Shown here: positions 1-64,000 of the stretch, piece by piece | Numbering within the stretch: position 1 is the first letter of the stretch | How the letters are laid out: each line of letters opens with the position of its first letter | Source: Hyalangium minutum | Lineage (GTDB): Bacteria > Myxococcota > Myxococcia > Myxococcales > Myxococcaceae | Assembly (NCBI RefSeq): GCF_000737315.1 | Contig: NZ_JMCB01000003.1 | Coordinates: 930,001-994,000, forward strand | Length of the DNA stretch: 64,000 nt | Reading direction: 5' to 3' | Translations under genes and position numbers: made by a program | Notes under the pieces: generated by a model | The model's input: only the letters and a program-made list of their open reading frames with translations | The model's database searches: none | Told to the model about the DNA's origin: nothing

Positions 1-2
1 AG

Positions 3-212
3 CGCTGCCGGAAGGATCTGGTGGACGTGCCGGATCAGGCCAAGAAGGAGCTGGAGTTCATCTTCGCCACGAAGATGGACGAGGTGCTGGTGGCGGCGCT
101 GGAGACCTCGCCGTTCAAGACCCCGGCGGGCTCGGGCACTGGCGGCGAGCAGCCGGTGGCTCCGGTGGCCGGCTCCACCACGGACTCCCCGGAGATCCGG
201 GCCGAGGCGTAA
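3..212 (+). CDS. lon: ATP-dependent Lon protease, C-terminal end (5' truncated by window edge); likely LonD/BsgA type
   Basis: Frame reads RCRKDLVDVPDQAKKELEFIFATKMDEVLVAALE, matching the end of the Lon_C domain; followed by a hairpin terminator. Confidence 0.8.
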   Translation, partial: RCRKDLVDVPDQAKKELEFIFATKMDEVLVAALETSPFKTPAGSGTGGEQPVAPVAGSTTDSPEIRAEA

Positions 213-249
213 ACAGGCTGTCGATCACCTCTGGGTGATGCAGTAGACG

Positions 250-284
250 CGGGCAGGCTCCTTCGGGGGCCTGCCCGTTGTCGT
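250..284 (+). terminator. Intrinsic terminator after lon
   Basis: 12-bp stem cgggcaggctcc / ggggcctgcccg (one G-U pair), TTCG loop, then ttgtcgtt. Confidence 0.7.
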
Positions 285-319
285 TGGAGGCAACACGCTT
301 TCCGCGGAGGGGCACTTCG

Positions 320-638
320 ATGAAGTACACGTACCTGGGACGCACGGACTTGAAGGTGTCGCGCATCTGGGTGCATGAGCTACGGCAGCACCTCGTGGCG
401 CCCGTGGGTGCTGGACGAGGAGGCCGTGAAGCAGGTGGCCACGGCGCGAGGGAACTCGATGGCGGAGGTGGCCCTGGCGTGGCTGTTGTCCAAGCCCATG
501 GTGACGGCGCCCATCGTCGGCGCGACGAAGCTGGACCACCTGGAGGCAGCCATCCGCGCGGTGGAGGTCCAGCTCTCGCCGGAGGACATCGCGGCGCTCG
601 AGAAGCCCTACAAGCCGCACGAGGTCCGCGGCTTCTAA
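320..638 (+). pseudogene. Aldo/keto reductase pseudogene (frameshift plus large internal deletion)
   Basis: GGAGG RBS then MKYTYLGRTDLKVSRI (AKR N-terminus); frame shifts before MSYGSTSWRPWVLDEEA, which joins directly to the AKR C-terminal VKQVA...AEVALAWLL...PIVGATKLDHLE; most of the TIM barrel is missing. Confidence 0.85.
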
Positions 639-3600
639 CCCCGCTCGGGCTCTCGCGAGGGCTCCGGCCACAAGGAACGCCTGCGGGCCAGCTCGAGCAC
701 GCGGGCATTCTCGGGAACCCGGGTCAGGAAACGCTCCTGGGCTGCCGCATCGGGGAGCTGCTCCATCCGGAGGCGCAAGCACTCCACGGCCTTGCGCAGG
801 GCGGCTTCGGCCGCTGCGTCATCCCCTTGGGACAGGCAGGCCGCCGTCAGCGCGTGCCAGCCGCTCACAGACGCCGCGCCCACGCCCCCCATCTGCTCCA
901 CCACCCGCACGCCCTCCTCCGCCTCCGCGCGGCTCTCCTGAGCGCGATCCTGGGCCAGCAGCGTCGCGCTCAGGCAGATCCGCGCGAAGACTTGGTAGAC
1001 GGGAAGGCCCTCCAACCGTGCGCACGCCTCGCGAGCCCATTTCTCTGCTTCGCGGAGTGAGCCCTGCGCCAGCGATGCTCGGGCCAGCGCCGCGGTCGCG
1101 ATGCCCTGGTGCTGCGGGTTCGTCCGCTCCGCCTCCAGCTCGAGGAGCGCCAAGCGGCGGGACTCCTCCTGATCCTCCGGCTCGGAGCTCCCCGACAGGA
1201 CCAGGGCCATGTGGATCGAAAACCAGCTGCCCGCCCGGCCAAAGTATTTGATTCTCACCCGCTCTTCTCTCAGCACGGCTGAGGCCCGGGGCATCTCCCC
1301 CAGGGCAGCCAGGACCTGCCCGAGCAGGGCCCGGGTCACCAGCTGGTTCCTCTCCGCGCCGATTTTGCCAAAGGCCTCCAGGGACTCCTCCGCACCGAGC
1401 AGCGCTCGCCAGAGGCGAGTGCCGTAGTCGTACTCGACCTGGGCCTGCCCGAGGGACCACCAGCCATGGGCGAAAGCATCACGCTCCGCACCGTTTCTCG
1501 CGATCACGGCTTCGCGTTCCTGCACGAGCAGGGCCTTCTGCGGGTGGCCCGTCCATTGGTACATGCCACTGAGGAAAGCGAGCGCCTCGATGTACGGGGC
1601 CATGGCACCCGGGGCGGGTTGGATGCCCATCAGCCGGTGTGCGAGCTCGCTCGCCTCCTGGAAGCGTCCGCTCATGGCGTCCATCAGGATGAGGTTTCCC
1701 ACCACCTGTATCCAGGCGCCACTCCCCTCGGCGAGCTTGGGCAGGACCTCATGGCTGACGGCGACGGTGCGGGCGAAGTCATCCATCCAGAAGGCGATGT
1801 CCGCCTCCAGCACCTGGAGCTCGGTGAGGATCTGCCCCGAAGGCTCACAGGCCAGCGCGGCCGCCAGACACCGCTGAGCCCCCTGCAGATCCGAGCGCTG
1901 CCGCTCGCAGTTGTGTTTGCAGGCGAGGACAAAGAAGTGGATGGCCTTCTGCTTCTCCCCACCGAGCTTGTAGTGCTCGGCCAGCACGATGGGCTCGGAC
2001 TCGCCCACCGCCTCCAACCAGGTGCCAGCCCGTAGGTGCCCCACGGCGCGAAGGCTGTCGGGCACCAAGCTGTAGGCGGCGTCACGGACCAGGGCGTGGT
2101 GGAAGCGGTACTCGCTCTGCCCGGGGAAGCGGCTGCCCGGCTGCAGCTGCACCACCTCCAGTTCCACCAGCCGCTTCAGTCCCTCGGCGAGCCCCTCGGG
2201 GGACAGATACGACTCCAGCATCCTCTGGACTCCCTGGGCCCAGAAGGTGCGGCCGAAGATGCTGGCCGCCAGTGCCACACGCCGGGCTTCCCGATCCAGG
2301 CGCTGCAGGCGCGACTGGAGCATGGCCAGGACCGATCCGGGTAGCTCCTCGCCATGTCCCTCGGCCACGCTGCGAATCAGCTCCTCCAGGAACAGGGCAT
2401 TGCCAGCCGCCTGCCCTACCAGGCGCGTGACGACGTCTTCGGGTACCTCGGGACCGAGAACCTCTTGAACCAGCCGAGTGCAGGCCTTGTGGCTCAGGCC
2501 TCGCAGCGGCACCTCTTGCAGGCCCCGTCCCCACAGCTTGGGAAACAGCTCTTTGACGTCGGGCCGCGCCAGCGCCAGCACCATCAACGGGTGATTGGAG
2601 AGCTCGCGCAGCACCTCCTCCACCAGGTGAATGGTGGGACCATCGCTCCAGTGCAGATCCTCCAGCATCAGCAGGACCGGACGCTGGGCGCACTCGGCCT
2701 TGAGCCAGGTGACCAAGCTCCGCGTCACCTGAGCGTTCATCAGCTGCGGATCCTCTCGGGCCGCGCGCAACCGGGGGCTGTCCTGTCCGGGGAATGGAAT
2801 GGCACACAGCTCCCCCAGGAACTCGGTGACTTCCTGGTGCTGCTCCGGAGGCAGGTGCTGGGTGAGGCGCTGGACCAGCTTGGTGCGGCGGACCTCCAGC
2901 GGCTCGCCATCAACCACTTCGCAGAGCCGACGCACCGCCTGAGCCACCATGCCATAGGCGACGCTGGTGTTCATGAGATCACCCCGCCCCAGCAGGAGCA
3001 GCGGAGGCCTGGCGTGGCGCTCCAAGCGGCGCAGCAGCTCATGTCGCAGGCGTGACTTGCCCATGCCCGCAGGCGCGGTCACCAGCAATGCATGCGCGGA
3101 GCTGTCCTCCACGCAGCTGTTGAACGCCAGTTCCAGCAGGGCCAGCTCCTGCTCACGGCCGACACAGGGGGTAGGCCGCCCCAGCAGTGGACGGGAGGAG
3201 TCCACGCTCAGGGGCGCACCGTTCAGGAGAAAGAGCTCCGAGGACACCCGCTCCACCTGAAACCGCGAGCCCAGCAGCCCGGCCGTGGTCTCATCCACCA
3301 GCACCTGGGCTGTGGAGGCCGGAGGCTGGGTCTTCTGCAGCAGCAAGCCCGCCCTGTCGACCGCCTCTCCAACAGGCAGCGGTTGTCCTCGCAGACCCAG
3401 TCCGGTGGTCAGAGCCACGCGGCTGTCGGCCCAGCGCTCCCGGACCGCCAGGGCACAGTGCGCGGCCAGCGCGGCCTGATCGGTGGCCGTGCCGCGCTCG
3501 AGAGCGAAGGTGGCCAGCAGGGAGTTATCGGCCAACAGCACGGCCTGAGCCCCTTGGGCCTGCAGGCTCTGCAATACCAGCTGGAGATTCTGGTGGGCCT

Positions 3601-4627
3601 GCGACTCTTCCTCCAGGCTGAGCGTCGGTGCCTCCCGGAGGGGGAGCCGCGGAATGGCCAGCAGCACGCTCACCACGTGCCGCTCGGCGTGCGCTGGCAG
3701 AGCCCCCTCTCCAGTCGGCAGGCGTCCCGAGACATCCTTGAGATCCCACGAGGCCCCCGTGGGCGGAGGCAGCTCGGAGGGCAGCTCCAGGCTCTCGAGC
3801 GCGCGCAGCAGGTGTCCGGCGTTCGTGGGCCGCCGACTCGGCTCCTTGGACAGCAGCCTCTCCACCAACTCCTGGAGCGCGGTGGGCAACTCGGGCCTCA
3901 AGGTCTCCAAGCGCCTCGGCTCGGAGTAGAGGATCTTGGCCAGCACAGCGGCCATGTGCGGGGCACAGAAGGGGCTGAGCCCCGTGAGGCACTCGTAGAG
4001 AACGCACCCCAGGGAGAAGACGTCGGCGGCCGGAGTGATGTCCTGGTGACTGGAAGCCTGCTCAGGCGCCATGTACCCGGGAGTTCCCAGCACGGAGCTG
4101 GTGCTCGTGAGCGGCCGGGAGGCTGCGTTGATGCGTGCCACCCCGAAGTCCAGCAGCACCACGTCCCACGGCTGGCCCGAGCGGAGGAAGAGATTGGAGG
4201 GCTTGAGGTCGCGGTGGATGATGCCCTGCGCATGGGCGGTGGCCAGGGCATCCGCGGCGCGACGAATCAACTGCAGCGACTCGGAGAGGCTCAACGGCTT
4301 GTGCACCAGCCGGGAGGCGAGATCCTCCCCCTCCAGCCACTCCATGGCCAGGAAGGGCTGGTGCTCCTCGGTGAGGCCATGGGCCACGTAGGAGACGATT
4401 CCCGGGTGCCGCAGGGACGTCAGGATCTGAGCCTCGCGGGCAAAGCGGCGCGCCGCGTCGGAGTCGCTCGAGGCCTGGAGCAGCTTGAGGGCGATCGGGA
4501 GCCCGGTGTGCTCATCGCGAGCCTGGTAGACCACGCCCATCCCGCCACGGCCTGCCAAGCGCTGGAGCGTGAATCGCCGGGCGACCACAGCGCCTGGAGC
4601 CAGCTCACCAAAGGACTCAGAGACCAT
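635..4627 (-). CDS. Ser/Thr protein kinase fused to AAA/STAND-type ATPase and TPR-like region
   Basis: GRGGMG, AxK, HRDLKPSN, DFG, GTPGYMAPE kinase motifs; Walker A APAGMGKS; LEDLHWSD Walker B; GNALFLEE. Confidence 0.9.
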   Translation of the reverse strand: MVSESFGELAPGAVVARRFTLQRLAGRGGMGVVYQARDEHTGLPIALKLLQASSDSDAARRFAREAQILTSLRHPGIVSYVAHGLTEEHQPFLAMEWLEGEDLASRLVHKPLSLSESLQLIRRAADALATAHAQGIIHRDLKPSNLFLRSGQPWDVVLLDFGVARINAASRPLTSTSSVLGTPGYMAPEQASSHQDITPAADVFSLGCVLYECLTGLSPFCAPHMAAVLAKILYSEPRRLETLRPELPTALQELVERLLSKEPSRRPTNAGHLLRALESLELPSELPPPTGASWDLKDVSGRLPTGEGALPAHAERHVVSVLLAIPRLPLREAPTLSLEEESQAHQNLQLVLQSLQAQGAQAVLLADNSLLATFALERGTATDQAALAAHCALAVRERWADSRVALTTGLGLRGQPLPVGEAVDRAGLLLQKTQPPASTAQVLVDETTAGLLGSRFQVERVSSELFLLNGAPLSVDSSRPLLGRPTPCVGREQELALLELAFNSCVEDSSAHALLVTAPAGMGKSRLRHELLRRLERHARPPLLLLGRGDLMNTSVAYGMVAQAVRRLCEVVDGEPLEVRRTKLVQRLTQHLPPEQHQEVTEFLGELCAIPFPGQDSPRLRAAREDPQLMNAQVTRSLVTWLKAECAQRPVLLMLEDLHWSDGPTIHLVEEVLRELSNHPLMVLALARPDVKELFPKLWGRGLQEVPLRGLSHKACTRLVQEVLGPEVPEDVVTRLVGQAAGNALFLEELIRSVAEGHGEELPGSVLAMLQSRLQRLDREARRVALAASIFGRTFWAQGVQRMLESYLSPEGLAEGLKRLVELEVVQLQPGSRFPGQSEYRFHHALVRDAAYSLVPDSLRAVGHLRAGTWLEAVGESEPIVLAEHYKLGGEKQKAIHFFVLACKHNCERQRSDLQGAQRCLAAALACEPSGQILTELQVLEADIAFWMDDFARTVAVSHEVLPKLAEGSGAWIQVVGNLILMDAMSGRFQEASELAHRLMGIQPAPGAMAPYIEALAFLSGMYQWTGHPQKALLVQEREAVIARNGAERDAFAHGWWSLGQAQVEYDYGTRLWRALLGAEESLEAFGKIGAERNQLVTRALLGQVLAALGEMPRASAVLREERVRIKYFGRAGSWFSIHMALVLSGSSEPEDQEESRRLALLELEAERTNPQHQGIATAALARASLAQGSLREAEKWAREACARLEGLPVYQVFARICLSATLLAQDRAQESRAEAEEGVRVVEQMGGVGAASVSGWHALTAACLSQGDDAAAEAALRKAVECLRLRMEQLPDAAAQERFLTRVPENARVLELARRRSLWPEPSREPERG

Positions 4628-4696
4628 TGCGCTCCGAGCCTACTCGCAAGGTCTTGGCCAACGTAAGGCTCGAACGAGCAGCCCGTCGGGCCTACG

Positions 4697-5455
4697 TCAC
4701 CTCAGGCCCCCCAGTCCCCCTCCCATGCGAGAGGCCTCCATCCCGAGCGACTCCCGAGCCAGCGCATCCGAGAGCAGCGTATCGAGCCGGAACGCGAGCC
4801 GCGCTTCCTGCACCACCTCCGACTTTCCCTCCTCGGTGAGCGGAAGCTTGTCCAGGTTTCCGTTCCCCCGGAGTCGCAGCAACTCCAAGGACTCGGCCTT
4901 CACAGCCTGGAAGAAGGCCGTCCCCTCCTCTTCGCTCAGCTCGAAGGTCCGCGCCACCTGGCTCGCGAGGACCGGGCCAGCCAGGATGTCCCGCGCGTAG
5001 CGCGCGTAGGCGTGCGCCACGAGCAGGTGCGGCGCCACCACGCGGAGTTGCCGGATGCGCTCCACGTGAAGGGCCGAGAGATGGTCCGGCCGAGGAGCCT
5101 CCTGCCACGAATCCCCCAGGAAGCAGCGCAGATCCGCCTCGATCGCGCGCGAGCGCCAGAGCTCCGGCAGCAAGAAGCCCCCCACCACCGGATGGCCGCA
5201 GAGCGACTCCATCGCGGCTTCGAGCGCCTCGTAAACCTCCAGCAGGCACTGCAGATACGTGACGTAGTGGCGCCCCCGCACGAGCTGTCCGTACACGCTC
5301 GTTCCCCACGGGCCTCGGAAGAGGCTCCGCAGGAAGGGCGTCTGATCTGCCTCTCGCCGCGTGGCCGCCGTCCCCTCCTCCAGCCGCACGGACAGAGACA
5401 CCTGCCCTGTGACAGGGATGCGGTCCATGAGGCTCACGACAGTGGCTGCGGACAT
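4697..5455 (-). CDS. Heme oxygenase-like protein lacking the proximal His
   Basis: LSVRLEEGT, VYEALE, PELWRS..IEADL, LLVAHAYARY align with the heme oxygenase fold; ATG at 5455 preceded by AGAGGG. Confidence 0.75.
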   Translation of the reverse strand: MSAATVVSLMDRIPVTGQVSLSVRLEEGTAATRREADQTPFLRSLFRGPWGTSVYGQLVRGRHYVTYLQCLLEVYEALEAAMESLCGHPVVGGFLLPELWRSRAIEADLRCFLGDSWQEAPRPDHLSALHVERIRQLRVVAPHLLVAHAYARYARDILAGPVLASQVARTFELSEEEGTAFFQAVKAESLELLRLRGNGNLDKLPLTEEGKSEVVQEARLAFRLDTLLSDALARESLGMEASRMGGGLGGLR

Positions 5456-5471
5456 GGTGCCCTCTTTGAAT

Positions 5472-5505
5472 TGATAACGATTATCAAAATCAAAATCATA
5501 ATGCA
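5472..5505. promoter_or_regulatory. Fur box with extended hexamer array
   Basis: TGATAAC-G-ATTATCA (5472-5486) differs at one position from the 7-1-7 Fur consensus; flanked by AT-rich GATTTT/GATTAT hexamers; 17 nt upstream of the heme oxygenase-like start. Confidence 0.8.
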
Positions 5506-5699
5506 CGCTCCCCACCCAACCGTCAAGCCCTCCAAACGAAGCCTGGTGCCGGGTGAACACGGCCGTGCGGTGGGGCCCCACGGGTCTGGCTGTCAGACAG
5601 GTTGGGCGAGAACGCGACCGGCAGGGCCCCAGCCAGCGCGTTGCCTCGGGACATGAGAAGATGGGGAACCGCTCGGCCCACCCGAGTGTCGGAACCGCC

Positions 5700-6647
5700 A
5701 TGCTGAGAGTCTCGAGGCTGCTTCTGGGATGGTTGGTGCTCGCCGGATGTGCCGAGCCCGCGAACGCGCAACCCGCTCCAGCCGTCCCCTCGTCCCCCGT
5801 GGAGGACGCCCCCGCCGCGAGTGCCTCCCAGGAGACGCCCCCGCGTGCGGAGCCGGCCACCCTGCCCGCCTGGCCCGCTGCCACCGCACCGCTCACGGCG
5901 CAGCCACTCCAGGTGCCCAAGGGCTATCGCAAGAAGCGCATCTACCTGGACGCGGGCCATGGCTACCGCGCCAACACCGGCAACACGTCCGTCACCTGCG
6001 AGACCGAGGCGGACAACATGCTCCGGGTGGCCGAGGATCTGGCGCGCCGGCTCGAGGCCACGGGCCACTTCAAGGTCCGCCTGAGCCGCAGGGCCGGGAA
6101 GGAGGTCCACTACCGCACCCGCGTCTCCGAGGCGGAGAGCTGGAACGCCGATGCCTTCGTGAGCCTCCACTCGGATTCACGCGGCGAGGCCGCCTGGTGG
6201 GAGGCGGCCCCCGGCCAGAAGTGCCTGCGCCAGGACACGACGCCGGGCTACAGCGTGCTCTGGTCGGACGAGACAGCCGATCCCCTGAAGACCCGCCGCG
6301 TGACGCTGGCCCGCGGGCTGGCCCAGCGCATCGGCGCGGCGGGCTTCCTGCCTTATGACGGCGTGGACTACGTGGGCCTCTACGAGGGCGATCCCGAGCA
6401 CCCGGGCGTCTTCGTGGACCGGCACGAGCCCGGCCTTCGGATCATGATGCTGCGCCGGCCGCGCGTTCCCTCGGTCATCATCGAGACGCACCACGCGCTC
6501 GACTTCGAGGAGGCGGCGCGCTGGAAGGAGCTCCGGACGTTGGAGGCTTTCGCCGCGGCGGTGGCGCAGGGGCTGGTGGATGGACTCTCCGACTCGCCCT
6601 CCCCTGCTGCGCCCATGGCGACGACCGGGGTGGCCGCGCAGAAGTAG
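5700..6647 (+). CDS. N-acetylmuramoyl-L-alanine amidase (Amidase_3), lipoprotein
   Basis: IYLDAGHG, E, FVSLHSD, VIIE zinc and catalytic motifs; lipobox LAGC. Confidence 0.9.
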   Translation: MLRVSRLLLGWLVLAGCAEPANAQPAPAVPSSPVEDAPAASASQETPPRAEPATLPAWPAATAPLTAQPLQVPKGYRKKRIYLDAGHGYRANTGNTSVTCETEADNMLRVAEDLARRLEATGHFKVRLSRRAGKEVHYRTRVSEAESWNADAFVSLHSDSRGEAAWWEAAPGQKCLRQDTTPGYSVLWSDETADPLKTRRVTLARGLAQRIGAAGFLPYDGVDYVGLYEGDPEHPGVFVDRHEPGLRIMMLRRPRVPSVIIETHHALDFEEAARWKELRTLEAFAAAVAQGLVDGLSDSPSPAAPMATTGVAAQK

Positions 6648-6671
6648 CGCACGGCCCGTCCGCCCGGGGCC

Positions 6672-7640
6672 TCACTTCTCCTTCGCGAGCTCGTCCACCT
6701 GCTTCTGGAGCCCGTCGGCCTCCTCGAAGAACTCATCCACTGACGAGGCAGGTATCAGCCGGACGGAGGACGGCAGCAACGCGCGGGGGAAGCTCAGAGA
6801 GGAGCTGAAACCCTCGTTGCCCAGCAGCTCCTGCGCCTGGATGAGTGAGCCCAGGCCCAGGACGATCGCGCCAATCATCGCTCCCAGCCGCCGCGAGTCC
6901 CAGCGCGTCACGTAGCGCAGGTGCCAGAACAGTCCCCACGCCACCAGCGCCAGGTAACAGAGCAGCCCCAGCCACTGGCGGCTCGTGCTCCAGCCCAGGC
7001 TGAAGCTCAGAAGGAGCATCAGGCCGGGGATGCAGATGAAGCCCAGCAGCATCAGGCTGCCGATGGCTCCATGGGCCCGGAAGTAGAACTGGCGGCGCGC
7101 GATCCGGCTCGCGATGGACCAGCCGCCCGCCCAGGCCAACGCGAGCGCGGTGGGCAGCAACATGGAGAAAACCAGCTCGCCCCAGTCCGTCTCGTCGTAG
7201 CTGGAGATGTACGTGGAGAGCATCGACGCCAGCATCACCACGCCAAGCGACGCCAGGAACGTCTGCGGCCGATCCAGGAGACGCTGATGAGGCCGGACCG
7301 GGGCCTCGGCCAGCAGCGCTTCGGGCACCTCGAAGCTGCGCCCGCGGAAGCGCAGCATGGTGTCGCCCACCATCACCCGTGCGTCCTGCGCCAGCGTCAT
7401 CTCCGCCATGCGCGCCCAGGGCTCCACCCGGAACGTGCCGTTGCGGCTGCCCACGTCCCGCACCAGGAGCCCGCCATCCTCGGTGCGCTCGATGCGCAGG
7501 TGCGCCGGGGACACCTTGGGATCATCCAGGATGATGTCATTGGCGTAGCCGCGCCCCACCGTGGCGGGGAAGCGCTCCAGCCGGTGGCGCACGTGGACGA
7601 CGTCCCCTTCCAGCACCTCCAGGAAGATCACTTCGTCCAC
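6672..7640 (-). CDS. FHA-domain membrane protein
   Basis: VGRGYANDIILDDPKVSPAHL...GSRNGT FHA motifs followed by several hydrophobic TM segments; GTG start with GGAGG. Confidence 0.85.
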   Translation of the reverse strand: MDEVIFLEVLEGDVVHVRHRLERFPATVGRGYANDIILDDPKVSPAHLRIERTEDGGLLVRDVGSRNGTFRVEPWARMAEMTLAQDARVMVGDTMLRFRGRSFEVPEALLAEAPVRPHQRLLDRPQTFLASLGVVMLASMLSTYISSYDETDWGELVFSMLLPTALALAWAGGWSIASRIARRQFYFRAHGAIGSLMLLGFICIPGLMLLLSFSLGWSTSRQWLGLLCYLALVAWGLFWHLRYVTRWDSRRLGAMIGAIVLGLGSLIQAQELLGNEGFSSSLSFPRALLPSSVRLIPASSVDEFFEEADGLQKQVDELAKEK

Positions 7641-8989
7641 GACAAGCCCTCCAGGTAGTGGCGCGCGAGCTTCCGGGCGTTCTCCGGCGAGAAGCCCGCC
7701 AGGGTGAAGCTCGTGTCGACGCCCTGGTTGTTCGAGGGGAGCGTGGCGGCGCGCAGCACCAGATCGTAGAGCCCCGGGAACTTCTTGTAGGCGCGCAGGC
7801 ACAGCGCGGCGCGCAGGGTGAGCCCTCCGGTGCTCACGAACTCCGAGTTGCACCGGAAGTTCGTCACGTCCTCGCGGGTGGCCTCCACCACCGCCGGATC
7901 CGCGGAGAAGTACGCGCTGAACACCGCGGAGAAGCGCAGCGCTCCCAGCTTGGTCGAGGACAGGTACTGGTGGTTGTACGAGACCGCCCCGGTGCGATGG
8001 TCCGACGAGAGGTACAGATCGTCTTCGGAGGAGCACTGGTAGCTCGTCACGGTGTACTGAGCCTCGGGATCGTGCGGGGTGTCGCCCCAGCACTTGAGGA
8101 AGGGCAGCCAGCGCCCGGGGACGCGATAGGGCCCCAGGCTCTGCTGCGGCAGAGGCGTGGCGAGCAGGCGCTCGGTGATGCGCTGCTGGTGTTCGCGCAG
8201 CTGCGTTCCGACGGAGGCCAGCAGCGCGGAGGGCTCCGAGTCCTCCGGCTTGGCCGCGAGCGCGCGCGTCAGCAACGCCTGGGCGTGCTCCACCGGCACG
8301 AGGAAGCCCACCTGGTTCCCCATGGTGGCCACGTTGACGCCCACCACACGGCCCTCTCCGGTGAGCGAGGGCCCACCGCTCATGCCCGGGTTGATGGCGC
8401 CGGTGAAGTGCACGCGATCATAGAGGGCGTCATGGACCAGCCCGTTGTAGGTGCCCTCGACGATCGTGATGCCCAGATCGCGCGGGTTGCCCATGGCGAA
8501 CAGGCGCGTGCCCTGTGGGGGCGGCTTGTCCAGCAGTTGGAAGAAGTCCGGCACCGGCTGCGCAAGCCGGATCACCGCGAGATCGTGCACCACGTCCACA
8601 TCGAGCAGCTTCACCGCCACCGGGTCCTGGCCATCCCGGACGATCTCGGCGGTGTAGTCCTCCGGGTGCATCACCAGATCCGAGACGACGTGGTAGTTCG
8701 TCAGGGCGTGCCCGTCCGCGCTCACGAAGAAGGCCGAGCCGATAGACGACTTGGTGCCCGAGCGGCTCTCGATGATGCGGACCTGGGCCACGCGGCGCTT
8801 GATGCGCTCGAACAGCTCATGCGTGGCGGGAGGCAGTGACGCCACAGGGAGTTGCGGCACAGCCTCCGGCGCCCCTGAATCAGGCGCGGGAGAGTCGGGC
8901 TGGGCCGCCCCGGAGACCGGAGAAGGCACCGGAGGCTGCGCAGGCGCCGGGGCTTGCGCGAGGAGGACAGCAACGAGGAGAGCAACCAT
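7628..8989 (-). CDS. Secreted trypsin-like (S1C) serine protease with unknown C-terminal domain
   Basis: Triad motifs LTNYHV, HDLAV, GMSGGP; N-terminal signal peptide; no PDZ recognisable. Confidence 0.85.
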   Translation of the reverse strand: MVALLVAVLLAQAPAPAQPPVPSPVSGAAQPDSPAPDSGAPEAVPQLPVASLPPATHELFERIKRRVAQVRIIESRSGTKSSIGSAFFVSADGHALTNYHVVSDLVMHPEDYTAEIVRDGQDPVAVKLLDVDVVHDLAVIRLAQPVPDFFQLLDKPPPQGTRLFAMGNPRDLGITIVEGTYNGLVHDALYDRVHFTGAINPGMSGGPSLTGEGRVVGVNVATMGNQVGFLVPVEHAQALLTRALAAKPEDSEPSALLASVGTQLREHQQRITERLLATPLPQQSLGPYRVPGRWLPFLKCWGDTPHDPEAQYTVTSYQCSSEDDLYLSSDHRTGAVSYNHQYLSSTKLGALRFSAVFSAYFSADPAVVEATREDVTNFRCNSEFVSTGGLTLRAALCLRAYKKFPGLYDLVLRAATLPSNNQGVDTSFTLAGFSPENARKLARHYLEGLSWTK

Positions 8990-9115
8990 TCTGGCCCCAC
9001 AGTAGCGGAGGCGCGACCCTCTCGGGGGCGTGGGAAATGGCCTCGGAAACCGCTCGGCCCCTCCGGACAACCTGCTGGGTCGCGAGACTGATCACGAGTT
9101 CGCCAACCTGTTGCG

Positions 9116-9898
9116 TCACTTCTTCTCGGTGACGGCGAGGAACCCGCTGAACGTGCCCCCCGTGTCCATGTTCCCGCCCTGGAGCGCAGCCGGGTACAAG
9201 CGCGACACGTTGCCATCCAGATAGAGCGCGTCCTTGCACCCCAGCTGGGTCCGGAACAGCTCCGCGAACGTCTCCAACCGCACCGGCTCGCTGGAGAGGA
9301 CGAGGTGCACCCGCTGAGCATTCCCCGCGTCCACGCCCACGCCGCTCCGGGTGGCCAGCCCCTTGGACGTGTTGAACCCGGGATGCACCTTCCCCTCCGA
9401 GAGCAACAACGGACCGGACTGCGTTGCCTGCCGCACGGAAGCCTGGGTGCCGTAACGGGAGGCCTCGACGACCCGAGCCCCCTCCGCCCCCATCAGGAAG
9501 ACCCCGTTCGGCTTCCAATAGAAGTTGCCGCGGCCCTCACGGAGGTTGAGCGGCGCCAGTTCCTTCCCGTCCTGGATGAAGAGGCCCGTGGGCACCTCTC
9601 CCGGCTCGAAGATGCCCGCGTTCGTGGCGGCCAGCAGCCGCTCACCCTTCCCTGTGAGCCAGGACTCCAGGGCCTCGAAGGTCCTCAGCGGCTGGCCGTC
9701 GTCGTCCTGCCGCAGCAACCGCAGCGACGCGCGGCGCAGGTCGACGGTCACCACCTGGAAGCTCGCGCCCTCGAAGCGCACCGTCCTCACCTCGACCGGA
9801 GAGGAAGCCCGCTCCTTTCCGGCCGACTCGGGAGGAGCAGCCCCTCCGAGCGTTCCGCCCAGCAGCGCCGCGATCAATACCCCTCGGGGGAAAAACAT
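9116..9898 (-). CDS. Phosphodiester glycosidase / YigE (DUF2233)-like secreted protein
   Basis: NAGIF, KPNGVF, QSGPLL, RSGVG, ALYLDG motifs; signal peptide. Confidence 0.8.
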   Translation of the reverse strand: MFFPRGVLIAALLGGTLGGAAPPESAGKERASSPVEVRTVRFEGASFQVVTVDLRRASLRLLRQDDDGQPLRTFEALESWLTGKGERLLAATNAGIFEPGEVPTGLFIQDGKELAPLNLREGRGNFYWKPNGVFLMGAEGARVVEASRYGTQASVRQATQSGPLLLSEGKVHPGFNTSKGLATRSGVGVDAGNAQRVHLVLSSEPVRLETFAELFRTQLGCKDALYLDGNVSRLYPAALQGGNMDTGGTFSGFLAVTEKK

Positions 9899-10000
9899 GA
9901 GGAGGAAGCATAGAGCCCTCCTCCCCGTGCCGTCCTTGACTCGTCTTTGCTTAGCGTTTTCGTTGAGGCAGACTTTTGCTCACACGACGGAGACTCAGAG

Positions 10001-10777
10001 ATGTCCCTCCCAAACTATGAAACGGTGGATGGCTCGACTCCGGAGATCACGCCGCTGGCGGAGGAGCACGGACGACGGCTTCCACTCTCCGCTTTCACGC
10101 TGCTGGCGGGCGGAGATGTCTTCGAGTCCCGGGGCGGCAAGCCTCCCGCGGATGGAGCGGCCCGGGCCCGCGCGTACCTGAAGGCCCAGGTCACGCTCAT
10201 GCCCCACGGCGCCTCCGCCGAGCACATCCAGCGCGTGGAGGCAGACATCGTCCGGCAACTGTCGGGCAACCTCCAGCTCATCGGGCGCATGGAGGCCTCG
10301 AGGCCGGTGACAATCGACCTCATCCCTCCAGGCCAGCCCATGGCGAAGTACGGCTACCCGCGCTCGGTGTCGCCGCTGGCGGCGGGGCTGTTCTGGGATC
10401 ACCCGGACTGGGAGCGAGCACGCATCGCGCTGCGCCAGGACAAGCTCGGCTCGGAGCCGCACCTCGTCTTTCACGAGGTGGCGCACGCCATCCAGGGCCT
10501 GGCCTTCACCCACGAGGAGAACGAGCTCGTCTACCGGACCCTGCTGCGCACCTACCGCCAGCGCGCCAGGGTGGACGAGGTGTTCGCGCTCTACAGCGAG
10601 CGAGAATTCGTGCCCCAAGTCACCGCCCATGATCTGCGCGCGCCCGGCGTGTACGGCCTGGCGCGCCAGCGCTGGAACGAGGAGCACCTGTTCACCCGCT
10701 TCGTGCGCAACCTGTACTTCCCCTACAAGCCGCTGGCGGGCCAGGGCTCGGGGGGATTCAGCTCGTCCTTCGGCTGA
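10001..10777 (+). CDS. Putative zincin metallopeptidase (HEXXH)
   Basis: LVFHEVAH with downstream DEVFA (gluzincin-like third ligand); high GC3; GGAG upstream. Confidence 0.65.
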   Translation: MSLPNYETVDGSTPEITPLAEEHGRRLPLSAFTLLAGGDVFESRGGKPPADGAARARAYLKAQVTLMPHGASAEHIQRVEADIVRQLSGNLQLIGRMEASRPVTIDLIPPGQPMAKYGYPRSVSPLAAGLFWDHPDWERARIALRQDKLGSEPHLVFHEVAHAIQGLAFTHEENELVYRTLLRTYRQRARVDEVFALYSEREFVPQVTAHDLRAPGVYGLARQRWNEEHLFTRFVRNLYFPYKPLAGQGSGGFSSSFG

Positions 10778-10830
10778 TTCCCAGCCTGCTCTCCAGGCAA
10801 GAAGCGCGGTACCGCACCGGTCCGATCGCC

Positions 10831-10890
10831 TTGACAGCGTGTCCGCTATAACGGATATATAGAATATCCGTTTTCACGGACGCATGTCCG
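10831..10890 (+). promoter_or_regulatory. Sigma70-type promoter region overlapped by inverted-repeat operator array
   Basis: TTGACA at 10831; TCCG-N6-CGGA at 10842-10855 and 10867-10880; AACGGATAT-N5-ATATCCGTT at 10850-10872; CGGAC-N4-GTCCG at 10877-10890. Confidence 0.7.
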
Positions 10891-10910
10891 ATAACGAAGA
10901 GGATGCCCCC

Positions 10911-11042
10911 ATGAGCGCCGCTGTCATCGACCTGCAGGACTTCCGCAAGAAGCGTGAGGCCGAGCAGTGTCAGATGGCCCGGCCCGCCCCAATTCGGCCT
11001 TGGCTGCCGGTCTGGGTGTGGGTAATGGTTTGGCCCGCATGA
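10911..11042 (+). CDS. 43-aa small protein coupled to XRE regulator (below ORF-track cut-off)
   Basis: MSAAVIDLQDFRKKREAEQCQMARPAPIRPWLPVWVWVMVWPA; GAGGA RBS; its TGA overlaps the next ATG (ATGA). Confidence 0.7.
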   Translation: MSAAVIDLQDFRKKREAEQCQMARPAPIRPWLPVWVWVMVWPA

Positions 11043-11809
11043 AGTCCGTCAGGGAGAACACCGGACGCAAGAGCAAGGGGCCTTCCCGCCGCAAGGAGGC
11101 GGAGCCCGCCCTCGAGGCTGCGGACGTGTCTCCCGAGCCCCCTCCCCCACCGGCAGCCAAGCCACCCGACGATCGAGCCCCCGCTGCCGCTTCTCCCAAC
11201 GGAGAAGAGACCTGGACGTACGAGGTGGCCCACCCGGATGCCGATCAGGATCTGGCGCCCATTGTCGGCCGGAACCTGCGGAGGCTGCGGGTGCAGCGAG
11301 GGCTGTCGCTCGAGCGGCTGTCGAAGGCCTCGGGCGTGAGCCGGGCCATGCTGGGCCAGATTGAGTTGGGCCAGAGCGCGCCGACCATCAACGTGCTGTG
11401 GAAGATCGCCCGGGCGCTGGATCTGCCGTTCTCGGCGCTCATCAGCACCACGGGTGGCGCGGGCACGCGGCTGATGCGGGCCTCACAGGCCAAGCGGCTC
11501 ACCTCGCACGATGGGCGCTTCGCGTCGCGGGCGCTGTTCCCGTTCGACGAGCCTCGGCGGGTGGAGTTCTACGAGCTGCTGCTGAAGGCCCACAGCGAGG
11601 AGCGGGCGGATGCGCACCCACCCGGCACGCTGGAGAACCTGATGGTCACCCGCGGCACCTTGGAGATGGAGGTGGGCCCGGAGCGCCACCTTCTGGCCGC
11701 GGGGGACGCCATCCTCTTCGAGGCGGACAAGCCCCACGTCTACCGCAACGTGGGGCCCGAGGACGTCACCATGTACCTGGTGATGACGTACGCCGAAGAG
11801 GTCGGCTGA
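11039..11809 (+). CDS. XRE-family HTH regulator with cupin domain and disordered N-terminal extension
   Basis: VGRNLRRLRVQRGLSLERLSKASGVSRAMLGQIELGQSAPTINVLWKIARAL plus C-terminal cupin (HPPGTLE...GDAILFEADKPHVYRN). Confidence 0.9.
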   Translation: MKSVRENTGRKSKGPSRRKEAEPALEAADVSPEPPPPPAAKPPDDRAPAAASPNGEETWTYEVAHPDADQDLAPIVGRNLRRLRVQRGLSLERLSKASGVSRAMLGQIELGQSAPTINVLWKIARALDLPFSALISTTGGAGTRLMRASQAKRLTSHDGRFASRALFPFDEPRRVEFYELLLKAHSEERADAHPPGTLENLMVTRGTLEMEVGPERHLLAAGDAILFEADKPHVYRNVGPEDVTMYLVMTYAEEVG

Positions 11810-11816
11810 GCCGGTG

Positions 11817-12275
11817 CTACTTGGCCATGCCCATCATCATGGGCATGCCGTTGCACATCATCATCATCGGCGCGCCCATCGCCATCATGGAGTTCATGGC
11901 GTCGCAGCACTCCTTCATCATCGCCATGTCCTGACCCTCCATGGGCATCATCTTCATCATCATGCCGTCCTTGCCCATCTCGCACGTCATCCGGCACATC
12001 ATCGGCATCATCTGACGCATCATCATGGGCATCATCATCGGCATGCCCATGCCCATGCCCATCATCTGGGGCATCATGCCGCCCATCATCTGAGGCATCA
12101 TGCCGCCCATCATCTGGGGCATCATGCCGCCCATCATCTGGGGCATCATGCCCATCATGTTCATGGGCATCATGCCGTTCATCATGGGGTTCATGCCCAT
12201 CATCGGCATCATGCCGTTCATCATCGGCATGTTCTGGTTCGGCATGTTCATGGGCATGGCGTTGGCGGTCATCAT
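11817..12275 (-). CDS. Methionine-rich protein (73 Met in 152 aa) with Cys-containing C-terminal part
   Basis: GGAGGAG RBS; non-Met codons mostly G/C-ending; manual count of 73 Met and 5 Cys. Confidence 0.8.
   Translation of the reverse strand: MMTANAMPMNMPNQNMPMMNGMMPMMGMNPMMNGMMPMNMMGMMPQMMGGMMPQMMGGMMPQMMGGMMPQMMGMGMGMPMMMPMMMRQMMPMMCRMTCEMGKDGMMMKMMPMEGQDMAMMKECCDAMNSMMAMGAPMMMMCNGMPMMMGMAK
12060..12152. repeat. 24-bp tandem repeat, about 3.9 copies, encoding GGMMPQMM
   Basis: Unit catcatctg(g/a)ggcatcatgccgcc starting at 12060, 12084, 12108 and 12132 (last partial). Confidence 0.95.
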
Positions 12276-12530
12276 GGTCGGCGGGTCTCCTCCCGGTCTC
12301 CCGGGACGTGAAGAAACACTGTCTGAATAGACCTGCCCCGGCTCCACCGCGACTGCACCGCAGGGCCCCCCCGCGCTTTCCTCCGATCCAGCGGAGGACT
12401 GGCCGATCACGGCGGAGGGATTGCTGGCTGAGACGGAGACTCCTCTGTTGGCGCGGACAGAGGTGTCGCGCGCCGGATGAAAGGGCTCCGTCTGAGACTG
12501 CACAACGAGACTGCCCTGTGAGACGAGGGC

Positions 12531-12947
12531 TCAGTCCTCTGCGTCGGCGTCCTGGCTCCGGTAGGCATTCTCCAGCAGCGCCCAGAGCATCTTCACGCCC
12601 AGGTTGGGCTGCTCGCGGGAGAGCTTCACGAGGTGGGCCCGCGTGAAGCGCAGGGCCTCGCCATCGGAGACCGCGCGGCAGGTCATCCTCGCCGGAGCCG
12701 TGGCCACGAGCGCGCGATCGCCGAAGAAGGTGGACGGGCCCTGCTCGCTGCTGCTCCCGCCCTTGGTGATCTCCACGCGGCCGGTGACGACCACCCAGAA
12801 GGCATCGAGGAGATCTCCCTCGCCGAGGAGCTGCTCTCCATCCTGGAAGGGCCGCCGTTCGGCGGTCTGGAACAGCTTCTTGATCTCGGTCCCGCTGAGC
12901 TGGCCGAACAGGGAGGACGCCTTCAAGGCATCCATCCCCTCCATCAT
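12531..12947 (-). CDS. Stand-alone cyclic nucleotide-binding domain protein
   Basis: SLFGQLS...GEQLLGEGD...FWVVVTGRVEI...FFGDRAL; no HTH or effector domain; start uncertain (12947 or 12935). Confidence 0.8.
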   Translation of the reverse strand: MMEGMDALKASSLFGQLSGTEIKKLFQTAERRPFQDGEQLLGEGDLLDAFWVVVTGRVEITKGGSSSEQGPSTFFGDRALVATAPARMTCRAVSDGEALRFTRAHLVKLSREQPNLGVKMLWALLENAYRSQDADAED

Positions 12948-13102
12948 GTAGAGCGGATTGACCGCCAGTTCCGTGCGCTCGTTGTCATCACGCTGCTGTC
13001 CCACGTGCCCTCCCGGCATGCGTCGTGGAGACAGACGCTAGAGGCAAACGAGAGGGCCGGGCAACCCTGGATGGGCCTCCGGCCCTCTCTTCCCGGCGGG
13101 AC

Positions 13103-15418
13103 TCAGCGCGGCGCCATCTGCCGGAGGATGTTCAACGTCTCCGTGGCCGCCGCCGTGGGCTGCAGCGCCGTGTCCGCGATCCCGGAGATCACCCGGGTGA
13201 TGTTGTGGTCCACGACGCCCGCCTGCGCCCACGTCTCCACGGTCGGCGCGGTGATGTAGACGGAGTAAGCGTGATGCCCCGAGCCGGGCCTCTCGCCGAT
13301 GACATGGAGAATGGTGCGACGCGAGGAGCGATCCGGCAGCGAGCCATAGAGGAACTCGCCGATCCGGTAGCCCGCGCGCACGCGGCCCGCGGTGACGAGG
13401 ATGTGCTCAGGGGCGACCTTGTAGCCCGCAGTCTCCAGCTCCGCGCGCACCCGCTCCAGGTAGGGAGCCAGGTGCCCCTCGTCCGTGAGTGACCAGGCGT
13501 TGAGGCCGTCGGAGATGACGATCTGCACGTCGTACCGGCCGCTCTGGCTGGTGCGCAGGGTGCGCAGCTTCTCGGTGGCCACATCGGAGAGCACCTCTCC
13601 CGAGGGCGGGTGGAGGATGTAGTCGGTGCGATCCTTGGACTGGGTCTGGACGGGGACGGCCTGGGAGAGGGCCACCGCGAAGGTAGCGGGCAGCTCGGCG
13701 AAGATGCTCTCCTTGGCGTCCTTGTAGAGGAAGCGGACCTCGCGATCGAGGTCTGGGTTCAAATCCCAAGGCTGGGTGCCGTGGCCCTCGGCGATGAAGA
13801 CGCCGCGCTTGCGCACTGCGGTGAGCTGGGCACGGGCCTCATCGAGGATCTCCGCGTCCGAGCGCGCATCGCCCTTGCGGCGGCGGTACTGGAGGTAGAC
13901 CCAGGAGGGATCGCCGAAGTGCGGCCCCGGCTTCCCCTGCGCATCGATGACGCCCAGGCCCTGGAAGAAGGCCCACATGCGATCATCCACCTTGTAGCCG
14001 AACTTCTCGCGGATGCGGACGTGGTCCTGGAAGGCGGTGGTGAGGTAGCTGAGCATGGGATCGTTCTTCGTCGGCAGTCCCATGAGGTAGCCGGGATTGG
14101 CCGGCATGATCTGGTCCAAGCACCAGTCCAGATCGTCCAGGGATACCTCCATGTGCAGCGTGGAGCAGACGTCCAGGCCGATCATCATCCCGTGGAGCTT
14201 GCCCATGACGATGTCCTCGAGGCAGCAGCGCACCAACTGTGTCTTGGAGCGGAACACCTCGGGGCCGATGAAGCCCGCCACGTCGTTGAGGTGCACCCAG
14301 GGCTGGGCCGCACGGCCCGCGCCGAGCTGGGCGGTGGCCACCTTCTGCTTGAGCACGCGGGCGAAGCCGTACTTGCGAGACTCGTGCACCACCATGTCGA
14401 AGCCATTGCCATGGCCATTGGTGCCGTCGGCGCCCTGCCCCGTCTCGAAGTAGAGGCCGTACTTGCCGGTGCGCTTCGCGGCGTGATCGATCATCTTGGG
14501 GATCGTCACGTCGAACGTCTTGTTGGCGCCCTCGGTGCCTCCCAGGCTCTGGAACCAGAGCGCGGTGGACCCTGGCTGGAGCGTCTCCACCTCGGCCTGG
14601 ATGTCGATGTGGGCCAGCACGCAGTGGGGCAGCACATCCGCCAGGTTGAACGCCTCGAGCAGATCCTGGAGGGTCAGCTCGATGGCCATCACCGAGTTGA
14701 CGTCACTGGAGACGGGGTTGTTGCCGAGCACCACGTCACCCACGCCGTAGGCCCAGCCGTCGAGCACCTGCCAGCGGATGTCCTCCGTGTTGTCGGTGGG
14801 CGAGTTGGGCTGGATGCGTGCGCCCATGTAGCCCTTGGCGCCCACGTTGCTGCCGGGCAGCGGGTTGAAGATCTTGCTGCCCACAGCGATGAGCTGCTCG
14901 TTGCTCATCAGCTTGACGATGCAGCCGATGATGTCGCTGCTCAGCCCGCCCATGACGGCTTTGATCTCGTCCTCGCTCTTGTCGAGCAGGTACGTCTTGA
15001 GCTCGCCCAGGGTCCACCCCGCCACCTGGGCGGCCTTCGTGGCGTCTACGCCCTGCTCGATGAGCTGGTAGAGGCCGTCATCGAAGAGGACATGCGAGCG
15101 CAGATCTCCAATGCGGGTGTTGGAGAGCAGAGTCCTGGCGTTGGCGCGGGAGGCCTCGTCGGAGGCGGAGATCCCCGCAGCCTCGTCGCCCTCTTTGTAC
15201 TCGTTGGCCGCGCCGATGAGCTGCTTGTAGAAGGTCTGATCGAAGCCACCGCGGGCGCGGTCCATGTAAGCGAAGAGGTCCTCGCCGGGCTTGACCTCGG
15301 GGACGTAGACGCCGGCGGGAGGCTCGACGGGGGTGGGCTTCTTGTCCTCTCCGCAGCCCACGGAGAGCGCCGTCGCGCCGAGCAGCGCCGCCGAGAGGAA
15401 GGAGCGGCGCCGCATCAT
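13103..15418 (-). CDS. eutB: Fused ethanolamine ammonia-lyase (EutB-EutC) with Tat lipoprotein-type signal peptide
   Basis: EutB motifs RIQPN, GDVVLGNNP, FQSLGGTE, YFETGQG, GFIGPE, LED..GKL, DPMLSY; EutC motifs DVQIVISDGL, GRVRAG, IGERPG; N-terminus MMRRRSFLSAALLGATALSVGC; an in-frame upstream start at 15508 is possible. Confidence 0.9.
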   Translation of the reverse strand: MMRRRSFLSAALLGATALSVGCGEDKKPTPVEPPAGVYVPEVKPGEDLFAYMDRARGGFDQTFYKQLIGAANEYKEGDEAAGISASDEASRANARTLLSNTRIGDLRSHVLFDDGLYQLIEQGVDATKAAQVAGWTLGELKTYLLDKSEDEIKAVMGGLSSDIIGCIVKLMSNEQLIAVGSKIFNPLPGSNVGAKGYMGARIQPNSPTDNTEDIRWQVLDGWAYGVGDVVLGNNPVSSDVNSVMAIELTLQDLLEAFNLADVLPHCVLAHIDIQAEVETLQPGSTALWFQSLGGTEGANKTFDVTIPKMIDHAAKRTGKYGLYFETGQGADGTNGHGNGFDMVVHESRKYGFARVLKQKVATAQLGAGRAAQPWVHLNDVAGFIGPEVFRSKTQLVRCCLEDIVMGKLHGMMIGLDVCSTLHMEVSLDDLDWCLDQIMPANPGYLMGLPTKNDPMLSYLTTAFQDHVRIREKFGYKVDDRMWAFFQGLGVIDAQGKPGPHFGDPSWVYLQYRRRKGDARSDAEILDEARAQLTAVRKRGVFIAEGHGTQPWDLNPDLDREVRFLYKDAKESIFAELPATFAVALSQAVPVQTQSKDRTDYILHPPSGEVLSDVATEKLRTLRTSQSGRYDVQIVISDGLNAWSLTDEGHLAPYLERVRAELETAGYKVAPEHILVTAGRVRAGYRIGEFLYGSLPDRSSRRTILHVIGERPGSGHHAYSVYITAPTVETWAQAGVVDHNITRVISGIADTALQPTAAATETLNILRQMAPR

Positions 15419-15818
15419 CACGGGCTGCGAGGAGAGAAGCGCACCAGGATGGGAGGTCCGCGCTCGCACCCCGTGGGCGCGGCGCTGCGGGTAGTACGTC
15501 TTCATCACGTCATCTCCGGGAGGTCCGAGTCAGGGGTCGACACGCGCTGCTGCTGAGGTGCGAGCGCCCGCTCGGTTCGGACGCCGCCAGGGATTCCGCA
15601 AATTCTCGCGCCGCGCCTGACATCGACGCAAACCGAGGGACCGCAGAGAGCTGGGTGACGTGAAACCCAGTGGACGTTCGGGCAGGGAGGCGGCGTGTCG
15701 GAACACACCGCCTACGGGGAATCCCTGACGAGTGGTTCGCGCTGTGACACAGGAGGCTACCGTTCATTGCTACCTGTGAAGTAGGGTCCGGCGCTGCCTA
15801 CCTGCCTGGAGATACGCC

Positions 15819-17285
15819 GTGTCTCTGCCCACCGACGAAGAACTCGACCCCTTTGCCTCGCTTTGCGGCTCGACCGTGGGACCTTGGCTCATCCTCGATC
15901 GCTTTGACTCCGGCTCTTTTGGCGTGGTGTTCCGTGCCCAGCGCGCCGGCCACCCCGAGGCGGGTCCGTTCGCCGTGAAGATGGCCAAGCAGCCCTGGGA
16001 CGAGCGCTTCGAGCGGGAGGCCAAGTTGCTGCAGCGCGCGACCCACCCCGCGCTACCGCGCTTCGAGGACTTCGGAATCTGGACCTCCCCCAAGGGCCAC
16101 CGTTACCCGTACATCGCCATGGAGTGGATCGAAGGCTTCACCCTCTACGACTGGTTCCGTGAAGCCCCGCGCACTCACCGCGAGGTCTTCCAAGTGCTCG
16201 CCCAAGTGACGCGCGGCCTCGAAGCCGTTCACGCCACGGGCGCCGTTCATCGGGACGTGAAGGGGGACAATATCCGCGTCACTGCCGCAGGCCGCGCTGT
16301 GCTGCTGGACTTCGGCTCGGGTTGGTTCCCGGGTGCACGCCCTCTGACGGACACCTGCGCTCCTCCGGGCACTACCCCCTACCGCCCTCCTGAGCTGATG
16401 CGCTTCATCTGGCGCTTTCGCAAGGATGACGAGGCGCGCTGGCACGCGCGCACCTCCGATGACCTGTACTCCTTGGGAGTGACGGCATACCGCCTCGTGA
16501 CAGGCACCTATCTGCCACCGGTCACCGAGACAGGAGACAACGAGGCTCGAAAGAGGCTGCGCCCGAGCCAGTTCGCCACCGTCACCCCTGAGTTGGAGTC
16601 CATCATCTTGCGTTTGCTCTCCGAGGACCGCGAGCAGCGTGGGACTGCCACCAAGGTCGCAGCGAAACTGGAGAGCGGCAGCCAACAGCCTTCCGCTGAG
16701 ATTGAGATCGAGCAGCGCATTCTTCCGAAGGTGGCCGCCGTCCCATTGGAGAGGAGAACCTCCAGCAGCGAAGAGCCCTCCAGTTCTGCCCCCTCCCAGC
16801 CTTCTACATCCGCTCAGCTGCCGGTACAGCCTGAGTCCCCAGCCTGCGGCACCCTGCCTTCCTGGCTGTCCTGGGCAGGCGCTGCCACGATGGGAGCCGC
16901 AGCAGCACTCGGAATTGTGGCGCTGCGACAGGGCCTACCGGAAAGAACAGATCCTCCCACGCCCATTGCCCAAGAATCACCTGTGCCTCCAGTCGAAACG
17001 CCTGATGCTGGTGTGGGAGATACGGCCCTCGCCTCGGCCCAGCCTTTTCCTCGCGACCCAGCCCCCATTTTGGCCCTTGGGCTGCCCATGCCGAAGCAAC
17101 CCTTCCCAGGCCAACGCAAGCCTCCGTGTGACCCCATCCTGGAAAGGGCCATCAACGGTGGATGTTGGTTAGGGCCCATCGGCGCTCGAAAACCACCCTG
17201 TGGCAACCTCGGGTACGACTACGACGGGGGCTGCTACGCCCCCAACTTCAACGGCCCTCGCCAGCCCACCTCGGATCCGCCATGA
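15819..17285 (+). CDS. Ser/Thr protein kinase with TM segment and Cys-containing C-terminus (toxin-locus-associated type)
   Basis: DSGSFG, AVK, HRDVKGDN, DFG, GTTPYRPPE; GGAG + GTG start; more A/T-ending codons than the backbone. Confidence 0.85.
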   Translation: MSLPTDEELDPFASLCGSTVGPWLILDRFDSGSFGVVFRAQRAGHPEAGPFAVKMAKQPWDERFEREAKLLQRATHPALPRFEDFGIWTSPKGHRYPYIAMEWIEGFTLYDWFREAPRTHREVFQVLAQVTRGLEAVHATGAVHRDVKGDNIRVTAAGRAVLLDFGSGWFPGARPLTDTCAPPGTTPYRPPELMRFIWRFRKDDEARWHARTSDDLYSLGVTAYRLVTGTYLPPVTETGDNEARKRLRPSQFATVTPELESIILRLLSEDREQRGTATKVAAKLESGSQQPSAEIEIEQRILPKVAAVPLERRTSSSEEPSSSAPSQPSTSAQLPVQPESPACGTLPSWLSWAGAATMGAAAALGIVALRQGLPERTDPPTPIAQESPVPPVETPDAGVGDTALASAQPFPRDPAPILALGLPMPKQPFPGQRKPPCDPILERAINGGCWLGPIGARKPPCGNLGYDYDGGCYAPNFNGPRQPTSDPP

Positions 17286-17294
17286 CCGATGCCG

Positions 17295-17858
17295 CTAAAC
17301 CTCCTCGAATCTCGTGCCTGTAGCCCCGATACCTTCCAATGCGCCCTTGAGTTCCTCAGAAACAACGAGGACTCCCTCCCAACCCGCCAAACGAAACACC
17401 CGAGCCCCCCCCACCTTCGAGGGGTCTACACGGAGACTGCGCACGGACTTGTATTGACCTACCTTGTGAGGCACTCCGTCCTCATGAGTCCAGAGCCGAA
17501 TCCGTGAGGCTTTCTCATCAATGCAGGCGATACGACGCGTGGCGACAAGGATCAAATACTGATCGGAATACCCCTCAATGCCTGCGGGAATGAACTGCAC
17601 GTCATGGGCGGCCAGTTCCGTGAAGAGAGATGCCACCCTGACATGCACAATGGGGACTCCCAGATGGGTCTCAGAGAAGTCGAGCGGTCTGCCCGCCTGG
17701 TCGATGGAAATGTGGAAAGGCCCTACACCGCTTACAGGGGTACCACTCTTAAAGAGCCAGTCGTCCATCTCGCGCCCTTCGCTGTCGACGGGATCATCCA
17801 GTTGCCAGCGATGCGGGAACTCGACAGTGTCGTAGAGGGCAAAGAAGCGTGGTGCCAT
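17295..17858 (-). CDS. Imm11/DUF1629-like immunity protein
   Basis: GRPLDF, PIVHVRVASLF, DVQFIP, CIDE, VFRL..W...LVVSE motifs; 9 bp downstream of the AHH toxin. Confidence 0.8.
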   Translation of the reverse strand: MAPRFFALYDTVEFPHRWQLDDPVDSEGREMDDWLFKSGTPVSGVGPFHISIDQAGRPLDFSETHLGVPIVHVRVASLFTELAAHDVQFIPAGIEGYSDQYLILVATRRIACIDEKASRIRLWTHEDGVPHKVGQYKSVRSLRVDPSKVGGARVFRLAGWEGVLVVSEELKGALEGIGATGTRFEEV

Positions 17859-17867
17859 GCGTACCCT

Positions 17868-19232
17868 CTACAGGGGTGAGTTCCGGGTAACGAGTTGATT
17901 GAGCTCCGTACCAGGTGTGGCGATCTCCTGAGCCAAGTCCTTGAGAACACTGAGCAGCGCGGCGCGGCACTGCTCGACGGTGCGGCACCCTTTCGTCGCG
18001 TCGTCCAACTCTTGGAAGATCCTCCGATGGTATTCCTCCGGATGCGGTCCGTAGTGTCCTTCCAGAGGAAGCTTGTTTGCTGGATCGTCCAGCGTCATCC
18101 CGGCTTTTGCGAAGAGCTTCCTGAACCTGGGGGTCCACTGCCCTCCGCGCGCAGTGGATTTCTCGTTACAAATCGTGGCGATGTGATGCAGTTCAATGCA
18201 CGGGCCGGTGCCGCCCCGAGCCCGCGCCGCCATGGCCACCGCGTTGGCGGGCAGCCGAATGCTGACACCCTCGGCACTCAGCGCTATCTCTTCCACTGCC
18301 GCCAGTGCAGGCAGCGGGATACCCGCCTGGCCTTCGGCCTGCATCGCCACTTGCGCGGAGCCAGGCAACGTCGGCACCTTGGCTGCGAACTCCTGTGCCG
18401 TCCGGCCAATCGCTGCCATCAACAGCATGGCAAATGCGCGTGCGGATTCGCGTCCGATGACCTTGCCGAAACGCTCGCCCGCGTCGCGAATCTGCTCGAA
18501 GGTGACCGCTGCCTGCACGTCCTCCATCAACTGGAGCCAGCCAGACACGAGGTTACGGAGCGTGTCATACCCCACATACAAAACCATCCCCACGCCCATC
18601 ACCGCGACCAACGCAGGGGCCACAGGGTTGAGTGCCAGGATCAGCAGCATGGACCCAATCGTCCAGAGAGCCGCGCTCATGAGCGCCCGGAACTCCACCA
18701 TCTCCCCCAGCGCCTTCTGCAGTTCATCCAGTACGGGACTCTTGCTCAGAGCCAGTGCCCAGATGTATCGCCCGTGCAGATCCAGGTAACGCCCTCCCAC
18801 CAGCGCGCCTCCGAGGCAATCGCCGTAGAACCGGTGCACCCGTTGGCACCACTGCCGGTAACGTTCCGCCGTGTCTAAGTCCTCCTTTGTCAGCGGCCCT
18901 TCCAGGGGCTCGCCAGGCCCTATCGGCACCAGCTTTTTATCTCGGGGCAGGTAGAGATAGTTGCCACTCTGAGGGGACATCTGGAACATCGTCTCCACCA
19001 TCTGGCGTGGCGTCCCTGTCCACCGCACCTCCCGCGCCAGTTGCCTCACGGCTTCCTGGAACTCCTCTTCCTCCACCAGGACAGGCTGCACGTCAGCGGC
19101 ACGAGGAACGTGGACGGTGGCTCTTCCATGGCCGGTATCCCCTGTACGGACGATCCGAGGAGTGCCAGCACACCCGACAACCACCGCCAGGAGCAGCGCG
19201 CCGACTTGCCACAGCATCCGTCTTAGAGTCAT
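17868..19232 (-). CDS. Lipoprotein polymorphic toxin with C-terminal AHH nuclease (SitA-like)
   Basis: Lipobox VVGC; C-terminal HHIAT..N and GPHPEEYH motifs; followed by an immunity gene. Confidence 0.85.
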   Translation of the reverse strand: MTLRRMLWQVGALLLAVVVGCAGTPRIVRTGDTGHGRATVHVPRAADVQPVLVEEEEFQEAVRQLAREVRWTGTPRQMVETMFQMSPQSGNYLYLPRDKKLVPIGPGEPLEGPLTKEDLDTAERYRQWCQRVHRFYGDCLGGALVGGRYLDLHGRYIWALALSKSPVLDELQKALGEMVEFRALMSAALWTIGSMLLILALNPVAPALVAVMGVGMVLYVGYDTLRNLVSGWLQLMEDVQAAVTFEQIRDAGERFGKVIGRESARAFAMLLMAAIGRTAQEFAAKVPTLPGSAQVAMQAEGQAGIPLPALAAVEEIALSAEGVSIRLPANAVAMAARARGGTGPCIELHHIATICNEKSTARGGQWTPRFRKLFAKAGMTLDDPANKLPLEGHYGPHPEEYHRRIFQELDDATKGCRTVEQCRAALLSVLKDLAQEIATPGTELNQLVTRNSPL

Positions 19233-19900
19233 GAGCCATCCCTTCTGATGAGGTCACGTCTCCGCCGACGCCACGCCGTATAGGAAGCCACCAGCGCCCC
19301 GGCCAGTGCCCCCGCCAGGGCTCCCGCAGCCCGCCGTGACAGGCCCCCATGCGTCGGCGCCTCCATGCGGAACGTCTCCAGCGAGGCCCGAACCTCGGGC
19401 GCCAGTTCCTCCCACCGCGCCGCGGGCGCACTCACCGTCACCACCGCATGCCTTCCCTCGGAGGCCAGCCCCGCCACCAGCACTGTCCTCACCTGCCCTG
19501 CCTCCTTCAACGTCCCCAGCACTTCCACCCGGGGCTCCGGCCCCACCACCCGCTCCACCCGCTCCGGCACCAGCGTCAGCCCCAGCTCCTTCTCGAAATG
19601 CCGCACCACCGCCGCCGCGAAGTCGTCCCGCTCCGAAGGACTCGCCGAGAACGTCCTCTCCACCACCGCCACCAGCACCCGTGCCGCCTCCGCTCCCTCC
19701 CCGTCCGACAACGAGGCCGACAGGAACCGCGGCGCCCCCGGCTGCAGCGCCACCGCCCCTGCCCGAGTCCCCGCGTAGGGCTCCTGCCGCACCATCAGGA
19801 AACCCGCCGGCGGCCGAAAGCTGTAGCCGTCCTTGCGCAGCTCGGAGCCGAGCGCGCCCTGCACCACCAGCAGGCTGGCCAAAAGGGAGGAGAGAACCAT
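19229..19900 (-). CDS. Hypothetical exported protein with C-terminal TM and Arg cluster
   Basis: Signal peptide MVLSSLLASLLVVQGA; tail AAGALAGALAGALVASYTAWRRRRR; stop overlaps toxin ATG. Confidence 0.7.
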   Translation of the reverse strand: MVLSSLLASLLVVQGALGSELRKDGYSFRPPAGFLMVRQEPYAGTRAGAVALQPGAPRFLSASLSDGEGAEAARVLVAVVERTFSASPSERDDFAAAVVRHFEKELGLTLVPERVERVVGPEPRVEVLGTLKEAGQVRTVLVAGLASEGRHAVVTVSAPAARWEELAPEVRASLETFRMEAPTHGGLSRRAAGALAGALAGALVASYTAWRRRRRDLIRRDGS

Positions 19901-19962
19901 GGGCTTGCTCCGAGGATAACCCCGTGCGCTCCGTCCGCCCCGCACGTTAACCTGCGCCCGCA

Positions 19963-20439
19963 ATGACCCCTGAAGCCCGGGCCGAGATGCAGGCGCGAGC
20001 AGAACGTGCCCTGCGGCGCGGAGAACTATCCGATGCGGTGAGCCTCTACGAGACGCTCGTCCAGTCGTTCCCCTCGGACGAAGCCCTCGCCCAGAAGCTC
20101 GCCCTCCTCCGCGAGTCCCTCCAGCCCATGGAACTCGCCAAGTCCAAGCCACCCCCACGCGAGCAACCCCTGCCACTCGGCCCCTCCTCCCCCGTCCAAG
20201 AGGGCGAGCGGCTCTTCGCCCTCGGCGACTATGCCGGTGCCGCCGCCGCCTACCGCCGCGCCCTCCAAGAGCGCCCCGGCAACGATCTCATCCAGGAACG
20301 CCTCGTGGAGCTGTACCGGCTGGCCACCGCCTCGCCTACACACTCCCCCACCGATCGCGCCCTCCCCAAGGAGCGTGAACATCGCCTCCAGGCCCTGTTG
20401 GATCGGCTGGCCGCCCGGCGACGTCTCAAGCGCGAGTGA
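19963..20439 (+). CDS. TPR-like helical repeat protein
   Basis: Two TPR-like units (AERALRRGELSDAVSLYE; GERLFALGDYAGAAAAYRRAL). Confidence 0.7.
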   Translation: MTPEARAEMQARAERALRRGELSDAVSLYETLVQSFPSDEALAQKLALLRESLQPMELAKSKPPPREQPLPLGPSSPVQEGERLFALGDYAGAAAAYRRALQERPGNDLIQERLVELYRLATASPTHSPTDRALPKEREHRLQALLDRLAARRRLKRE

Positions 20440-20605
20440 CGCCCACCCCCGCTCCCTCCTTATCAAGCAAGGAAGTTCCAGGTCTTCCCGCGACGCACCG
20501 CACGATTCGTGCGTTGCACCCCTGGGGGGTGGGTCCTACAATCCCGCCCCGACGCCGCTGTCATAGGCGCTGACCCATTCCCTGACACCTGCGTCCGGCT
20601 TTTCT

Positions 20606-21706
20606 ATGCCCCAACCCCTGCGACTCGGAGTCCTCACCGGTGGAGGCGACTGCCCCGGGCTCAATGCGCTCATCCGCGGCTTGGTGAAGCGGGGCGTTCA
20701 CGAGTTCGGCCACACCTTCGTCGGCATCGAGAACGGCTACATGGGCCTGGTCGAGCCCGACCTCACCCGCCCCCTCACCGAGGAGGACACCCGCGGCATC
20801 CTCCCCAAGGGCGGCACCATCCTCGGTACCTCCAACAAGGCCAACCCCTTCGAGTACGCCTTCAAAAAAGAGGATGGCACGTGGGGGGTGAAGGATGTCT
20901 CCGATGAAGTGCTCCGCCGAGCCGAGGAGCTGAAGCTCGACGGTCTGGTTGCCATCGGCGGGGACGGCACGCTGACGATCGGCCACCAGCTCTCCGAGAA
21001 GGGCCTGCGCGTGGTCGGCTGCCCGAAGACCATCGACAACGATCTGTCCGGCACGGACCAGACGTTCGGCTTCGACACCGCGCGCGGCATCTGCACCGAG
21101 GCCATCGACCGGCTGCACTCCACCGCCGAGGCCCATGACCGCGTCATGGTGGTGGAGATCATGGGCCGCCACGCGGGCTTCCTCACGCTGGACAGCGGCA
21201 TCGCCGGCGGCGCGGACGTCATCCTCATCCCGGAAATCCCCTACCGGATCGAGCCCATCGTGGAGAAGATCCGCCGCCGGGGCCGCCGCAAGCGCAGCTT
21301 CTCCATCATCGCCATCGCCGAGGGCGCCTACCCCGTCGGCGGCACGCTGGCCGTGGCCGAGCAGGCCGAGGACATCCCCGGCCGGGGCGTGGTGCGGCTG
21401 GGCGGCGCGGGCAAGGTGTGCGCGGACCTGCTGGCCCGCCACATCGAGGCGGAGATCCGCGTCACCGTGCTGGGCCACCTGCAGCGCGGCGGCACGCCCT
21501 CGGCGGCGGACCGGGTGCTGGCCACGCTCTACGGCTGCAAGGTGCTGGATCTGGTGCGTGATGGTGAATGGGACCACATGGTCGCGCTGCGCCAGGGGAA
21601 GATCGTCACCGTGCCGCTGAGCGAGTCGCGCAAGGAGCGCCGGGTCAATCCGAACGGCGAAGAGGTACGCTTCGCCAAGAGCATGGGCATCAGCTTCGGG
21701 GACTGA
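20606..21706 (+). CDS. pfkA: 6-phosphofructokinase
   Basis: TGGGDCPGLN, GGTILGT, IGGDG, PKTIDND, EIMGR, LGHLQRGG. Confidence 0.95.
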   Translation: MPQPLRLGVLTGGGDCPGLNALIRGLVKRGVHEFGHTFVGIENGYMGLVEPDLTRPLTEEDTRGILPKGGTILGTSNKANPFEYAFKKEDGTWGVKDVSDEVLRRAEELKLDGLVAIGGDGTLTIGHQLSEKGLRVVGCPKTIDNDLSGTDQTFGFDTARGICTEAIDRLHSTAEAHDRVMVVEIMGRHAGFLTLDSGIAGGADVILIPEIPYRIEPIVEKIRRRGRRKRSFSIIAIAEGAYPVGGTLAVAEQAEDIPGRGVVRLGGAGKVCADLLARHIEAEIRVTVLGHLQRGGTPSAADRVLATLYGCKVLDLVRDGEWDHMVALRQGKIVTVPLSESRKERRVNPNGEEVRFAKSMGISFGD

Positions 21707-21724
21707 GGGGGGGCACCTGACACG

Positions 21725-23577
<1,853 letters not shown>

Positions 23578-23581
<4 letters not shown>

Positions 23582-24567
23582 GCCGTGGCCTGCCGCTCCT
23601 GCTCTGCCTCCTGTCCACGCTCCTGGGGCCTGGGGTGGCACGCGCGCAGGACTCCGACACCGAGCTGGCCGGCATCCGCGCCGCCTTCGAGTACGGCAAG
23701 TACGCCGAGGTACTCGAGCGCACCAGCGCCCGGATCGATCGCGGCAGCCTGAGCGAGGAGCAGCTCGTGGATCTGCACGAGCTGGCGGGCCTGGCGGCCT
23801 TCAACCTCCAGCGGAAGGGCGACGCGGAGCGGCATTTTACTTCCCTGCTGCGGCTGGATCCGGACCACAGCCTGGATCCCTTCGTGGTACCGCCGCCCGC
23901 GGTGGACTACTTCGACAAGCTCAAGCAGCGGCTGGACCCAGAGCTGGACTTCTTGAGGCAGGAGCGCCGGCTGAGGCAAGAGCGCACCCGCGTGGAGGCC
24001 GAGCGCCGCGAGCGGGAGCGACTGGCCGCCGAGGAGCAGCGCCGCCGCGCCGAGGCCCTGGCCCGCCAGGTGACGGTGCGCACGGTGGAGAAGCGCAACT
24101 TCCTGGTGAACTTCGTCCCCTTCGGCGCGGGCCAGTTCCAGCAGGGCCGCAGCAGCCTCGGGATCGTCTTCGCCGCCTCCGAGGGTGCGCTCGCGGTGAC
24201 GAGCGTCATCGCCTACTTCGCCTACGAGGCCCTCTTCGAGACGGACACCGTCGAGCTGGATGACGTGCTCACCGAGACGGGCAAGGCCACCATCACCGTG
24301 CGCTACATCCCCACCAACCGCGCCAACCAGGCGGACGCGTGGCGGCTGCTGAAGATCGGCTCGGCCGCGGGCTTCTACAGCGTCTACGCCCTGGGCGTGG
24401 CTGACGCCCTCTACCACCACGAGGATCAGGTGTTGACCACCACCATCGAGGAACGCCCCGCCCCGCCTCCCTCCCCGGCACCCGCGAAGGCTCCCAGCTC
24501 CTCGGCCCAGCTCCGCATCTACCCCACGTCGGGTGGGCTCGGCGCGGGCCTCACCCTCACCTTCTAG
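23578..24567 (+). CDS. Exported TPR-containing protein
   Basis: Signal peptide, TPR-like helices, coiled coil, C-terminal GLTLTF; overlaps kinase stop. Confidence 0.7.
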
Positions 24568-24591
24568 CTCCCGCTCCTCAGGACTCTCCCC

Positions 24592-26472
24592 ATGGCCAGT
24601 CTCAGCGTCCGCACCCCCGACGGCAAGGTCCGCACGCTCCCCCTGATCAAGCGCCTCACCAGCATCGGACGAGGGCCGGACAACGACATCGCCCTGGACG
24701 ACCCCACCGTGCCGGAGAGCGCCCTCCACGTGCAGTTCGACGGCAGCCGCTTCACCGTGGGCAGCCTCGGGGCCACGTTCCAGGTCAACGGCAAGAAGCG
24801 CGACTCGCACGTGCTGGCCTCGCAGGACACCATCCGCGTGGGCGGCACCGAGCTGACGTTCTCCCGGGATGACACGCCCGTGGTCCGTACGACACCCACG
24901 CCCACGCCGCCGCCGGAGTCCGTCACCTCGGACGAGTCCCACACCGCAGAGATCCCCGGCGTCCCCGGCCGCGAGCTGGCCATGCTGCGCCGGCTCACCA
25001 CCTTCAGCGAGCGGCTGCTGGGCAGCTATGACCTGGACAAGCTCCTCGAGAACCTGATGGACGAGGTCATCGAGGTGACGCGCGCGGACAAGGGCTTCCT
25101 CATCCTGATGGAGAGCAACGAGCCGCGCGTGAAGGTGGCGCGCAACCTCGCGCGGGAGAACATCGAGGACGCGGTGGAGAAGCTGTCAGACTCCATCATC
25201 TCCAAGGTGGTGAAGGACCAGAAGCCGATCATCATCGCGGACGCCATCGACACGCCCGAGTTCAAGGCCAGCGAGTCCGTGGTGAATCTCAAGGTCCACT
25301 CCGTCATGTGCGTGCCGCTGACGCACAAGGGCGAGCTCTTCGGCCTGATCTACGTGGGCAATGACCGGCTGGTGAACCGCTTCGAGCCCAAGAGCCTCGA
25401 CATGCTCACCATCTTCGCCGCGCAGGCCTCGCTCATCCTGCACAACGCGCTGCTGGTGAACGAGCTCAAGCTCGACAACACCGAGCTGCGCAAGAAGCTG
25501 GAGGACCAGCGCTACGGCGACATCGTCGGCTCGTGCCAGGGCATGCGCGAGGTGTTCAAGCGCATCGACAAGATCGCGCTCACGGACATCTCCGTGCTGA
25601 TCACGGGAGAGACGGGCACCGGCAAGGAGCTGATCGCCCGGGAGATCCACCGGCACTCGCCGCGCGCCAAGGGCCCGTTCATCACCATCAACTGCGGCGC
25701 CATCCCGGAGAACCTCCTGGAGAGCGAGCTGTTCGGCCACGTGAAGGGCGCCTTCACGGGCGCCGTGGCGACCCGGCCTGGCAAGTTCCAGGCGGCCATC
25801 GGCGGCACGCTCTTCCTGGACGAGATCGGCGAGATGCCACTCCAGCTCCAGGTGAAGCTGCTGCGCGCGCTGCAGGAGAAGGTCGTCTACAAGGTCGGCG
25901 ACAACCGCGGCGAGGCAGTGGACATCCGCGTGGTGGCCGCGACGAACAAGATCCTCGAGGAGGAGGTGAAGAAGAACACCTTCCGCGAGGACCTCTACTA
26001 CCGGCTCAACGTCGTCACCCTGAAGCTGCCCCCGCTGCGCGAGCGCGGCGAGGACGTGATCGTCCTGGGCAAGTTCTTCCTGCAGAAGTACTCCAAGGAG
26101 TTCAGCTCCAAGGTGAAGGGCTTCACCCCCGCGGCCACCGTGGCCATGAAGAAGTACGCGTGGCCGGGCAACATCCGCGAGCTGGAGAACCGCATCAAGA
26201 AGGCCGTGGTGCTGTCCGACAAGCCGCTCCTCGGCGCGGACGATCTGGACCTCAAGCCGGAGAACCTGGACCCCATCATGCCCCTGCTCCAGGCCAAGGA
26301 AGAGTTCCAGAAGCGCTACATCAACGAGGTGCTCGCCCGGAACAACGGCAACCGCACCAAGACGGCCAAGGACCTGGGCGTCGACCCGCGCACCATCTTC
26401 CGCCACCTGGAGAAGCTGGAGGCCGAGAAGTCAGGCAAGCCCTTGCCTCCCGAGGAGGAGGAGCTGCTCTAG
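24592..26472 (+). CDS. Sigma54 enhancer-binding protein, FHA-GAF-AAA-Fis HTH
   Basis: [44 protein letters not shown]; N-terminal FHA-like and GAF domains. Confidence 0.92.
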   Translation: MASLSVRTPDGKVRTLPLIKRLTSIGRGPDNDIALDDPTVPESALHVQFDGSRFTVGSLGATFQVNGKKRDSHVLASQDTIRVGGTELTFSRDDTPVVRTTPTPTPPPESVTSDESHTAEIPGVPGRELAMLRRLTTFSERLLGSYDLDKLLENLMDEVIEVTRADKGFLILMESNEPRVKVARNLARENIEDAVEKLSDSIISKVVKDQKPIIIADAIDTPEFKASESVVNLKVHSVMCVPLTHKGELFGLIYVGNDRLVNRFEPKSLDMLTIFAAQASLILHNALLVNELKLDNTELRKKLEDQRYGDIVGSCQGMREVFKRIDKIALTDISVLITGETGTGKELIAREIHRHSPRAKGPFITINCGAIPENLLESELFGHVKGAFTGAVATRPGKFQAAIGGTLFLDEIGEMPLQLQVKLLRALQEKVVYKVGDNRGEAVDIRVVAATNKILEEEVKKNTFREDLYYRLNVVTLKLPPLRERGEDVIVLGKFFLQKYSKEFSSKVKGFTPAATVAMKKYAWPGNIRELENRIKKAVVLSDKPLLGADDLDLKPENLDPIMPLLQAKEEFQKRYINEVLARNNGNRTKTAKDLGVDPRTIFRHLEKLEAEKSGKPLPPEEEELL

Positions 26473-26542
26473 CCTGCGACGCCGCTGTCACGGTCCCCCG
26501 CCCTCCTTGGCGCTCCCGCTGTCCCAAGTCCCCGAGCTTCCT

Positions 26543-27136
26543 ATGGAATCCTCTCGTTCTCCGCTGGCCAAGGGATTGCTTGCGCTACTGCTTCGGTGGC
26601 TGGGGCTGGCATGGGTGGTGGGCGTGGCGGGCGGGTGCCTCGTCCCTCAGGATGACACGCTCCTGGAGGGGGGCATCCCCCAGCGCCGCAACCGTCCCCC
26701 TCGCATCGTGGAGAACCAAGTGCAGCCCTCGGAACCGATCATCAATGACTTCGGCACGGGAGGCCTGTGCGAGCTGGACTTCTCCGTCATCGTCGAGGAC
26801 CCGGACGTGGACGATCTCGTCACGGTGAGCTGGTACCTGGACTATGACAGCCAGCGCCCCACCGGTTTCTACAGCGAGGTCGCGCTGGCCAATAACGGAC
26901 AGCCCCAGCGCGGAGACCGGGCCATGCTGCGCATCAACCTGAGGGCGGCCAACAGCCCGCTGAGCGCTCCGGGGGTGCACCTGGTGGAGGCGGTGGTGAC
27001 CGACACGCGGCTGGTAGGCCGCGAGCCTGTACCGCTGAGCCAGGTGGTGCTGGACGGCGGGGGCGTGATCATCAACCCGGGCTATGTGGTGACGCACGCC
27101 TGGTTCGTCACCACCGTGGGGGGAGGCTGCCCATGA
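26543..27136 (+). CDS. Hypothetical lipoprotein
   Basis: Hydrophobic leader ending VAGGC; high GC3; start uncertain. Confidence 0.65.
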   Translation: MESSRSPLAKGLLALLLRWLGLAWVVGVAGGCLVPQDDTLLEGGIPQRRNRPPRIVENQVQPSEPIINDFGTGGLCELDFSVIVEDPDVDDLVTVSWYLDYDSQRPTGFYSEVALANNGQPQRGDRAMLRINLRAANSPLSAPGVHLVEAVVTDTRLVGREPVPLSQVVLDGGGVIINPGYVVTHAWFVTTVGGGCP

Positions 27137-28755
27137 GCCGCATGAGCCCCCCCCTGCGTGCGCTGCTGGCGCTGGCCGTGACCAGCTCCGCCTGCGCCTA
27201 CCTGCCGGACGATCCCAAGGAGAGCACGCTCGTCTGCCGCAACGACTCGGAGTGCGGCGAGGGCGAGGTGTGCTTCCTGGACGGGTGCGGAAACCCGGGC
27301 CAGTTCATCTTCGTGGAGGTGACGCCCAACCCGAAGGCAGGCCTGCACCCGCAGGACTTTCCCGTGGAGAACCTGCGGCCCCAGCAGAACCTGGAGCTCT
27401 TCGGGCGCGCCACCCTCCAGGGCGAGGTGCGCCGCGAGTCGCTGATGCCGAGCCCGGAGAGCAGCACCGTCGCGTACTCGAGCCCCATCTTCGTGCGCGC
27501 CACGGGCGAGAGCCTGCTCATCCCCGGCGTGACGCGCCTCTACAAGACGAACCTCGTGCCCGACAACGGCCGCTTTGAGCTCTCGGTGGGCTCGGGCCGC
27601 TACACGGTGACGCTGACGGCCGAGGATCCCCAAGTCCCCCCGGTGTCGGAGTCCCGCGCGGTGAATCCCGGCCAGGCGGTGCCGCTCCAGTTCCTGCTGC
27701 CTGCCTCCACCGCCGTCACCCGGCTGGCCGGCAAGGTGGTGCGCCAGGGCACCACGCTGGTGGACGCGGACCTGGAGGTCCAGGCGCTCGATGACTCGCT
27801 GCGGCCCCTGTCCCAGCGCGTCCCGGTGGTCCGGAGCTCGGGCGAGTTCCTGCTGGCACTGTCTCCCTTGGCGGCGAAGCTGGAGCACGTGCTCGTCCAG
27901 GTGACCGTGCCTCGCGCGGACACGCTGGTGCCCCAGAAGACCTTCACCGTGGATCCGCGCCCCGGCGTCACCGCGCCCCTGGAGCTCGGCGACTACGGCG
28001 AGGGGGTGACGGTGCAAGGCCTCGTGGTGAACCGGGAAAAACTGCCCGTGGCCAACGCCTCCGTGTACCTCCAGGGCAAGGTGGGCGGCGGAGGCGAGTT
28101 CCGCAGCCGCAGCGCCACCACCGACGCGAACGGGCGCTTCGAGCTGCTCTCGCTCCCCAGCCACCCCGACACCCCGCTCACCCTCTATGCGGTTCCGCCG
28201 GCCAGCACCCCCGCCGGCCTCATCCTGGTGTCCACCGCCATTCCCCGCGGAGGCATCACACTCCAGGACATCGTCTGTCCGGACAAGATCGTCGCCAGTG
28301 GCACGCTGATGCGGCCCGAGGGACTCCCCGCCGCAGGCGTTCGCGTGGTGGCCGAGCCCGTGGGCGAGGTGACGGGCTGGCCTCGCCCTGCGGTGAACAC
28401 GGAGGCGGAGTCCGCCACGGACGAGGACGGCCGCTACCGCCTGCGGCTGGATCCCGGCGAGTACCGCTTCGACTTCATCCCCGCCGAGAACCTGCCGCGC
28501 GTCAGCCGCTTCGTCACGGTGCTGCCCTCGGTGGATCTGGAGGTGGCGCCCTTCACCCTGTCGAAGGGGCGGCGCATCACCGGACGGGTGAAGCTGTCCG
28601 AGCCGGATCTGTCCAACCCCACCTCCGCCGCCGCGTACGCCTTCATCCGCTTCTTCCGCGTGGTGAACGTGGAGGGCAAGCCCACCGCCGTGCTGCTGGC
28701 CCAGGCCGTGGCCGACAGCGCCGGCAGCTACGCGGCCACCCTGCCCACGCGCTGA
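27133..28755 (+). CDS. Lipoprotein with Cys module and carboxypeptidase-regulatory-like beta-sandwich repeats
   Basis: Lipobox SSAC; CRNDSECGEGEVCFLDGC; repeated ATTDANGRFEL / ATDEDGRYRL / VADSAGSYA motifs. Confidence 0.75.
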   Translation: MSRMSPPLRALLALAVTSSACAYLPDDPKESTLVCRNDSECGEGEVCFLDGCGNPGQFIFVEVTPNPKAGLHPQDFPVENLRPQQNLELFGRATLQGEVRRESLMPSPESSTVAYSSPIFVRATGESLLIPGVTRLYKTNLVPDNGRFELSVGSGRYTVTLTAEDPQVPPVSESRAVNPGQAVPLQFLLPASTAVTRLAGKVVRQGTTLVDADLEVQALDDSLRPLSQRVPVVRSSGEFLLALSPLAAKLEHVLVQVTVPRADTLVPQKTFTVDPRPGVTAPLELGDYGEGVTVQGLVVNREKLPVANASVYLQGKVGGGGEFRSRSATTDANGRFELLSLPSHPDTPLTLYAVPPASTPAGLILVSTAIPRGGITLQDIVCPDKIVASGTLMRPEGLPAAGVRVVAEPVGEVTGWPRPAVNTEAESATDEDGRYRLRLDPGEYRFDFIPAENLPRVSRFVTVLPSVDLEVAPFTLSKGRRITGRVKLSEPDLSNPTSAAAYAFIRFFRVVNVEGKPTAVLLAQAVADSAGSYAATLPTR

Positions 28756-28764
28756 GGCGTGGGC

Positions 28765-29064
28765 TCAGGCGAGCCGTCGGTACCGGATGATCTCCGGAGG
28801 CGACGCCAGCAGGTCCGCGAACTGGGCGAAGACCTTCTGAAGGTGCGGCAGCGCCAGGTGCGTGTTCAGATCGGCCTCGGTGTCCCACTCCTCCACGAGC
28901 GTGAGCACCGTGGGGCTGCTCCGATCCCTCAGCGCCATGTAGCTGCGGCAGCCCTTCTCCTTCCGAGTCGGCTCGACGAGCGGCTCGATCAACTTCCAGA
29001 GGGCCTCTTCCTTACCGGCCCGGGCCTGCAGCTTCGCGACGACGTAGACGATCTCATCCTGCAT
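28765..29064 (-). CDS. Antibiotic biosynthesis monooxygenase (putative quinol monooxygenase) family protein
   Basis: VAKLQARAGKEE...TRKEKGCRSY...EEW...HLALPH. Confidence 0.85.
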   Translation of the reverse strand: MQDEIVYVVAKLQARAGKEEALWKLIEPLVEPTRKEKGCRSYMALRDRSSPTVLTLVEEWDTEADLNTHLALPHLQKVFAQFADLLASPPEIIRYRRLA

Positions 29065-29117
29065 GGTCCCCCCTCCCTGGTGGGTAGGCCGAGATTAGCA
29101 GGAAGCAGGCGGTCGCG

Positions 29118-29663
29118 TCAGCGCTGAGCGCGGTGGATGAGCTCGTTGAGCGGCGCGGTGTTGTTCACCATGTTTCGCGCGTGCTCGGCCCCGAGAATGG
29201 GCAGCTTCGGATCGGTGATCAGCCCCGCCTGTTTCATCATCGAAGCGGTGTCCCAGTAGAGGTGCTCCGCCGAGATCCGGCCGTTCTCGATGTAGACCAC
29301 CACCACCATCGCGAACTCGATGTACTTGCCCGTCGGCGGAACGCCGGGCAGCACCCAGTCCATCTGGATGCTGTGGGTGAACTTGACCACGAGCTCATCC
29401 ACCACGCGGTGGGTGCCCACCGTCCGAGACACGGAGGTGACCTCGAGATCCGGCGGCAGCTGGTTCAGGAAGTGCTTGGCGTAGAACGTGCGGAGCTCCT
29501 CGGTGCCTCGTCCGCCCACCATGGTCGAGACGATGGTCACCCGCGGGTTGTCCGTCATCGTCGACAGCGCCTCCTCGGGGCTCTTGTGGGCGAACTCCGA
29601 CTCCAGGTGCTTGTCCCAGAGAGAAGAGGCCAACTTCTCCGCGGACGACAAAGACTCACTCAT
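29118..29663 (-). CDS. SnoaL-like / ester cyclase family protein
   Basis: WDKHLESEF, VVDE, FTHS.QMDWVLPGVPPTGK, EHLYWDTASM. Confidence 0.85.
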   Translation of the reverse strand: MSESLSSAEKLASSLWDKHLESEFAHKSPEEALSTMTDNPRVTIVSTMVGGRGTEELRTFYAKHFLNQLPPDLEVTSVSRTVGTHRVVDELVVKFTHSIQMDWVLPGVPPTGKYIEFAMVVVVYIENGRISAEHLYWDTASMMKQAGLITDPKLPILGAEHARNMVNNTAPLNELIHRAQR

Positions 29664-29714
29664 GGATGAAACCTTTCTCGCGTTGATGTGAAGTGGGTTC
29701 GGGGGATCTGGAGG

Positions 29715-29732
29715 TGTCGACACGTGTCGACA
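29715..29732. promoter_or_regulatory. Perfect 18-bp palindrome, candidate operator
   Basis: TGTCGACACGTGTCGACA is self-complementary; about 50 nt upstream of the SnoaL-ABM pair. Confidence 0.55.
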
Positions 29733-29844
29733 AATGCGCCAGCAGGACCCGCGGCAAGGTTAGCAACGACCGTTCGCGCGCACCTAGCCAGAGGGCCTTC
29801 GTACATGGCCCTTCAACACCCGACAGAACTTAGGTCCAGATGGC

Positions 29845-29863
29845 CCCGACCTCTCAGGTCGGG
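29845..29863 (-). terminator. GC-rich hairpin downstream of 29880 gene
   Basis: cccgacct-ctc-aggtcggg, 8-bp stem, no clear U-tract. Confidence 0.4.
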
Positions 29864-29879
29864 TGACCGAAAGTGACGC

Positions 29880-30395
29880 TCAGGGTAGGCGACCCGCGGC
29901 CGAGTTCCTGCGCGCTGTGTCGAAGGCGGCCTGCAGCGCCTCGACAGCGCCGCCGACTTCTCCGGCGTACTGCACGGCGTGAATCGTGTAGAGGTTCTGC
30001 ACTTCTTCGAGGCGCTTGAACACCGTGCGCAGCTCTGCTCGCTCGCGGGACTTGAGAGCACACCGGCTCTCGCGCTCACGCACGCGCTGTAGCCAGACGT
30101 TGCGGAAGCGTATCCACTCCTGATCCACGCTGCGTGCGGGCGCGGTGCGCACCAGAGTCTCTCGCTGTGTCTCCAGCTCCGTCCACAGGACCTGCGCGGC
30201 GTCCAGGCACTCCTTGAAGGTCATCACCTGATCCGGCTCCGCGGGAGGCGGACGCTCCGGCGTCATCGCCGATACAGAGCCTGTCACATTCACGATGATC
30301 CAGAGACTGAAGAGCGCGGAGACGAGGATGTGGACCCCGTACGCGGCAGCTCGGAACGGGCGGAAGCGGGGGTCTTTGGGGTCGACGTCGGGCAC
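29880..30395 (-). CDS. Hypothetical single-pass membrane protein
   Basis: N-terminal TM (GVHILVSALFSLWIIV), helical C-terminal domain with two Cys; GGAG upstream. Confidence 0.7.
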   Translation of the reverse strand: MPDVDPKDPRFRPFRAAAYGVHILVSALFSLWIIVNVTGSVSAMTPERPPPAEPDQVMTFKECLDAAQVLWTELETQRETLVRTAPARSVDQEWIRFRNVWLQRVRERESRCALKSRERAELRTVFKRLEEVQNLYTIHAVQYAGEVGGAVEALQAAFDTARRNSAAGRLP

Positions 30396-30458
30396 GGAGT
30401 CTCCGTCTTACGACCGAGGCCCTCGGGAGGCAACGACGGACTGATGCAGTGGGTAGGA

Positions 30459-30508
30459 CAAAACACAAAACCCGCGTGGGGGGAGAGCTGCTCCCTCACC
30501 CACGCGGG
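30459..30508 (-). terminator. Intrinsic terminator after TPR gene
   Basis: cccgcgtggg...cccacgcggg outer stem with inner gggag/ctccc, followed on the minus strand by ttttgtgttttg. Confidence 0.75.
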
Positions 30509-30526
30509 CGTGTGTACGACGGGGAG

Positions 30527-31549
30527 CTACTGAGCCGGAGCGGGCGTCGGAGCCGGAGCCGCGGGGGCCGGAGCCGGGGTGGCCGCCGCCGCCGGAGCCG
30601 CCGTGGCCGGAGCCGGAGCCGCCGCGCCCGGAGCCGCAGGGGTATCGGTGATCAGGCCGGCCTGGCGCTTGGCCGAGTTCAGGCGCGCCTTCATGGCGCC
30701 CATGTACTGGCTGGCCGGGTAGTTGCCGATGGCGTCGCGGATGGTGGCCAGCGCCTTATCCAGCTGGTTGGTCTCCTGGTACGACTGGGCCAGCAGCACC
30801 ATGGCGTAGTCACGCGTCTTGGACTTCTTGTCGCCATCCACGAAGCGGGCCAGCAGCGGCCACGCCTTGTCGTGCTGGTTGATGCTGTTGTACGCGGCGC
30901 CCAGGAAGAAGGAAGCGTCCAGCGCGTCCGCCTCGGTGGGGTTCATCGCCATGAAGCGGGCCAGATCCTCGGTCGCGGCCCTCATCTCGTTGCGGCGGAA
31001 GGCGGCCTTGCCGCGCTCGAGGGCGGCGTCGCCGATCTCCTTGCGCAGCAGCACCGCGCGGTCATTGAGCGCCTGTCGCTCCAGCGCGGACAGCCGCGAG
31101 GTGTCCAGCTTCAACAGCGCGTCGATGCCCTTGAGGCGCTCGTCACCCGGCAGCGTGGTCATCAGCTTGTAGACGTCCGCGGCGGCGCGCTGGGCGCTCT
31201 GGTTGGCGGACAGCTCCGCGCGCTGCTTCTCCAGCTGCGAGCTCAGGTCAGCCACGGACTTCTCCAGGCGCTCGCGCTCGGCGCCCGCGGTGGAGTTGCG
31301 CGCGTTGGCGACCATGAAAGCACCGCCCACGGCCAGGATGGCGAACAGCGCGTAGGCCACGCCCGAGGAGATCCACTGCCGGCGCTGGAAGTCCTCATGG
31401 CGCTTGCCAACGGTCTTCACCTCCGCATGCAGGTTCTTCAGGAGGTTGTCCGTCTTGATGACGAGGTTGCGCGCCTCGATCACCTCCTTGCGGATCTCCG
31501 TCAGCTCCTTCTCGACTTCGACTGGCTTGGTCTCAGCTGCCATGGACAT
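30527..31549 (-). CDS. Coiled-coil, TM and TPR protein (YbgF/CpoB-like C-terminus)
   Basis: N-terminal coiled coil, TM segment, TPR motifs (FFLGAAY, LLAQSY...YPASQY), Pro/Ala tail. Confidence 0.7.
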   Translation of the reverse strand: MSMAAETKPVEVEKELTEIRKEVIEARNLVIKTDNLLKNLHAEVKTVGKRHEDFQRRQWISSGVAYALFAILAVGGAFMVANARNSTAGAERERLEKSVADLSSQLEKQRAELSANQSAQRAAADVYKLMTTLPGDERLKGIDALLKLDTSRLSALERQALNDRAVLLRKEIGDAALERGKAAFRRNEMRAATEDLARFMAMNPTEADALDASFFLGAAYNSINQHDKAWPLLARFVDGDKKSKTRDYAMVLLAQSYQETNQLDKALATIRDAIGNYPASQYMGAMKARLNSAKRQAGLITDTPAAPGAAAPAPATAAPAAAATPAPAPAAPAPTPAPAQ

Positions 31550-31705
31550 CTTCCTGGTGGGCCCGGTGAGGATTTCGGCCGGCTCGCGCATCGTAAATTT
31601 TCCCCTGGTCGGTCAACGACTTTCGGCACCGGGAACAGGGTCCGGGTGCCGATCCATTCCACAGGCTGGCCAGGGAGGGCAGCCAGGGGAACGGGCGCCC
31701 CCGCG

Positions 31706-32383
31706 CTAGAACGAGGACCTCGAGGCAGGCCCCGTGTCGGGCGGGAAGGCGTAGTTCACCCCCACGGTGAGCCAGCTACCACCCGCGTTGAAGGAGCCGA
31801 ACTTCTGGTCCGTCCGGCCCACGGCCCCTCGGGCAAAGACCTGCCGGAACTCCACGGTGAGGCCCCACTGGGGGCTCAGGTGCATCGTGGCCCCCGCCGA
31901 CCCGCCCCAGGCCTGAGAGAGTGTCTCGCGCGGCGGCTGGTCCTTGAAGGTCGCCGTGGCGAGCATGGGCCCCGTGAGGATGCCCAGGAAGGGCACCGTG
32001 CCCTCCGGCCCGATGTCCAGCCAACCTTGGAAGCGCAGGCCCAGCAACGCGCCGTAGGCCCAGGTCGTCAGCTGGGGCTGGTTCGCCAGTTGAGGCTGCT
32101 CTGCCAGGGCGAACAGGTCGATGCCCACCTCGATCAGGTCCGTGATCGAGTACGCGAAGGTGCCAATCCCGAGCGGCCCTCCGCGCGACTGCGGGGCGCG
32201 CGCGAGGCCCTGGTTCTCGGGCAACGCATAGTAGGTATCGTAGAAGGTGCTGTTGCTGACGTGGCGCCAGCCGCCCTGCACGGAGATGCGGCTGCCCCCC
32301 TCGAGCGACGGGCCGCCCTGGGCGGACGCGGTAAGCGCAGCAAGAGTGGCAAGAAGGGTGAGCAGCGGGCTCGGTCGCATCAC
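31706..32383 (-). CDS. Outer-membrane beta-barrel protein (OmpA/OmpW-like)
   Basis: Signal peptide; alternating aromatic/hydrophobic strands; terminal LTVGVNYAF. Confidence 0.7.
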   Translation of the reverse strand: MMRPSPLLTLLATLAALTASAQGGPSLEGGSRISVQGGWRHVSNSTFYDTYYALPENQGLARAPQSRGGPLGIGTFAYSITDLIEVGIDLFALAEQPQLANQPQLTTWAYGALLGLRFQGWLDIGPEGTVPFLGILTGPMLATATFKDQPPRETLSQAWGGSAGATMHLSPQWGLTVEFRQVFARGAVGRTDQKFGSFNAGGSWLTVGVNYAFPPDTGPASRSSF

Positions 32384-32503
32384 GGATCTTCCGGTCGAGC
32401 ACGAGCAAGTTCATCCCCACTTCCACACCCGTGCTACAGGAGTGTGGCGCACCGTAGCAGTGACCCCTGAGGCGTCAATTTTCCAGCCACGGGCCGAGGC
32501 GCT

Positions 32504-34324
32504 TCAGCGCGCCCGGCGCTCCAGCTCCAGCAGGGGCATCTCCAGTACGACCACGGTGCCGTGGCGGCACGTGGGGTGAAAGTCCGCCCGGTCCAGCTCT
32601 CCGAGCAGGGCTCGCAGCTGGGCGTCCGTCAGCTTCTCCGCGGAGACCTGGGCGGCATGGCAGGCCATGACCCGGAGCGCCTCAGCCAGCTCCACCGCGT
32701 CCAGCGAGGCCCCCGCCGGAGGCAGCGCCTGGGCCAGCGCCTCCAGGAGCGCGCGAGGGTCCACGCCTTCGAGGCCCGGAGGCACGGACTTGAGCGCAAA
32801 GCTCGTTCCGCCGAAGGGCTCCACGTCCAGCCCCAGCCGCGCCAGCGCGTCACGGCCTCCCATGAGCGCCTTGGCGATGGGCAGGGGCAGCTCCACCGTG
32901 GTGCCGAAGAGCGAGGGCGTAGGGCCCTTCCCCTCCTCCAGGATGTGATGGAAGTCCATCAGCCGGGCCCGCTCCAGGGCCGCGTGCCGGTCCAGCACCA
33001 CGAGCGTGCCACCCGGGCCCTCGCACACCTGGAAGCGATCGCCGAGCACCCCCATGGGCTTCAGCGCTCCGAAGTAACCGGGCGGTGGCGCCTCGTTGAG
33101 CTGCGGCAGGGCCATGCCAAAGGACGGGGCCCGGCCCATGGGCACGGGAGGCGGTGGCGTACCAGCAGAGAGAGGCGCCCCCATCGAGGGAGCATCCGCA
33201 GCCGTGGGCAGGGGCATCGGGCCACCCCAGACCGCCTCCTGCGCCCGGGTGAGGAAGCGCTCCACGGCCTGGGCATAGTGTGCAGCCTGCCGCTGCGGAT
33301 CGACGGCCTCGGGCGCGCCGGAACCGAGCCACGGAGCGGCACGGAGCGTGCGAACGATGGCCGCGAGCACGGCGTCATACACACCGCGGCCGTCGGAGAA
33401 GCGCACCTCCAGCTTCTGCGGGTGCACGTTCACGTCCACGGTGTGGGGATCCACGTCCAGGTAGAGCACCACGAGCGGCTGGCGTCCGGACGGCAGGTAC
33501 TCCTGATAGGCGCGCTGGATGGAGGAGATGAGGCCTCGGTCCCGCACGTAGCGCTGGTTGACGAAGGTGTAGATGCCGCGCGCCGTGGGCAGCGTGTACT
33601 CGGGCGAGGCCACGAAGCCCAGCACGGTGACGCCCAGCCGACGCTCCTCCACGGGGAACAGGTGCGGGTGCACGTCGGCCCCGAGCGCGGCGGCGATCCG
33701 CTCGGTGGGATCGTCCGGGCACGCCGGACTGGTGAAGAGCGGCAGCCCGCCGTGCTCGACCAGGAACGACACGTCCGGGTGCGCCAGGGCGATCCGGATG
33801 ACCGCCTCCTCCACGTGCTTCAGCTCCGTCTCCGCCCGGCGCATGAACTTCAGCCGCGCGGGCGTGTTGTAGAAGAGGTCCTCGACCGAGATCACCGTGC
33901 CCGGCCGGGGCGGTGCGTCCTCCACCACCGGCGGACTGCCTCCTTCCACCGTCACCCGGGTGCCCACCTCCGCTCCCGGCTCGGCGGTGTGCAGGGTGAA
34001 GCGCGACACGGCGGCGATGGCCGGAATGGCCTCCCCTCGGAAGCCCTTGCTGCCGAGGTTCTGCAGATCGTCCAGTTCTCGAAGCTTGCTGGTGGCGTGA
34101 CGCTCCAGGCAGAGCACCGCGTCCTCGCGCCCCATACCGTGGCCATCATCGGAGATGACCATGCGCTGCAGACCTCCACCCTCCAGGGACACCTGCACGG
34201 TGTGCGCCCCCGCGTCGAGCGAGTTCTCCACCAGCTCCTTCACGACGGAGGCCGGCCGCTCCACCACCTCGCCGGCGGCGATCTTGTTGATGAGGTCGTT
34301 GCTGAGTCGAGCAATGCGGGACAT
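32504..34324 (-). CDS. mutL: DNA mismatch repair protein MutL
   Basis: INKIAAGEVVERPASVVKELVENSLDAG, DDGHG, HATSK, GFRGEA, DVNVHPQKLEV. Confidence 0.97.
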   Translation of the reverse strand: MSRIARLSNDLINKIAAGEVVERPASVVKELVENSLDAGAHTVQVSLEGGGLQRMVISDDGHGMGREDAVLCLERHATSKLRELDDLQNLGSKGFRGEAIPAIAAVSRFTLHTAEPGAEVGTRVTVEGGSPPVVEDAPPRPGTVISVEDLFYNTPARLKFMRRAETELKHVEEAVIRIALAHPDVSFLVEHGGLPLFTSPACPDDPTERIAAALGADVHPHLFPVEERRLGVTVLGFVASPEYTLPTARGIYTFVNQRYVRDRGLISSIQRAYQEYLPSGRQPLVVLYLDVDPHTVDVNVHPQKLEVRFSDGRGVYDAVLAAIVRTLRAAPWLGSGAPEAVDPQRQAAHYAQAVERFLTRAQEAVWGGPMPLPTAADAPSMGAPLSAGTPPPPVPMGRAPSFGMALPQLNEAPPPGYFGALKPMGVLGDRFQVCEGPGGTLVVLDRHAALERARLMDFHHILEEGKGPTPSLFGTTVELPLPIAKALMGGRDALARLGLDVEPFGGTSFALKSVPPGLEGVDPRALLEALAQALPPAGASLDAVELAEALRVMACHAAQVSAEKLTDAQLRALLGELDRADFHPTCRHGTVVVLEMPLLELERRAR

Positions 34325-34442
34325 GGACGCGTTTCAGCCTCTCAAGGTAGTGCGTCCTGCGCAACACCCAGAACGTTGGGCTCTGTTTCCTACGGGAAAG
34401 GCTGACTTTCCCTCGGTTCTTGGGTAACACGCCCTCCTCCGA

Positions 34443-35405
34443 ATGGATGCGACCCGAGCAGGCAAGAGGGGGCTCCGCGTCGCCGTGACTGGCGCGAGCG
34501 GAGACTTTGGCAGGCTGCTGCTGCCACTGCTGGAAAAGGACCCAGCGGTGCAGAGCGTGCTGGTACTCGACGTGGCGCGACCCGAGGGCACGAAGGTGGA
34601 GTACCACCGGGTGGACCTCACCCGCCACGACGCCGAGAGCGAGCTGACCGACGCACTCGCCGAACATCCCGTGGACGCCTTCTACCATTTGGCGTTCCCC
34701 TTCGGCCGCGTGCGCAACGGCTCGCTGGCGCACGAGCTGGAGGTGATGGGCACCCTCAACGTGCTGGCCGCGGTGGGCCGCGCGAAGATTGCCCGGCTCG
34801 TGGTGCCCTCGCTCACCGCCGTGTACGGCGCGCGGGGACAGCACCCCGCCCTGCTGCGCGAGGAGGCCCCGCTGCTGGGCTGTCCCTCCAGCCGCTTCGT
34901 CAGCGACAAGGTGCAGGTGGAGGGCCAGGTGCGCTCGTTCCGCGAGCGCCACCCGGACACGCGTGTGCTCGTGCTGCGCTTCGCTCCCATCCTGGGCCCC
35001 TCCATGAACAACCCGGCCACGCGCATGCTCAAGAAGCCCGTGGTGCCCACCCTGCTGGGGTTCGATCCCCTGTGGCAGGCGCTCCACGAGGAGGACGCCG
35101 CGCGGGCCCTGCACCGGGCGCTGACCTGCGAAGCCTCGGGCGAGTTCAACATCGTGGGCCAGGGCGTGCTGCCGCTCTCCGCGCTGATTCGTCAGGCGGG
35201 AGGCCGTCCGCTCCCCCTCCCCGGCCCGCTGTTCCGCGCCGCCGTGCGCGCCCTGGACACCGTGGGCGCCCGGGGATTGCCCGTCGGGCTGTTCGACTAC
35301 ATCCATTACAGCTGGGTCGCGGACGGCGAGCGTGCCGAGTCCGCGCTCGGTTTCATTCCCATCCATCACGCCCGGGACGCTGCCGCGGCGCTGAGGAGGA
35401 TCTGA
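34443..35405 (+). CDS. NAD-dependent epimerase/dehydratase (extended SDR)
   Basis: VAVTGASGDFG Rossmann motif, HLAF, AVYG, FNIVG. Confidence 0.85.
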   Translation: MDATRAGKRGLRVAVTGASGDFGRLLLPLLEKDPAVQSVLVLDVARPEGTKVEYHRVDLTRHDAESELTDALAEHPVDAFYHLAFPFGRVRNGSLAHELEVMGTLNVLAAVGRAKIARLVVPSLTAVYGARGQHPALLREEAPLLGCPSSRFVSDKVQVEGQVRSFRERHPDTRVLVLRFAPILGPSMNNPATRMLKKPVVPTLLGFDPLWQALHEEDAARALHRALTCEASGEFNIVGQGVLPLSALIRQAGGRPLPLPGPLFRAAVRALDTVGARGLPVGLFDYIHYSWVADGERAESALGFIPIHHARDAAAALRRI

Positions 35406-35408
35406 GCC

Positions 35409-37280
35409 ATGGCCACCAAGGGAGTGCTCGGGAACGATCCGTTCCAGCGCGGCGCCGCGCAGCGCCCCACCGAGTCCCAGCCGTCCCCTGCGCGAGCGCC
35501 GGAGAAGGCCGCTGCCCCAAAGAAGGCCAAGGCCTCGGGCGTCAAGGCCGCAGCGAAGAAGGCACGCCCCGAGAAGGGCTCGGGCAAAGCGGCCAAGACC
35601 CAAAAATCGTCCAAGGCTCGCAAGCCGGGCCGGGGCGCGAGTGTCTCCGAGCAGGAGGCGCATCGGTTGAGGGAGCCCGGGGCTCCCGAGACGCCGCACC
35701 GGAGGCCTCCTGCCCGCGTTCCTGTGGTGGGGGACTCCCCTGGGGCCACCCTGCCCCGGACACCGAAGGAGCAGGAGGTCGATCGCGTGCTGGCCACCGC
35801 TGCCGCCTCCGAGGCCTCCGAGGCCGCCGCCGAAGCCGCCGCCGAGGTCGCGGTGGAGACGATGCTGGCGCTCCAGGCGCAGCAGGCGAGCGCGGTGGGA
35901 GCAGCTCCTCCGGGCGAGTTGGAGCAGGCCTGGAACCGGGAGCTGGCGACCGCAGTCGTCGCGGAGGCCGCAGAGGCCGCCGCTGAGGCCGTGCTGGCCT
36001 CGGCGCTCTTGGCGGTCAGCGCCAGCGCGGATCTGGCGGCAGAGCCATTGATCATGGAGGAGCGGGCGACGATCGGCGTCCCCTATGAGGAGGGCGAGAT
36101 ACCTCCCAGCAGCTTCTCGGCCGGGGTGACGGTCATCGACCGGGCGTACTCCGAGTCCGGCGAGGAGTTCGACGAGCAGCCCGACGAGGAACCGGACGAG
36201 GAGGCCAACGAGGTGCCCGTGGGCGTCGCTGCCAGCGCCAGGGTGGAGCCCGAGCAGGAGCTGCAAGATACGGAGCGGGACGAGTACGCTCCCCGGAGCG
36301 AGCCCGCCCTCTCGATGGTGCCGCCGTCCGCGGACCGGGAGCCTCCCCAGGAGCCTTTCTTCACGGACCAGGTCCAGGGAGCAGCGCCAGACACGTCCGA
36401 GCCTCGCGCCTCGGGGGTGCTCTCGCTGGCCAAGGAGATCGCCTTCCAGGCGCTGGCGAACGCGTCCGTGGGCAAGGCGCTGGGCACGGCACAGGGGCTG
36501 CTGGGCGCGATGAGCGCGGGCCTGGGCATCAGCGGCAGCACGTCTCTGGATGAGTACGGCCGGGACTCGGAGCTGGTGGATGGGCTCCAGCCGCTGCTGG
36601 ACTTCCTCTACGAGCGCTACTGGCGGGTGTCGGTGCAGGGAGCGGACGCGATCCCCTCGGGGGGCGCGATCCTCGTGGCCAACCACTCCGGGGCGCTGCC
36701 CTACGATGGGCTGGTGGCCGCGCTGGCGCTCCTCCGCGAGCGGCCGGATCTGCGCGAGCCCCGCTGGCTGGTGGAGGACCAGGTGTTCCATGCACCGGTG
36801 CTCGGCACGCTGTTCAACCGGCTGGGTGCGGTGCGGGCCTGCCCGGAGAACGCGGTGCGGCTGCTGGACGAGCAGCGCCCGGTGCTGGTCTTCCCCGAGG
36901 GTTACCAGGGACTGAGCAAGCCCTTTGCCCAGCGCTACCAGCTCAAGCGTTTCGGGCGCGGCGGCTTCGTGAAGCTGGCGCTGCGCACGGGGGCGCCCAT
37001 CATCCCGGTGTCCATCGTGGGGTCCGAGGAGACCTCACCGCTGCTGGGGCGCATCCCGGCGGGCTTCCTGGGCGTGCCCTACGTCCCGCTGACGAGCCCC
37101 ATGCCGCTGCCAGCCCGGTGGACGCTGCGCTTCGGCGATCCCATCGGCATGGAGGGGCTGGGGCCGGACGCGGCAGACGACCTGGCCGAGGTGCAGCGGC
37201 TGACCGAGCGCACCCGGGAGGCCATCATGGGCATGCTCCAGGCGCTGCTCCGGGAGCGCCGCTCGGTCTTCGCGGGCTGA
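35409..37280 (+). CDS. Lysophospholipid acyltransferase (PlsC-like) with long low-complexity N-terminus
   Basis: VANHSG..PYD, FPEG, GFVKLAL...PIIPV; about 330 N-terminal residues Lys/Ala then Glu/Ala/Pro rich. Confidence 0.85.
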   Translation: MATKGVLGNDPFQRGAAQRPTESQPSPARAPEKAAAPKKAKASGVKAAAKKARPEKGSGKAAKTQKSSKARKPGRGASVSEQEAHRLREPGAPETPHRRPPARVPVVGDSPGATLPRTPKEQEVDRVLATAAASEASEAAAEAAAEVAVETMLALQAQQASAVGAAPPGELEQAWNRELATAVVAEAAEAAAEAVLASALLAVSASADLAAEPLIMEERATIGVPYEEGEIPPSSFSAGVTVIDRAYSESGEEFDEQPDEEPDEEANEVPVGVAASARVEPEQELQDTERDEYAPRSEPALSMVPPSADREPPQEPFFTDQVQGAAPDTSEPRASGVLSLAKEIAFQALANASVGKALGTAQGLLGAMSAGLGISGSTSLDEYGRDSELVDGLQPLLDFLYERYWRVSVQGADAIPSGGAILVANHSGALPYDGLVAALALLRERPDLREPRWLVEDQVFHAPVLGTLFNRLGAVRACPENAVRLLDEQRPVLVFPEGYQGLSKPFAQRYQLKRFGRGGFVKLALRTGAPIIPVSIVGSEETSPLLGRIPAGFLGVPYVPLTSPMPLPARWTLRFGDPIGMEGLGPDAADDLAEVQRLTERTREAIMGMLQALLRERRSVFAG

Positions 37281-37461
37281 GCCTGGGGAATGGGGACCCC
37301 ACATCATGGGTTTTCCCCCCAGGCAATCGTCCGGGGGAGAACCTTTTGTGGGGCTCCTCTTGGCTTTCGTCAGGAAACGTGACACACGGCAGACGCCTCG
37401 CTCGAACCGAGCGGGGTTCCGGTGCAGCTCATCCAGGCCGGATAAGAAAGAAGACTCGTAA

Positions 37462-37665
37462 ATGGCAACTGGTACCGTGAAGTGGTTCAACGACGCGAAG
37501 GGCTTTGGCTTCATCACGCAGGACGGCGGGGGCGAGGATCTCTTCTGCCACCACACTGCGATTCAGACTCAGGGCTTCCGCACCCTGCAGGAAGGGCAGA
37601 AGGTCGAGTTCGACGTCGCCCGTGGCCCCAAGGGCCTGCAGGCTCAGAACGTGCGCCCGGTCTGA
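37462..37665 (+). CDS. Cold-shock protein (CspA family)
   Basis: [24 protein letters not shown]. Confidence 0.97.
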
Positions 37666-37688
37666 TCCCGCGCATCTGAAGCCTCAAT

Positions 37689-37723
37689 AAGCCCGGTCTC
37701 CTCAAGAGGCCGGGCTTTTCTTT
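37689..37723 (+). terminator. Intrinsic terminator after csp
   Basis: aagcccggtctc-ctcaa-gaggccgggctt followed by ttcttt. Confidence 0.85.
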
Positions 37724-37751
37724 GTTCAGCGCGGCTTCATCGGCCGCACGC

Positions 37752-38636
37752 TCAGACGCACACGCGGTTGCGGCCGCCCGTCTTTGCCTCGTAGAGCTTC
37801 TCGTCCGCCGCGCGCACCAGATCGCCAGCCTCGCGGTGATCGGGCTTGAGCACGGCCACCCCCAGCGACAGCGTCACCGGGATGTGCTGCTTGTCGAAGC
37901 TGAAGTGCTGCTTCGCCACGAGCTGGCGCACCTTCTCCGCGAACTGCTTCGCGCTCTTCAGATCGATCTCCGGGAGGATGACCGCGAACTCCTCGCCGCC
38001 GTAGCGCGCGAACACGTCCTCGCGCCGGATGCGCGTGCGCACCGTCGAGGCCAGCTGCTTGAGGACGTAGTCCCCCGCCAGGTGACCGTGCTGATCGTTG
38101 ATCTGCTTGAAGTGATCGATGTCCATCATCACCAGCGACAGCACCCGCTCGTAGCGGCGGCTCCGGGACAGCTCCCGATCGATCTGCTCGTCGAAGTACC
38201 GGCGGTTGTGGACCTGCGTCAGCCCGTCCATCGTCGTCATCCGGTAGATCTCATCGTGGTACGCCGCCTCGATGTTCCCACCCGCGATGAACTTGAAGAT
38301 CGTCCGCCCGATCTTCACCAGGTCGCCGTTGCGCAGCTCTTGCTCCCCACCGTCCTCCACCGCATGGTCGTTCACGAACGTCCCGTTCGTGGACCCCATG
38401 TCCCGGATGCGCACACCCTTCTTGCTGTTCGTGATCTGCGCGTGGTTGCGGCTCACCGACTCCTGGTCCACGCAGATGTCGGCCTTGGACGAGCGCCCGA
38501 TGATGACCTCCGCTGCCTTGAGGTCATACTTGCGGCCTAGATCCTCGCCGTAGATCACCACCAGCGCCGCATCCAGGTTGAGCGGCCGGTCGGAAATTTT
38601 CGAGATGGCTGTGACGACGGTCTCGTTCTGCGCCAT
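37752..38636 (-). CDS. FHA-GGDEF diguanylate cyclase
   Basis: FHA IGRS...VSRNHA...GSTNGT; [13 protein letters not shown], RxxD I-site (RRED), RYGGEEF. Confidence 0.92.
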
Positions 38637-38721
38637 GTCCGCCCAACTCTAACACCGCGCAAATCAGGAAACGAGTTGTACTCCTTGGTGCACCGTTTAC
38701 CCATGCACCCTGCGCTCAGCT

Positions 38722-41331
38722 TCAAGGGAGGTTGACGAGCCGCGTAGCGGAGACGGGAGGCCGCAAGGGCGCTCCAGACGGATCCACCAGGGTGGCCGTC
38801 ATGGACAGCCCCAGTCCCGAGCAGCCCACAGGCAGCTTCAGATCCACCTCGCCGCGCCCCTGCGAGGCATCCACGTCCCCGCGAACGGTCTGGACCTCGC
38901 AGCCCGTTCCTCCAATGAAGGAGAGCTGGACGTAGCCGTCGTCCATGGGCCCACTGCCTATCCGAAAGCCGGTGGTCCGGACACGCACCGTGGACTCGCG
39001 CGGCACACTCAGCGCATCCACGTCCGGGACGAGCCAGGACACTTCCGGGCGACGGTAGTCGATCACCGACCAGGCCCGGGTGACGTCCCCGAGCTGCGCC
39101 AGGCTCACCTCCTTCACCTCGGCCAGCTCCACCGCATCCAGCCCACTGCCGTCCCCGGGCCTGGCCGCCACGAGCGCCTGAACCCGCATCAGCGCGCGCG
39201 TCCCGGTGAGGTCTCCATAATAGGTCCGGTCCTCGAACGGCGCGGGCGGTACCGGCAGCCGCACGCCCGAGGTGGCCCGCGCTGGATCCAGCAGCACCGT
39301 CCACTGGTGGCCCAGCCGGTGGGTGAAGACGATGCGAAGCAGGGTCGCACCGCTCAGCCCAGGATCGGTGGTGAAGCGGAACTGACGCCCCTCCAAGCCC
39401 CGGTAGGACTCCGCGGTGAAGTTGTAGCGAGCCCCCTCGGGCAGCGGCAGGAAGCCTCGCGAGGTCTGCACCGGCGTGCTGCCCTTGGGATCGAAGGAGA
39501 GCCGGGCCAACGGCTCGACGACCCCGCTGCTGGCCGCGCTCGCGGAGGCATCGTTCAGCGCCGCGTTGGAGGTGGCCAGCACGAGCAGCCGGTAGGCACT
39601 GCCCTCCAGCCCGTGGTGCGCGGGCGCCATGCGGACACTCACGAGCCCCGGCGCCGGAAGCCCGGACTGCACATCCGTGTTGGGATCCGCTGGCGCCACG
39701 TTCACCGCGATCCCCAGGCCCAGCGGCACCAGCCCCTGGCCCGGCACGCTCACCGTCCCCAGCACGAAGGCCCCATCGAGGAAAGCACCCCGGTAGCGCG
39801 GGAGCGAAGGGACTCGGACGGCGAACGGGAAGCCCAGCGGAAGCTGCTGGTAGTCATGGTCCACCGAGGAGAAGTGCGCGGTGTCCCTGAAGTCCGGCGT
39901 CCCCGTGCTCGCCCCCGGCGTGGGCTGCAGCTTGAATTGCACGTCGCGGACCACCGAGGACTGGAAGCGCCGCAGCAGGGGGATGCTCTGCGCGAGCACC
40001 TGGCTCACGTCGGGCGTCGCGCCAAAGAGGCTCGGGGGAATCTCCGCAGGCGGCACATCCCCTGCCAGCGCCCAGGCCGTACGAGTGCCACACTGCCCCG
40101 CGCGGATGGCCTCCTCGACGTTCGAGATGCCCGGCAGTCTCGCGTCACACACTCCTGCCACGCCCGGCGCCTGGTGCACCGCCTTGACCGGGCTGGAGGG
40201 CAACGCCAGGTAAGCGCCCGCCGGAAGATCCAGCTCGCGCACCAGGCCGCCCAGGTTCACGGCCACCTTCTCCGTCGGGCCGGTCTGCTGCTCGGACGCG
40301 ATGTCCAACCCGAGCCCCGGCGTGGACAGGCCCGCGAAGCCCAGGTGGAGGTTCGATGTGGCCGGCAGGTTGCTAAAGGTGCCCTTCGCTCCGCCGTAGA
40401 GCTCCAGCGGGTTGCGCCGCAGCGGCAGCACCACATCCCTCGAGCGCTCCACCGTGTCGTAGTGCCCCAGCGTCAGGTAGCCGTAGTCCGCGTGGAACGC
40501 CGTGAGGCTCACCACGCCCGTCGCCGTCACGTGCGCCACACCGTCTGCATCCGTCGCATCCGAGCCGATGAGGCTGCCCGCCCCCGTGGCCGCCACCACG
40601 AGCGCTCCCTGCAGCGGCCGGCCCGTCAGCTCGTCCGTCACCACCACCCTCACCTGCCCCTCGGGCGGCTCCGCGGCCAGCACCGTTACCCGCGCGCGGC
40701 AGACGGCCTGGCCCACCCGCGCCTCCACCGCCTCGGTGGACTCGGCCTGCGCCTTCAGTGTGAACGTGGCGCTCGCCCCCGAGCCTCCACCCTCCACCGC
40801 TCCTGCCACCGCCGCCCAGGTGATGCCCTCGGTCAGCACCACCGGCTTGCCCGAGGCATCGCGCACCGTCACATCGAAGCGCACCTTCCCCCCCGAGCGC
40901 CCCAGCACGAAGTCCGGCGTCACCTGGCACGACGCCGCGGACGAAGCGGGCGGAGGCGCCACGCACTCGCCATCCCGGCACACCTGCGCGCCGCAGTCCG
41001 CGTCGCTCGAGCACAGGGACACCATGCACTTGCCCTGATCGCACTGGCAGCCCAGCGGGTTGTTGTCGCACTCGGGCAGCGCGAAGGAGCCTCGCTTCGC
41101 CGCACTACAGTCCTCCCGGGTGCGGCAGGCGGCCTCGCACCGGGACGCCGCCGTGTTGCAGAAGAAGAGCGCCGGATCCGGGCAGTCCTGATCCACCGTG
41201 CACGCCGCATCCGGCCCCATCACCGGCCCGGTGGGGGACTCGTCAGCTCCCTCATCCGAGGCGCAACCACTCAACGCCAGGCCCACACACAGCAAGGCCA
41301 GCACCGGCACCGGGCGGGAACGGGGGTTCAT
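38722..41331 (-). CDS. Large lipoprotein: Cys-rich repeats, Ig-like and carboxypeptidase-regulatory-like domains
   Basis: Lipobox LSGC; three C-x5-C modules; VTDELTGRPLQGA...TDADG; homologous to 61006..63747. Confidence 0.8.
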   Translation of the reverse strand: MNPRSRPVPVLALLCVGLALSGCASDEGADESPTGPVMGPDAACTVDQDCPDPALFFCNTAASRCEAACRTREDCSAAKRGSFALPECDNNPLGCQCDQGKCMVSLCSSDADCGAQVCRDGECVAPPPASSAASCQVTPDFVLGRSGGKVRFDVTVRDASGKPVVLTEGITWAAVAGAVEGGGSGASATFTLKAQAESTEAVEARVGQAVCRARVTVLAAEPPEGQVRVVVTDELTGRPLQGALVVAATGAGSLIGSDATDADGVAHVTATGVVSLTAFHADYGYLTLGHYDTVERSRDVVLPLRRNPLELYGGAKGTFSNLPATSNLHLGFAGLSTPGLGLDIASEQQTGPTEKVAVNLGGLVRELDLPAGAYLALPSSPVKAVHQAPGVAGVCDARLPGISNVEEAIRAGQCGTRTAWALAGDVPPAEIPPSLFGATPDVSQVLAQSIPLLRRFQSSVVRDVQFKLQPTPGASTGTPDFRDTAHFSSVDHDYQQLPLGFPFAVRVPSLPRYRGAFLDGAFVLGTVSVPGQGLVPLGLGIAVNVAPADPNTDVQSGLPAPGLVSVRMAPAHHGLEGSAYRLLVLATSNAALNDASASAASSGVVEPLARLSFDPKGSTPVQTSRGFLPLPEGARYNFTAESYRGLEGRQFRFTTDPGLSGATLLRIVFTHRLGHQWTVLLDPARATSGVRLPVPPAPFEDRTYYGDLTGTRALMRVQALVAARPGDGSGLDAVELAEVKEVSLAQLGDVTRAWSVIDYRRPEVSWLVPDVDALSVPRESTVRVRTTGFRIGSGPMDDGYVQLSFIGGTGCEVQTVRGDVDASQGRGEVDLKLPVGCSGLGLSMTATLVDPSGAPLRPPVSATRLVNLP

Positions 41332-41486
41332 CACGGCGGACTCCGTCTTCACAGCGGGGGATTCCTTTCATACAGGCAGGTGGACCTGCGCGCGACGGCC
41401 TGAGCCCCTGCTCCCAGGCGCTTCAGGCCCGGCCGGTTTACAACCCGGCATTGGATTTCCTCCCAGGCCCGCCCATGATTCATCCC

Positions 41487-41780
41487 ATGCCGCGCCATGA
41501 GCCCAAGTCCTTGGAATCCCTCCTGCCCCGTGTCCTCGCCCGGCTCGCCGAGGAATCTGGCAAGGGGCGCTCCCTCGCTCCCGTCTGGGCCGCCGCCGTC
41601 GGCCCTCAGATTGCCAAGCACACCTCCCCGTACACCCTGCAAGCGGGGACCCTGGTGGTGACCGTGGCGAGCGCCGAGTGGGCCAAGACGTTGTCGCTGG
41701 AGCAGGCCTCGGTGTGCGAGCGCCTCAACGCCCGGCTGGGGGCGGGCACGGTGACGGCGCTGTCGTTCCGGCTGGGGTGA
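41487..41780 (+). CDS. DUF721/DciA family protein
   Basis: W..AVG..IA.HT.P.....GTLVV.V....WA..L pattern. Confidence 0.8.
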   Translation: MPRHEPKSLESLLPRVLARLAEESGKGRSLAPVWAAAVGPQIAKHTSPYTLQAGTLVVTVASAEWAKTLSLEQASVCERLNARLGAGTVTALSFRLG

Positions 41781-43288
41781 TGATGCTCGTCCTGGCCCTC
41801 ACCACCCTGCTGGCCGCCGCGCCGCTGAACGCCGAGTCCATGGAGCGGCAGTCCGTCCAGCACGTGCTCCGGGAGTTCGAGCGCGTGGGACGCCGCGCGC
41901 CGACGCAGGATCCCGCGCTCATGGAGGCCGCGCGCCGGCTCGCCCGCGAGTCCCTGGGGCCGCAAATGCCCACGGGCGCTCCGGATCTGCACTCGCTCAC
42001 CCTGGCCGTGAGCGATGCGGGCGGTGCCGACCCGAGCCCCCGCTCGTTCGTGATTCGCGCCTGGGCGCACTCCCAGCTCATCGAGACGTTCCTGTCGCGC
42101 AAGGACTTCAGCGGCGAGCCCGCCACCCACTTCGGCGTGGGCGTCGTCACCGCGGGCGAGCGCGCCGCCCTCATCCTGCTGCTCACCGAGCGCAAGGCCG
42201 AGCTCCAGCGCTTCCCTCGCAACTTCCCGAAGCCCAAGGCCGCCCAGGTCCTCTGCGGCCAGCTGGTCTCCCCACTCAGCGGAGCGGACGTGTACTCCAC
42301 CCTGCCGGACGGCAGCGTGGAGCGGGTGCCGCTCACGCGCGAGGCAGGGCCCTCGTTCTGCGCGCAGCTGAAGTTCCCCCAGGTGGGCGGCTACACGGTG
42401 GAGGTGATCGGCCGCTCGGCCAAGGGCCCCGAGGTGGCCGCGCTCTTCCTGGTGGACGTGGGCGGCCCCAGCCAGCGCGGCGACGACGAGCCCGTCTCCG
42501 AGCCCACCACCATCCCCGAGGCCCGGGAGGCCATCCTCACCCGCATCAACAACCTGCGCCGCGCCTACAAGCTGAACCCGCTGTCACCGGACTCGGCGCT
42601 GGACGCGGTGGCACAGGCCTACAGCGATCGCATGGCCCGCGAGGGCTTCTTCGCCCACGTGGCGCCGGACGGCACGGACCTGCGCAAGCGCCTGTCCGCC
42701 GCGGGCCCCGCGTACCGCAGCGCCGGAGAGAACCTGGGCATGGCCCCCGGTCCGCTGTCCGCGCACTTCGGCATCGAGCACAGCCCCGGCCACCGCAAGA
42801 ACCTGCTCTCGCCGCAGTTCACCCACGCGGGCATCGGCGTGACGTTCCAGACGGTGGAGGGCCGGCCCCAGGCCATCGTCACCGAGGTCTACTCCGCCGC
42901 TGCCCTGCCCCCCTCGGCCGACCCGCTGGCCGAGGCCTACAAGGCACTGGAGGCCAAGCGGAAGCAGTTCAAGCTGCAGCCGCTCAAGCGCAACAAGGCG
43001 CTGGAGCAGATCGCCATGGACCACGTGCGCCGGGCGCTGCGCCAGGACACGCCCAAGGCACACCTGCCCGACTCGAACGTGCACGAGCGCGTCTTCAAGG
43101 GCATGGAGAACGTGAAGACCGCGGCCGTGGACTTCTACGTCGCCGAGGATCCCACCACCGCCCCCGAGTCCAAGAGCCTGCTGGACGCGCGCAACACCGA
43201 GGTGGGCGTGGGCGTCATCCGCGGAGACTCGGCCACCTTCGGCCGGGACAAGTACTGGGTGGTCGTCATCTACACGACGCCGCGGTGA
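41777..43288 (+). CDS. CAP (SCP) domain protein
   Basis: INNLRRAYKLNPL...AQAYSDRMAREGFFAH...GENL...SPGHRKNLL...GIGV; degenerate CAP-like regions at both ends. Confidence 0.85.
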   Translation: MMMLVLALTTLLAAAPLNAESMERQSVQHVLREFERVGRRAPTQDPALMEAARRLARESLGPQMPTGAPDLHSLTLAVSDAGGADPSPRSFVIRAWAHSQLIETFLSRKDFSGEPATHFGVGVVTAGERAALILLLTERKAELQRFPRNFPKPKAAQVLCGQLVSPLSGADVYSTLPDGSVERVPLTREAGPSFCAQLKFPQVGGYTVEVIGRSAKGPEVAALFLVDVGGPSQRGDDEPVSEPTTIPEAREAILTRINNLRRAYKLNPLSPDSALDAVAQAYSDRMAREGFFAHVAPDGTDLRKRLSAAGPAYRSAGENLGMAPGPLSAHFGIEHSPGHRKNLLSPQFTHAGIGVTFQTVEGRPQAIVTEVYSAAALPPSADPLAEAYKALEAKRKQFKLQPLKRNKALEQIAMDHVRRALRQDTPKAHLPDSNVHERVFKGMENVKTAAVDFYVAEDPTTAPESKSLLDARNTEVGVGVIRGDSATFGRDKYWVVVIYTTPR

Positions 43289-43376
43289 GCCTCCCGCTCC
43301 ACGGGCCTCCTCTCGGGGGCCTCGGGTAGCGGGGCTCGACCGCGGCTCGGTCTCTTCAGGAATGAACCGCCGGGCA

Positions 43377-43610
43377 CTACACCGGGCGGCGCTGGGTGGC
43401 GTAGGCCTCGATGCCCATCTGAGGCGGCGCCACCTGCTGGTACAGCGGGCACTTCATGCAGGAGAAAGACTGCCAGCCCCGGCGCACCGCCTCATCCAGG
43501 CAGTTGTCGTAGTGGTGGCAGTTGAGGTTGCGGTGAGTCTCGACGCCGGCGCGCTTCGGGCCAGCCTCGGGGTTGATGGTCTGCGAAAGATCGGACGGAC
43601 ACGGCTTCAT
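43377..43610 (-). CDS. 77-aa four-Cys small protein
   Basis: GGAGG RBS; NCHHYDNCL...WQSFSCMKC; high GC3. Confidence 0.75.
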   Translation of the reverse strand: MKPCPSDLSQTINPEAGPKRAGVETHRNLNCHHYDNCLDEAVRRGWQSFSCMKCPLYQQVAPPQMGIEAYATQRRPV

Positions 43611-43972
43611 GGATACGGAGCCCTCCCAGGTGAACGAAATCCCCCCCCGAGCTCTGACGTGCTGCGATGCGGCGTTTTGAGGCTCCCTCTACCAGCGGTA
43701 GAGGTTGGCGTCAGACGGCGACCCAACCTAATGAGGCACAAGCAGTGACGCAATGGGTCGAGGCCTGATGTCTCCCTACATGACATTCCCCCTGACGGTA
43801 TGGACACCGAATGCTGCCGGGTGAACACTCCCCAGGACTGCGAAAGCGCGGCCGATCTAGGACTTGTTGGGGCGGCTGTCAAACCACCCCCCCAGGACAA
43901 CCCTCCGAGGGAATGATTCCCAAACACCCTGCGTTAAAATGCGCCCAGGGTGTGAGCGGAGAGGAAAGACCC

Positions 43973-46111
43973 ATGAAGTGGAGTGGTTGGGTGGTGGTGG
44001 GGCTCTTTTCGGGGGTAGCGGTGGCGCAGACGCCCACGACACGGGAGGCCGTCCGCCTGCACCGTCCCGAGGCCACCGCGCTCGTGCGCGCAGAGCTGAA
44101 GGCCTGCGACGCCGTGAAGTGCCCGGAATCCGGCCGTTTGGCGCTGCTGGCAGGCACGCTCGTGCTTTCGGAGGGCGAGGCCCTGGAGGCCCGGCAGATC
44201 CTTGAGTCCTACCCTGTCCCACCCGGCCTGGAGGCGTTCCACGCTTATTACCGGGGTCAGGCCCTCTTCTACTCGGGTGACGCGGAGGGGGCGGCGGCCG
44301 CCTTCTCGCTGGCCGTCCAGAAGGCGCCTCCCTCGCTCGAGCCCCGCGCCCGGGCCCGCCTGGGAGAGGCCCTGCTGAAGGCCGGCAAGCCCGCCAAGGC
44401 TGCTCCCATCCTGGAGACAGCAGCGGACAAGACCCCCTCGGCGGAGCTGCTCTATGAGCGCGCGCTCGCCCGCAGCGCCACGGGCAATGCCGCAGGGGCC
44501 AAGGAGGACCTGCGCGCGGTGGCCCTGCGCTACGCCACCCACCCGTACGCAGAGGAGGCCCTGGCGCAGCTGGAGGCGCTCACCCCGCCCGTGCGGCTGA
44601 CGCTGGCCGAGCACCTGAAGCGGGCTCGCGCGCTGCTGGACGGAGGCATGGCCTCGCAGGCGATGACGGAGCTGGAGACGGCGGAGTCGCGCAAGTGGGT
44701 GAAGGGGGAGCTGGCCCGGACGCAGGTGGCGCTGGTGCGCGCGCTGGCGCTGTTCGCCACGGGCAAGGCCGAGGAGGCCGAGAAGAAGCTGGCCGAGGCG
44801 CGCAAGGGGCCGCCCGCGGTGGCCGCCGAGGCTGCGCTGGTGACGGCGCGCCGCGCGCTGCGAGCCAATGACAACGAGAAGGCCCGGGCGCTGATGGCGG
44901 CCCTGGACAAGGCCTATCCCAAGCAGCCCGCTGGGGACGAGGGCGGCTTCTTCGCCGGCTGGCTGGATCTGCAGGCCCAGCGCTTCGAGGACGCGGTGAA
45001 GTCCTTCACCCTCTACGAGCAGCGCTACCCGCGCTCGCGGCGGCGCGATGAGGGCATGTGGTTCCGCTCCCTGGCGCTGCTGCGACTGGAGCGCTATGCC
45101 GAGGCTCGCGAGTCCCTGGAGAAGCTGGTGGACAGCTTCCCGCGCAGCAGCCTGGTGCCGCAGGCGCGCTACTGGATGGCCCGGAGCCAGGAGCTGGGCG
45201 GCGCGTCCGTGGACGTCGTCGCGCGCGCGTACGAGACCGTCGTCGCCGTGTCCCCCGCCTCGTTCTATTCGCTGCTGGCCAGCGAGCGGCTGCGCGCGCT
45301 GGGCCGCCCGGTGCCCCCGGCCTTCCCGGAGCCTCCCAAGCAGCTCACCGTGGCGCGTCCGCCGGACCTGGAGCTGGCCGTGGCGCTCTCCGAGGCGGGG
45401 CTCTTCCCCGATGCAGCCGAGGAGGTGGAGTCCCGCGCCTCGCGCATCCACTCTCCGTCGCAGGCGCTGCCCTTCGTGCACGCGCTGCTGTCCATGGGCG
45501 AGTACGGCTATGCCCACGCCATCGCCGCGCGGCACCTCTGGGGCCGGGCCTTCGGCGAGCGGGCTCCGGACGCGCTGGCGGCCTTCTACCCGAAGGCCTT
45601 CGCCTCGGCGGTGGAGGCCGCGGCCTCGCGCGCCGAGGTGGAGCCGTACCTCGTGTGGGCCATCATGCGCCGCGAGAGCGCCTTCCGCCCCGAGGTGGCC
45701 AGCGCCGCCAACGCCCGAGGGCTGATGCAGATCATCCCTCCCACGGGCACGGCCATCGCCGAGAAGCTCTCCGAGCCCAAGCCCAACCCGGCGGACCTGT
45801 TCGCGCCGGACCTGAACATCCGCTACGGCGCCTGGTACCTGTCGCAGCTGATGAAGCGCTTCTCGCACCCGGTGCTGGCGGCGGCCGCCTACAACGCGGG
45901 CCCCAAGGCCACGGCGAAGTGGGCGCAGGAGAAGGGCACGCTGCCGCTGGATCTCTTCGTGGAGGAGATCCCCTTCCGGGAGACGCGCGGCTACGTGAAG
46001 CAGGTGGTGGCGGACCTGTACCTCTACCGCTCCTTCTACGGCGGCGGGGCCTCGCTTCCGCCGCTGGCGCTCACGATCCCCACGCCCTTGGGCGAGGGCG
46101 TGAACTTCTAG
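43973..46111 (+). CDS. Soluble lytic transglycosylase (Slt70-like) with TPR repeats
   Basis: AIMRRESAF, ARGLMQII, AAYNAG, EEIPFRETRGYVK. Confidence 0.93.
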   Translation: MKWSGWVVVGLFSGVAVAQTPTTREAVRLHRPEATALVRAELKACDAVKCPESGRLALLAGTLVLSEGEALEARQILESYPVPPGLEAFHAYYRGQALFYSGDAEGAAAAFSLAVQKAPPSLEPRARARLGEALLKAGKPAKAAPILETAADKTPSAELLYERALARSATGNAAGAKEDLRAVALRYATHPYAEEALAQLEALTPPVRLTLAEHLKRARALLDGGMASQAMTELETAESRKWVKGELARTQVALVRALALFATGKAEEAEKKLAEARKGPPAVAAEAALVTARRALRANDNEKARALMAALDKAYPKQPAGDEGGFFAGWLDLQAQRFEDAVKSFTLYEQRYPRSRRRDEGMWFRSLALLRLERYAEARESLEKLVDSFPRSSLVPQARYWMARSQELGGASVDVVARAYETVVAVSPASFYSLLASERLRALGRPVPPAFPEPPKQLTVARPPDLELAVALSEAGLFPDAAEEVESRASRIHSPSQALPFVHALLSMGEYGYAHAIAARHLWGRAFGERAPDALAAFYPKAFASAVEAAASRAEVEPYLVWAIMRRESAFRPEVASAANARGLMQIIPPTGTAIAEKLSEPKPNPADLFAPDLNIRYGAWYLSQLMKRFSHPVLAAAAYNAGPKATAKWAQEKGTLPLDLFVEEIPFRETRGYVKQVVADLYLYRSFYGGGASLPPLALTIPTPLGEGVNF

Positions 46112-46797
46112 CCCTGACGCTGAGCCAAGCGGCGGAGGATGTCGGTCTCCAGTGTCTGCACCACCTCGGAGAGCGGCGTGGCGCTGGAGTCCAGGCGCAC
46201 GGCGTCCTCAGCGGCCTTGAGCGGGGCCACGGCGCGGGCCGAGTCATCCTTGTCGCGCTGGGTCTGGTCGGTCAGCACCTGCTCCAGGGTGCTCTCCACG
46301 CCCTTCTGGAACAGCTCCTCGTAGCGGCGCCGGGCACGCACCTCGGACGAGGCCTCCAGGAAGAACTTGGCGTCCGCGTCCGGGAACACCACGGTGCCGA
46401 TGTCGCGGCCCTCGAGGATGGCGCCCTTCTCCGCCTCCAGCGCGAGCCGCCGCTGCAGTGCCAGCAGGCCCGCGCGCACCACCGGGCGGCTGGAGACCTG
46501 CGAGGCGCCCATGGAGATCTCCGGCGTGCGGATCTCCGAGGACACGTCCTGCCCATCCAGGAAGACGCGGTTCTCCTCGCCCACCACCTGGAAGTGGATG
46601 TGGATGCGGCCGAGCAGCTCGCCCAGCCGCGCGTCGTCATCCGAGGCAATGCTCTCGCGCTTCGCCATCAGCGCCACGCAGCGGTAGATGGCACCGGTGT
46701 CCACCAGGGCGAACCCGAGCCTGCGGGCCAACAGCTTGGACACGGTGGACTTGCCGGCCCCGGCAGGCCCGTCGATGGCGACGATGAACGGTCTCAC
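46108..46797 (-). CDS. cmk: Cytidylate kinase
   Basis: IDGPAGAGKST, DTGAIYR, EGRDIGTVVFPDA. Confidence 0.97.
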   Translation of the reverse strand: MRPFIVAIDGPAGAGKSTVSKLLARRLGFALVDTGAIYRCVALMAKRESIASDDDARLGELLGRIHIHFQVVGEENRVFLDGQDVSSEIRTPEISMGASQVSSRPVVRAGLLALQRRLALEAEKGAILEGRDIGTVVFPDADAKFFLEASSEVRARRRYEELFQKGVESTLEQVLTDQTQRDKDDSARAVAPLKAAEDAVRLDSSATPLSEVVQTLETDILRRLAQRQG

Positions 46798-46811
46798 GCG
46801 CGCACTCTCTC

Positions 46812-47780
<969 letters not shown>

Positions 47781-47895
47781 GGGGGCGGACGTAGCACCTG
47801 CCCCTAGGGACTTTCAACGTGCAAGCCGCTTCGCACCCCCGGTTGCGTTACGCGCCGCGTAGAATGCGCTCCACTCACCTACCGTCCGGAGAGCC

Positions 47896-48594
47896 ATGAA
47901 CCGCCTGCCCCTGCTGCTGCTCACCCTGTCGCTGGCGCTCCCGGCGGCCGCCCAGCCCCCCCCTTCTGCCAAGGCGCTCAACACGGAAGGCTTCCAGCTG
48001 TACCAGGCGGGCAAGTACCCCGAAGCCCTGGAGAAGTTCCAGGCCGCCGTCCAGGCAGACCCGAAGCACGCGCTGGCCCAGTACAACGTGGCCGCCACGC
48101 TGGGAGTGCTTCGCAAGCAGGGGCAGATCTGCCAGCACGATGCCTACCGCGACACGATCCTGGAGCACCTCACCGCGTCGGTGAAGCTGGACCCGAAGCG
48201 GCTCCAGCGCGCCAAGGAGGACGCGGATCTGGATCCCATCCGGGACACGGTGGGCTGGCAGAAACTGCAGGGCCGCTCTCCGGCTCGGGCTGCGGACGTG
48301 CCGGAGCTCCTCCGCAAGGTGAGCTGGTTCGGCCCGGGAGTGGGCGTCTACGGAACGCTGGTGACGCTCAAGTTCGAGGACGGAAACAAGGTCACCGTGA
48401 CCAAGAAGGTGCCCCAGGAGGAGGGCGAGCCCAAGACGGAGACACTCACCGGTACCTACAGCGTCAAGGGCCGCAACGTGGAGGTGAAGCTCACCGGCCA
48501 GAAGCCAGACACCGGCTCGCTCGACACCAAGGGGTTGCTGAAGCTGAAGACGCTCGGCACGTTCTACGACTCTCCGTCCGAGTGCGACGCCTGA
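47896..48594 (+). CDS. Exported TPR protein
   Basis: Signal peptide; NTEGFQLYQAGKY...AQYNVA TPR; TPR-end DADLD motif. Confidence 0.75.
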   Translation: MNRLPLLLLTLSLALPAAAQPPPSAKALNTEGFQLYQAGKYPEALEKFQAAVQADPKHALAQYNVAATLGVLRKQGQICQHDAYRDTILEHLTASVKLDPKRLQRAKEDADLDPIRDTVGWQKLQGRSPARAADVPELLRKVSWFGPGVGVYGTLVTLKFEDGNKVTVTKKVPQEEGEPKTETLTGTYSVKGRNVEVKLTGQKPDTGSLDTKGLLKLKTLGTFYDSPSECDA

Positions 48595-48606
48595 GCGGAT
48601 TCACCC

Positions 48607-48628
48607 GCCCAGGCCTCCGGGCCTGGGC
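48607..48628. terminator. Hairpin between convergent genes
   Basis: gcccaggcc-tccg-ggcctgggc, 9-bp stem. Confidence 0.5.
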
Positions 48629-50590
48629 TCAGGCCGCCTTGATCTTCACCGGCGCGGACAGCGCGTACCACGCGGTGCGGAAGGCCTTCAGCTCGCGCAG
48701 GCCGGCGGGGTGACGGCCGAGCGCCGGAGCCATGGTCACAGGCAGGCCGATCTTCTTCTCGATGGCCTTGGCCGCGTTGAGCTCCAGCTTGCGGCGGTTC
48801 TCGCACTTGGGGCAGGTGGACTTGGGGCCCACGCGGTTGACGAGCACGCGCTCCACCTGGAGCTTCTTCGCCTGGAGGTACTCCACCAGCCGCTCGGTGC
48901 GCGAAGCCGCGAGATCCTCGCCGCGCGTGACGACAACGAAGCGGGACTCGTTGGGCGAGGCCAGCGCCTCCTCGAAGCGCTTCACGTGCTTGAGCTGCGC
49001 GGCCACGTCATCGGCCAGCTCGCCCAGGCCCTTGGTCTTGTACTTGGACAGGATGGCGTGCAGCGCGCCCAGCCACGTCTTCGCGGTCTCGGCCAGCTCC
49101 ACCACGCGCATGGAGGTGATCATCGGCGCGGGATCCACGACGATGCGCTTGAAGCGCTCCTGGACCAGCGCGTCCGTCAGGCACGACAGCGCGGCCAGCT
49201 CATCGATGCCCGGAGGCGCGCACTCCAGCAGGTTGCGCAGCGCGGCCAGGTCGGCCGGCACGTCGCCGCTCTTCGGCGCGCCCTCGAAGCCCTTCTCGGC
49301 CTTCTCCTTGAGGCGCTTGCGCAGGGCGGTGAACCAGCCGTTCACGTCCAGCTCGCGGGCGTAGAGGCCCTTGGTGCCCTTCACCTGCGTCTCGGTGTCC
49401 GTCAGGCGGCTCTGGAGCACGTCCGACAGCGAGTGCGCCGGATCCGTGGAGATGAGGAGCACGGGCCCCTCCTTCTCCGTCAGCGTCACTGCAGCCGCGG
49501 CGGCGCAGGAGCTCTTGCCCACCCCACCCTGCCCCACGAAGAAGATCAGGCGCGTGGGAGGCAGCGGCGGCGCGGCAATCGGAGGCATGGAGGGCGCGCG
49601 TACCAGCGCCGGAGGCCCCTCGGCGGCGGAGAACTCCAGCGCCTTGGTCTCCTTGCCTCCAATCCACTCCTTGGCGAACTTCTTGATCCCATCCAGCCCG
49701 CGCGGCGCCAGCTCGCGCTTGGCGATGAGCTGCACGGGGACGGCCTTGTCCAGCGCCTGGAACTTGCGCACGTGAGGGGCCTGGAGGCCGCGGCGGCCCT
49801 GGCACGCGGGACAGCCGCCCTTCTCCTCCACCTGGTTGACAAGGATCTCCGTCACCGGGATGGCGCGCTCGCGAAGCTGCGCGAAGTACATGCGCGTCTG
49901 CGCCTCGGGCACCGGCTCGGCCAGCGCCACGAGGTGGAACGCCGAGCGCGTCCCGTCCTTGATGAGCGCCAGCAGCCGCTCCGCCTTGCCAGCGACTTCA
50001 TCCAGGAACGTGCCCTCGGCCGGAGTCGGCGCGGGCTCCTTCTTGCCCTTGCCGCTGGAGGCGGGCTTGTCCGTGCCCGTCCTCACGATGCCCAGGAACT
50101 TGCGCAGGCCCTGGGGCAAGTCGAACAGGCGCAGCGTGTGGCTGGTGGGCGAGGTGTCGACGACGATCCGGTCGAACTCCTTGGCCTCCAGCAGTTCCAG
50201 CACCTGGAAGAAGCTCACCAACTCCTCGAGCCCCGGTACGGCCTGGGCAAAGAGCTTGCCGAGATCTTCATCCGACAGCACAGAGCCCTTGGCGGCGGCC
50301 TTCTCCAGAGCGGGGACGTACTTGGCGGCGAACGGCTTGATCAGGGCCGCGGGCTCCAACTCCGCCGCGTACAGGCCCCCTTCGCCCTTGCCAGCCACCA
50401 GCTTCGAGGGCTTCGCCGTCAGCTTCTTCTTCACCAGATCGGACAGCGTTCGAGCCGGATCCAGGGAGACGAGGAGCACTTTCTCCTTGGGCGCTTCCTC
50501 GGCAAGATTCAACGCATAGGCTGCGGCCAGCGTGCTCTTTCCAACACCGCCTTTGCCGCCGAAGAAGTGGAGAACTCGCGCATCACTCAT
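48629..50590 (-). CDS. Tandem ArsA/GET3-family ATPase
   Basis: Two SIMIBI domains: GKGGVGKS / DTSPTSH and GQGGVGKS / STDPAHSL; PGLEE and PGIDE; CxxC in each half. Confidence 0.9.
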   Translation of the reverse strand: MSDARVLHFFGGKGGVGKSTLAAAYALNLAEEAPKEKVLLVSLDPARTLSDLVKKKLTAKPSKLVAGKGEGGLYAAELEPAALIKPFAAKYVPALEKAAAKGSVLSDEDLGKLFAQAVPGLEELVSFFQVLELLEAKEFDRIVVDTSPTSHTLRLFDLPQGLRKFLGIVRTGTDKPASSGKGKKEPAPTPAEGTFLDEVAGKAERLLALIKDGTRSAFHLVALAEPVPEAQTRMYFAQLRERAIPVTEILVNQVEEKGGCPACQGRRGLQAPHVRKFQALDKAVPVQLIAKRELAPRGLDGIKKFAKEWIGGKETKALEFSAAEGPPALVRAPSMPPIAAPPLPPTRLIFFVGQGGVGKSSCAAAAAVTLTEKEGPVLLISTDPAHSLSDVLQSRLTDTETQVKGTKGLYARELDVNGWFTALRKRLKEKAEKGFEGAPKSGDVPADLAALRNLLECAPPGIDELAALSCLTDALVQERFKRIVVDPAPMITSMRVVELAETAKTWLGALHAILSKYKTKGLGELADDVAAQLKHVKRFEEALASPNESRFVVVTRGEDLAASRTERLVEYLQAKKLQVERVLVNRVGPKSTCPKCENRRKLELNAAKAIEKKIGLPVTMAPALGRHPAGLRELKAFRTAWYALSAPVKIKAA

Positions 50591-50877
50591 TGCGTCGTGG
50601 CCTTCCTTGACGCCCCCCGTCGGCTTCCGAATCGTCCATCCGTAGACAGCCGCGGATCAGGCGGTGGAGTCCCCAGCCAGGTCATGGCCTGCGTCGGAAC
50701 CCCATGTATGAGAGGTCCGGATGATCCCCCGTCCAGAGGGTAAAAGTCAAGAGTTGACGCGGGTTTTGCAGCCCTGGCACACCCGTTGACGCGATGTGCC
50801 AGGCTGCTTGAAAGCCTCACTGCCAGGGAACTCCAAAGGCGCGAAATCCGGGCCGGAATTCCTACCTGGAAGGTCGA

Positions 50878-52314
50878 CTACCGGGCGTCGACCTCGCCAG
50901 ATCCCCCGGCCCCACCGCCGCCGGCGGCCTTCACCAGGCCATCGGTCACGGAGCCCTGCTGGCGGGCCTCAGCGGCGTAGCGGTTGAGCTTGTTGTAGAG
51001 GGTCTTTTCAGACACCCCCAGGATCTCAGCGGTGCGGGCCTTGTTGTTCCCGTTCCGCTGCAGGCTGCCGAGGATGTACTCGCGCTCCACCGCGTCCAGG
51101 GACAGGCCGTAGGGCAGCCGGAAGGTGTGGCGCTCCGGGCTCTTGCCCGCCATGTCGGGGGGCAGATGCTCGCGGGTGATCAGCTCGCCGTCACAGAGGA
51201 TGACGGCGCGCTCCACGGCATTGCGCAACTCACGGATGTTGCCCGGCCAGTCGTGCGCCTTGAGCACCTCCATGGCCTCCGGGTGCACTCCCGTCACGCG
51301 CTTGGCCGAGTCCCCGCCGAACTTCTCCACGAAGTGCTGCACGAGGATGGGGATGTCCTCCCGGCGCTCACGCAGCGGCGGCAGGTGCACCTGGAACACG
51401 TTGAGGCGGAAGTAGAGATCCTCGCGGAAGCGCTGGTTCTTGATCTCCTGCTTCAGGTCGCGGTTCGTGGCGCACAGCACGCGCACGTCCACCTCGATCT
51501 CCACCTTGCCGCCCAGCCGGCGCAGCCGCCCCTCTTCCAGCACGCGCAGCAGCTTGGCCTGCAGCTCGATGGGAATCTCACCGAGCTCGTCCAGGAAGAG
51601 CGTGCCGCCGTGGGCCATCTCGAAGACGCCCGGGCGGCGCTGATCCGCACCCGTGAAGGCGCCGCGCTCGTGGCCGAAGAACTCGGACTCGATCAGCGTG
51701 GCGGGGATGGACGCGCAGTTGATGGCGATGAAGGGCTTCTCGCGGCGCAGCGACAGGTTGTGGATGGCGCGAGCCACCACTTCCTTACCGGTGCCGGACT
51801 CGCCGGAGATGGCGACGCTGGCCTTGGAGGGAGCCACCTTCTCGATCAGCTCGCCCACCTTGCGCATGGCGCCCGAGGTGGAGATCAGATCCTGCTGCCC
51901 CAGCTGCTTGAGGCGGCGCCGCAGCGTCTGTACCTCGCGCTGCGTCTCCTTCTTCTCCAAGGCCCGCTCGATGCAGACCTTCAGGCGCGCGATGTTCAGC
52001 GGCTTCTCGATGAAGTCGTACGCGCCCTCCTTGATTGCGCCCACGGCGGCGTCGATGGTGCCTCGGCCGGTGAGGAAGACGACCGGGCAGTCCGGCAGCT
52101 CCTCCCGCAGCTGACGCATCAACCAGAGCCCGTCCGTCTCCGGCATGGCCAGATCCGACAGGACCACGTCCGGACGGAACTCGCCCGCCTTGCGCAGGGC
52201 ATCGTGCCCGTCGAACGCCACCTCGACTTTGTGCCCCCAGGAGCTGAGCATTTCTGCCAGCGCCTCGCACGTCGCGCGTTCGTCATCCACGGCCAGAATT
52301 CGTGCGCTGCCCAA
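50878..52314 (-). CDS. nla6: Sigma54-dependent response regulator (NtrC family), probable Nla6 ortholog
   Basis: Receiver (VDDE, SDLAMP, FIEKP), [14 protein letters not shown], Fis HTH; adjacent to an Nla6S-like kinase. Confidence 0.7.
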
Positions 52315-52398
52315 GATGAAGACCTCCCTACAGCTTTCGCCTGGTGTGTAACTGAGAAGAGAAACTGAACTCGTTGAAGCGCTGAGCGGTGCCGCAGC

Positions 52399-53103
52399 TC
52401 AGACGCGCGCAAAAATGAAGCGGCAGACGTCCCCTCGGACCTGGAACTCGACTCCCAGCTGCGCACAGCGCAGGCCCAGGGCAGCGATGATGTCCGGTGC
52501 CGACTCCGGAGCAGAGCCCGCCGAGTCCTTCACCTCGAGCACCGCCTGCGAGCCCTCGGCCCGGACAGCCACGGTGACCTCGGTGCTCGCCTCCGAGCGC
52601 CCGAAGGCGCGCAGCAACGACTGGATCAGGAAGAAGCTCACCTCGCTGGTGTCCTGCAGCTTCACGCGCAGATCCGGCTCGATCGCGACGTTCAGCTTGA
52701 GGCGCCGGCGCCGGCTCTCGTGCGCAATCACGTCCAGTGAGCGCTTGGCCAGCTCGGACAACACCACCTCGCCCCCAGTGCTCCCGCGGAAGACGATGAA
52801 GTCGGCGAACTGGCGCAGGATGCCGTCCACGCGCTGGATCTGATCGCGCATGGCCTTGATGTTCTTCGCCTGCGAGGGAGGCACCTCCCCCGTCTCGCCC
52901 TTGAGCTTCTCGGAGAGGACCTCGAGGTTGATGGAGAGTGCGTTGAGCGGGTTGCGCACGTCGTGCAGCAGGCTGTCCATCAAGGTGGGAACAGCGCTGT
53001 AGCGAGCCGCCCCGACGACAGGGTCGGACGACTCTTGCACTGCGGGCACACTGGTCACAGCCGTGGACGTAACCACCGGGAACTCCTCAAGAATTGTCAC
53101 CAA
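52399..53103 (-). CDS. nla6S: Atypical cytoplasmic histidine kinase, Nla6S family
   Basis: H-box LLHDVRNPLN intact; N, G1, F and G2 boxes absent or degenerate; upstream of the sigma54 response regulator, as described for M. xanthus Nla6S. Confidence 0.7.
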   Translation of the reverse strand: MVTILEEFPVVTSTAVTSVPAVQESSDPVVGAARYSAVPTLMDSLLHDVRNPLNALSINLEVLSEKLKGETGEVPPSQAKNIKAMRDQIQRVDGILRQFADFIVFRGSTGGEVVLSELAKRSLDVIAHESRRRRLKLNVAIEPDLRVKLQDTSEVSFFLIQSLLRAFGRSEASTEVTVAVRAEGSQAVLEVKDSAGSAPESAPDIIAALGLRCAQLGVEFQVRGDVCRFIFARV

Positions 53104-53313
53104 CCGCCGCGCCCCGCCTACCGGTGCGAGGATTTAGGGAGTGGCCTGTAAAACGGCAACCCCTGGCCGGTAATTCTTGCCGAAGTCGGGGAATTCCCCT
53201 GTGAGTCCGCTTGCTTGGACCCCTTGAAAAGTGTCCGAAGTGCAACGTTCCCCGCTCCGGAAAGCGTTGCCTTGCTCCGAGCTGTCCGCAGGTGAACGGA
53301 GGGGCGCGCGCGA

Positions 53314-53766
53314 TCAGCGCGGCTCGGGTGGCTGAGCGGCCTCGCCGAGCCCGGTGAGCTCCAAGCCGATCTTGGCGGCGTACTCGAAGATGCGCGGGTC
53401 CCGGTAGAACTCGCCGAAGACGATGCGGGAGCAGCCGCTGTTGGCGATCAGCTTGAAGCAGGGCCAGCAGGGACTGGCGGTGGTGTAGATGGTGGCGTCG
53501 TCGATGCTCACACCGTTCTTGGCGGCCTGGATGATGGCGTTGGCCTCGGCATGGACGGTGGCCACGCAGTGGCCGTTCTCCATCATGTGGCCCACGTCAT
53601 CACAGTGCGGCAGGCCGCGGATGGAGCCGTTGTAGCCGGTGGAGAGGATGGTGCGATCGCGCACCAGCAGTGCGCCCACGTGCTTGCGATCGCAGGTGGC
53701 GCGTGTGGCCACCTGGCGCGCGATGTCCATGAAGTACTGATCCCACGAGCTGCGCGGCTGGCCCAA
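53314..53766 (-). CDS. dCMP deaminase / ComEB family
   Basis: WDQYFM, RATCDRKHVGA, TGYNG, HAEANA, SPCWPC; TTG start after GGAGG. Confidence 0.92.
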   Translation of the reverse strand: MGQPRSSWDQYFMDIARQVATRATCDRKHVGALLVRDRTILSTGYNGSIRGLPHCDDVGHMMENGHCVATVHAEANAIIQAAKNGVSIDDATIYTTASPCWPCFKLIANSGCSRIVFGEFYRDPRIFEYAAKIGLELTGLGEAAQPPEPR

Positions 53767-53922
53767 AGCACGACCTCCTGAGTTGGAAGAGACGCGCGCG
53801 GTGTAGCGCGGCGGAAAGCGGATTCCAATCTCCGCGGGCTGTCGGCCAATCGACGAAGGGACTGCAAGCAGGTTGGTTCCGGGAGGGTGCGTCCCCAACT
53901 TCCCTACAAAGGGGCCGGAAGG

Positions 53923-54261
53923 ATGAATCGAAGGGTTGTAGGGCTGGGAGCGCTGGGGGTGGGAACACTGGGGCTGGTGAGCATGCCCGCCCTGGCACAA
54001 GAACCCCCCGCCGAAGTGCGGAGCCTGCGCGAGGTGAGCGGGCCGATCACGGCGGTCAACCTGCGCGGGGGCACGGTGACGGTGGAACTCGAGCAGGCGA
54101 ACGAGCGGGTGGAGCTTCGCGTGGACGGCGACACCACCATCTTCCTTCCTGGGCGCACGGGGCACTTGGCGGACCTGAAGGCGGGCCAGCGCGTGCGGGC
54201 GGCGTACGAGCCTCGGGAGCGCATCTGGGTGGCCCAGTGGATCGAGCTGCTGGAGCCCTGA
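53923..54261 (+). CDS. Small exported OB-fold-like protein (DUF5666-like)
   Basis: Signal peptide ending PALA; VSGPITAVN...DLKAGQRVRAAY. Confidence 0.6.
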   Translation: MNRRVVGLGALGVGTLGLVSMPALAQEPPAEVRSLREVSGPITAVNLRGGTVTVELEQANERVELRVDGDTTIFLPGRTGHLADLKAGQRVRAAYEPRERIWVAQWIELLEP

Positions 54262-54320
54262 AAGGCGACCTGCAAAAAGGCTGGTCGCCTCAAGCGAGCA
54301 AGTGACCTAAAACGGTGGCG

Positions 54321-55466
54321 ATGCGCTTTCTGGTCGCTGCCCAGTTCGTCCCGGATCCCAACAGTGGCTCTGCGGGCTCCGTGTTGGCGGTGGGGCAGGC
54401 GCTGGCTGCGAGAGGACACTCCGTGGAGTACGAGTGGCTGCCGCCCGAACGGGGGCTGCTGCGCCACCCGGCGCTGCGCCGCCACTTCGAGGTGCCCACC
54501 CAACAACTCCGGGCGCTGGCCCGGCGTCTGAAGTCGGCTCGGTATGACGTGGTGATGGTGAGCCAGCCCCAGGCCTACCTGGCCTACGAGCTTCTGCCTT
54601 CGCTGCACCCGCGCACTCTCTTCGTGAATCGGACCCATGGCTGGGAGCACCGCCTGCTGCAGGCCGAGCAGCGCCTGGGCTACGAGCCGCAGCGGCCGCT
54701 GGGCAACCGCGTCCTCTCGAAGGCCAGCGCGGCGATGACGGTGATGGCGTGCTGGCGCACGGCGCGGGCGGCGCACGGGCTGGTGGCGCCCTCGTCCCGC
54801 TGTGCGCGCTTCATCCACGACACGTACGGGCTGCCCGAGGGCAAGGTGGGCTTCATCGGGTATGGGCTCGATCAGGACTTCCTGGAGTGGCCTCGGGTGG
54901 AGCCGCCCGTGCGCCTGCCGCGCCTGCTGTTCGTGGGCAGCTACCTGGCGCGCAAGGGCTCACGGCTCATGGAGGAGGTGCTGCCCCGGCTGGCACAGCG
55001 CTTCCCGGAGCTGGAGATGACCTTCGTGGTGCACGAGGGCGCTGTGCCAGAGGCGGAGCGCGTGTACCGCCCTGCCTTTGGCTCTCGGCTGCGCGTGCGC
55101 GAGTGGATGCCGAGGACCGAGCTGAGGAAGCTCTACTCCGAGCACGATGTGCTGCTGTTCCCCTCGCTCTTCGAGGGGTTCGGCAAGACGTGGCTGGAGG
55201 GCATGGCGTGCGGGCTGTGCGTGGTGGGCTTCGACGAGGGCGGGCTGGGCGATCTCGCGGAGCATGGCCGCGAAGCCCTCTTCTGCGAGGCCGGGGACGT
55301 GGCGGGCTGGGAGCGGCTGCTGGTCGAAGCGCTGGAGCACCCGGAGCGCGTGGCGGAGCTGCGCGTGCGGGGACAGACGCGCGCCCGCGGGCGCACGTGG
55401 GACGAAACGGCCAAGGACACCGAGCAGTTCTGCGAGCGGCTTCGCACCGAGCGGGGCTGGAGCTGA
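54321..55466 (+). CDS. Glycosyltransferase family 4
   Basis: LLFVGSYLARKG, DVLLFPSLFEGFGKTWLEGMACG. Confidence 0.9.
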   Translation: MRFLVAAQFVPDPNSGSAGSVLAVGQALAARGHSVEYEWLPPERGLLRHPALRRHFEVPTQQLRALARRLKSARYDVVMVSQPQAYLAYELLPSLHPRTLFVNRTHGWEHRLLQAEQRLGYEPQRPLGNRVLSKASAAMTVMACWRTARAAHGLVAPSSRCARFIHDTYGLPEGKVGFIGYGLDQDFLEWPRVEPPVRLPRLLFVGSYLARKGSRLMEEVLPRLAQRFPELEMTFVVHEGAVPEAERVYRPAFGSRLRVREWMPRTELRKLYSEHDVLLFPSLFEGFGKTWLEGMACGLCVVGFDEGGLGDLAEHGREALFCEAGDVAGWERLLVEALEHPERVAELRVRGQTRARGRTWDETAKDTEQFCERLRTERGWS

Positions 55467-55578
55467 GTTCCCAACAGTTCCGGGCAGAGGCCGTCACGGG
55501 CTGACCGCTCTTCGTTTGACGACGCGAGGCGCTTGGCCTACTCGGCCGCCCGACCACCAACTCAGGAGGGGTCGAGCC

Positions 55579-56151
55579 ATGAAGCGTTCGATTGTTGTGT
55601 GTGTTGCTGCCGTTGTGTTCGCCGGTTCCGCATTTGCGCAGGGCAATGCGCCGGCCATGGATCTAACGAAGATGGGCCCGGGGGCTCGCAAGCCCACCAA
55701 CGAGAAGCAGACGAAGAAGGAGATCGAGGACTTCTTCAAGAAGATGGAGGAGACCGAGAAGAGCGGCAACTTCGAGGCCTCGCTCGCGATGGTGGACTTC
55801 CCCATCTACATGATGACCGACGATCTGAAGGGCGTGCCCGAGGCGAAGGAGTACAGCCGCGAGGAGTACGCCGCGATGATGAAGCCCATGATGGAGACCA
55901 TGCCCAAGGACCTGAAGATGACCCACAAGCGGTCGATCACGGTCATCTCGGACTCGCTGGCGAACGTCGTCGATGACTTCTCGATGACGCTGGGCAAGCA
56001 GAAGGTCACCGGCCGCAACGCGAGCACGCTGGTGAAGCGCGATGGGCAGTGGAAGTGGAAGACGGGCGTCGAGGCCGGCTGGGGCGGGATGGGGCCTCCG
56101 CAGGGCGCGGGCGGCGGCGGGCAGACGACGCCTACCGAGGGTAAGAAGTAA
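55579..56151 (+). CDS. Exported NTF2/SnoaL-like (DUF4440-like) protein
   Basis: GGAGG RBS; signal peptide; NTF2-like ending LVKRDGQWKWK. Confidence 0.7.
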   Translation: MKRSIVVCVAAVVFAGSAFAQGNAPAMDLTKMGPGARKPTNEKQTKKEIEDFFKKMEETEKSGNFEASLAMVDFPIYMMTDDLKGVPEAKEYSREEYAAMMKPMMETMPKDLKMTHKRSITVISDSLANVVDDFSMTLGKQKVTGRNASTLVKRDGQWKWKTGVEAGWGGMGPPQGAGGGGQTTPTEGKK

Positions 56152-56165
56152 CCACCGCTGTGAAT

Positions 56166-56201
56166 CCCCTCCCCTGTCGGCCTTCATGTACGGGGGAGGG
56201 G
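56166..56201. terminator. Hairpin between convergent genes
   Basis: cccctcccc ... ggggagggg, 9-bp arms. Confidence 0.45.
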
Positions 56202-56214
56202 CTGTCGCGGTGCC

Positions 56215-56886
56215 TCAGTGCTTCGGCGCGTCGTCGCCCCAGAGTTCCTTGAGGCGCGCGTCGCGGCCACAGCCGGAGCGGTAGTAGCGATAACGCACCG
56301 GGTTCTTCTGGGCGTAGTCCTGGTGGTAGTCCTCGGCCGGGTAGAAGGTCGAAGCAGCCACGAGCTGAGTGACGATGGGCTTCTTGAAGCGGCCCGACGC
56401 CTCGAGCTGGCGCTTGGACTCCTCGGCGAGCCGCTGCTGCTCCGCATCTTGGAAGAAGATGGCGGAGCGGTACTGCGAGCCGTGATCACAGAATTGCGCG
56501 TTGGGCGTGAGCGGGTCCACGTTGTGCCAGTAGACCTGGAGTAGCTGGGCGTAGGTGACCTTGCTGGGGTCGTAGACGATCTGGACAGCCTCGGCATGGC
56601 CGGTGCTGTCGCTGGAGACCTCGTCGTAGGTGGGGTTCGCCTTCGTTCCGCCCGTGTAGCCCGACGTCGCCGAGATCACCCCGGGGAGCTTGTCGAAGGC
56701 GCTCTCCATGCTCCAGAAGCAGCCGCCCGCGAAGAGGGCGGTGGCTTGCTTGGGCTCCTCCTTCTTGGCGGGCGCGGCCTCCTTCTTCGGAGGCGCGGGG
56801 TTGGCGGGGCTGGAGGCGAGCGCTCCGGCTCCAGCCAGGGTGACAGCCAGGGCGAGCAGGGTGAGACGAGGGAAGCGGGAAGTCAT
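56215..56886 (-). CDS. msrA: Peptide-methionine (S)-S-oxide reductase with signal peptide
   Basis: AGGCFWSME, SGYTGG, NPTY, GHAEAV, QYRSAIF, AEDYHQDY. Confidence 0.93.
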   Translation of the reverse strand: MTSRFPRLTLLALAVTLAGAGALASSPANPAPPKKEAAPAKKEEPKQATALFAGGCFWSMESAFDKLPGVISATSGYTGGTKANPTYDEVSSDSTGHAEAVQIVYDPSKVTYAQLLQVYWHNVDPLTPNAQFCDHGSQYRSAIFFQDAEQQRLAEESKRQLEASGRFKKPIVTQLVAASTFYPAEDYHQDYAQKNPVRYRYYRSGCGRDARLKELWGDDAPKH

Positions 56887-57090
56887 GGGGGGTCCTTTCC
56901 TTCTCCACCCCCTTCTACGCACGACCCCTGGGTCCCGTTACACCGGCCACAGCCGGGTCCTGCTCTCCGGCCGGGGGGGACGGGAAGATGGGCCCGGGCA
57001 GTCTCCTTAGCTGCTGAGGGGCAGCTACGCGACGACCCACCATCGTGGGCGAAAATGCTACGAAGGTGACCTCTCAACCTGAGGTTTGTC

Positions 57091-57315
57091 ATGTCCGCGT
57101 ACCGCTCCGCGCCATTCCCGGAGGGGGGATTCCGCCATCGCCTCGGCGTGCTCGCATTGGTGGTCCTCGGCCTTGGCTGTGCATCGGACCTCGCGGTTGA
57201 ATTGCCAGAGCCTCCGTTGGATTCCCCACTCCCAGCGGAGGCGGCTCGCCCGTACGAAGCTCAACGCCAGTTCGGTCTGCGAGTCATCGAGAACATCCAG
57301 AAGGGAATCTGGTGA
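57091..57315 (+). pseudogene. Collapsed lipoprotein toxin remnant (signal peptide joined to a short C-terminal tail)
   Basis: Lipobox LGLGC, only 44 further residues; stop overlaps the start of a DUF2019-like gene (TGATG). Confidence 0.55.
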
Positions 57316-57668
57316 TGGCGTTGACAGATCTCGTAGAGCAGTTCGCCCAACACGTCGCCGCACAAACAGATGCCATCTGGCAAGGGGACTCCAAGCTCGG
57401 CAACAAGCACGCCAAGCAATACATCGCCGCCTTCGACAAGCTCCGAGCACGCGGCGACGCCGGACGCGACGCACTGGCGGCCTTGTTGACTCATCCGCGA
57501 ATGGACGTCCGGGTCAAGGCTGCGGCGTACCTGCTGCGCCATTGCACGGGCGAAGCCATGCGTGTCTTGGAGGACGCCGCGAAGGGTGAGGGAATGATCC
57601 CCTTCATCGCCTCCCAGGTTTTGCAGAATTGGAACGAGGGTACCTGGAACTTGGATCCGGGACCTTGA
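57315..57668 (+). CDS. DUF2019-like putative immunity protein
   Basis: LVEQFAQHVAAQTDAI..GD...GNKHAK...GRDALA.L..HPR.DVR..AA.YLL...GTWNLDP; low GC3. Confidence 0.75.
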   Translation: MALTDLVEQFAQHVAAQTDAIWQGDSKLGNKHAKQYIAAFDKLRARGDAGRDALAALLTHPRMDVRVKAAAYLLRHCTGEAMRVLEDAAKGEGMIPFIASQVLQNWNEGTWNLDPGP

Positions 57669-57678
57669 GGTGGACTTA

Positions 57679-58548
57679 TTACCTCTGCGCCGTCTGCCCG
57701 ACGCCGCCCTCGGAGGCGCGCTCCAGCAACCGGGCGAAGCCCTGGGCCTGGAGGAACTTGCGCACCTTCGAGCTTGGCGCCGCGAACGTCTCGCCCGGCA
57801 TCGGCACGTCGAAGCTGTAGTCCTCGTTCGCCACCGCGAAGCCCACCTTCGCCGTCCGGTAGCCCTCGACGATCGCCAGCAGCTTGCCCGTCTCCAGGCT
57901 GAAGATGCCGCCGCCCGACGCCCCGTACCCGATCGGCGCGTCCGTCTTCACCATCTTCGGGACCTTCGCCTGGGAGTCCCACTCCACCTGCGACAACATC
58001 CCGCCCGACAGCGACGTCGACTTGCCGAACGGGCACGCCGCCACCACCACGTCCTCGCCCAGCTCCAGCTCCGCGTCCTCCGCCAGCTGCGCCGGCGTCA
58101 GCTCCACCCCCGGCACCCGCAGCAGCGCCAGATCCATCTCCGGCACCTGTCCCACCACCGCCACCTCCACCGGATACTCCGAGAGCTCGCCCTGCCGCTC
58201 CTGGGTGATGACCATGCGCGGGCTCTTCAGATCGTCCATGCCCACCGCGTGCGCGTTGGTGATGACGTAGCTCATCACGCCCTTCTCCGTGCGCTCGGTG
58301 CCGATCACCACCCCCGAGGCCGTGCGCCGCGTCTTGCCGTTCTCCGTCACCAGCATGCGCACCGTGCTCGGCAGAATCCCCCGCACCACCTGCTTGCGCG
58401 ACGGCCTCGCCACCGCCGCCATCTGCCGCTCCACGGGAGCCTTGACCGCCGGAGCCTCCGCTACGGGCGCGGGAGGAGACGACGGAGAAGCGCTGGCGCA
58501 CGACAGGACAGCGAACAGGGCGGGGGCCCCGAGGAGAAACCGGTTCAT
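57679..58548 (-). CDS. Trypsin-like serine protease lipoprotein
   Basis: Lipobox VLSC; ITNAHAV, MDLALL, GASGGG. Confidence 0.88.
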   Translation of the reverse strand: MNRFLLGAPALFAVLSCASASPSSPPAPVAEAPAVKAPVERQMAAVARPSRKQVVRGILPSTVRMLVTENGKTRRTASGVVIGTERTEKGVMSYVITNAHAVGMDDLKSPRMVITQERQGELSEYPVEVAVVGQVPEMDLALLRVPGVELTPAQLAEDAELELGEDVVVAACPFGKSTSLSGGMLSQVEWDSQAKVPKMVKTDAPIGYGASGGGIFSLETGKLLAIVEGYRTAKVGFAVANEDYSFDVPMPGETFAAPSSKVRKFLQAQGFARLLERASEGGVGQTAQR

Positions 58549-58666
58549 CCAAGCTCCGCGAAAGGGGGGTGCAGGACTCCGTACATCTATGAGCAATGGA
58601 TCTTCCCGCGCCGCGCTGTGATTCAAAAGCACGGCGCCCCCCAAGCCCTCCCCTGCCCGCTTGCTC

Positions 58667-60916
58667 TCAGGTGTAGCGCTTCTTCATCAGGAACAGGATC
58701 GCGTCCTTCGCGCAGTACTCACAGTACTTGTACTTGTCCGCCATCGTCTTCAGGGTGCTCTCCACCTGCGTCTGCTCGCGCGGCGTGAGCTGCCCCCGCT
58801 CCTCGGACAGGTACTTGAGGACGTTCTCCTTGTTCTTGCGCAGCACCCGCTTGCGCTCCTCGAAGTAGTGGTCGCGCAGGCGCTTGAACATGTCCGGGAA
58901 GATGCGCGCGAAGTCCATCTCCGCGTCCGGGTTGTCCAGCCGGTGCGCACCGATGGAGGAGATCAGCCCGCGGCGGTACTCGCCCGCATCCTCGCCCTTC
59001 GGCATGACGATGGACTCCAGCTCCGCCATGCGCTGCTCGTCCGGCCGCTCCATCTCGCCCGTCACCCGGTTGCGCAGCTTCTCCCCGCGCACCCAGTGGC
59101 TCACGTGCTGGATGTAGCGCTCCACCAGCTCGCGGTACTGGCCCTCGGAGACCAGGCCCATCGAGTCGCGCACCTCCGAGTCCACCAAGTCCAGGTACTG
59201 GCCCTCCACCTCGCGCACGAACTCCTCGTGGTCGTGGTAGCTGTCCACCACCTCCTGCTGGAGGAACTCGAAGACGCTCTTGTCCTGGCAGATCGCCTGC
59301 AGCTCCTCGAACACCGCCAGCGGGTGCAGGCACTTGTAGTCCGTGCTCTGCGCCGCGTTGAACAGCGCCGTCTTGATCTCCCGCGCGCTGGCCCCCGAGC
59401 GCCCCTCGTAGTTCGGGTAGGCGTCTGACTCCTCGTACAGGTCCGTGCGCAGCTTCTTCAGCTCCTTGGTGTTCGCCAGGCTCAGCCGCGCGGGCGCCCG
59501 CCCCTCCTCGTAGAGGTGCATCTTCTCCAGCGGGGTGACGTGATCCACCAGCTCCTTCACGTCCTGGGCGTAGCGCTCCGGAATCGGCTTCTTGAGCCGC
59601 GTGAGCACCGCCCACATGGCGGCCACCTCGGTGGCATGCGGCGCCACGTGCTTGCCCACCGACGTCAGGGTGATCTCCGCGTCGTATACCTCCTGCTCCA
59701 GCTTGTAGCGGCGCAGGTACGGCACCCGCACCAGCTCGATCCGGCCCTTGAACGAGGCGAAGTCCGGCAGCTCCTTGAACGCCCCCAGGTGCTTCTCGTT
59801 GGCCGAGGCGATCAGCACCTCGTCCAGTTGCAGCACGAAGGGCTCCAGGGGCACCTGTGCCGTCTCACTGAAGCCCAGCAGGTACTTGAAGGCCTCCAGC
59901 GGGCGCTTGAGCAGGTCCGCGTACTCGATGAGGCCGCGGTTGGCGTGCACCAGCGGGCCATGCGGCTCGTAGAGCACCACGCCGTGCAGGGCGGCCGGCA
60001 GGTTGAGCTGCGTGCGGTCGGCGGTGATCTGCTGCGCGATGGCGTCCACGCTCATCTGCGGCTCCACCGTCACCGTGCCCATCTGGTAGCGCCGGGAGAT
60101 GTAGAAGCGCTCGATCTGCACGTGGCGCAGCACCTTGAGGTAGTCACCCCCATACGAGGTCAGCAGCGCCGCGTAGATGCGCCGGCACTTGTGGCACAGC
60201 TCCCCGTCCCGGATGTAGTCCGAGAGGATGAAGTCCCCGGACTCACCGTCCCCTGTGCCCAGGCCCTTCTTCTTCAGCGCCGACTCCAGCATCTTGCGGC
60301 GCTCGGGAGGCGGGACGACGAAGAGCGGGTGGTCATTGAGCTCGCACGGCATCCGGACGTCGATGGCCTCCGCGTCCAGGTGCGCGTACGTCGTCACATC
60401 ATCGGTGGCCGCGGGCACGCGCTCGCCGAAGCCGATGGAGCCCTTGATGAGCTTCTCCGAGGGGAATATCCAACCCAGCCGGTACAGCGCGCCCTGCGGC
60501 TGGCGCGAGTAGTCCTCCATGCCCGCCTTGAGCGCGTTGACGAGCGTGGACTTGGCGCTGCCGTTGGGCCCGTGCAGGAGGATGAGCTTGTTGATGCGGC
60601 CGGCGCGCACGAAGTTGCCCAGCAGCCGGTAGATGGAGTTCTGGACTTCCTCCTGGCCGGCCACGCGCCCGTCGCGGTCGCTCGAGGGCACGTCGAAGAC
60701 CTTGAAGCGGCGGATGGTGCCGGTGGGGTGCGGCACCTGCTCGGTGCCGTAGTGGTCCATCACGTCGTGCAGGTACTGAGCGGCGTTGCGCGACTGGTGC
60801 CGCGGATCGTTGAAGAAGAGGGTGACGTACTCCTCGAAGGACAGGATGGACCTGTTCTTGACGAAGTCCGCGGACACCTGCCCTCCGATGTCCTGCAGGT
60901 AGCGCCTGGCTTCCAC
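58667..60916 (-). CDS. prkA: PrkA/YeaG-family serine protein kinase (AAA)
   Basis: LHGPNGSAKS Walker A, ANRGLIEYADLLK, SANE, RIELVRVPY, GASAREI. Confidence 0.85.
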   Translation of the reverse strand: MEARRYLQDIGGQVSADFVKNRSILSFEEYVTLFFNDPRHQSRNAAQYLHDVMDHYGTEQVPHPTGTIRRFKVFDVPSSDRDGRVAGQEEVQNSIYRLLGNFVRAGRINKLILLHGPNGSAKSTLVNALKAGMEDYSRQPQGALYRLGWIFPSEKLIKGSIGFGERVPAATDDVTTYAHLDAEAIDVRMPCELNDHPLFVVPPPERRKMLESALKKKGLGTGDGESGDFILSDYIRDGELCHKCRRIYAALLTSYGGDYLKVLRHVQIERFYISRRYQMGTVTVEPQMSVDAIAQQITADRTQLNLPAALHGVVLYEPHGPLVHANRGLIEYADLLKRPLEAFKYLLGFSETAQVPLEPFVLQLDEVLIASANEKHLGAFKELPDFASFKGRIELVRVPYLRRYKLEQEVYDAEITLTSVGKHVAPHATEVAAMWAVLTRLKKPIPERYAQDVKELVDHVTPLEKMHLYEEGRAPARLSLANTKELKKLRTDLYEESDAYPNYEGRSGASAREIKTALFNAAQSTDYKCLHPLAVFEELQAICQDKSVFEFLQQEVVDSYHDHEEFVREVEGQYLDLVDSEVRDSMGLVSEGQYRELVERYIQHVSHWVRGEKLRNRVTGEMERPDEQRMAELESIVMPKGEDAGEYRRGLISSIGAHRLDNPDAEMDFARIFPDMFKRLRDHYFEERKRVLRKNKENVLKYLSEERGQLTPREQTQVESTLKTMADKYKYCEYCAKDAILFLMKKRYT

Positions 60917-61005
60917 GTCGTCTCTCCTGTGTGCTTGAGTCGTGGCCTAACTAATGTCACCGAGCCGCCGCCGTCGCTCGGCAGAAGACAGCAACTTTCC
61001 CTTCG

Positions 61006-63747
61006 GTGCGACAGATGTCCAGGGCCCTTCTTGCACTTCTGTTGGTGGCCTTGCTCTCCGGGTGCCCGCCTGCCTCCTCGCCCCCCTGCGTCACGGACTC
61101 GGAGTGCCCCGAGGGCCGCTGCCGCTTCGGAGGGTGTGGGCCGATGTGTCTGGATGACACCGATTGCCCCTCTGGACAGGCGTGCGCGAATGGGGCCTGC
61201 GGGGCTCGCCCCGAGTGCGCCGCCGCCACGGACTGTGCGCAGGGCTTCAACTGCTCGGAGGGCCGGTGCCTGTGCGGCTCGGATGCGGCGTGTGCCGCCA
61301 ACCAGGTGTGCCGGCAGGGCCGGTGTGAGGACAGCCGCCGGTGCACGGGGGACTCGGACTGCCTGTCCGGCCAGCACTGCGAGGTGACCCAGGGCGCCTG
61401 TCTGCCCGCCTGTACCACGGCCGCAAGCTGCGCCCCGGGCGTGGATCCCCAGGTAGCCAGTGTGCTCTTCGCTTGTCAGGGTGGGGCCTGTCTGCGCCGG
61501 TGCATCAATGACGCCTCGTGCGGAGGACAGGGCCTCATCTGCGAGGCGGGCCTGTGTGCTCGGGCCGACTGCGCCACGCTCGCGGACTGCCCCTCGGGCC
61601 AGTACTGCACCAGCGCGACAGCGGGCCGCTGCCTGGAGTACCGCGCGTGCCAGTCCTCCGCCGAGTGCCCCGAGAACACGGACTGCCGCGCCTTCGCCTC
61701 GGGCAGTTGTCCGCCCGGCTTCGACTGCGCGCTGAAGATCTGCCAGGAGCTGCCGCGCTGTCTCATCGACACGGACTGCGCCGCACCGGCCTTCTGTCAG
61801 CAGGGATATTGCCAGCCCTCGACGGCCTGCCCCACGGGAGACCCGTGCCCCACCGGACAGCTCTGTGTGGCACAGCGGTGCGTGCCCGGCGGCTGTAGAG
61901 GCCACGCCGACTGTCCCTCGGGCCAGGCGTGCACGGACGGCGCGTGCCACCCTGCCCCGGCGGCCTCGGAGATCTCCACCCTGGCGCTCAGCCCTCGAGC
62001 GGCGGTGCTGGTGGTGGGAGGCTCGGTGAAGCTCTCGCTCGTGGCCTTCACCTTCTCTGGAGCGAGCTTCCCGTTCATCTCTGGGAGCTACACGGTGGTG
62101 GATGCCAGCGGAGCTCCAAGCAACGCGGCCACGGTGACGCCCTCGGGAGACGTGACAGCGGTGCAGGCTGGCACGGTGCGCATCCGCGCGGGTGTCACCC
62201 ATCCAGGCGTGACGCCCGTCGAGGCCACCCTCACGATCCTCCCCGCCCTCACCGAGGGCCGCCGAGTCACCGTGGTGGACGCGTCCACGGGCCTGCCGCT
62301 GAGCGGGGTGGAGGTGCTCGGCTGTGACGCGCCTCCCGCAGCCGCGCCCTGCCCTGCTCCCGTCACGGCGACGACCGACGCGAGCGGCACGGCCGCCTTC
62401 CCCTCCTCGACGGGCAGCACCGCGAGCTTCTCGGCAGCCTCGCCCGAACTCCGCGCGGACGGATACCCGCGCTACGACCGCGTGTCCGTGACGGCAACCC
62501 TCGCGAGGGACGTGCTGCTTCCGCTGGGAGAGAACCCGGTGCACGGTGCCGCGGGCTTCAACGCGGGTATCCAGTTCTCCGAGGTCCACTCCACCGGCCC
62601 GCTGTGGCTCGGCTTCTCCCTGCTCTCCGCCGGAGACGTGCCGGACCTGGATCTCACCACCCTGCTGGGAGAGACGTTCTTCATCACCGTGCCCGGCCTG
62701 CCCCCATCCGTGCCCGTGGCAGGGAGCACCGTGGCCTACGCCGCATCCGGCTTCGGAGCCCCCGTGGAGCTCAAAGGACGATCGCTGGGGCTCGGACAGC
62801 CGGGACGCCGGGCGGCGGTGGCCTTCGCCGGGCGGACGGAGCTGACCGTGGCTGCGAACCTCGGCTCCACGGATCTGCTGGCCTACACGGGGGCCATGGA
62901 CTACGCGCTCCAGGCCTTCACCTCCGTTCCCCTGCGGCCTCGCGTCGCGGACTCCACGGATGTGGACGGGGATGGACGCTGCTCGGACACCGCGCGCTGC
63001 CCGCTAGGCCCCGAGGACATCCCGGACTACTTCAGCCTGCCCGGCTTCTCCCACCGCCCCCGCCGGGAGCAACTCCGCCGCACCGAGGTGGTGCTTCCCC
63101 GCCTGCCCGCCGGGCTGGACACGGCGGTGACGAGCGCCGTGGAGATCTCCGCCGAGACCGGCCTCACCCCGCTGGGACTCTCCTCGCGCGCAGGAGGCGC
63201 CCCCGCGCCGGACGGCACCCGGCCACTGGATCCCGTCCTGCTTCGCAGTGGTGCCCCGTACGCAGGAGTGGAAATCGGCACACCCGGGGTCTGGGCGTTC
63301 GCCACCCGGATTGCCGAGGCCCGAGGCGACACCACAGGCCGGATTGTCCGGGGCTCGCCACTTCCCACCCGGGTGGTCATCCCACCCTTTCTCCCCGTGC
63401 CCGCCGGGGCGTACACCGTGTCGCAGCGCACCTTCACGCCCTCGGCGGCGCAGTGGACGGCCCTGGCTCAGGCGGGGGCCGAGCTGGCCCGGATCACCTT
63501 CACCGGAGCCCGGAGCCGGCACGTGGTCCTCCTGCCGCTCGTGCCAGGACAAGCCCCCCTCCGCCTGCCAGATGCCCCTCCGGGTGTCGGAGAAGACCCG
63601 GTGAGCCAGGAATCAGCGACAGGCGAGATAATGGCCATGGATCTTTCAGCCCCCACTACCCCCGAGGACCTGCTGGGCGTGGGGGGAGCCAACCTGCTGG
63701 GGCTGACGGTTCACCTGGATGCTTACTCGCGAGCCACTTCCTGGTGA
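61006..63747 (+). CDS. Large lipoprotein with 12 Cys-rich repeats, Ig-like and carboxypeptidase-regulatory-like domains
   Basis: Lipobox LSGC; 12 C-x5-C-x4..7-C-x4..6-C modules (two with insertions); paralogous to 38722..41331. Confidence 0.82.
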   Translation: MRQMSRALLALLLVALLSGCPPASSPPCVTDSECPEGRCRFGGCGPMCLDDTDCPSGQACANGACGARPECAAATDCAQGFNCSEGRCLCGSDAACAANQVCRQGRCEDSRRCTGDSDCLSGQHCEVTQGACLPACTTAASCAPGVDPQVASVLFACQGGACLRRCINDASCGGQGLICEAGLCARADCATLADCPSGQYCTSATAGRCLEYRACQSSAECPENTDCRAFASGSCPPGFDCALKICQELPRCLIDTDCAAPAFCQQGYCQPSTACPTGDPCPTGQLCVAQRCVPGGCRGHADCPSGQACTDGACHPAPAASEISTLALSPRAAVLVVGGSVKLSLVAFTFSGASFPFISGSYTVVDASGAPSNAATVTPSGDVTAVQAGTVRIRAGVTHPGVTPVEATLTILPALTEGRRVTVVDASTGLPLSGVEVLGCDAPPAAAPCPAPVTATTDASGTAAFPSSTGSTASFSAASPELRADGYPRYDRVSVTATLARDVLLPLGENPVHGAAGFNAGIQFSEVHSTGPLWLGFSLLSAGDVPDLDLTTLLGETFFITVPGLPPSVPVAGSTVAYAASGFGAPVELKGRSLGLGQPGRRAAVAFAGRTELTVAANLGSTDLLAYTGAMDYALQAFTSVPLRPRVADSTDVDGDGRCSDTARCPLGPEDIPDYFSLPGFSHRPRREQLRRTEVVLPRLPAGLDTAVTSAVEISAETGLTPLGLSSRAGGAPAPDGTRPLDPVLLRSGAPYAGVEIGTPGVWAFATRIAEARGDTTGRIVRGSPLPTRVVIPPFLPVPAGAYTVSQRTFTPSAAQWTALAQAGAELARITFTGARSRHVVLLPLVPGQAPLRLPDAPPGVGEDPVSQESATGEIMAMDLSAPTTPEDLLGVGGANLLGLTVHLDAYSRATSW

Positions 63748-63795
63748 AATAACGTTCTGGAGCCCTCGTTCTCCTACTCTGGGAGTCCACACGCG

Positions 63796-64000
63796 ATGCA
63801 AAAGAAGGAGCCCATCATCGGCATCGACCTCGGCACGACGAACTCGTGCGCGGCGTATGTCGACGACAGCGGGAACGTGAAGCTCGTGCCCTACAAGGGA
63901 GGCGACTACACCATCCCCTCCATCTTCGCGATTGATGACAAGGGCAATGAGCTCATCGGCTACGAGGCCAAGCGCCAGTGGCAGCTCAACCCGCGCAACA
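63796..64000 (+). CDS. Hsp70/DnaK-family protein, N-terminus (3' truncated; absent from ORF track)
   Basis: MQKKEPIIGIDLGTTNSC...IPSIFA...IGYEAKRQ...NPRN. Confidence 0.92.
   Translation, partial: MQKKEPIIGIDLGTTNSCAAYVDDSGNVKLVPYKGGDYTIPSIFAIDDKGNELIGYEAKRQWQLNPRN

Follow-up and report, generated by a model that had tools for sequence, protein, structure and literature searches.

A single-chain EutB-EutC ethanolamine ammonia-lyase with a conserved twin-arginine leader in Hyalangium minutum, a candidate B12 radical enzyme of the cell envelope

A fused EutB-EutC gene without eut neighbours

We analysed a 64,000-nucleotide stretch of the Hyalangium minutum genome (hereafter, the window; contig NZ_JMCB01000003.1, positions 930,001 to 994,000). 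Its minus strand carries an open reading frame at 13103..15505, with the stop at 13103, that codes for 800 amino acids and joins a full EutB domain directly to a EutC domain; its own gene call (P0001) is also 800 residues long. Pfam placed both domains of ethanolamine ammonia-lyase (EAL) on this one chain, bearing out the original prediction of a single-chain enzyme. The EutB (large subunit) domain spans residues 93–526 (13928..15229, minus strand) and matched PF06751 with 458 bits (E about 4e-137 to 4.9e-137; cut-off 25) and NCBIfam NF011649 with 598 bits (cut-off 554). The EutC (small subunit) core follows at residues 591–798 (13112..13735, minus strand), matching PF05985 with 106.7 bits (E about 1.5e-30 to 1.6e-30; cut-off 25.8) and PDB EutC chains with E of about 6e-9; against the NCBIfam EutC equivalog NF003971 it scored 82.6 bits (cut-off 230). 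The EutC match runs over positions 33–225 of the 235-position Pfam profile, so the chain lacks the segment found at the N-terminus of free-standing EutC. Current annotation names such genes just “EutB”, a label that conceals the fusion and the leader alike. A second EAL copy was absent from the window.

The predicted fold agrees with that of E. coli EAL, with the EutB part superposing on 3abo_A (Foldseek TM 0.90, rmsd 2.1 Å) and the EutC part on 3abo_B/D (TM 0.69–0.73). Between the two domains, residues 527–590 (13736..13927, minus strand) are modelled mostly at pLDDT 85–98, with helices at 533–543, 550–566 and 584–601, and the Foldseek match to EutC chains covers about 258 columns, hence begins near residue 540. 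In the model the joining segment is thus structured, with no floppy linker.

The segments RIQPN, NNP, YFETG, GLDVC and LSY, quoted in the original prediction as evidence of a retained substrate site, are present and align with E. coli EutB R160/Q162, N193, E287, D362 and the MLNY segment. By alignment to 3abo_A, residues R230, Q232, N263, E354, D445 and M475 correspond to E. coli R160, Q162, N193, E287, D362 and M392, which we take to be the substrate-binding residues of EAL; the list reportedly goes back to Shibata 2010 and Mori 2014. All six occur unchanged in the window protein and in the sampled Tat-bearing (twin-arginine) members, with six phyla covered; the one exception is P0130, and in that clade member (P0130/P0276) three substrate residues are altered. 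The role of E287 in EAL has been described (PMC8473560). Relative to E. coli EutB the window protein also has a 15-residue insertion after residue 357 (771-aa numbering). The gene product, EutB followed by EutC lacking its N-terminal segment, is best explained as a catalytically competent EAL, a prediction from its intact active-site residues.

The start codon is probably ATG 15505 (MKTYYPQRR...), 29 codons upstream of the starts at 15418/15421 proposed originally, because three features coincide there. In-frame GC3 over 15508..15419 is 0.83, against 0.60–0.70 further upstream and 0.92 in the gene; a Shine-Dalgarno-like GGAG lies 8 nt before the ATG (15514..15517, minus strand), with a purine-rich element at the same place in the orthologous loci L004–L009; and the ATG-AAG-AC start with its purine-rich Shine-Dalgarno is retained in six orthologous loci. 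The N-terminus proposed originally was therefore probably about 29 residues too short. The reading of the twin-arginine motif and lipobox holds nonetheless, since the longer start extends the n-region and leaves both in place, the arginines becoming R33-R34 and the cysteine C51. An AdoCbl riboswitch or other RNA element was considered for the conserved in-frame extension upstream of MMRRR and rejected: an Rfam search of 10000–20000 at permissive E-values returned nothing relevant, and GC3 and the conserved start mark the extension as coding. A promoter and terminator scan around the gene found none; the sigma-70 consensus behind it is AT-rich and poorly suited to a myxobacterium of 67% GC.

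The neighbourhood proved as bare as originally claimed: for about 8 kb to each side there is no gene for a shell protein, EutA, an aldehyde dehydrogenase or a transporter. Shell and eut accessory genes were likewise absent from the window flanks and from 84 related loci, and no adenosyltransferase, B12 transport or aldehyde-handling gene was linked. Three homologue contigs held no conserved partner, be it a reactivase, aldehyde dehydrogenase, transporter, chaperone or B12 gene. When 5363 flank ORFs of the 84 loci were all compared with one another, synteny emerged at the level of lineages only, with no neighbour conserved across phyla.

A twin-arginine leader with a lipobox and its spread across phyla

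The chain opens with a leader in the order long n-region, R33-R34-x-F36, 18-residue uncharged stretch, lipobox LSVG-C51 and Pro-rich tether, in keeping with the Tat lipoprotein-type signal proposed originally. The long basic n-region (residues 1–31, MKTYYPQRRAHGVRARTSHPGALLSSQPVMM; 15413..15505, minus strand) has a GC3 of 0.83, stays in frame through whole-codon indels in Hyalangium and Archangium orthologues, and is modelled at pLDDT below 50. It is followed by the twin-arginine motif R32-R33-R34-S-F36-L37 (15395..15412, minus strand), which reads M-R-R-R-S-F-L against the Tat consensus (S/T)-R-R-x-F-L-K near the N-terminus. After the arginines come 18 uncharged residues (SFLSAALLGATALSVGCG; threshold at least 13), and the h-region ends in the lipobox L47-S-V-G50 (15356..15394, minus strand), with a predicted helix at residues 33–47. 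Where the h-region ends, LLGATALSVG-C51 agrees with [LVI][ASTVI][GAS]-C, and LLGATALSVGC fits a PROSITE-style lipobox pattern. The N-terminal sequence first described, MMRRRSFLSAALLGATALSVG-C and then a stretch rich in Pro, was confirmed. Cys51 (TGC codon, 15353..15355, minus strand) is the predicted lipid-modified first mature residue. The Pro-rich tether from Cys51 to the folded domain (residues 52–75, GEDKKPTPVEPPAGVYVPEVKPGE; 15281..15352, minus strand) has low pLDDT to about residue 56 and exceeds 85 from about residue 61; its length and sequence vary among homologues except for GVxIPEV.

Profile searches neither confirmed nor refuted this motif evidence. On the isolated leader, the Pfam TAT_signal model PF10518 (21 positions, weak matches filtered out) scored 11.5 bits, below its gathering score of 22.7, and it was listed for one of 30 family members (E 0.002); the NCBIfam scan of the leader and PF10518 gave sub-threshold matches or nothing.

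A strict twin-arginine motif with an h-region occurs in 110/120 of the closest homologues; in most of the other ten the gene call is visibly truncated and begins within the h-region. The same rule picks out 2.6% of 897 background ORFs (23) taken from the same loci, indicating that the leader is more than a chance resemblance. Alignment A1, with 30 members drawn from several phyla, shows an invariant R33 and conservation of at least 90% at R34 and F36, with other leader positions varying. The h-region is Gly/Ala/Ser-rich and moderately hydrophobic. At least 590 GTDB species genomes hold the clade, among Myxococcota, Planctomycetota, Acidobacteriota, Verrucomicrobiota, Gemmatimonadota and Betaproteobacteria, groups that dominate soils and sediments; the leader was recovered directly from the DNA of GTDB genomes of Myxococcota, Planctomycetota, Acidobacteriota, Verrucomicrobiia, Gemmatimonadaceae and Betaproteobacteria. 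The cysteine has a narrower range. It is found in about 85–93 of the 120 homologues, mostly Myxococcota, and across the clade it is concentrated in Myxococcota and Betaproteobacteria. Members from Planctomycetota and Acidobacteriota carry a twin-arginine leader without a lipobox, often with AxA-like sites; Gimesia is one host of the form without Cys. Conservation of RRxFL and Cys in fused homologues, named originally as a point to check, was borne out for RR-x-F across phyla and failed for Cys in Planctomycetota and Acidobacteriota.

Homologues lacking the twin-arginine leader had been named beforehand as a refutation. The outcome favours the prediction, the only close relatives without such a leader being a separate leaderless paralogue that accompanies a Tat copy in the same genomes, and eukaryotic relatives. 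Several myxobacterial genomes hold the paralogue. In four genomes a copy with the leader occurs together with one lacking it (L005/L049, L006/L066, L021/L053 and L004/L080), and the active site is intact in both, giving a ready-made experimental contrast within one genome; hosts of both copies include strains of Archangium and Vitiosangium and Myxococcus sp. RHSTA-1-4. Leaderless fused forms comprise the myxobacterial “MAESLT...” paralogues, Sorangium P0234, the metagenomic P0144, P0155 and P0202, and eukaryotic proteins of Andalucia, Anaeramoeba, Paratrimastix and Blastocladiella. They share with the window protein the single-chain architecture and intact active-site residues; unlike it, they have no twin-arginine motif, h-region or Cys, and are therefore presumably cytoplasmic. 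In a rough neighbour-joining tree the myxobacterial paralogues nest within the Tat-bearing crown group. That the fusion is specific to exported enzymes can be ruled out, as leaderless fused forms occur in bacteria and eukaryotes.

A proposed envelope enzyme and its alternatives

We propose that the gene encodes a Tat-exported, envelope-located EAL with fused subunits, lipidated at Cys51 in this organism, and put the probability of this reading at roughly 0.6. What the analysis showed directly is a fused chain with the EAL fold and an intact set of active-site residues, a leader with conserved RR-x-F and a lipobox, and a locus devoid of eut neighbours. The precursor would be made with its twin-arginine leader, and the protomer of about 85 kDa would fold in the cytoplasm before crossing the inner membrane by Tat. 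In H. minutum it would then be cleaved and lipidated at Cys51, leaving the enzyme hanging from a membrane into the periplasm by its short Pro-rich tether; in relatives without the Cys, the enzyme may be soluble or signal-anchored. At the envelope it could convert free ethanolamine to ammonia and acetaldehyde, for example ethanolamine from phosphatidylethanolamine breakdown in the envelope or surroundings, all without an ethanolamine transporter, a microcompartment or a eut operon of its own. The original proposal that the enzyme takes up B12 in the cytoplasm and keeps acetaldehyde out of it, in place of a microcompartment, is conjectural; acetaldehyde passes membranes freely. The original prediction tied this activity to prey phosphatidylethanolamine, a link that finds no support because most carriers are not predators: the clade is equally common in non-predatory Planctomycetota, Acidobacteriota and Betaproteobacteria. 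We infer Tat dependence, lipidation, the final membrane, AdoCbl loading (before export or from periplasmic B12), the oligomeric state and the physiological role.

Several points bear on export itself. EAL is normally an (alpha-beta)6 complex of about 500 kDa, too large for Tat; its inactivation can require the ATP-dependent reactivase EutA, which could not work in the periplasm; and its cofactor is exchangeable and could be lost, all of which count against export. So do the position of the twin-arginine motif at residues 33–34 with the long start, late for a Tat motif, the TAT_signal score below cut-off, and the lack of a linked B12 or aldehyde-handling gene. A EutC starting at profile position 33, without the encapsulation segment, speaks for an envelope enzyme.

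Export might instead proceed through Sec, the protein crossing unfolded as an ordinary lipoprotein, then folding in the periplasm, where it would acquire AdoCbl from B12 brought in through the outer membrane, with the arginines merely part of a basic n-region. The lipobox and h-region suit Sec and signal peptidase II equally well, EAL is generally known to bind its cofactor reversibly, and the sub-threshold Pfam result fits such a route. A Sec n-region, however, tolerates Lys or Arg anywhere, yet the conserved positions (R33 invariant, R34 and F36 at least 90% across phyla) are those of the Tat consensus RRxF(L), and a Gly/Ala/Ser-rich, moderately hydrophobic h-region is typical of Tat leaders; we regard Sec export as unlikely. 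Persistence of RR-x-F over six phyla while its flanks drift also tells against a cytoplasmic enzyme whose leader is vestigial, an uncleaved anchor on the cytoplasmic side or untranslated. All characterised EALs are, as far as is known, cytoplasmic, with cytoplasmic cofactor supply and ATP-dependent reactivation, and leaderless fused EALs exist. Against this, a GC3 of 0.83–0.93 and the conserved upstream start show that the leader is translated; the first in-frame ATG after it, Met81, would remove the conserved, well-folded GVYVPEV...GEDLF segment; and some genomes keep a presumably cytoplasmic copy as a separate leaderless paralogue. We accordingly give a cytoplasmic location little credence.

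The exported protein could also act on another small vicinal amino alcohol, or serve as an envelope protein that binds or captures B12. The missing eut context, the 15-residue insertion, the EutC equivalog score far below its cut-off and the three changed substrate residues of P0130/P0276 would all be compatible with a different function. Set against them are the identity of the R160, Q162, N193, E287, D362 and M392 equivalents in all sampled Tat-bearing members save P0130, and the close superposition of the EutB part on 3abo_A; a mere binding protein, moreover, would not keep the catalytic Glu and Asp. A role other than EAL seems to us improbable.

Returning to the Tat-exported EAL, its conserved export and lipid-anchor signal, with the same design in hundreds of species of six phyla, suggests that the probable site of action of a B12 radical enzyme hitherto regarded as strictly cytoplasmic is the cell envelope. 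To our knowledge, every AdoCbl-dependent radical enzyme examined to date acts in the cytoplasm or inside a microcompartment. A literature search found no paper linking EAL with Tat or periplasmic export, and one on EutBC fusions returned nothing relevant. The wider proposal extends this to the whole single-chain clade of at least 590 species genomes and six phyla: AdoCbl radical catalysis outside the cytoplasm, in the periplasm or at the envelope and independent of ATP, reactivase or microcompartment, yielding ammonia from ethanolamine of lipid turnover or necromass, with cofactor pre-loaded or scavenged in the periplasm. We consider the case for it evenly poised. If true, radical B12 chemistry would extend to a compartment without ATP, raising questions of cofactor loading, protection and replacement; bacteria would have a transporter-free nitrogen route from the most abundant bacterial phospholipid head group; and the fusion could be an adaptation by which the two subunits, cofactor pocket included, are translocated together in folded form.

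Comparison with known systems

The two-subunit EAL of E. coli and Salmonella (EutB and EutC; PDB 3ABO, 5YSN; EC 4.3.1.7) has the same two domains, six substrate-binding residues and fold as the window protein, and by analogy the two presumably share AdoCbl radical chemistry. Whereas the enterobacterial enzyme assembles from separate subunits as (alpha-beta)6, both domains here lie in one 800-aa chain, and identity over EutB is about 32%. The window protein further differs in lacking the EutC N-terminal segment, in its added twin-arginine and lipobox leader, and in having no eut operon, shell, EutA reactivase or EutH/Eat transporter nearby. The N-terminal segment of enterobacterial EutC carries a microcompartment-targeting peptide (PMC5821096). 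Microcompartment EAL has an encapsulation peptide at the N-terminus of EutC, whereas EutC in the window protein is internal to the chain and begins at profile position 33.

The leader resembles those of Tat-dependent lipoproteins, described in Streptomyces and haloarchaea, in that one leader holds a twin-arginine motif as well as a lipobox Cys; no B12 enzyme is known among them, and we know of no such lipoprotein documented in Myxococcota. For export of a corrinoid enzyme with an N-terminal twin-arginine signal, the reductive dehalogenases RdhA/PceA offer a precedent: they fold with the cofactor and reach the outer side of the inner membrane by Tat export (PMC6095959). They differ from the window protein in their unrelated fold, in a cobamide redox centre with Fe-S clusters in place of AdoCbl radical chemistry, and in being anchored by RdhB, not by lipid.

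A single-chain EutB-EutC protein

We found that the ethanolamine ammonia-lyase (EAL) gene forms a single long minus-strand ORF ending at 13103. Pfam matches to EutB (E 4e-137) and EutC (E 1.5e-30) share one polypeptide, bearing out the fusion originally predicted; databases name such fused proteins 'EutB'. The window protein exceeded the NCBIfam EutB model (598 bits, cut-off 554) and stayed below the threshold of the NCBIfam EutC equivalog (82.6 bits, cut-off 230). Among solved structures, chains A and B of E. coli EAL (3ABO) and Listeria EutB (2QEZ) come closest. Six E. coli EutB residues, R160, Q162, N193, E287, D362 and M392, reportedly bind substrate, a finding attributed to Shibata 2010 and Mori 2014. 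The window protein has the matching R, Q, N, E, D and M in alignment, confirming that the substrate site is retained. The role of E287 is established (PMC8473560).

An AlphaFold2 model using 30 homologues (mean pLDDT 87, pTM 0.83) matched 3abo_A over its EutB part (TM 0.90, rmsd 2.1 A) and EutC chains over its C-terminal ~258 residues (TM 0.69–0.73). Residues 527–590, between the two Pfam matches, are modelled as well-ordered helices, so the join is structured rather than a loose linker. The Pfam EutC match starts at profile position 33, and the window protein therefore lacks the N-terminal segment of free-standing EutC, which in the enterobacterial protein carries the microcompartment encapsulation peptide (PMC5821096).

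Start codon and conservation of the leader

The original prediction began the protein at MMRRR (15418 or 15421). Three lines of evidence favour ATG 15505 instead: in-frame GC3 is 0.83 over 15508..15419, compared with 0.92 for the body of the gene and 0.60–0.70 farther upstream; a GGAG (15517..15514, minus strand) lies 8 nt upstream of this ATG; and an ATG-AAG-AC start at equal distance, with a purine-rich element upstream, is kept in six orthologous loci, found in Archangium, Vitiosangium and one Myxococcaceae MAG. From this start the precursor has a basic n-region of 31 residues, R32-R33-R34-S-F36-L37, an uncharged stretch of 18 residues, a lipobox (L47-S-V-G-C51) matching a PROSITE-style lipoprotein pattern, and a Pro-rich tether, ordered from about residue 61 in the AlphaFold2 model. 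The first in-frame ATG past the leader, counted on the translation, is Met81; by alignment and model, starting there would delete a conserved, folded segment.

All 120 best matches in a 5.8-billion-protein collection were fused EutB-EutC (734–829 aa), and in 110 of them a strict RR preceded an uncharged hydrophobic stretch; the other ten were mostly gene calls starting within the h-region, such as MLGASALALGGC. Across a 30-member alignment (43–80% identity), the leader was variable except for R33 (invariant) and R34 and F36 (at least 90%). Two clade-specific peptides, QLVRCCLED and PWVH[LV]NDV, served as probes for the GTDB species genomes and yielded at least 590 confirmed loci, of which the 80 kept came from Myxococcota, Planctomycetota, Acidobacteriota, Verrucomicrobiia, Gemmatimonadaceae and Betaproteobacteria (Rubrivivax, Dechloromonas). 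With N-termini translated straight from the DNA, bypassing gene calls, nearly all kept loci had an RR leader; among other long ORFs of the same loci, the RR and uncharged-stretch rule picked out 23 of 897 (2.6%). The lipobox Cys was typical of Myxococcota and Betaproteobacteria. RR leaders of Planctomycetota and Acidobacteriota lacked it and were often followed by AxA-like sites (ARA, ASA, AQA). The expected conservation thus held for RR and F36, and failed for the Cys in these two phyla. The threshold of PF10518, the Pfam TAT_signal model, was not reached; we took this result as uninformative for a 21-position model and counted it as a failed formal test.

Leaderless paralogues and distant relatives

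Ten kept loci, exclusively from Archangium, Vitiosangium and Myxococcaceae, encode a fused EAL starting MAESLT... without RR, h-region or Cys. Both forms occur in at least four genomes: Vitiosangium sp. GDMCC 1.1324 (loci L005 and L049), Archangium violaceum Cb vi76 (L006 and L066), Myxococcus sp. RHSTA-1-4 (L021 and L053) and the Myxococcaceae MAG Zod (L004 and L080). The six active-site residues are kept in leader-bearing and leaderless EAL alike, and two intact copies differing chiefly in the leader are what one would expect if the leader sets the compartment. A rough, unbootstrapped NJ tree places the leaderless paralogues inside the leader-bearing crown group; below it branch the fused EALs of eukaryotes and leaderless bacterial forms that are more distant.

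The leaderless paralogue has a conserved neighbourhood (L049, L050, L059, L061, L063, L066, L078, L080 and L082, ~6001–8200 in each), with a PlsC-type acyltransferase (PF01553), an NAD epimerase/dehydratase and an alpha/beta hydrolase with a hydrophobic, signal-like N-terminal stretch. These neighbours hint at a link to lipid metabolism.

Eukaryotic fused proteins from Andalucia godoyi, Anaeramoeba flamelloides, Paratrimastix pyriformis and Blastocladiella emersonii (P0127, P0128, P0122, P0136) share 43–53% identity with the window protein, lack the leader and have intact active-site residues. Their place just below the Tat-bearing bacterial crown on the rough NJ tree suggests inter-domain transfer. 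Another relative, P0125, has an additional C2-like region at its N-terminus. The Pseudomonadota MAG protein P0130/P0276, a clade member with just 43% identity to the window protein, has an RR leader and Cys, with three of six substrate-binding residues changed (Q162R, N193D and M392I); it may be a derivative that acts on another substrate or is inactive.

Genomic setting and predicted export

The EAL gene stands alone. Its flanks (~8 kb per side) encode an HTH-cupin regulator, a cNMP-binding protein, a Ser/Thr kinase and an AHH/Imm11 toxin-immunity pair and contain a Met-rich ORF; eut, shell, B12 and aldehyde genes are absent from them, in agreement with the predicted absence of eut and microcompartment neighbours. 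No neighbour was shared across phyla in three homologue contigs or when the flank ORFs of 84 loci were compared all against all, and Rfam gave no riboswitch in 10000–20000 of the window. The stand-alone cNMP-binding gene (12531–13019, minus strand) lies 84 nt beyond the EAL stop codon in the same orientation and could be co-transcribed with the EAL gene. Neither it nor the XRE-type HTH and cupin regulator (10967–11809, plus strand) belongs to any cross-phylum ORF family of the related loci.

Downstream of the EAL and cNMP genes, on their strand, the Met-rich ORF (11817–12503, minus strand; 73 Met in 228 residues) has MMPQMMGG repeats, C-terminal Cys motifs (CRMTCEMG, KECCDAM, MMMCNG) and no Pfam match; it may encode a protein that binds or stores Cu(I) or another metal. 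An antisense His-rich ORF (11814–12311, plus strand) was rejected, since its GC3 of 0.40 against 0.89 indicates that the Met-rich frame is real. Farther out, an AHH-family HNH/EndoVII nuclease toxin (17868–19232, minus strand) is followed by an Imm11 immunity protein (17295–17858, minus strand), a polymorphic toxin-immunity pair. A 260-aa NAGPA phosphodiester glycosidase ORF by Pfam (9116–9898, minus strand) has a hydrophobic, signal-like N-terminus and no evident tie to the EAL gene.

In the model with the best support, the folded 85-kDa protomer would be exported by Tat, lipidated at C51 in this organism, and active in the envelope. Tat fits EAL because the enzyme must fold round a large cofactor, and fusion would make the two halves of that pocket for the cofactor cross as one; the fused architecture extends beyond exported forms to leaderless ones. 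The prey-lipid role originally proposed is possible for a myxobacterium and is not the clade's defining trait, since most carriers are non-predatory. Acetaldehyde passes through membranes, so its retention outside the cytoplasm, as suggested, is conjectural. In M. xanthus, lipoproteins of the inner membrane are marked by Lys at +2 (PMC3222651); this residue is Gly in the window protein and Lys in close orthologues, so membrane sorting cannot be inferred from it.

Within the incomplete literature covered, we found neither an EAL described as Tat-targeted or periplasmic nor an account of EutBC fusions, though an earlier mention may exist. Strong comparative evidence points to known enzyme chemistry carried out by a novel protein architecture in what would be a new compartment. 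Reductive dehalogenases establish that Tat export of corrinoid enzymes is possible and provide the precedent for this route (PMC6095959); export of EAL itself is predicted from its sequence.
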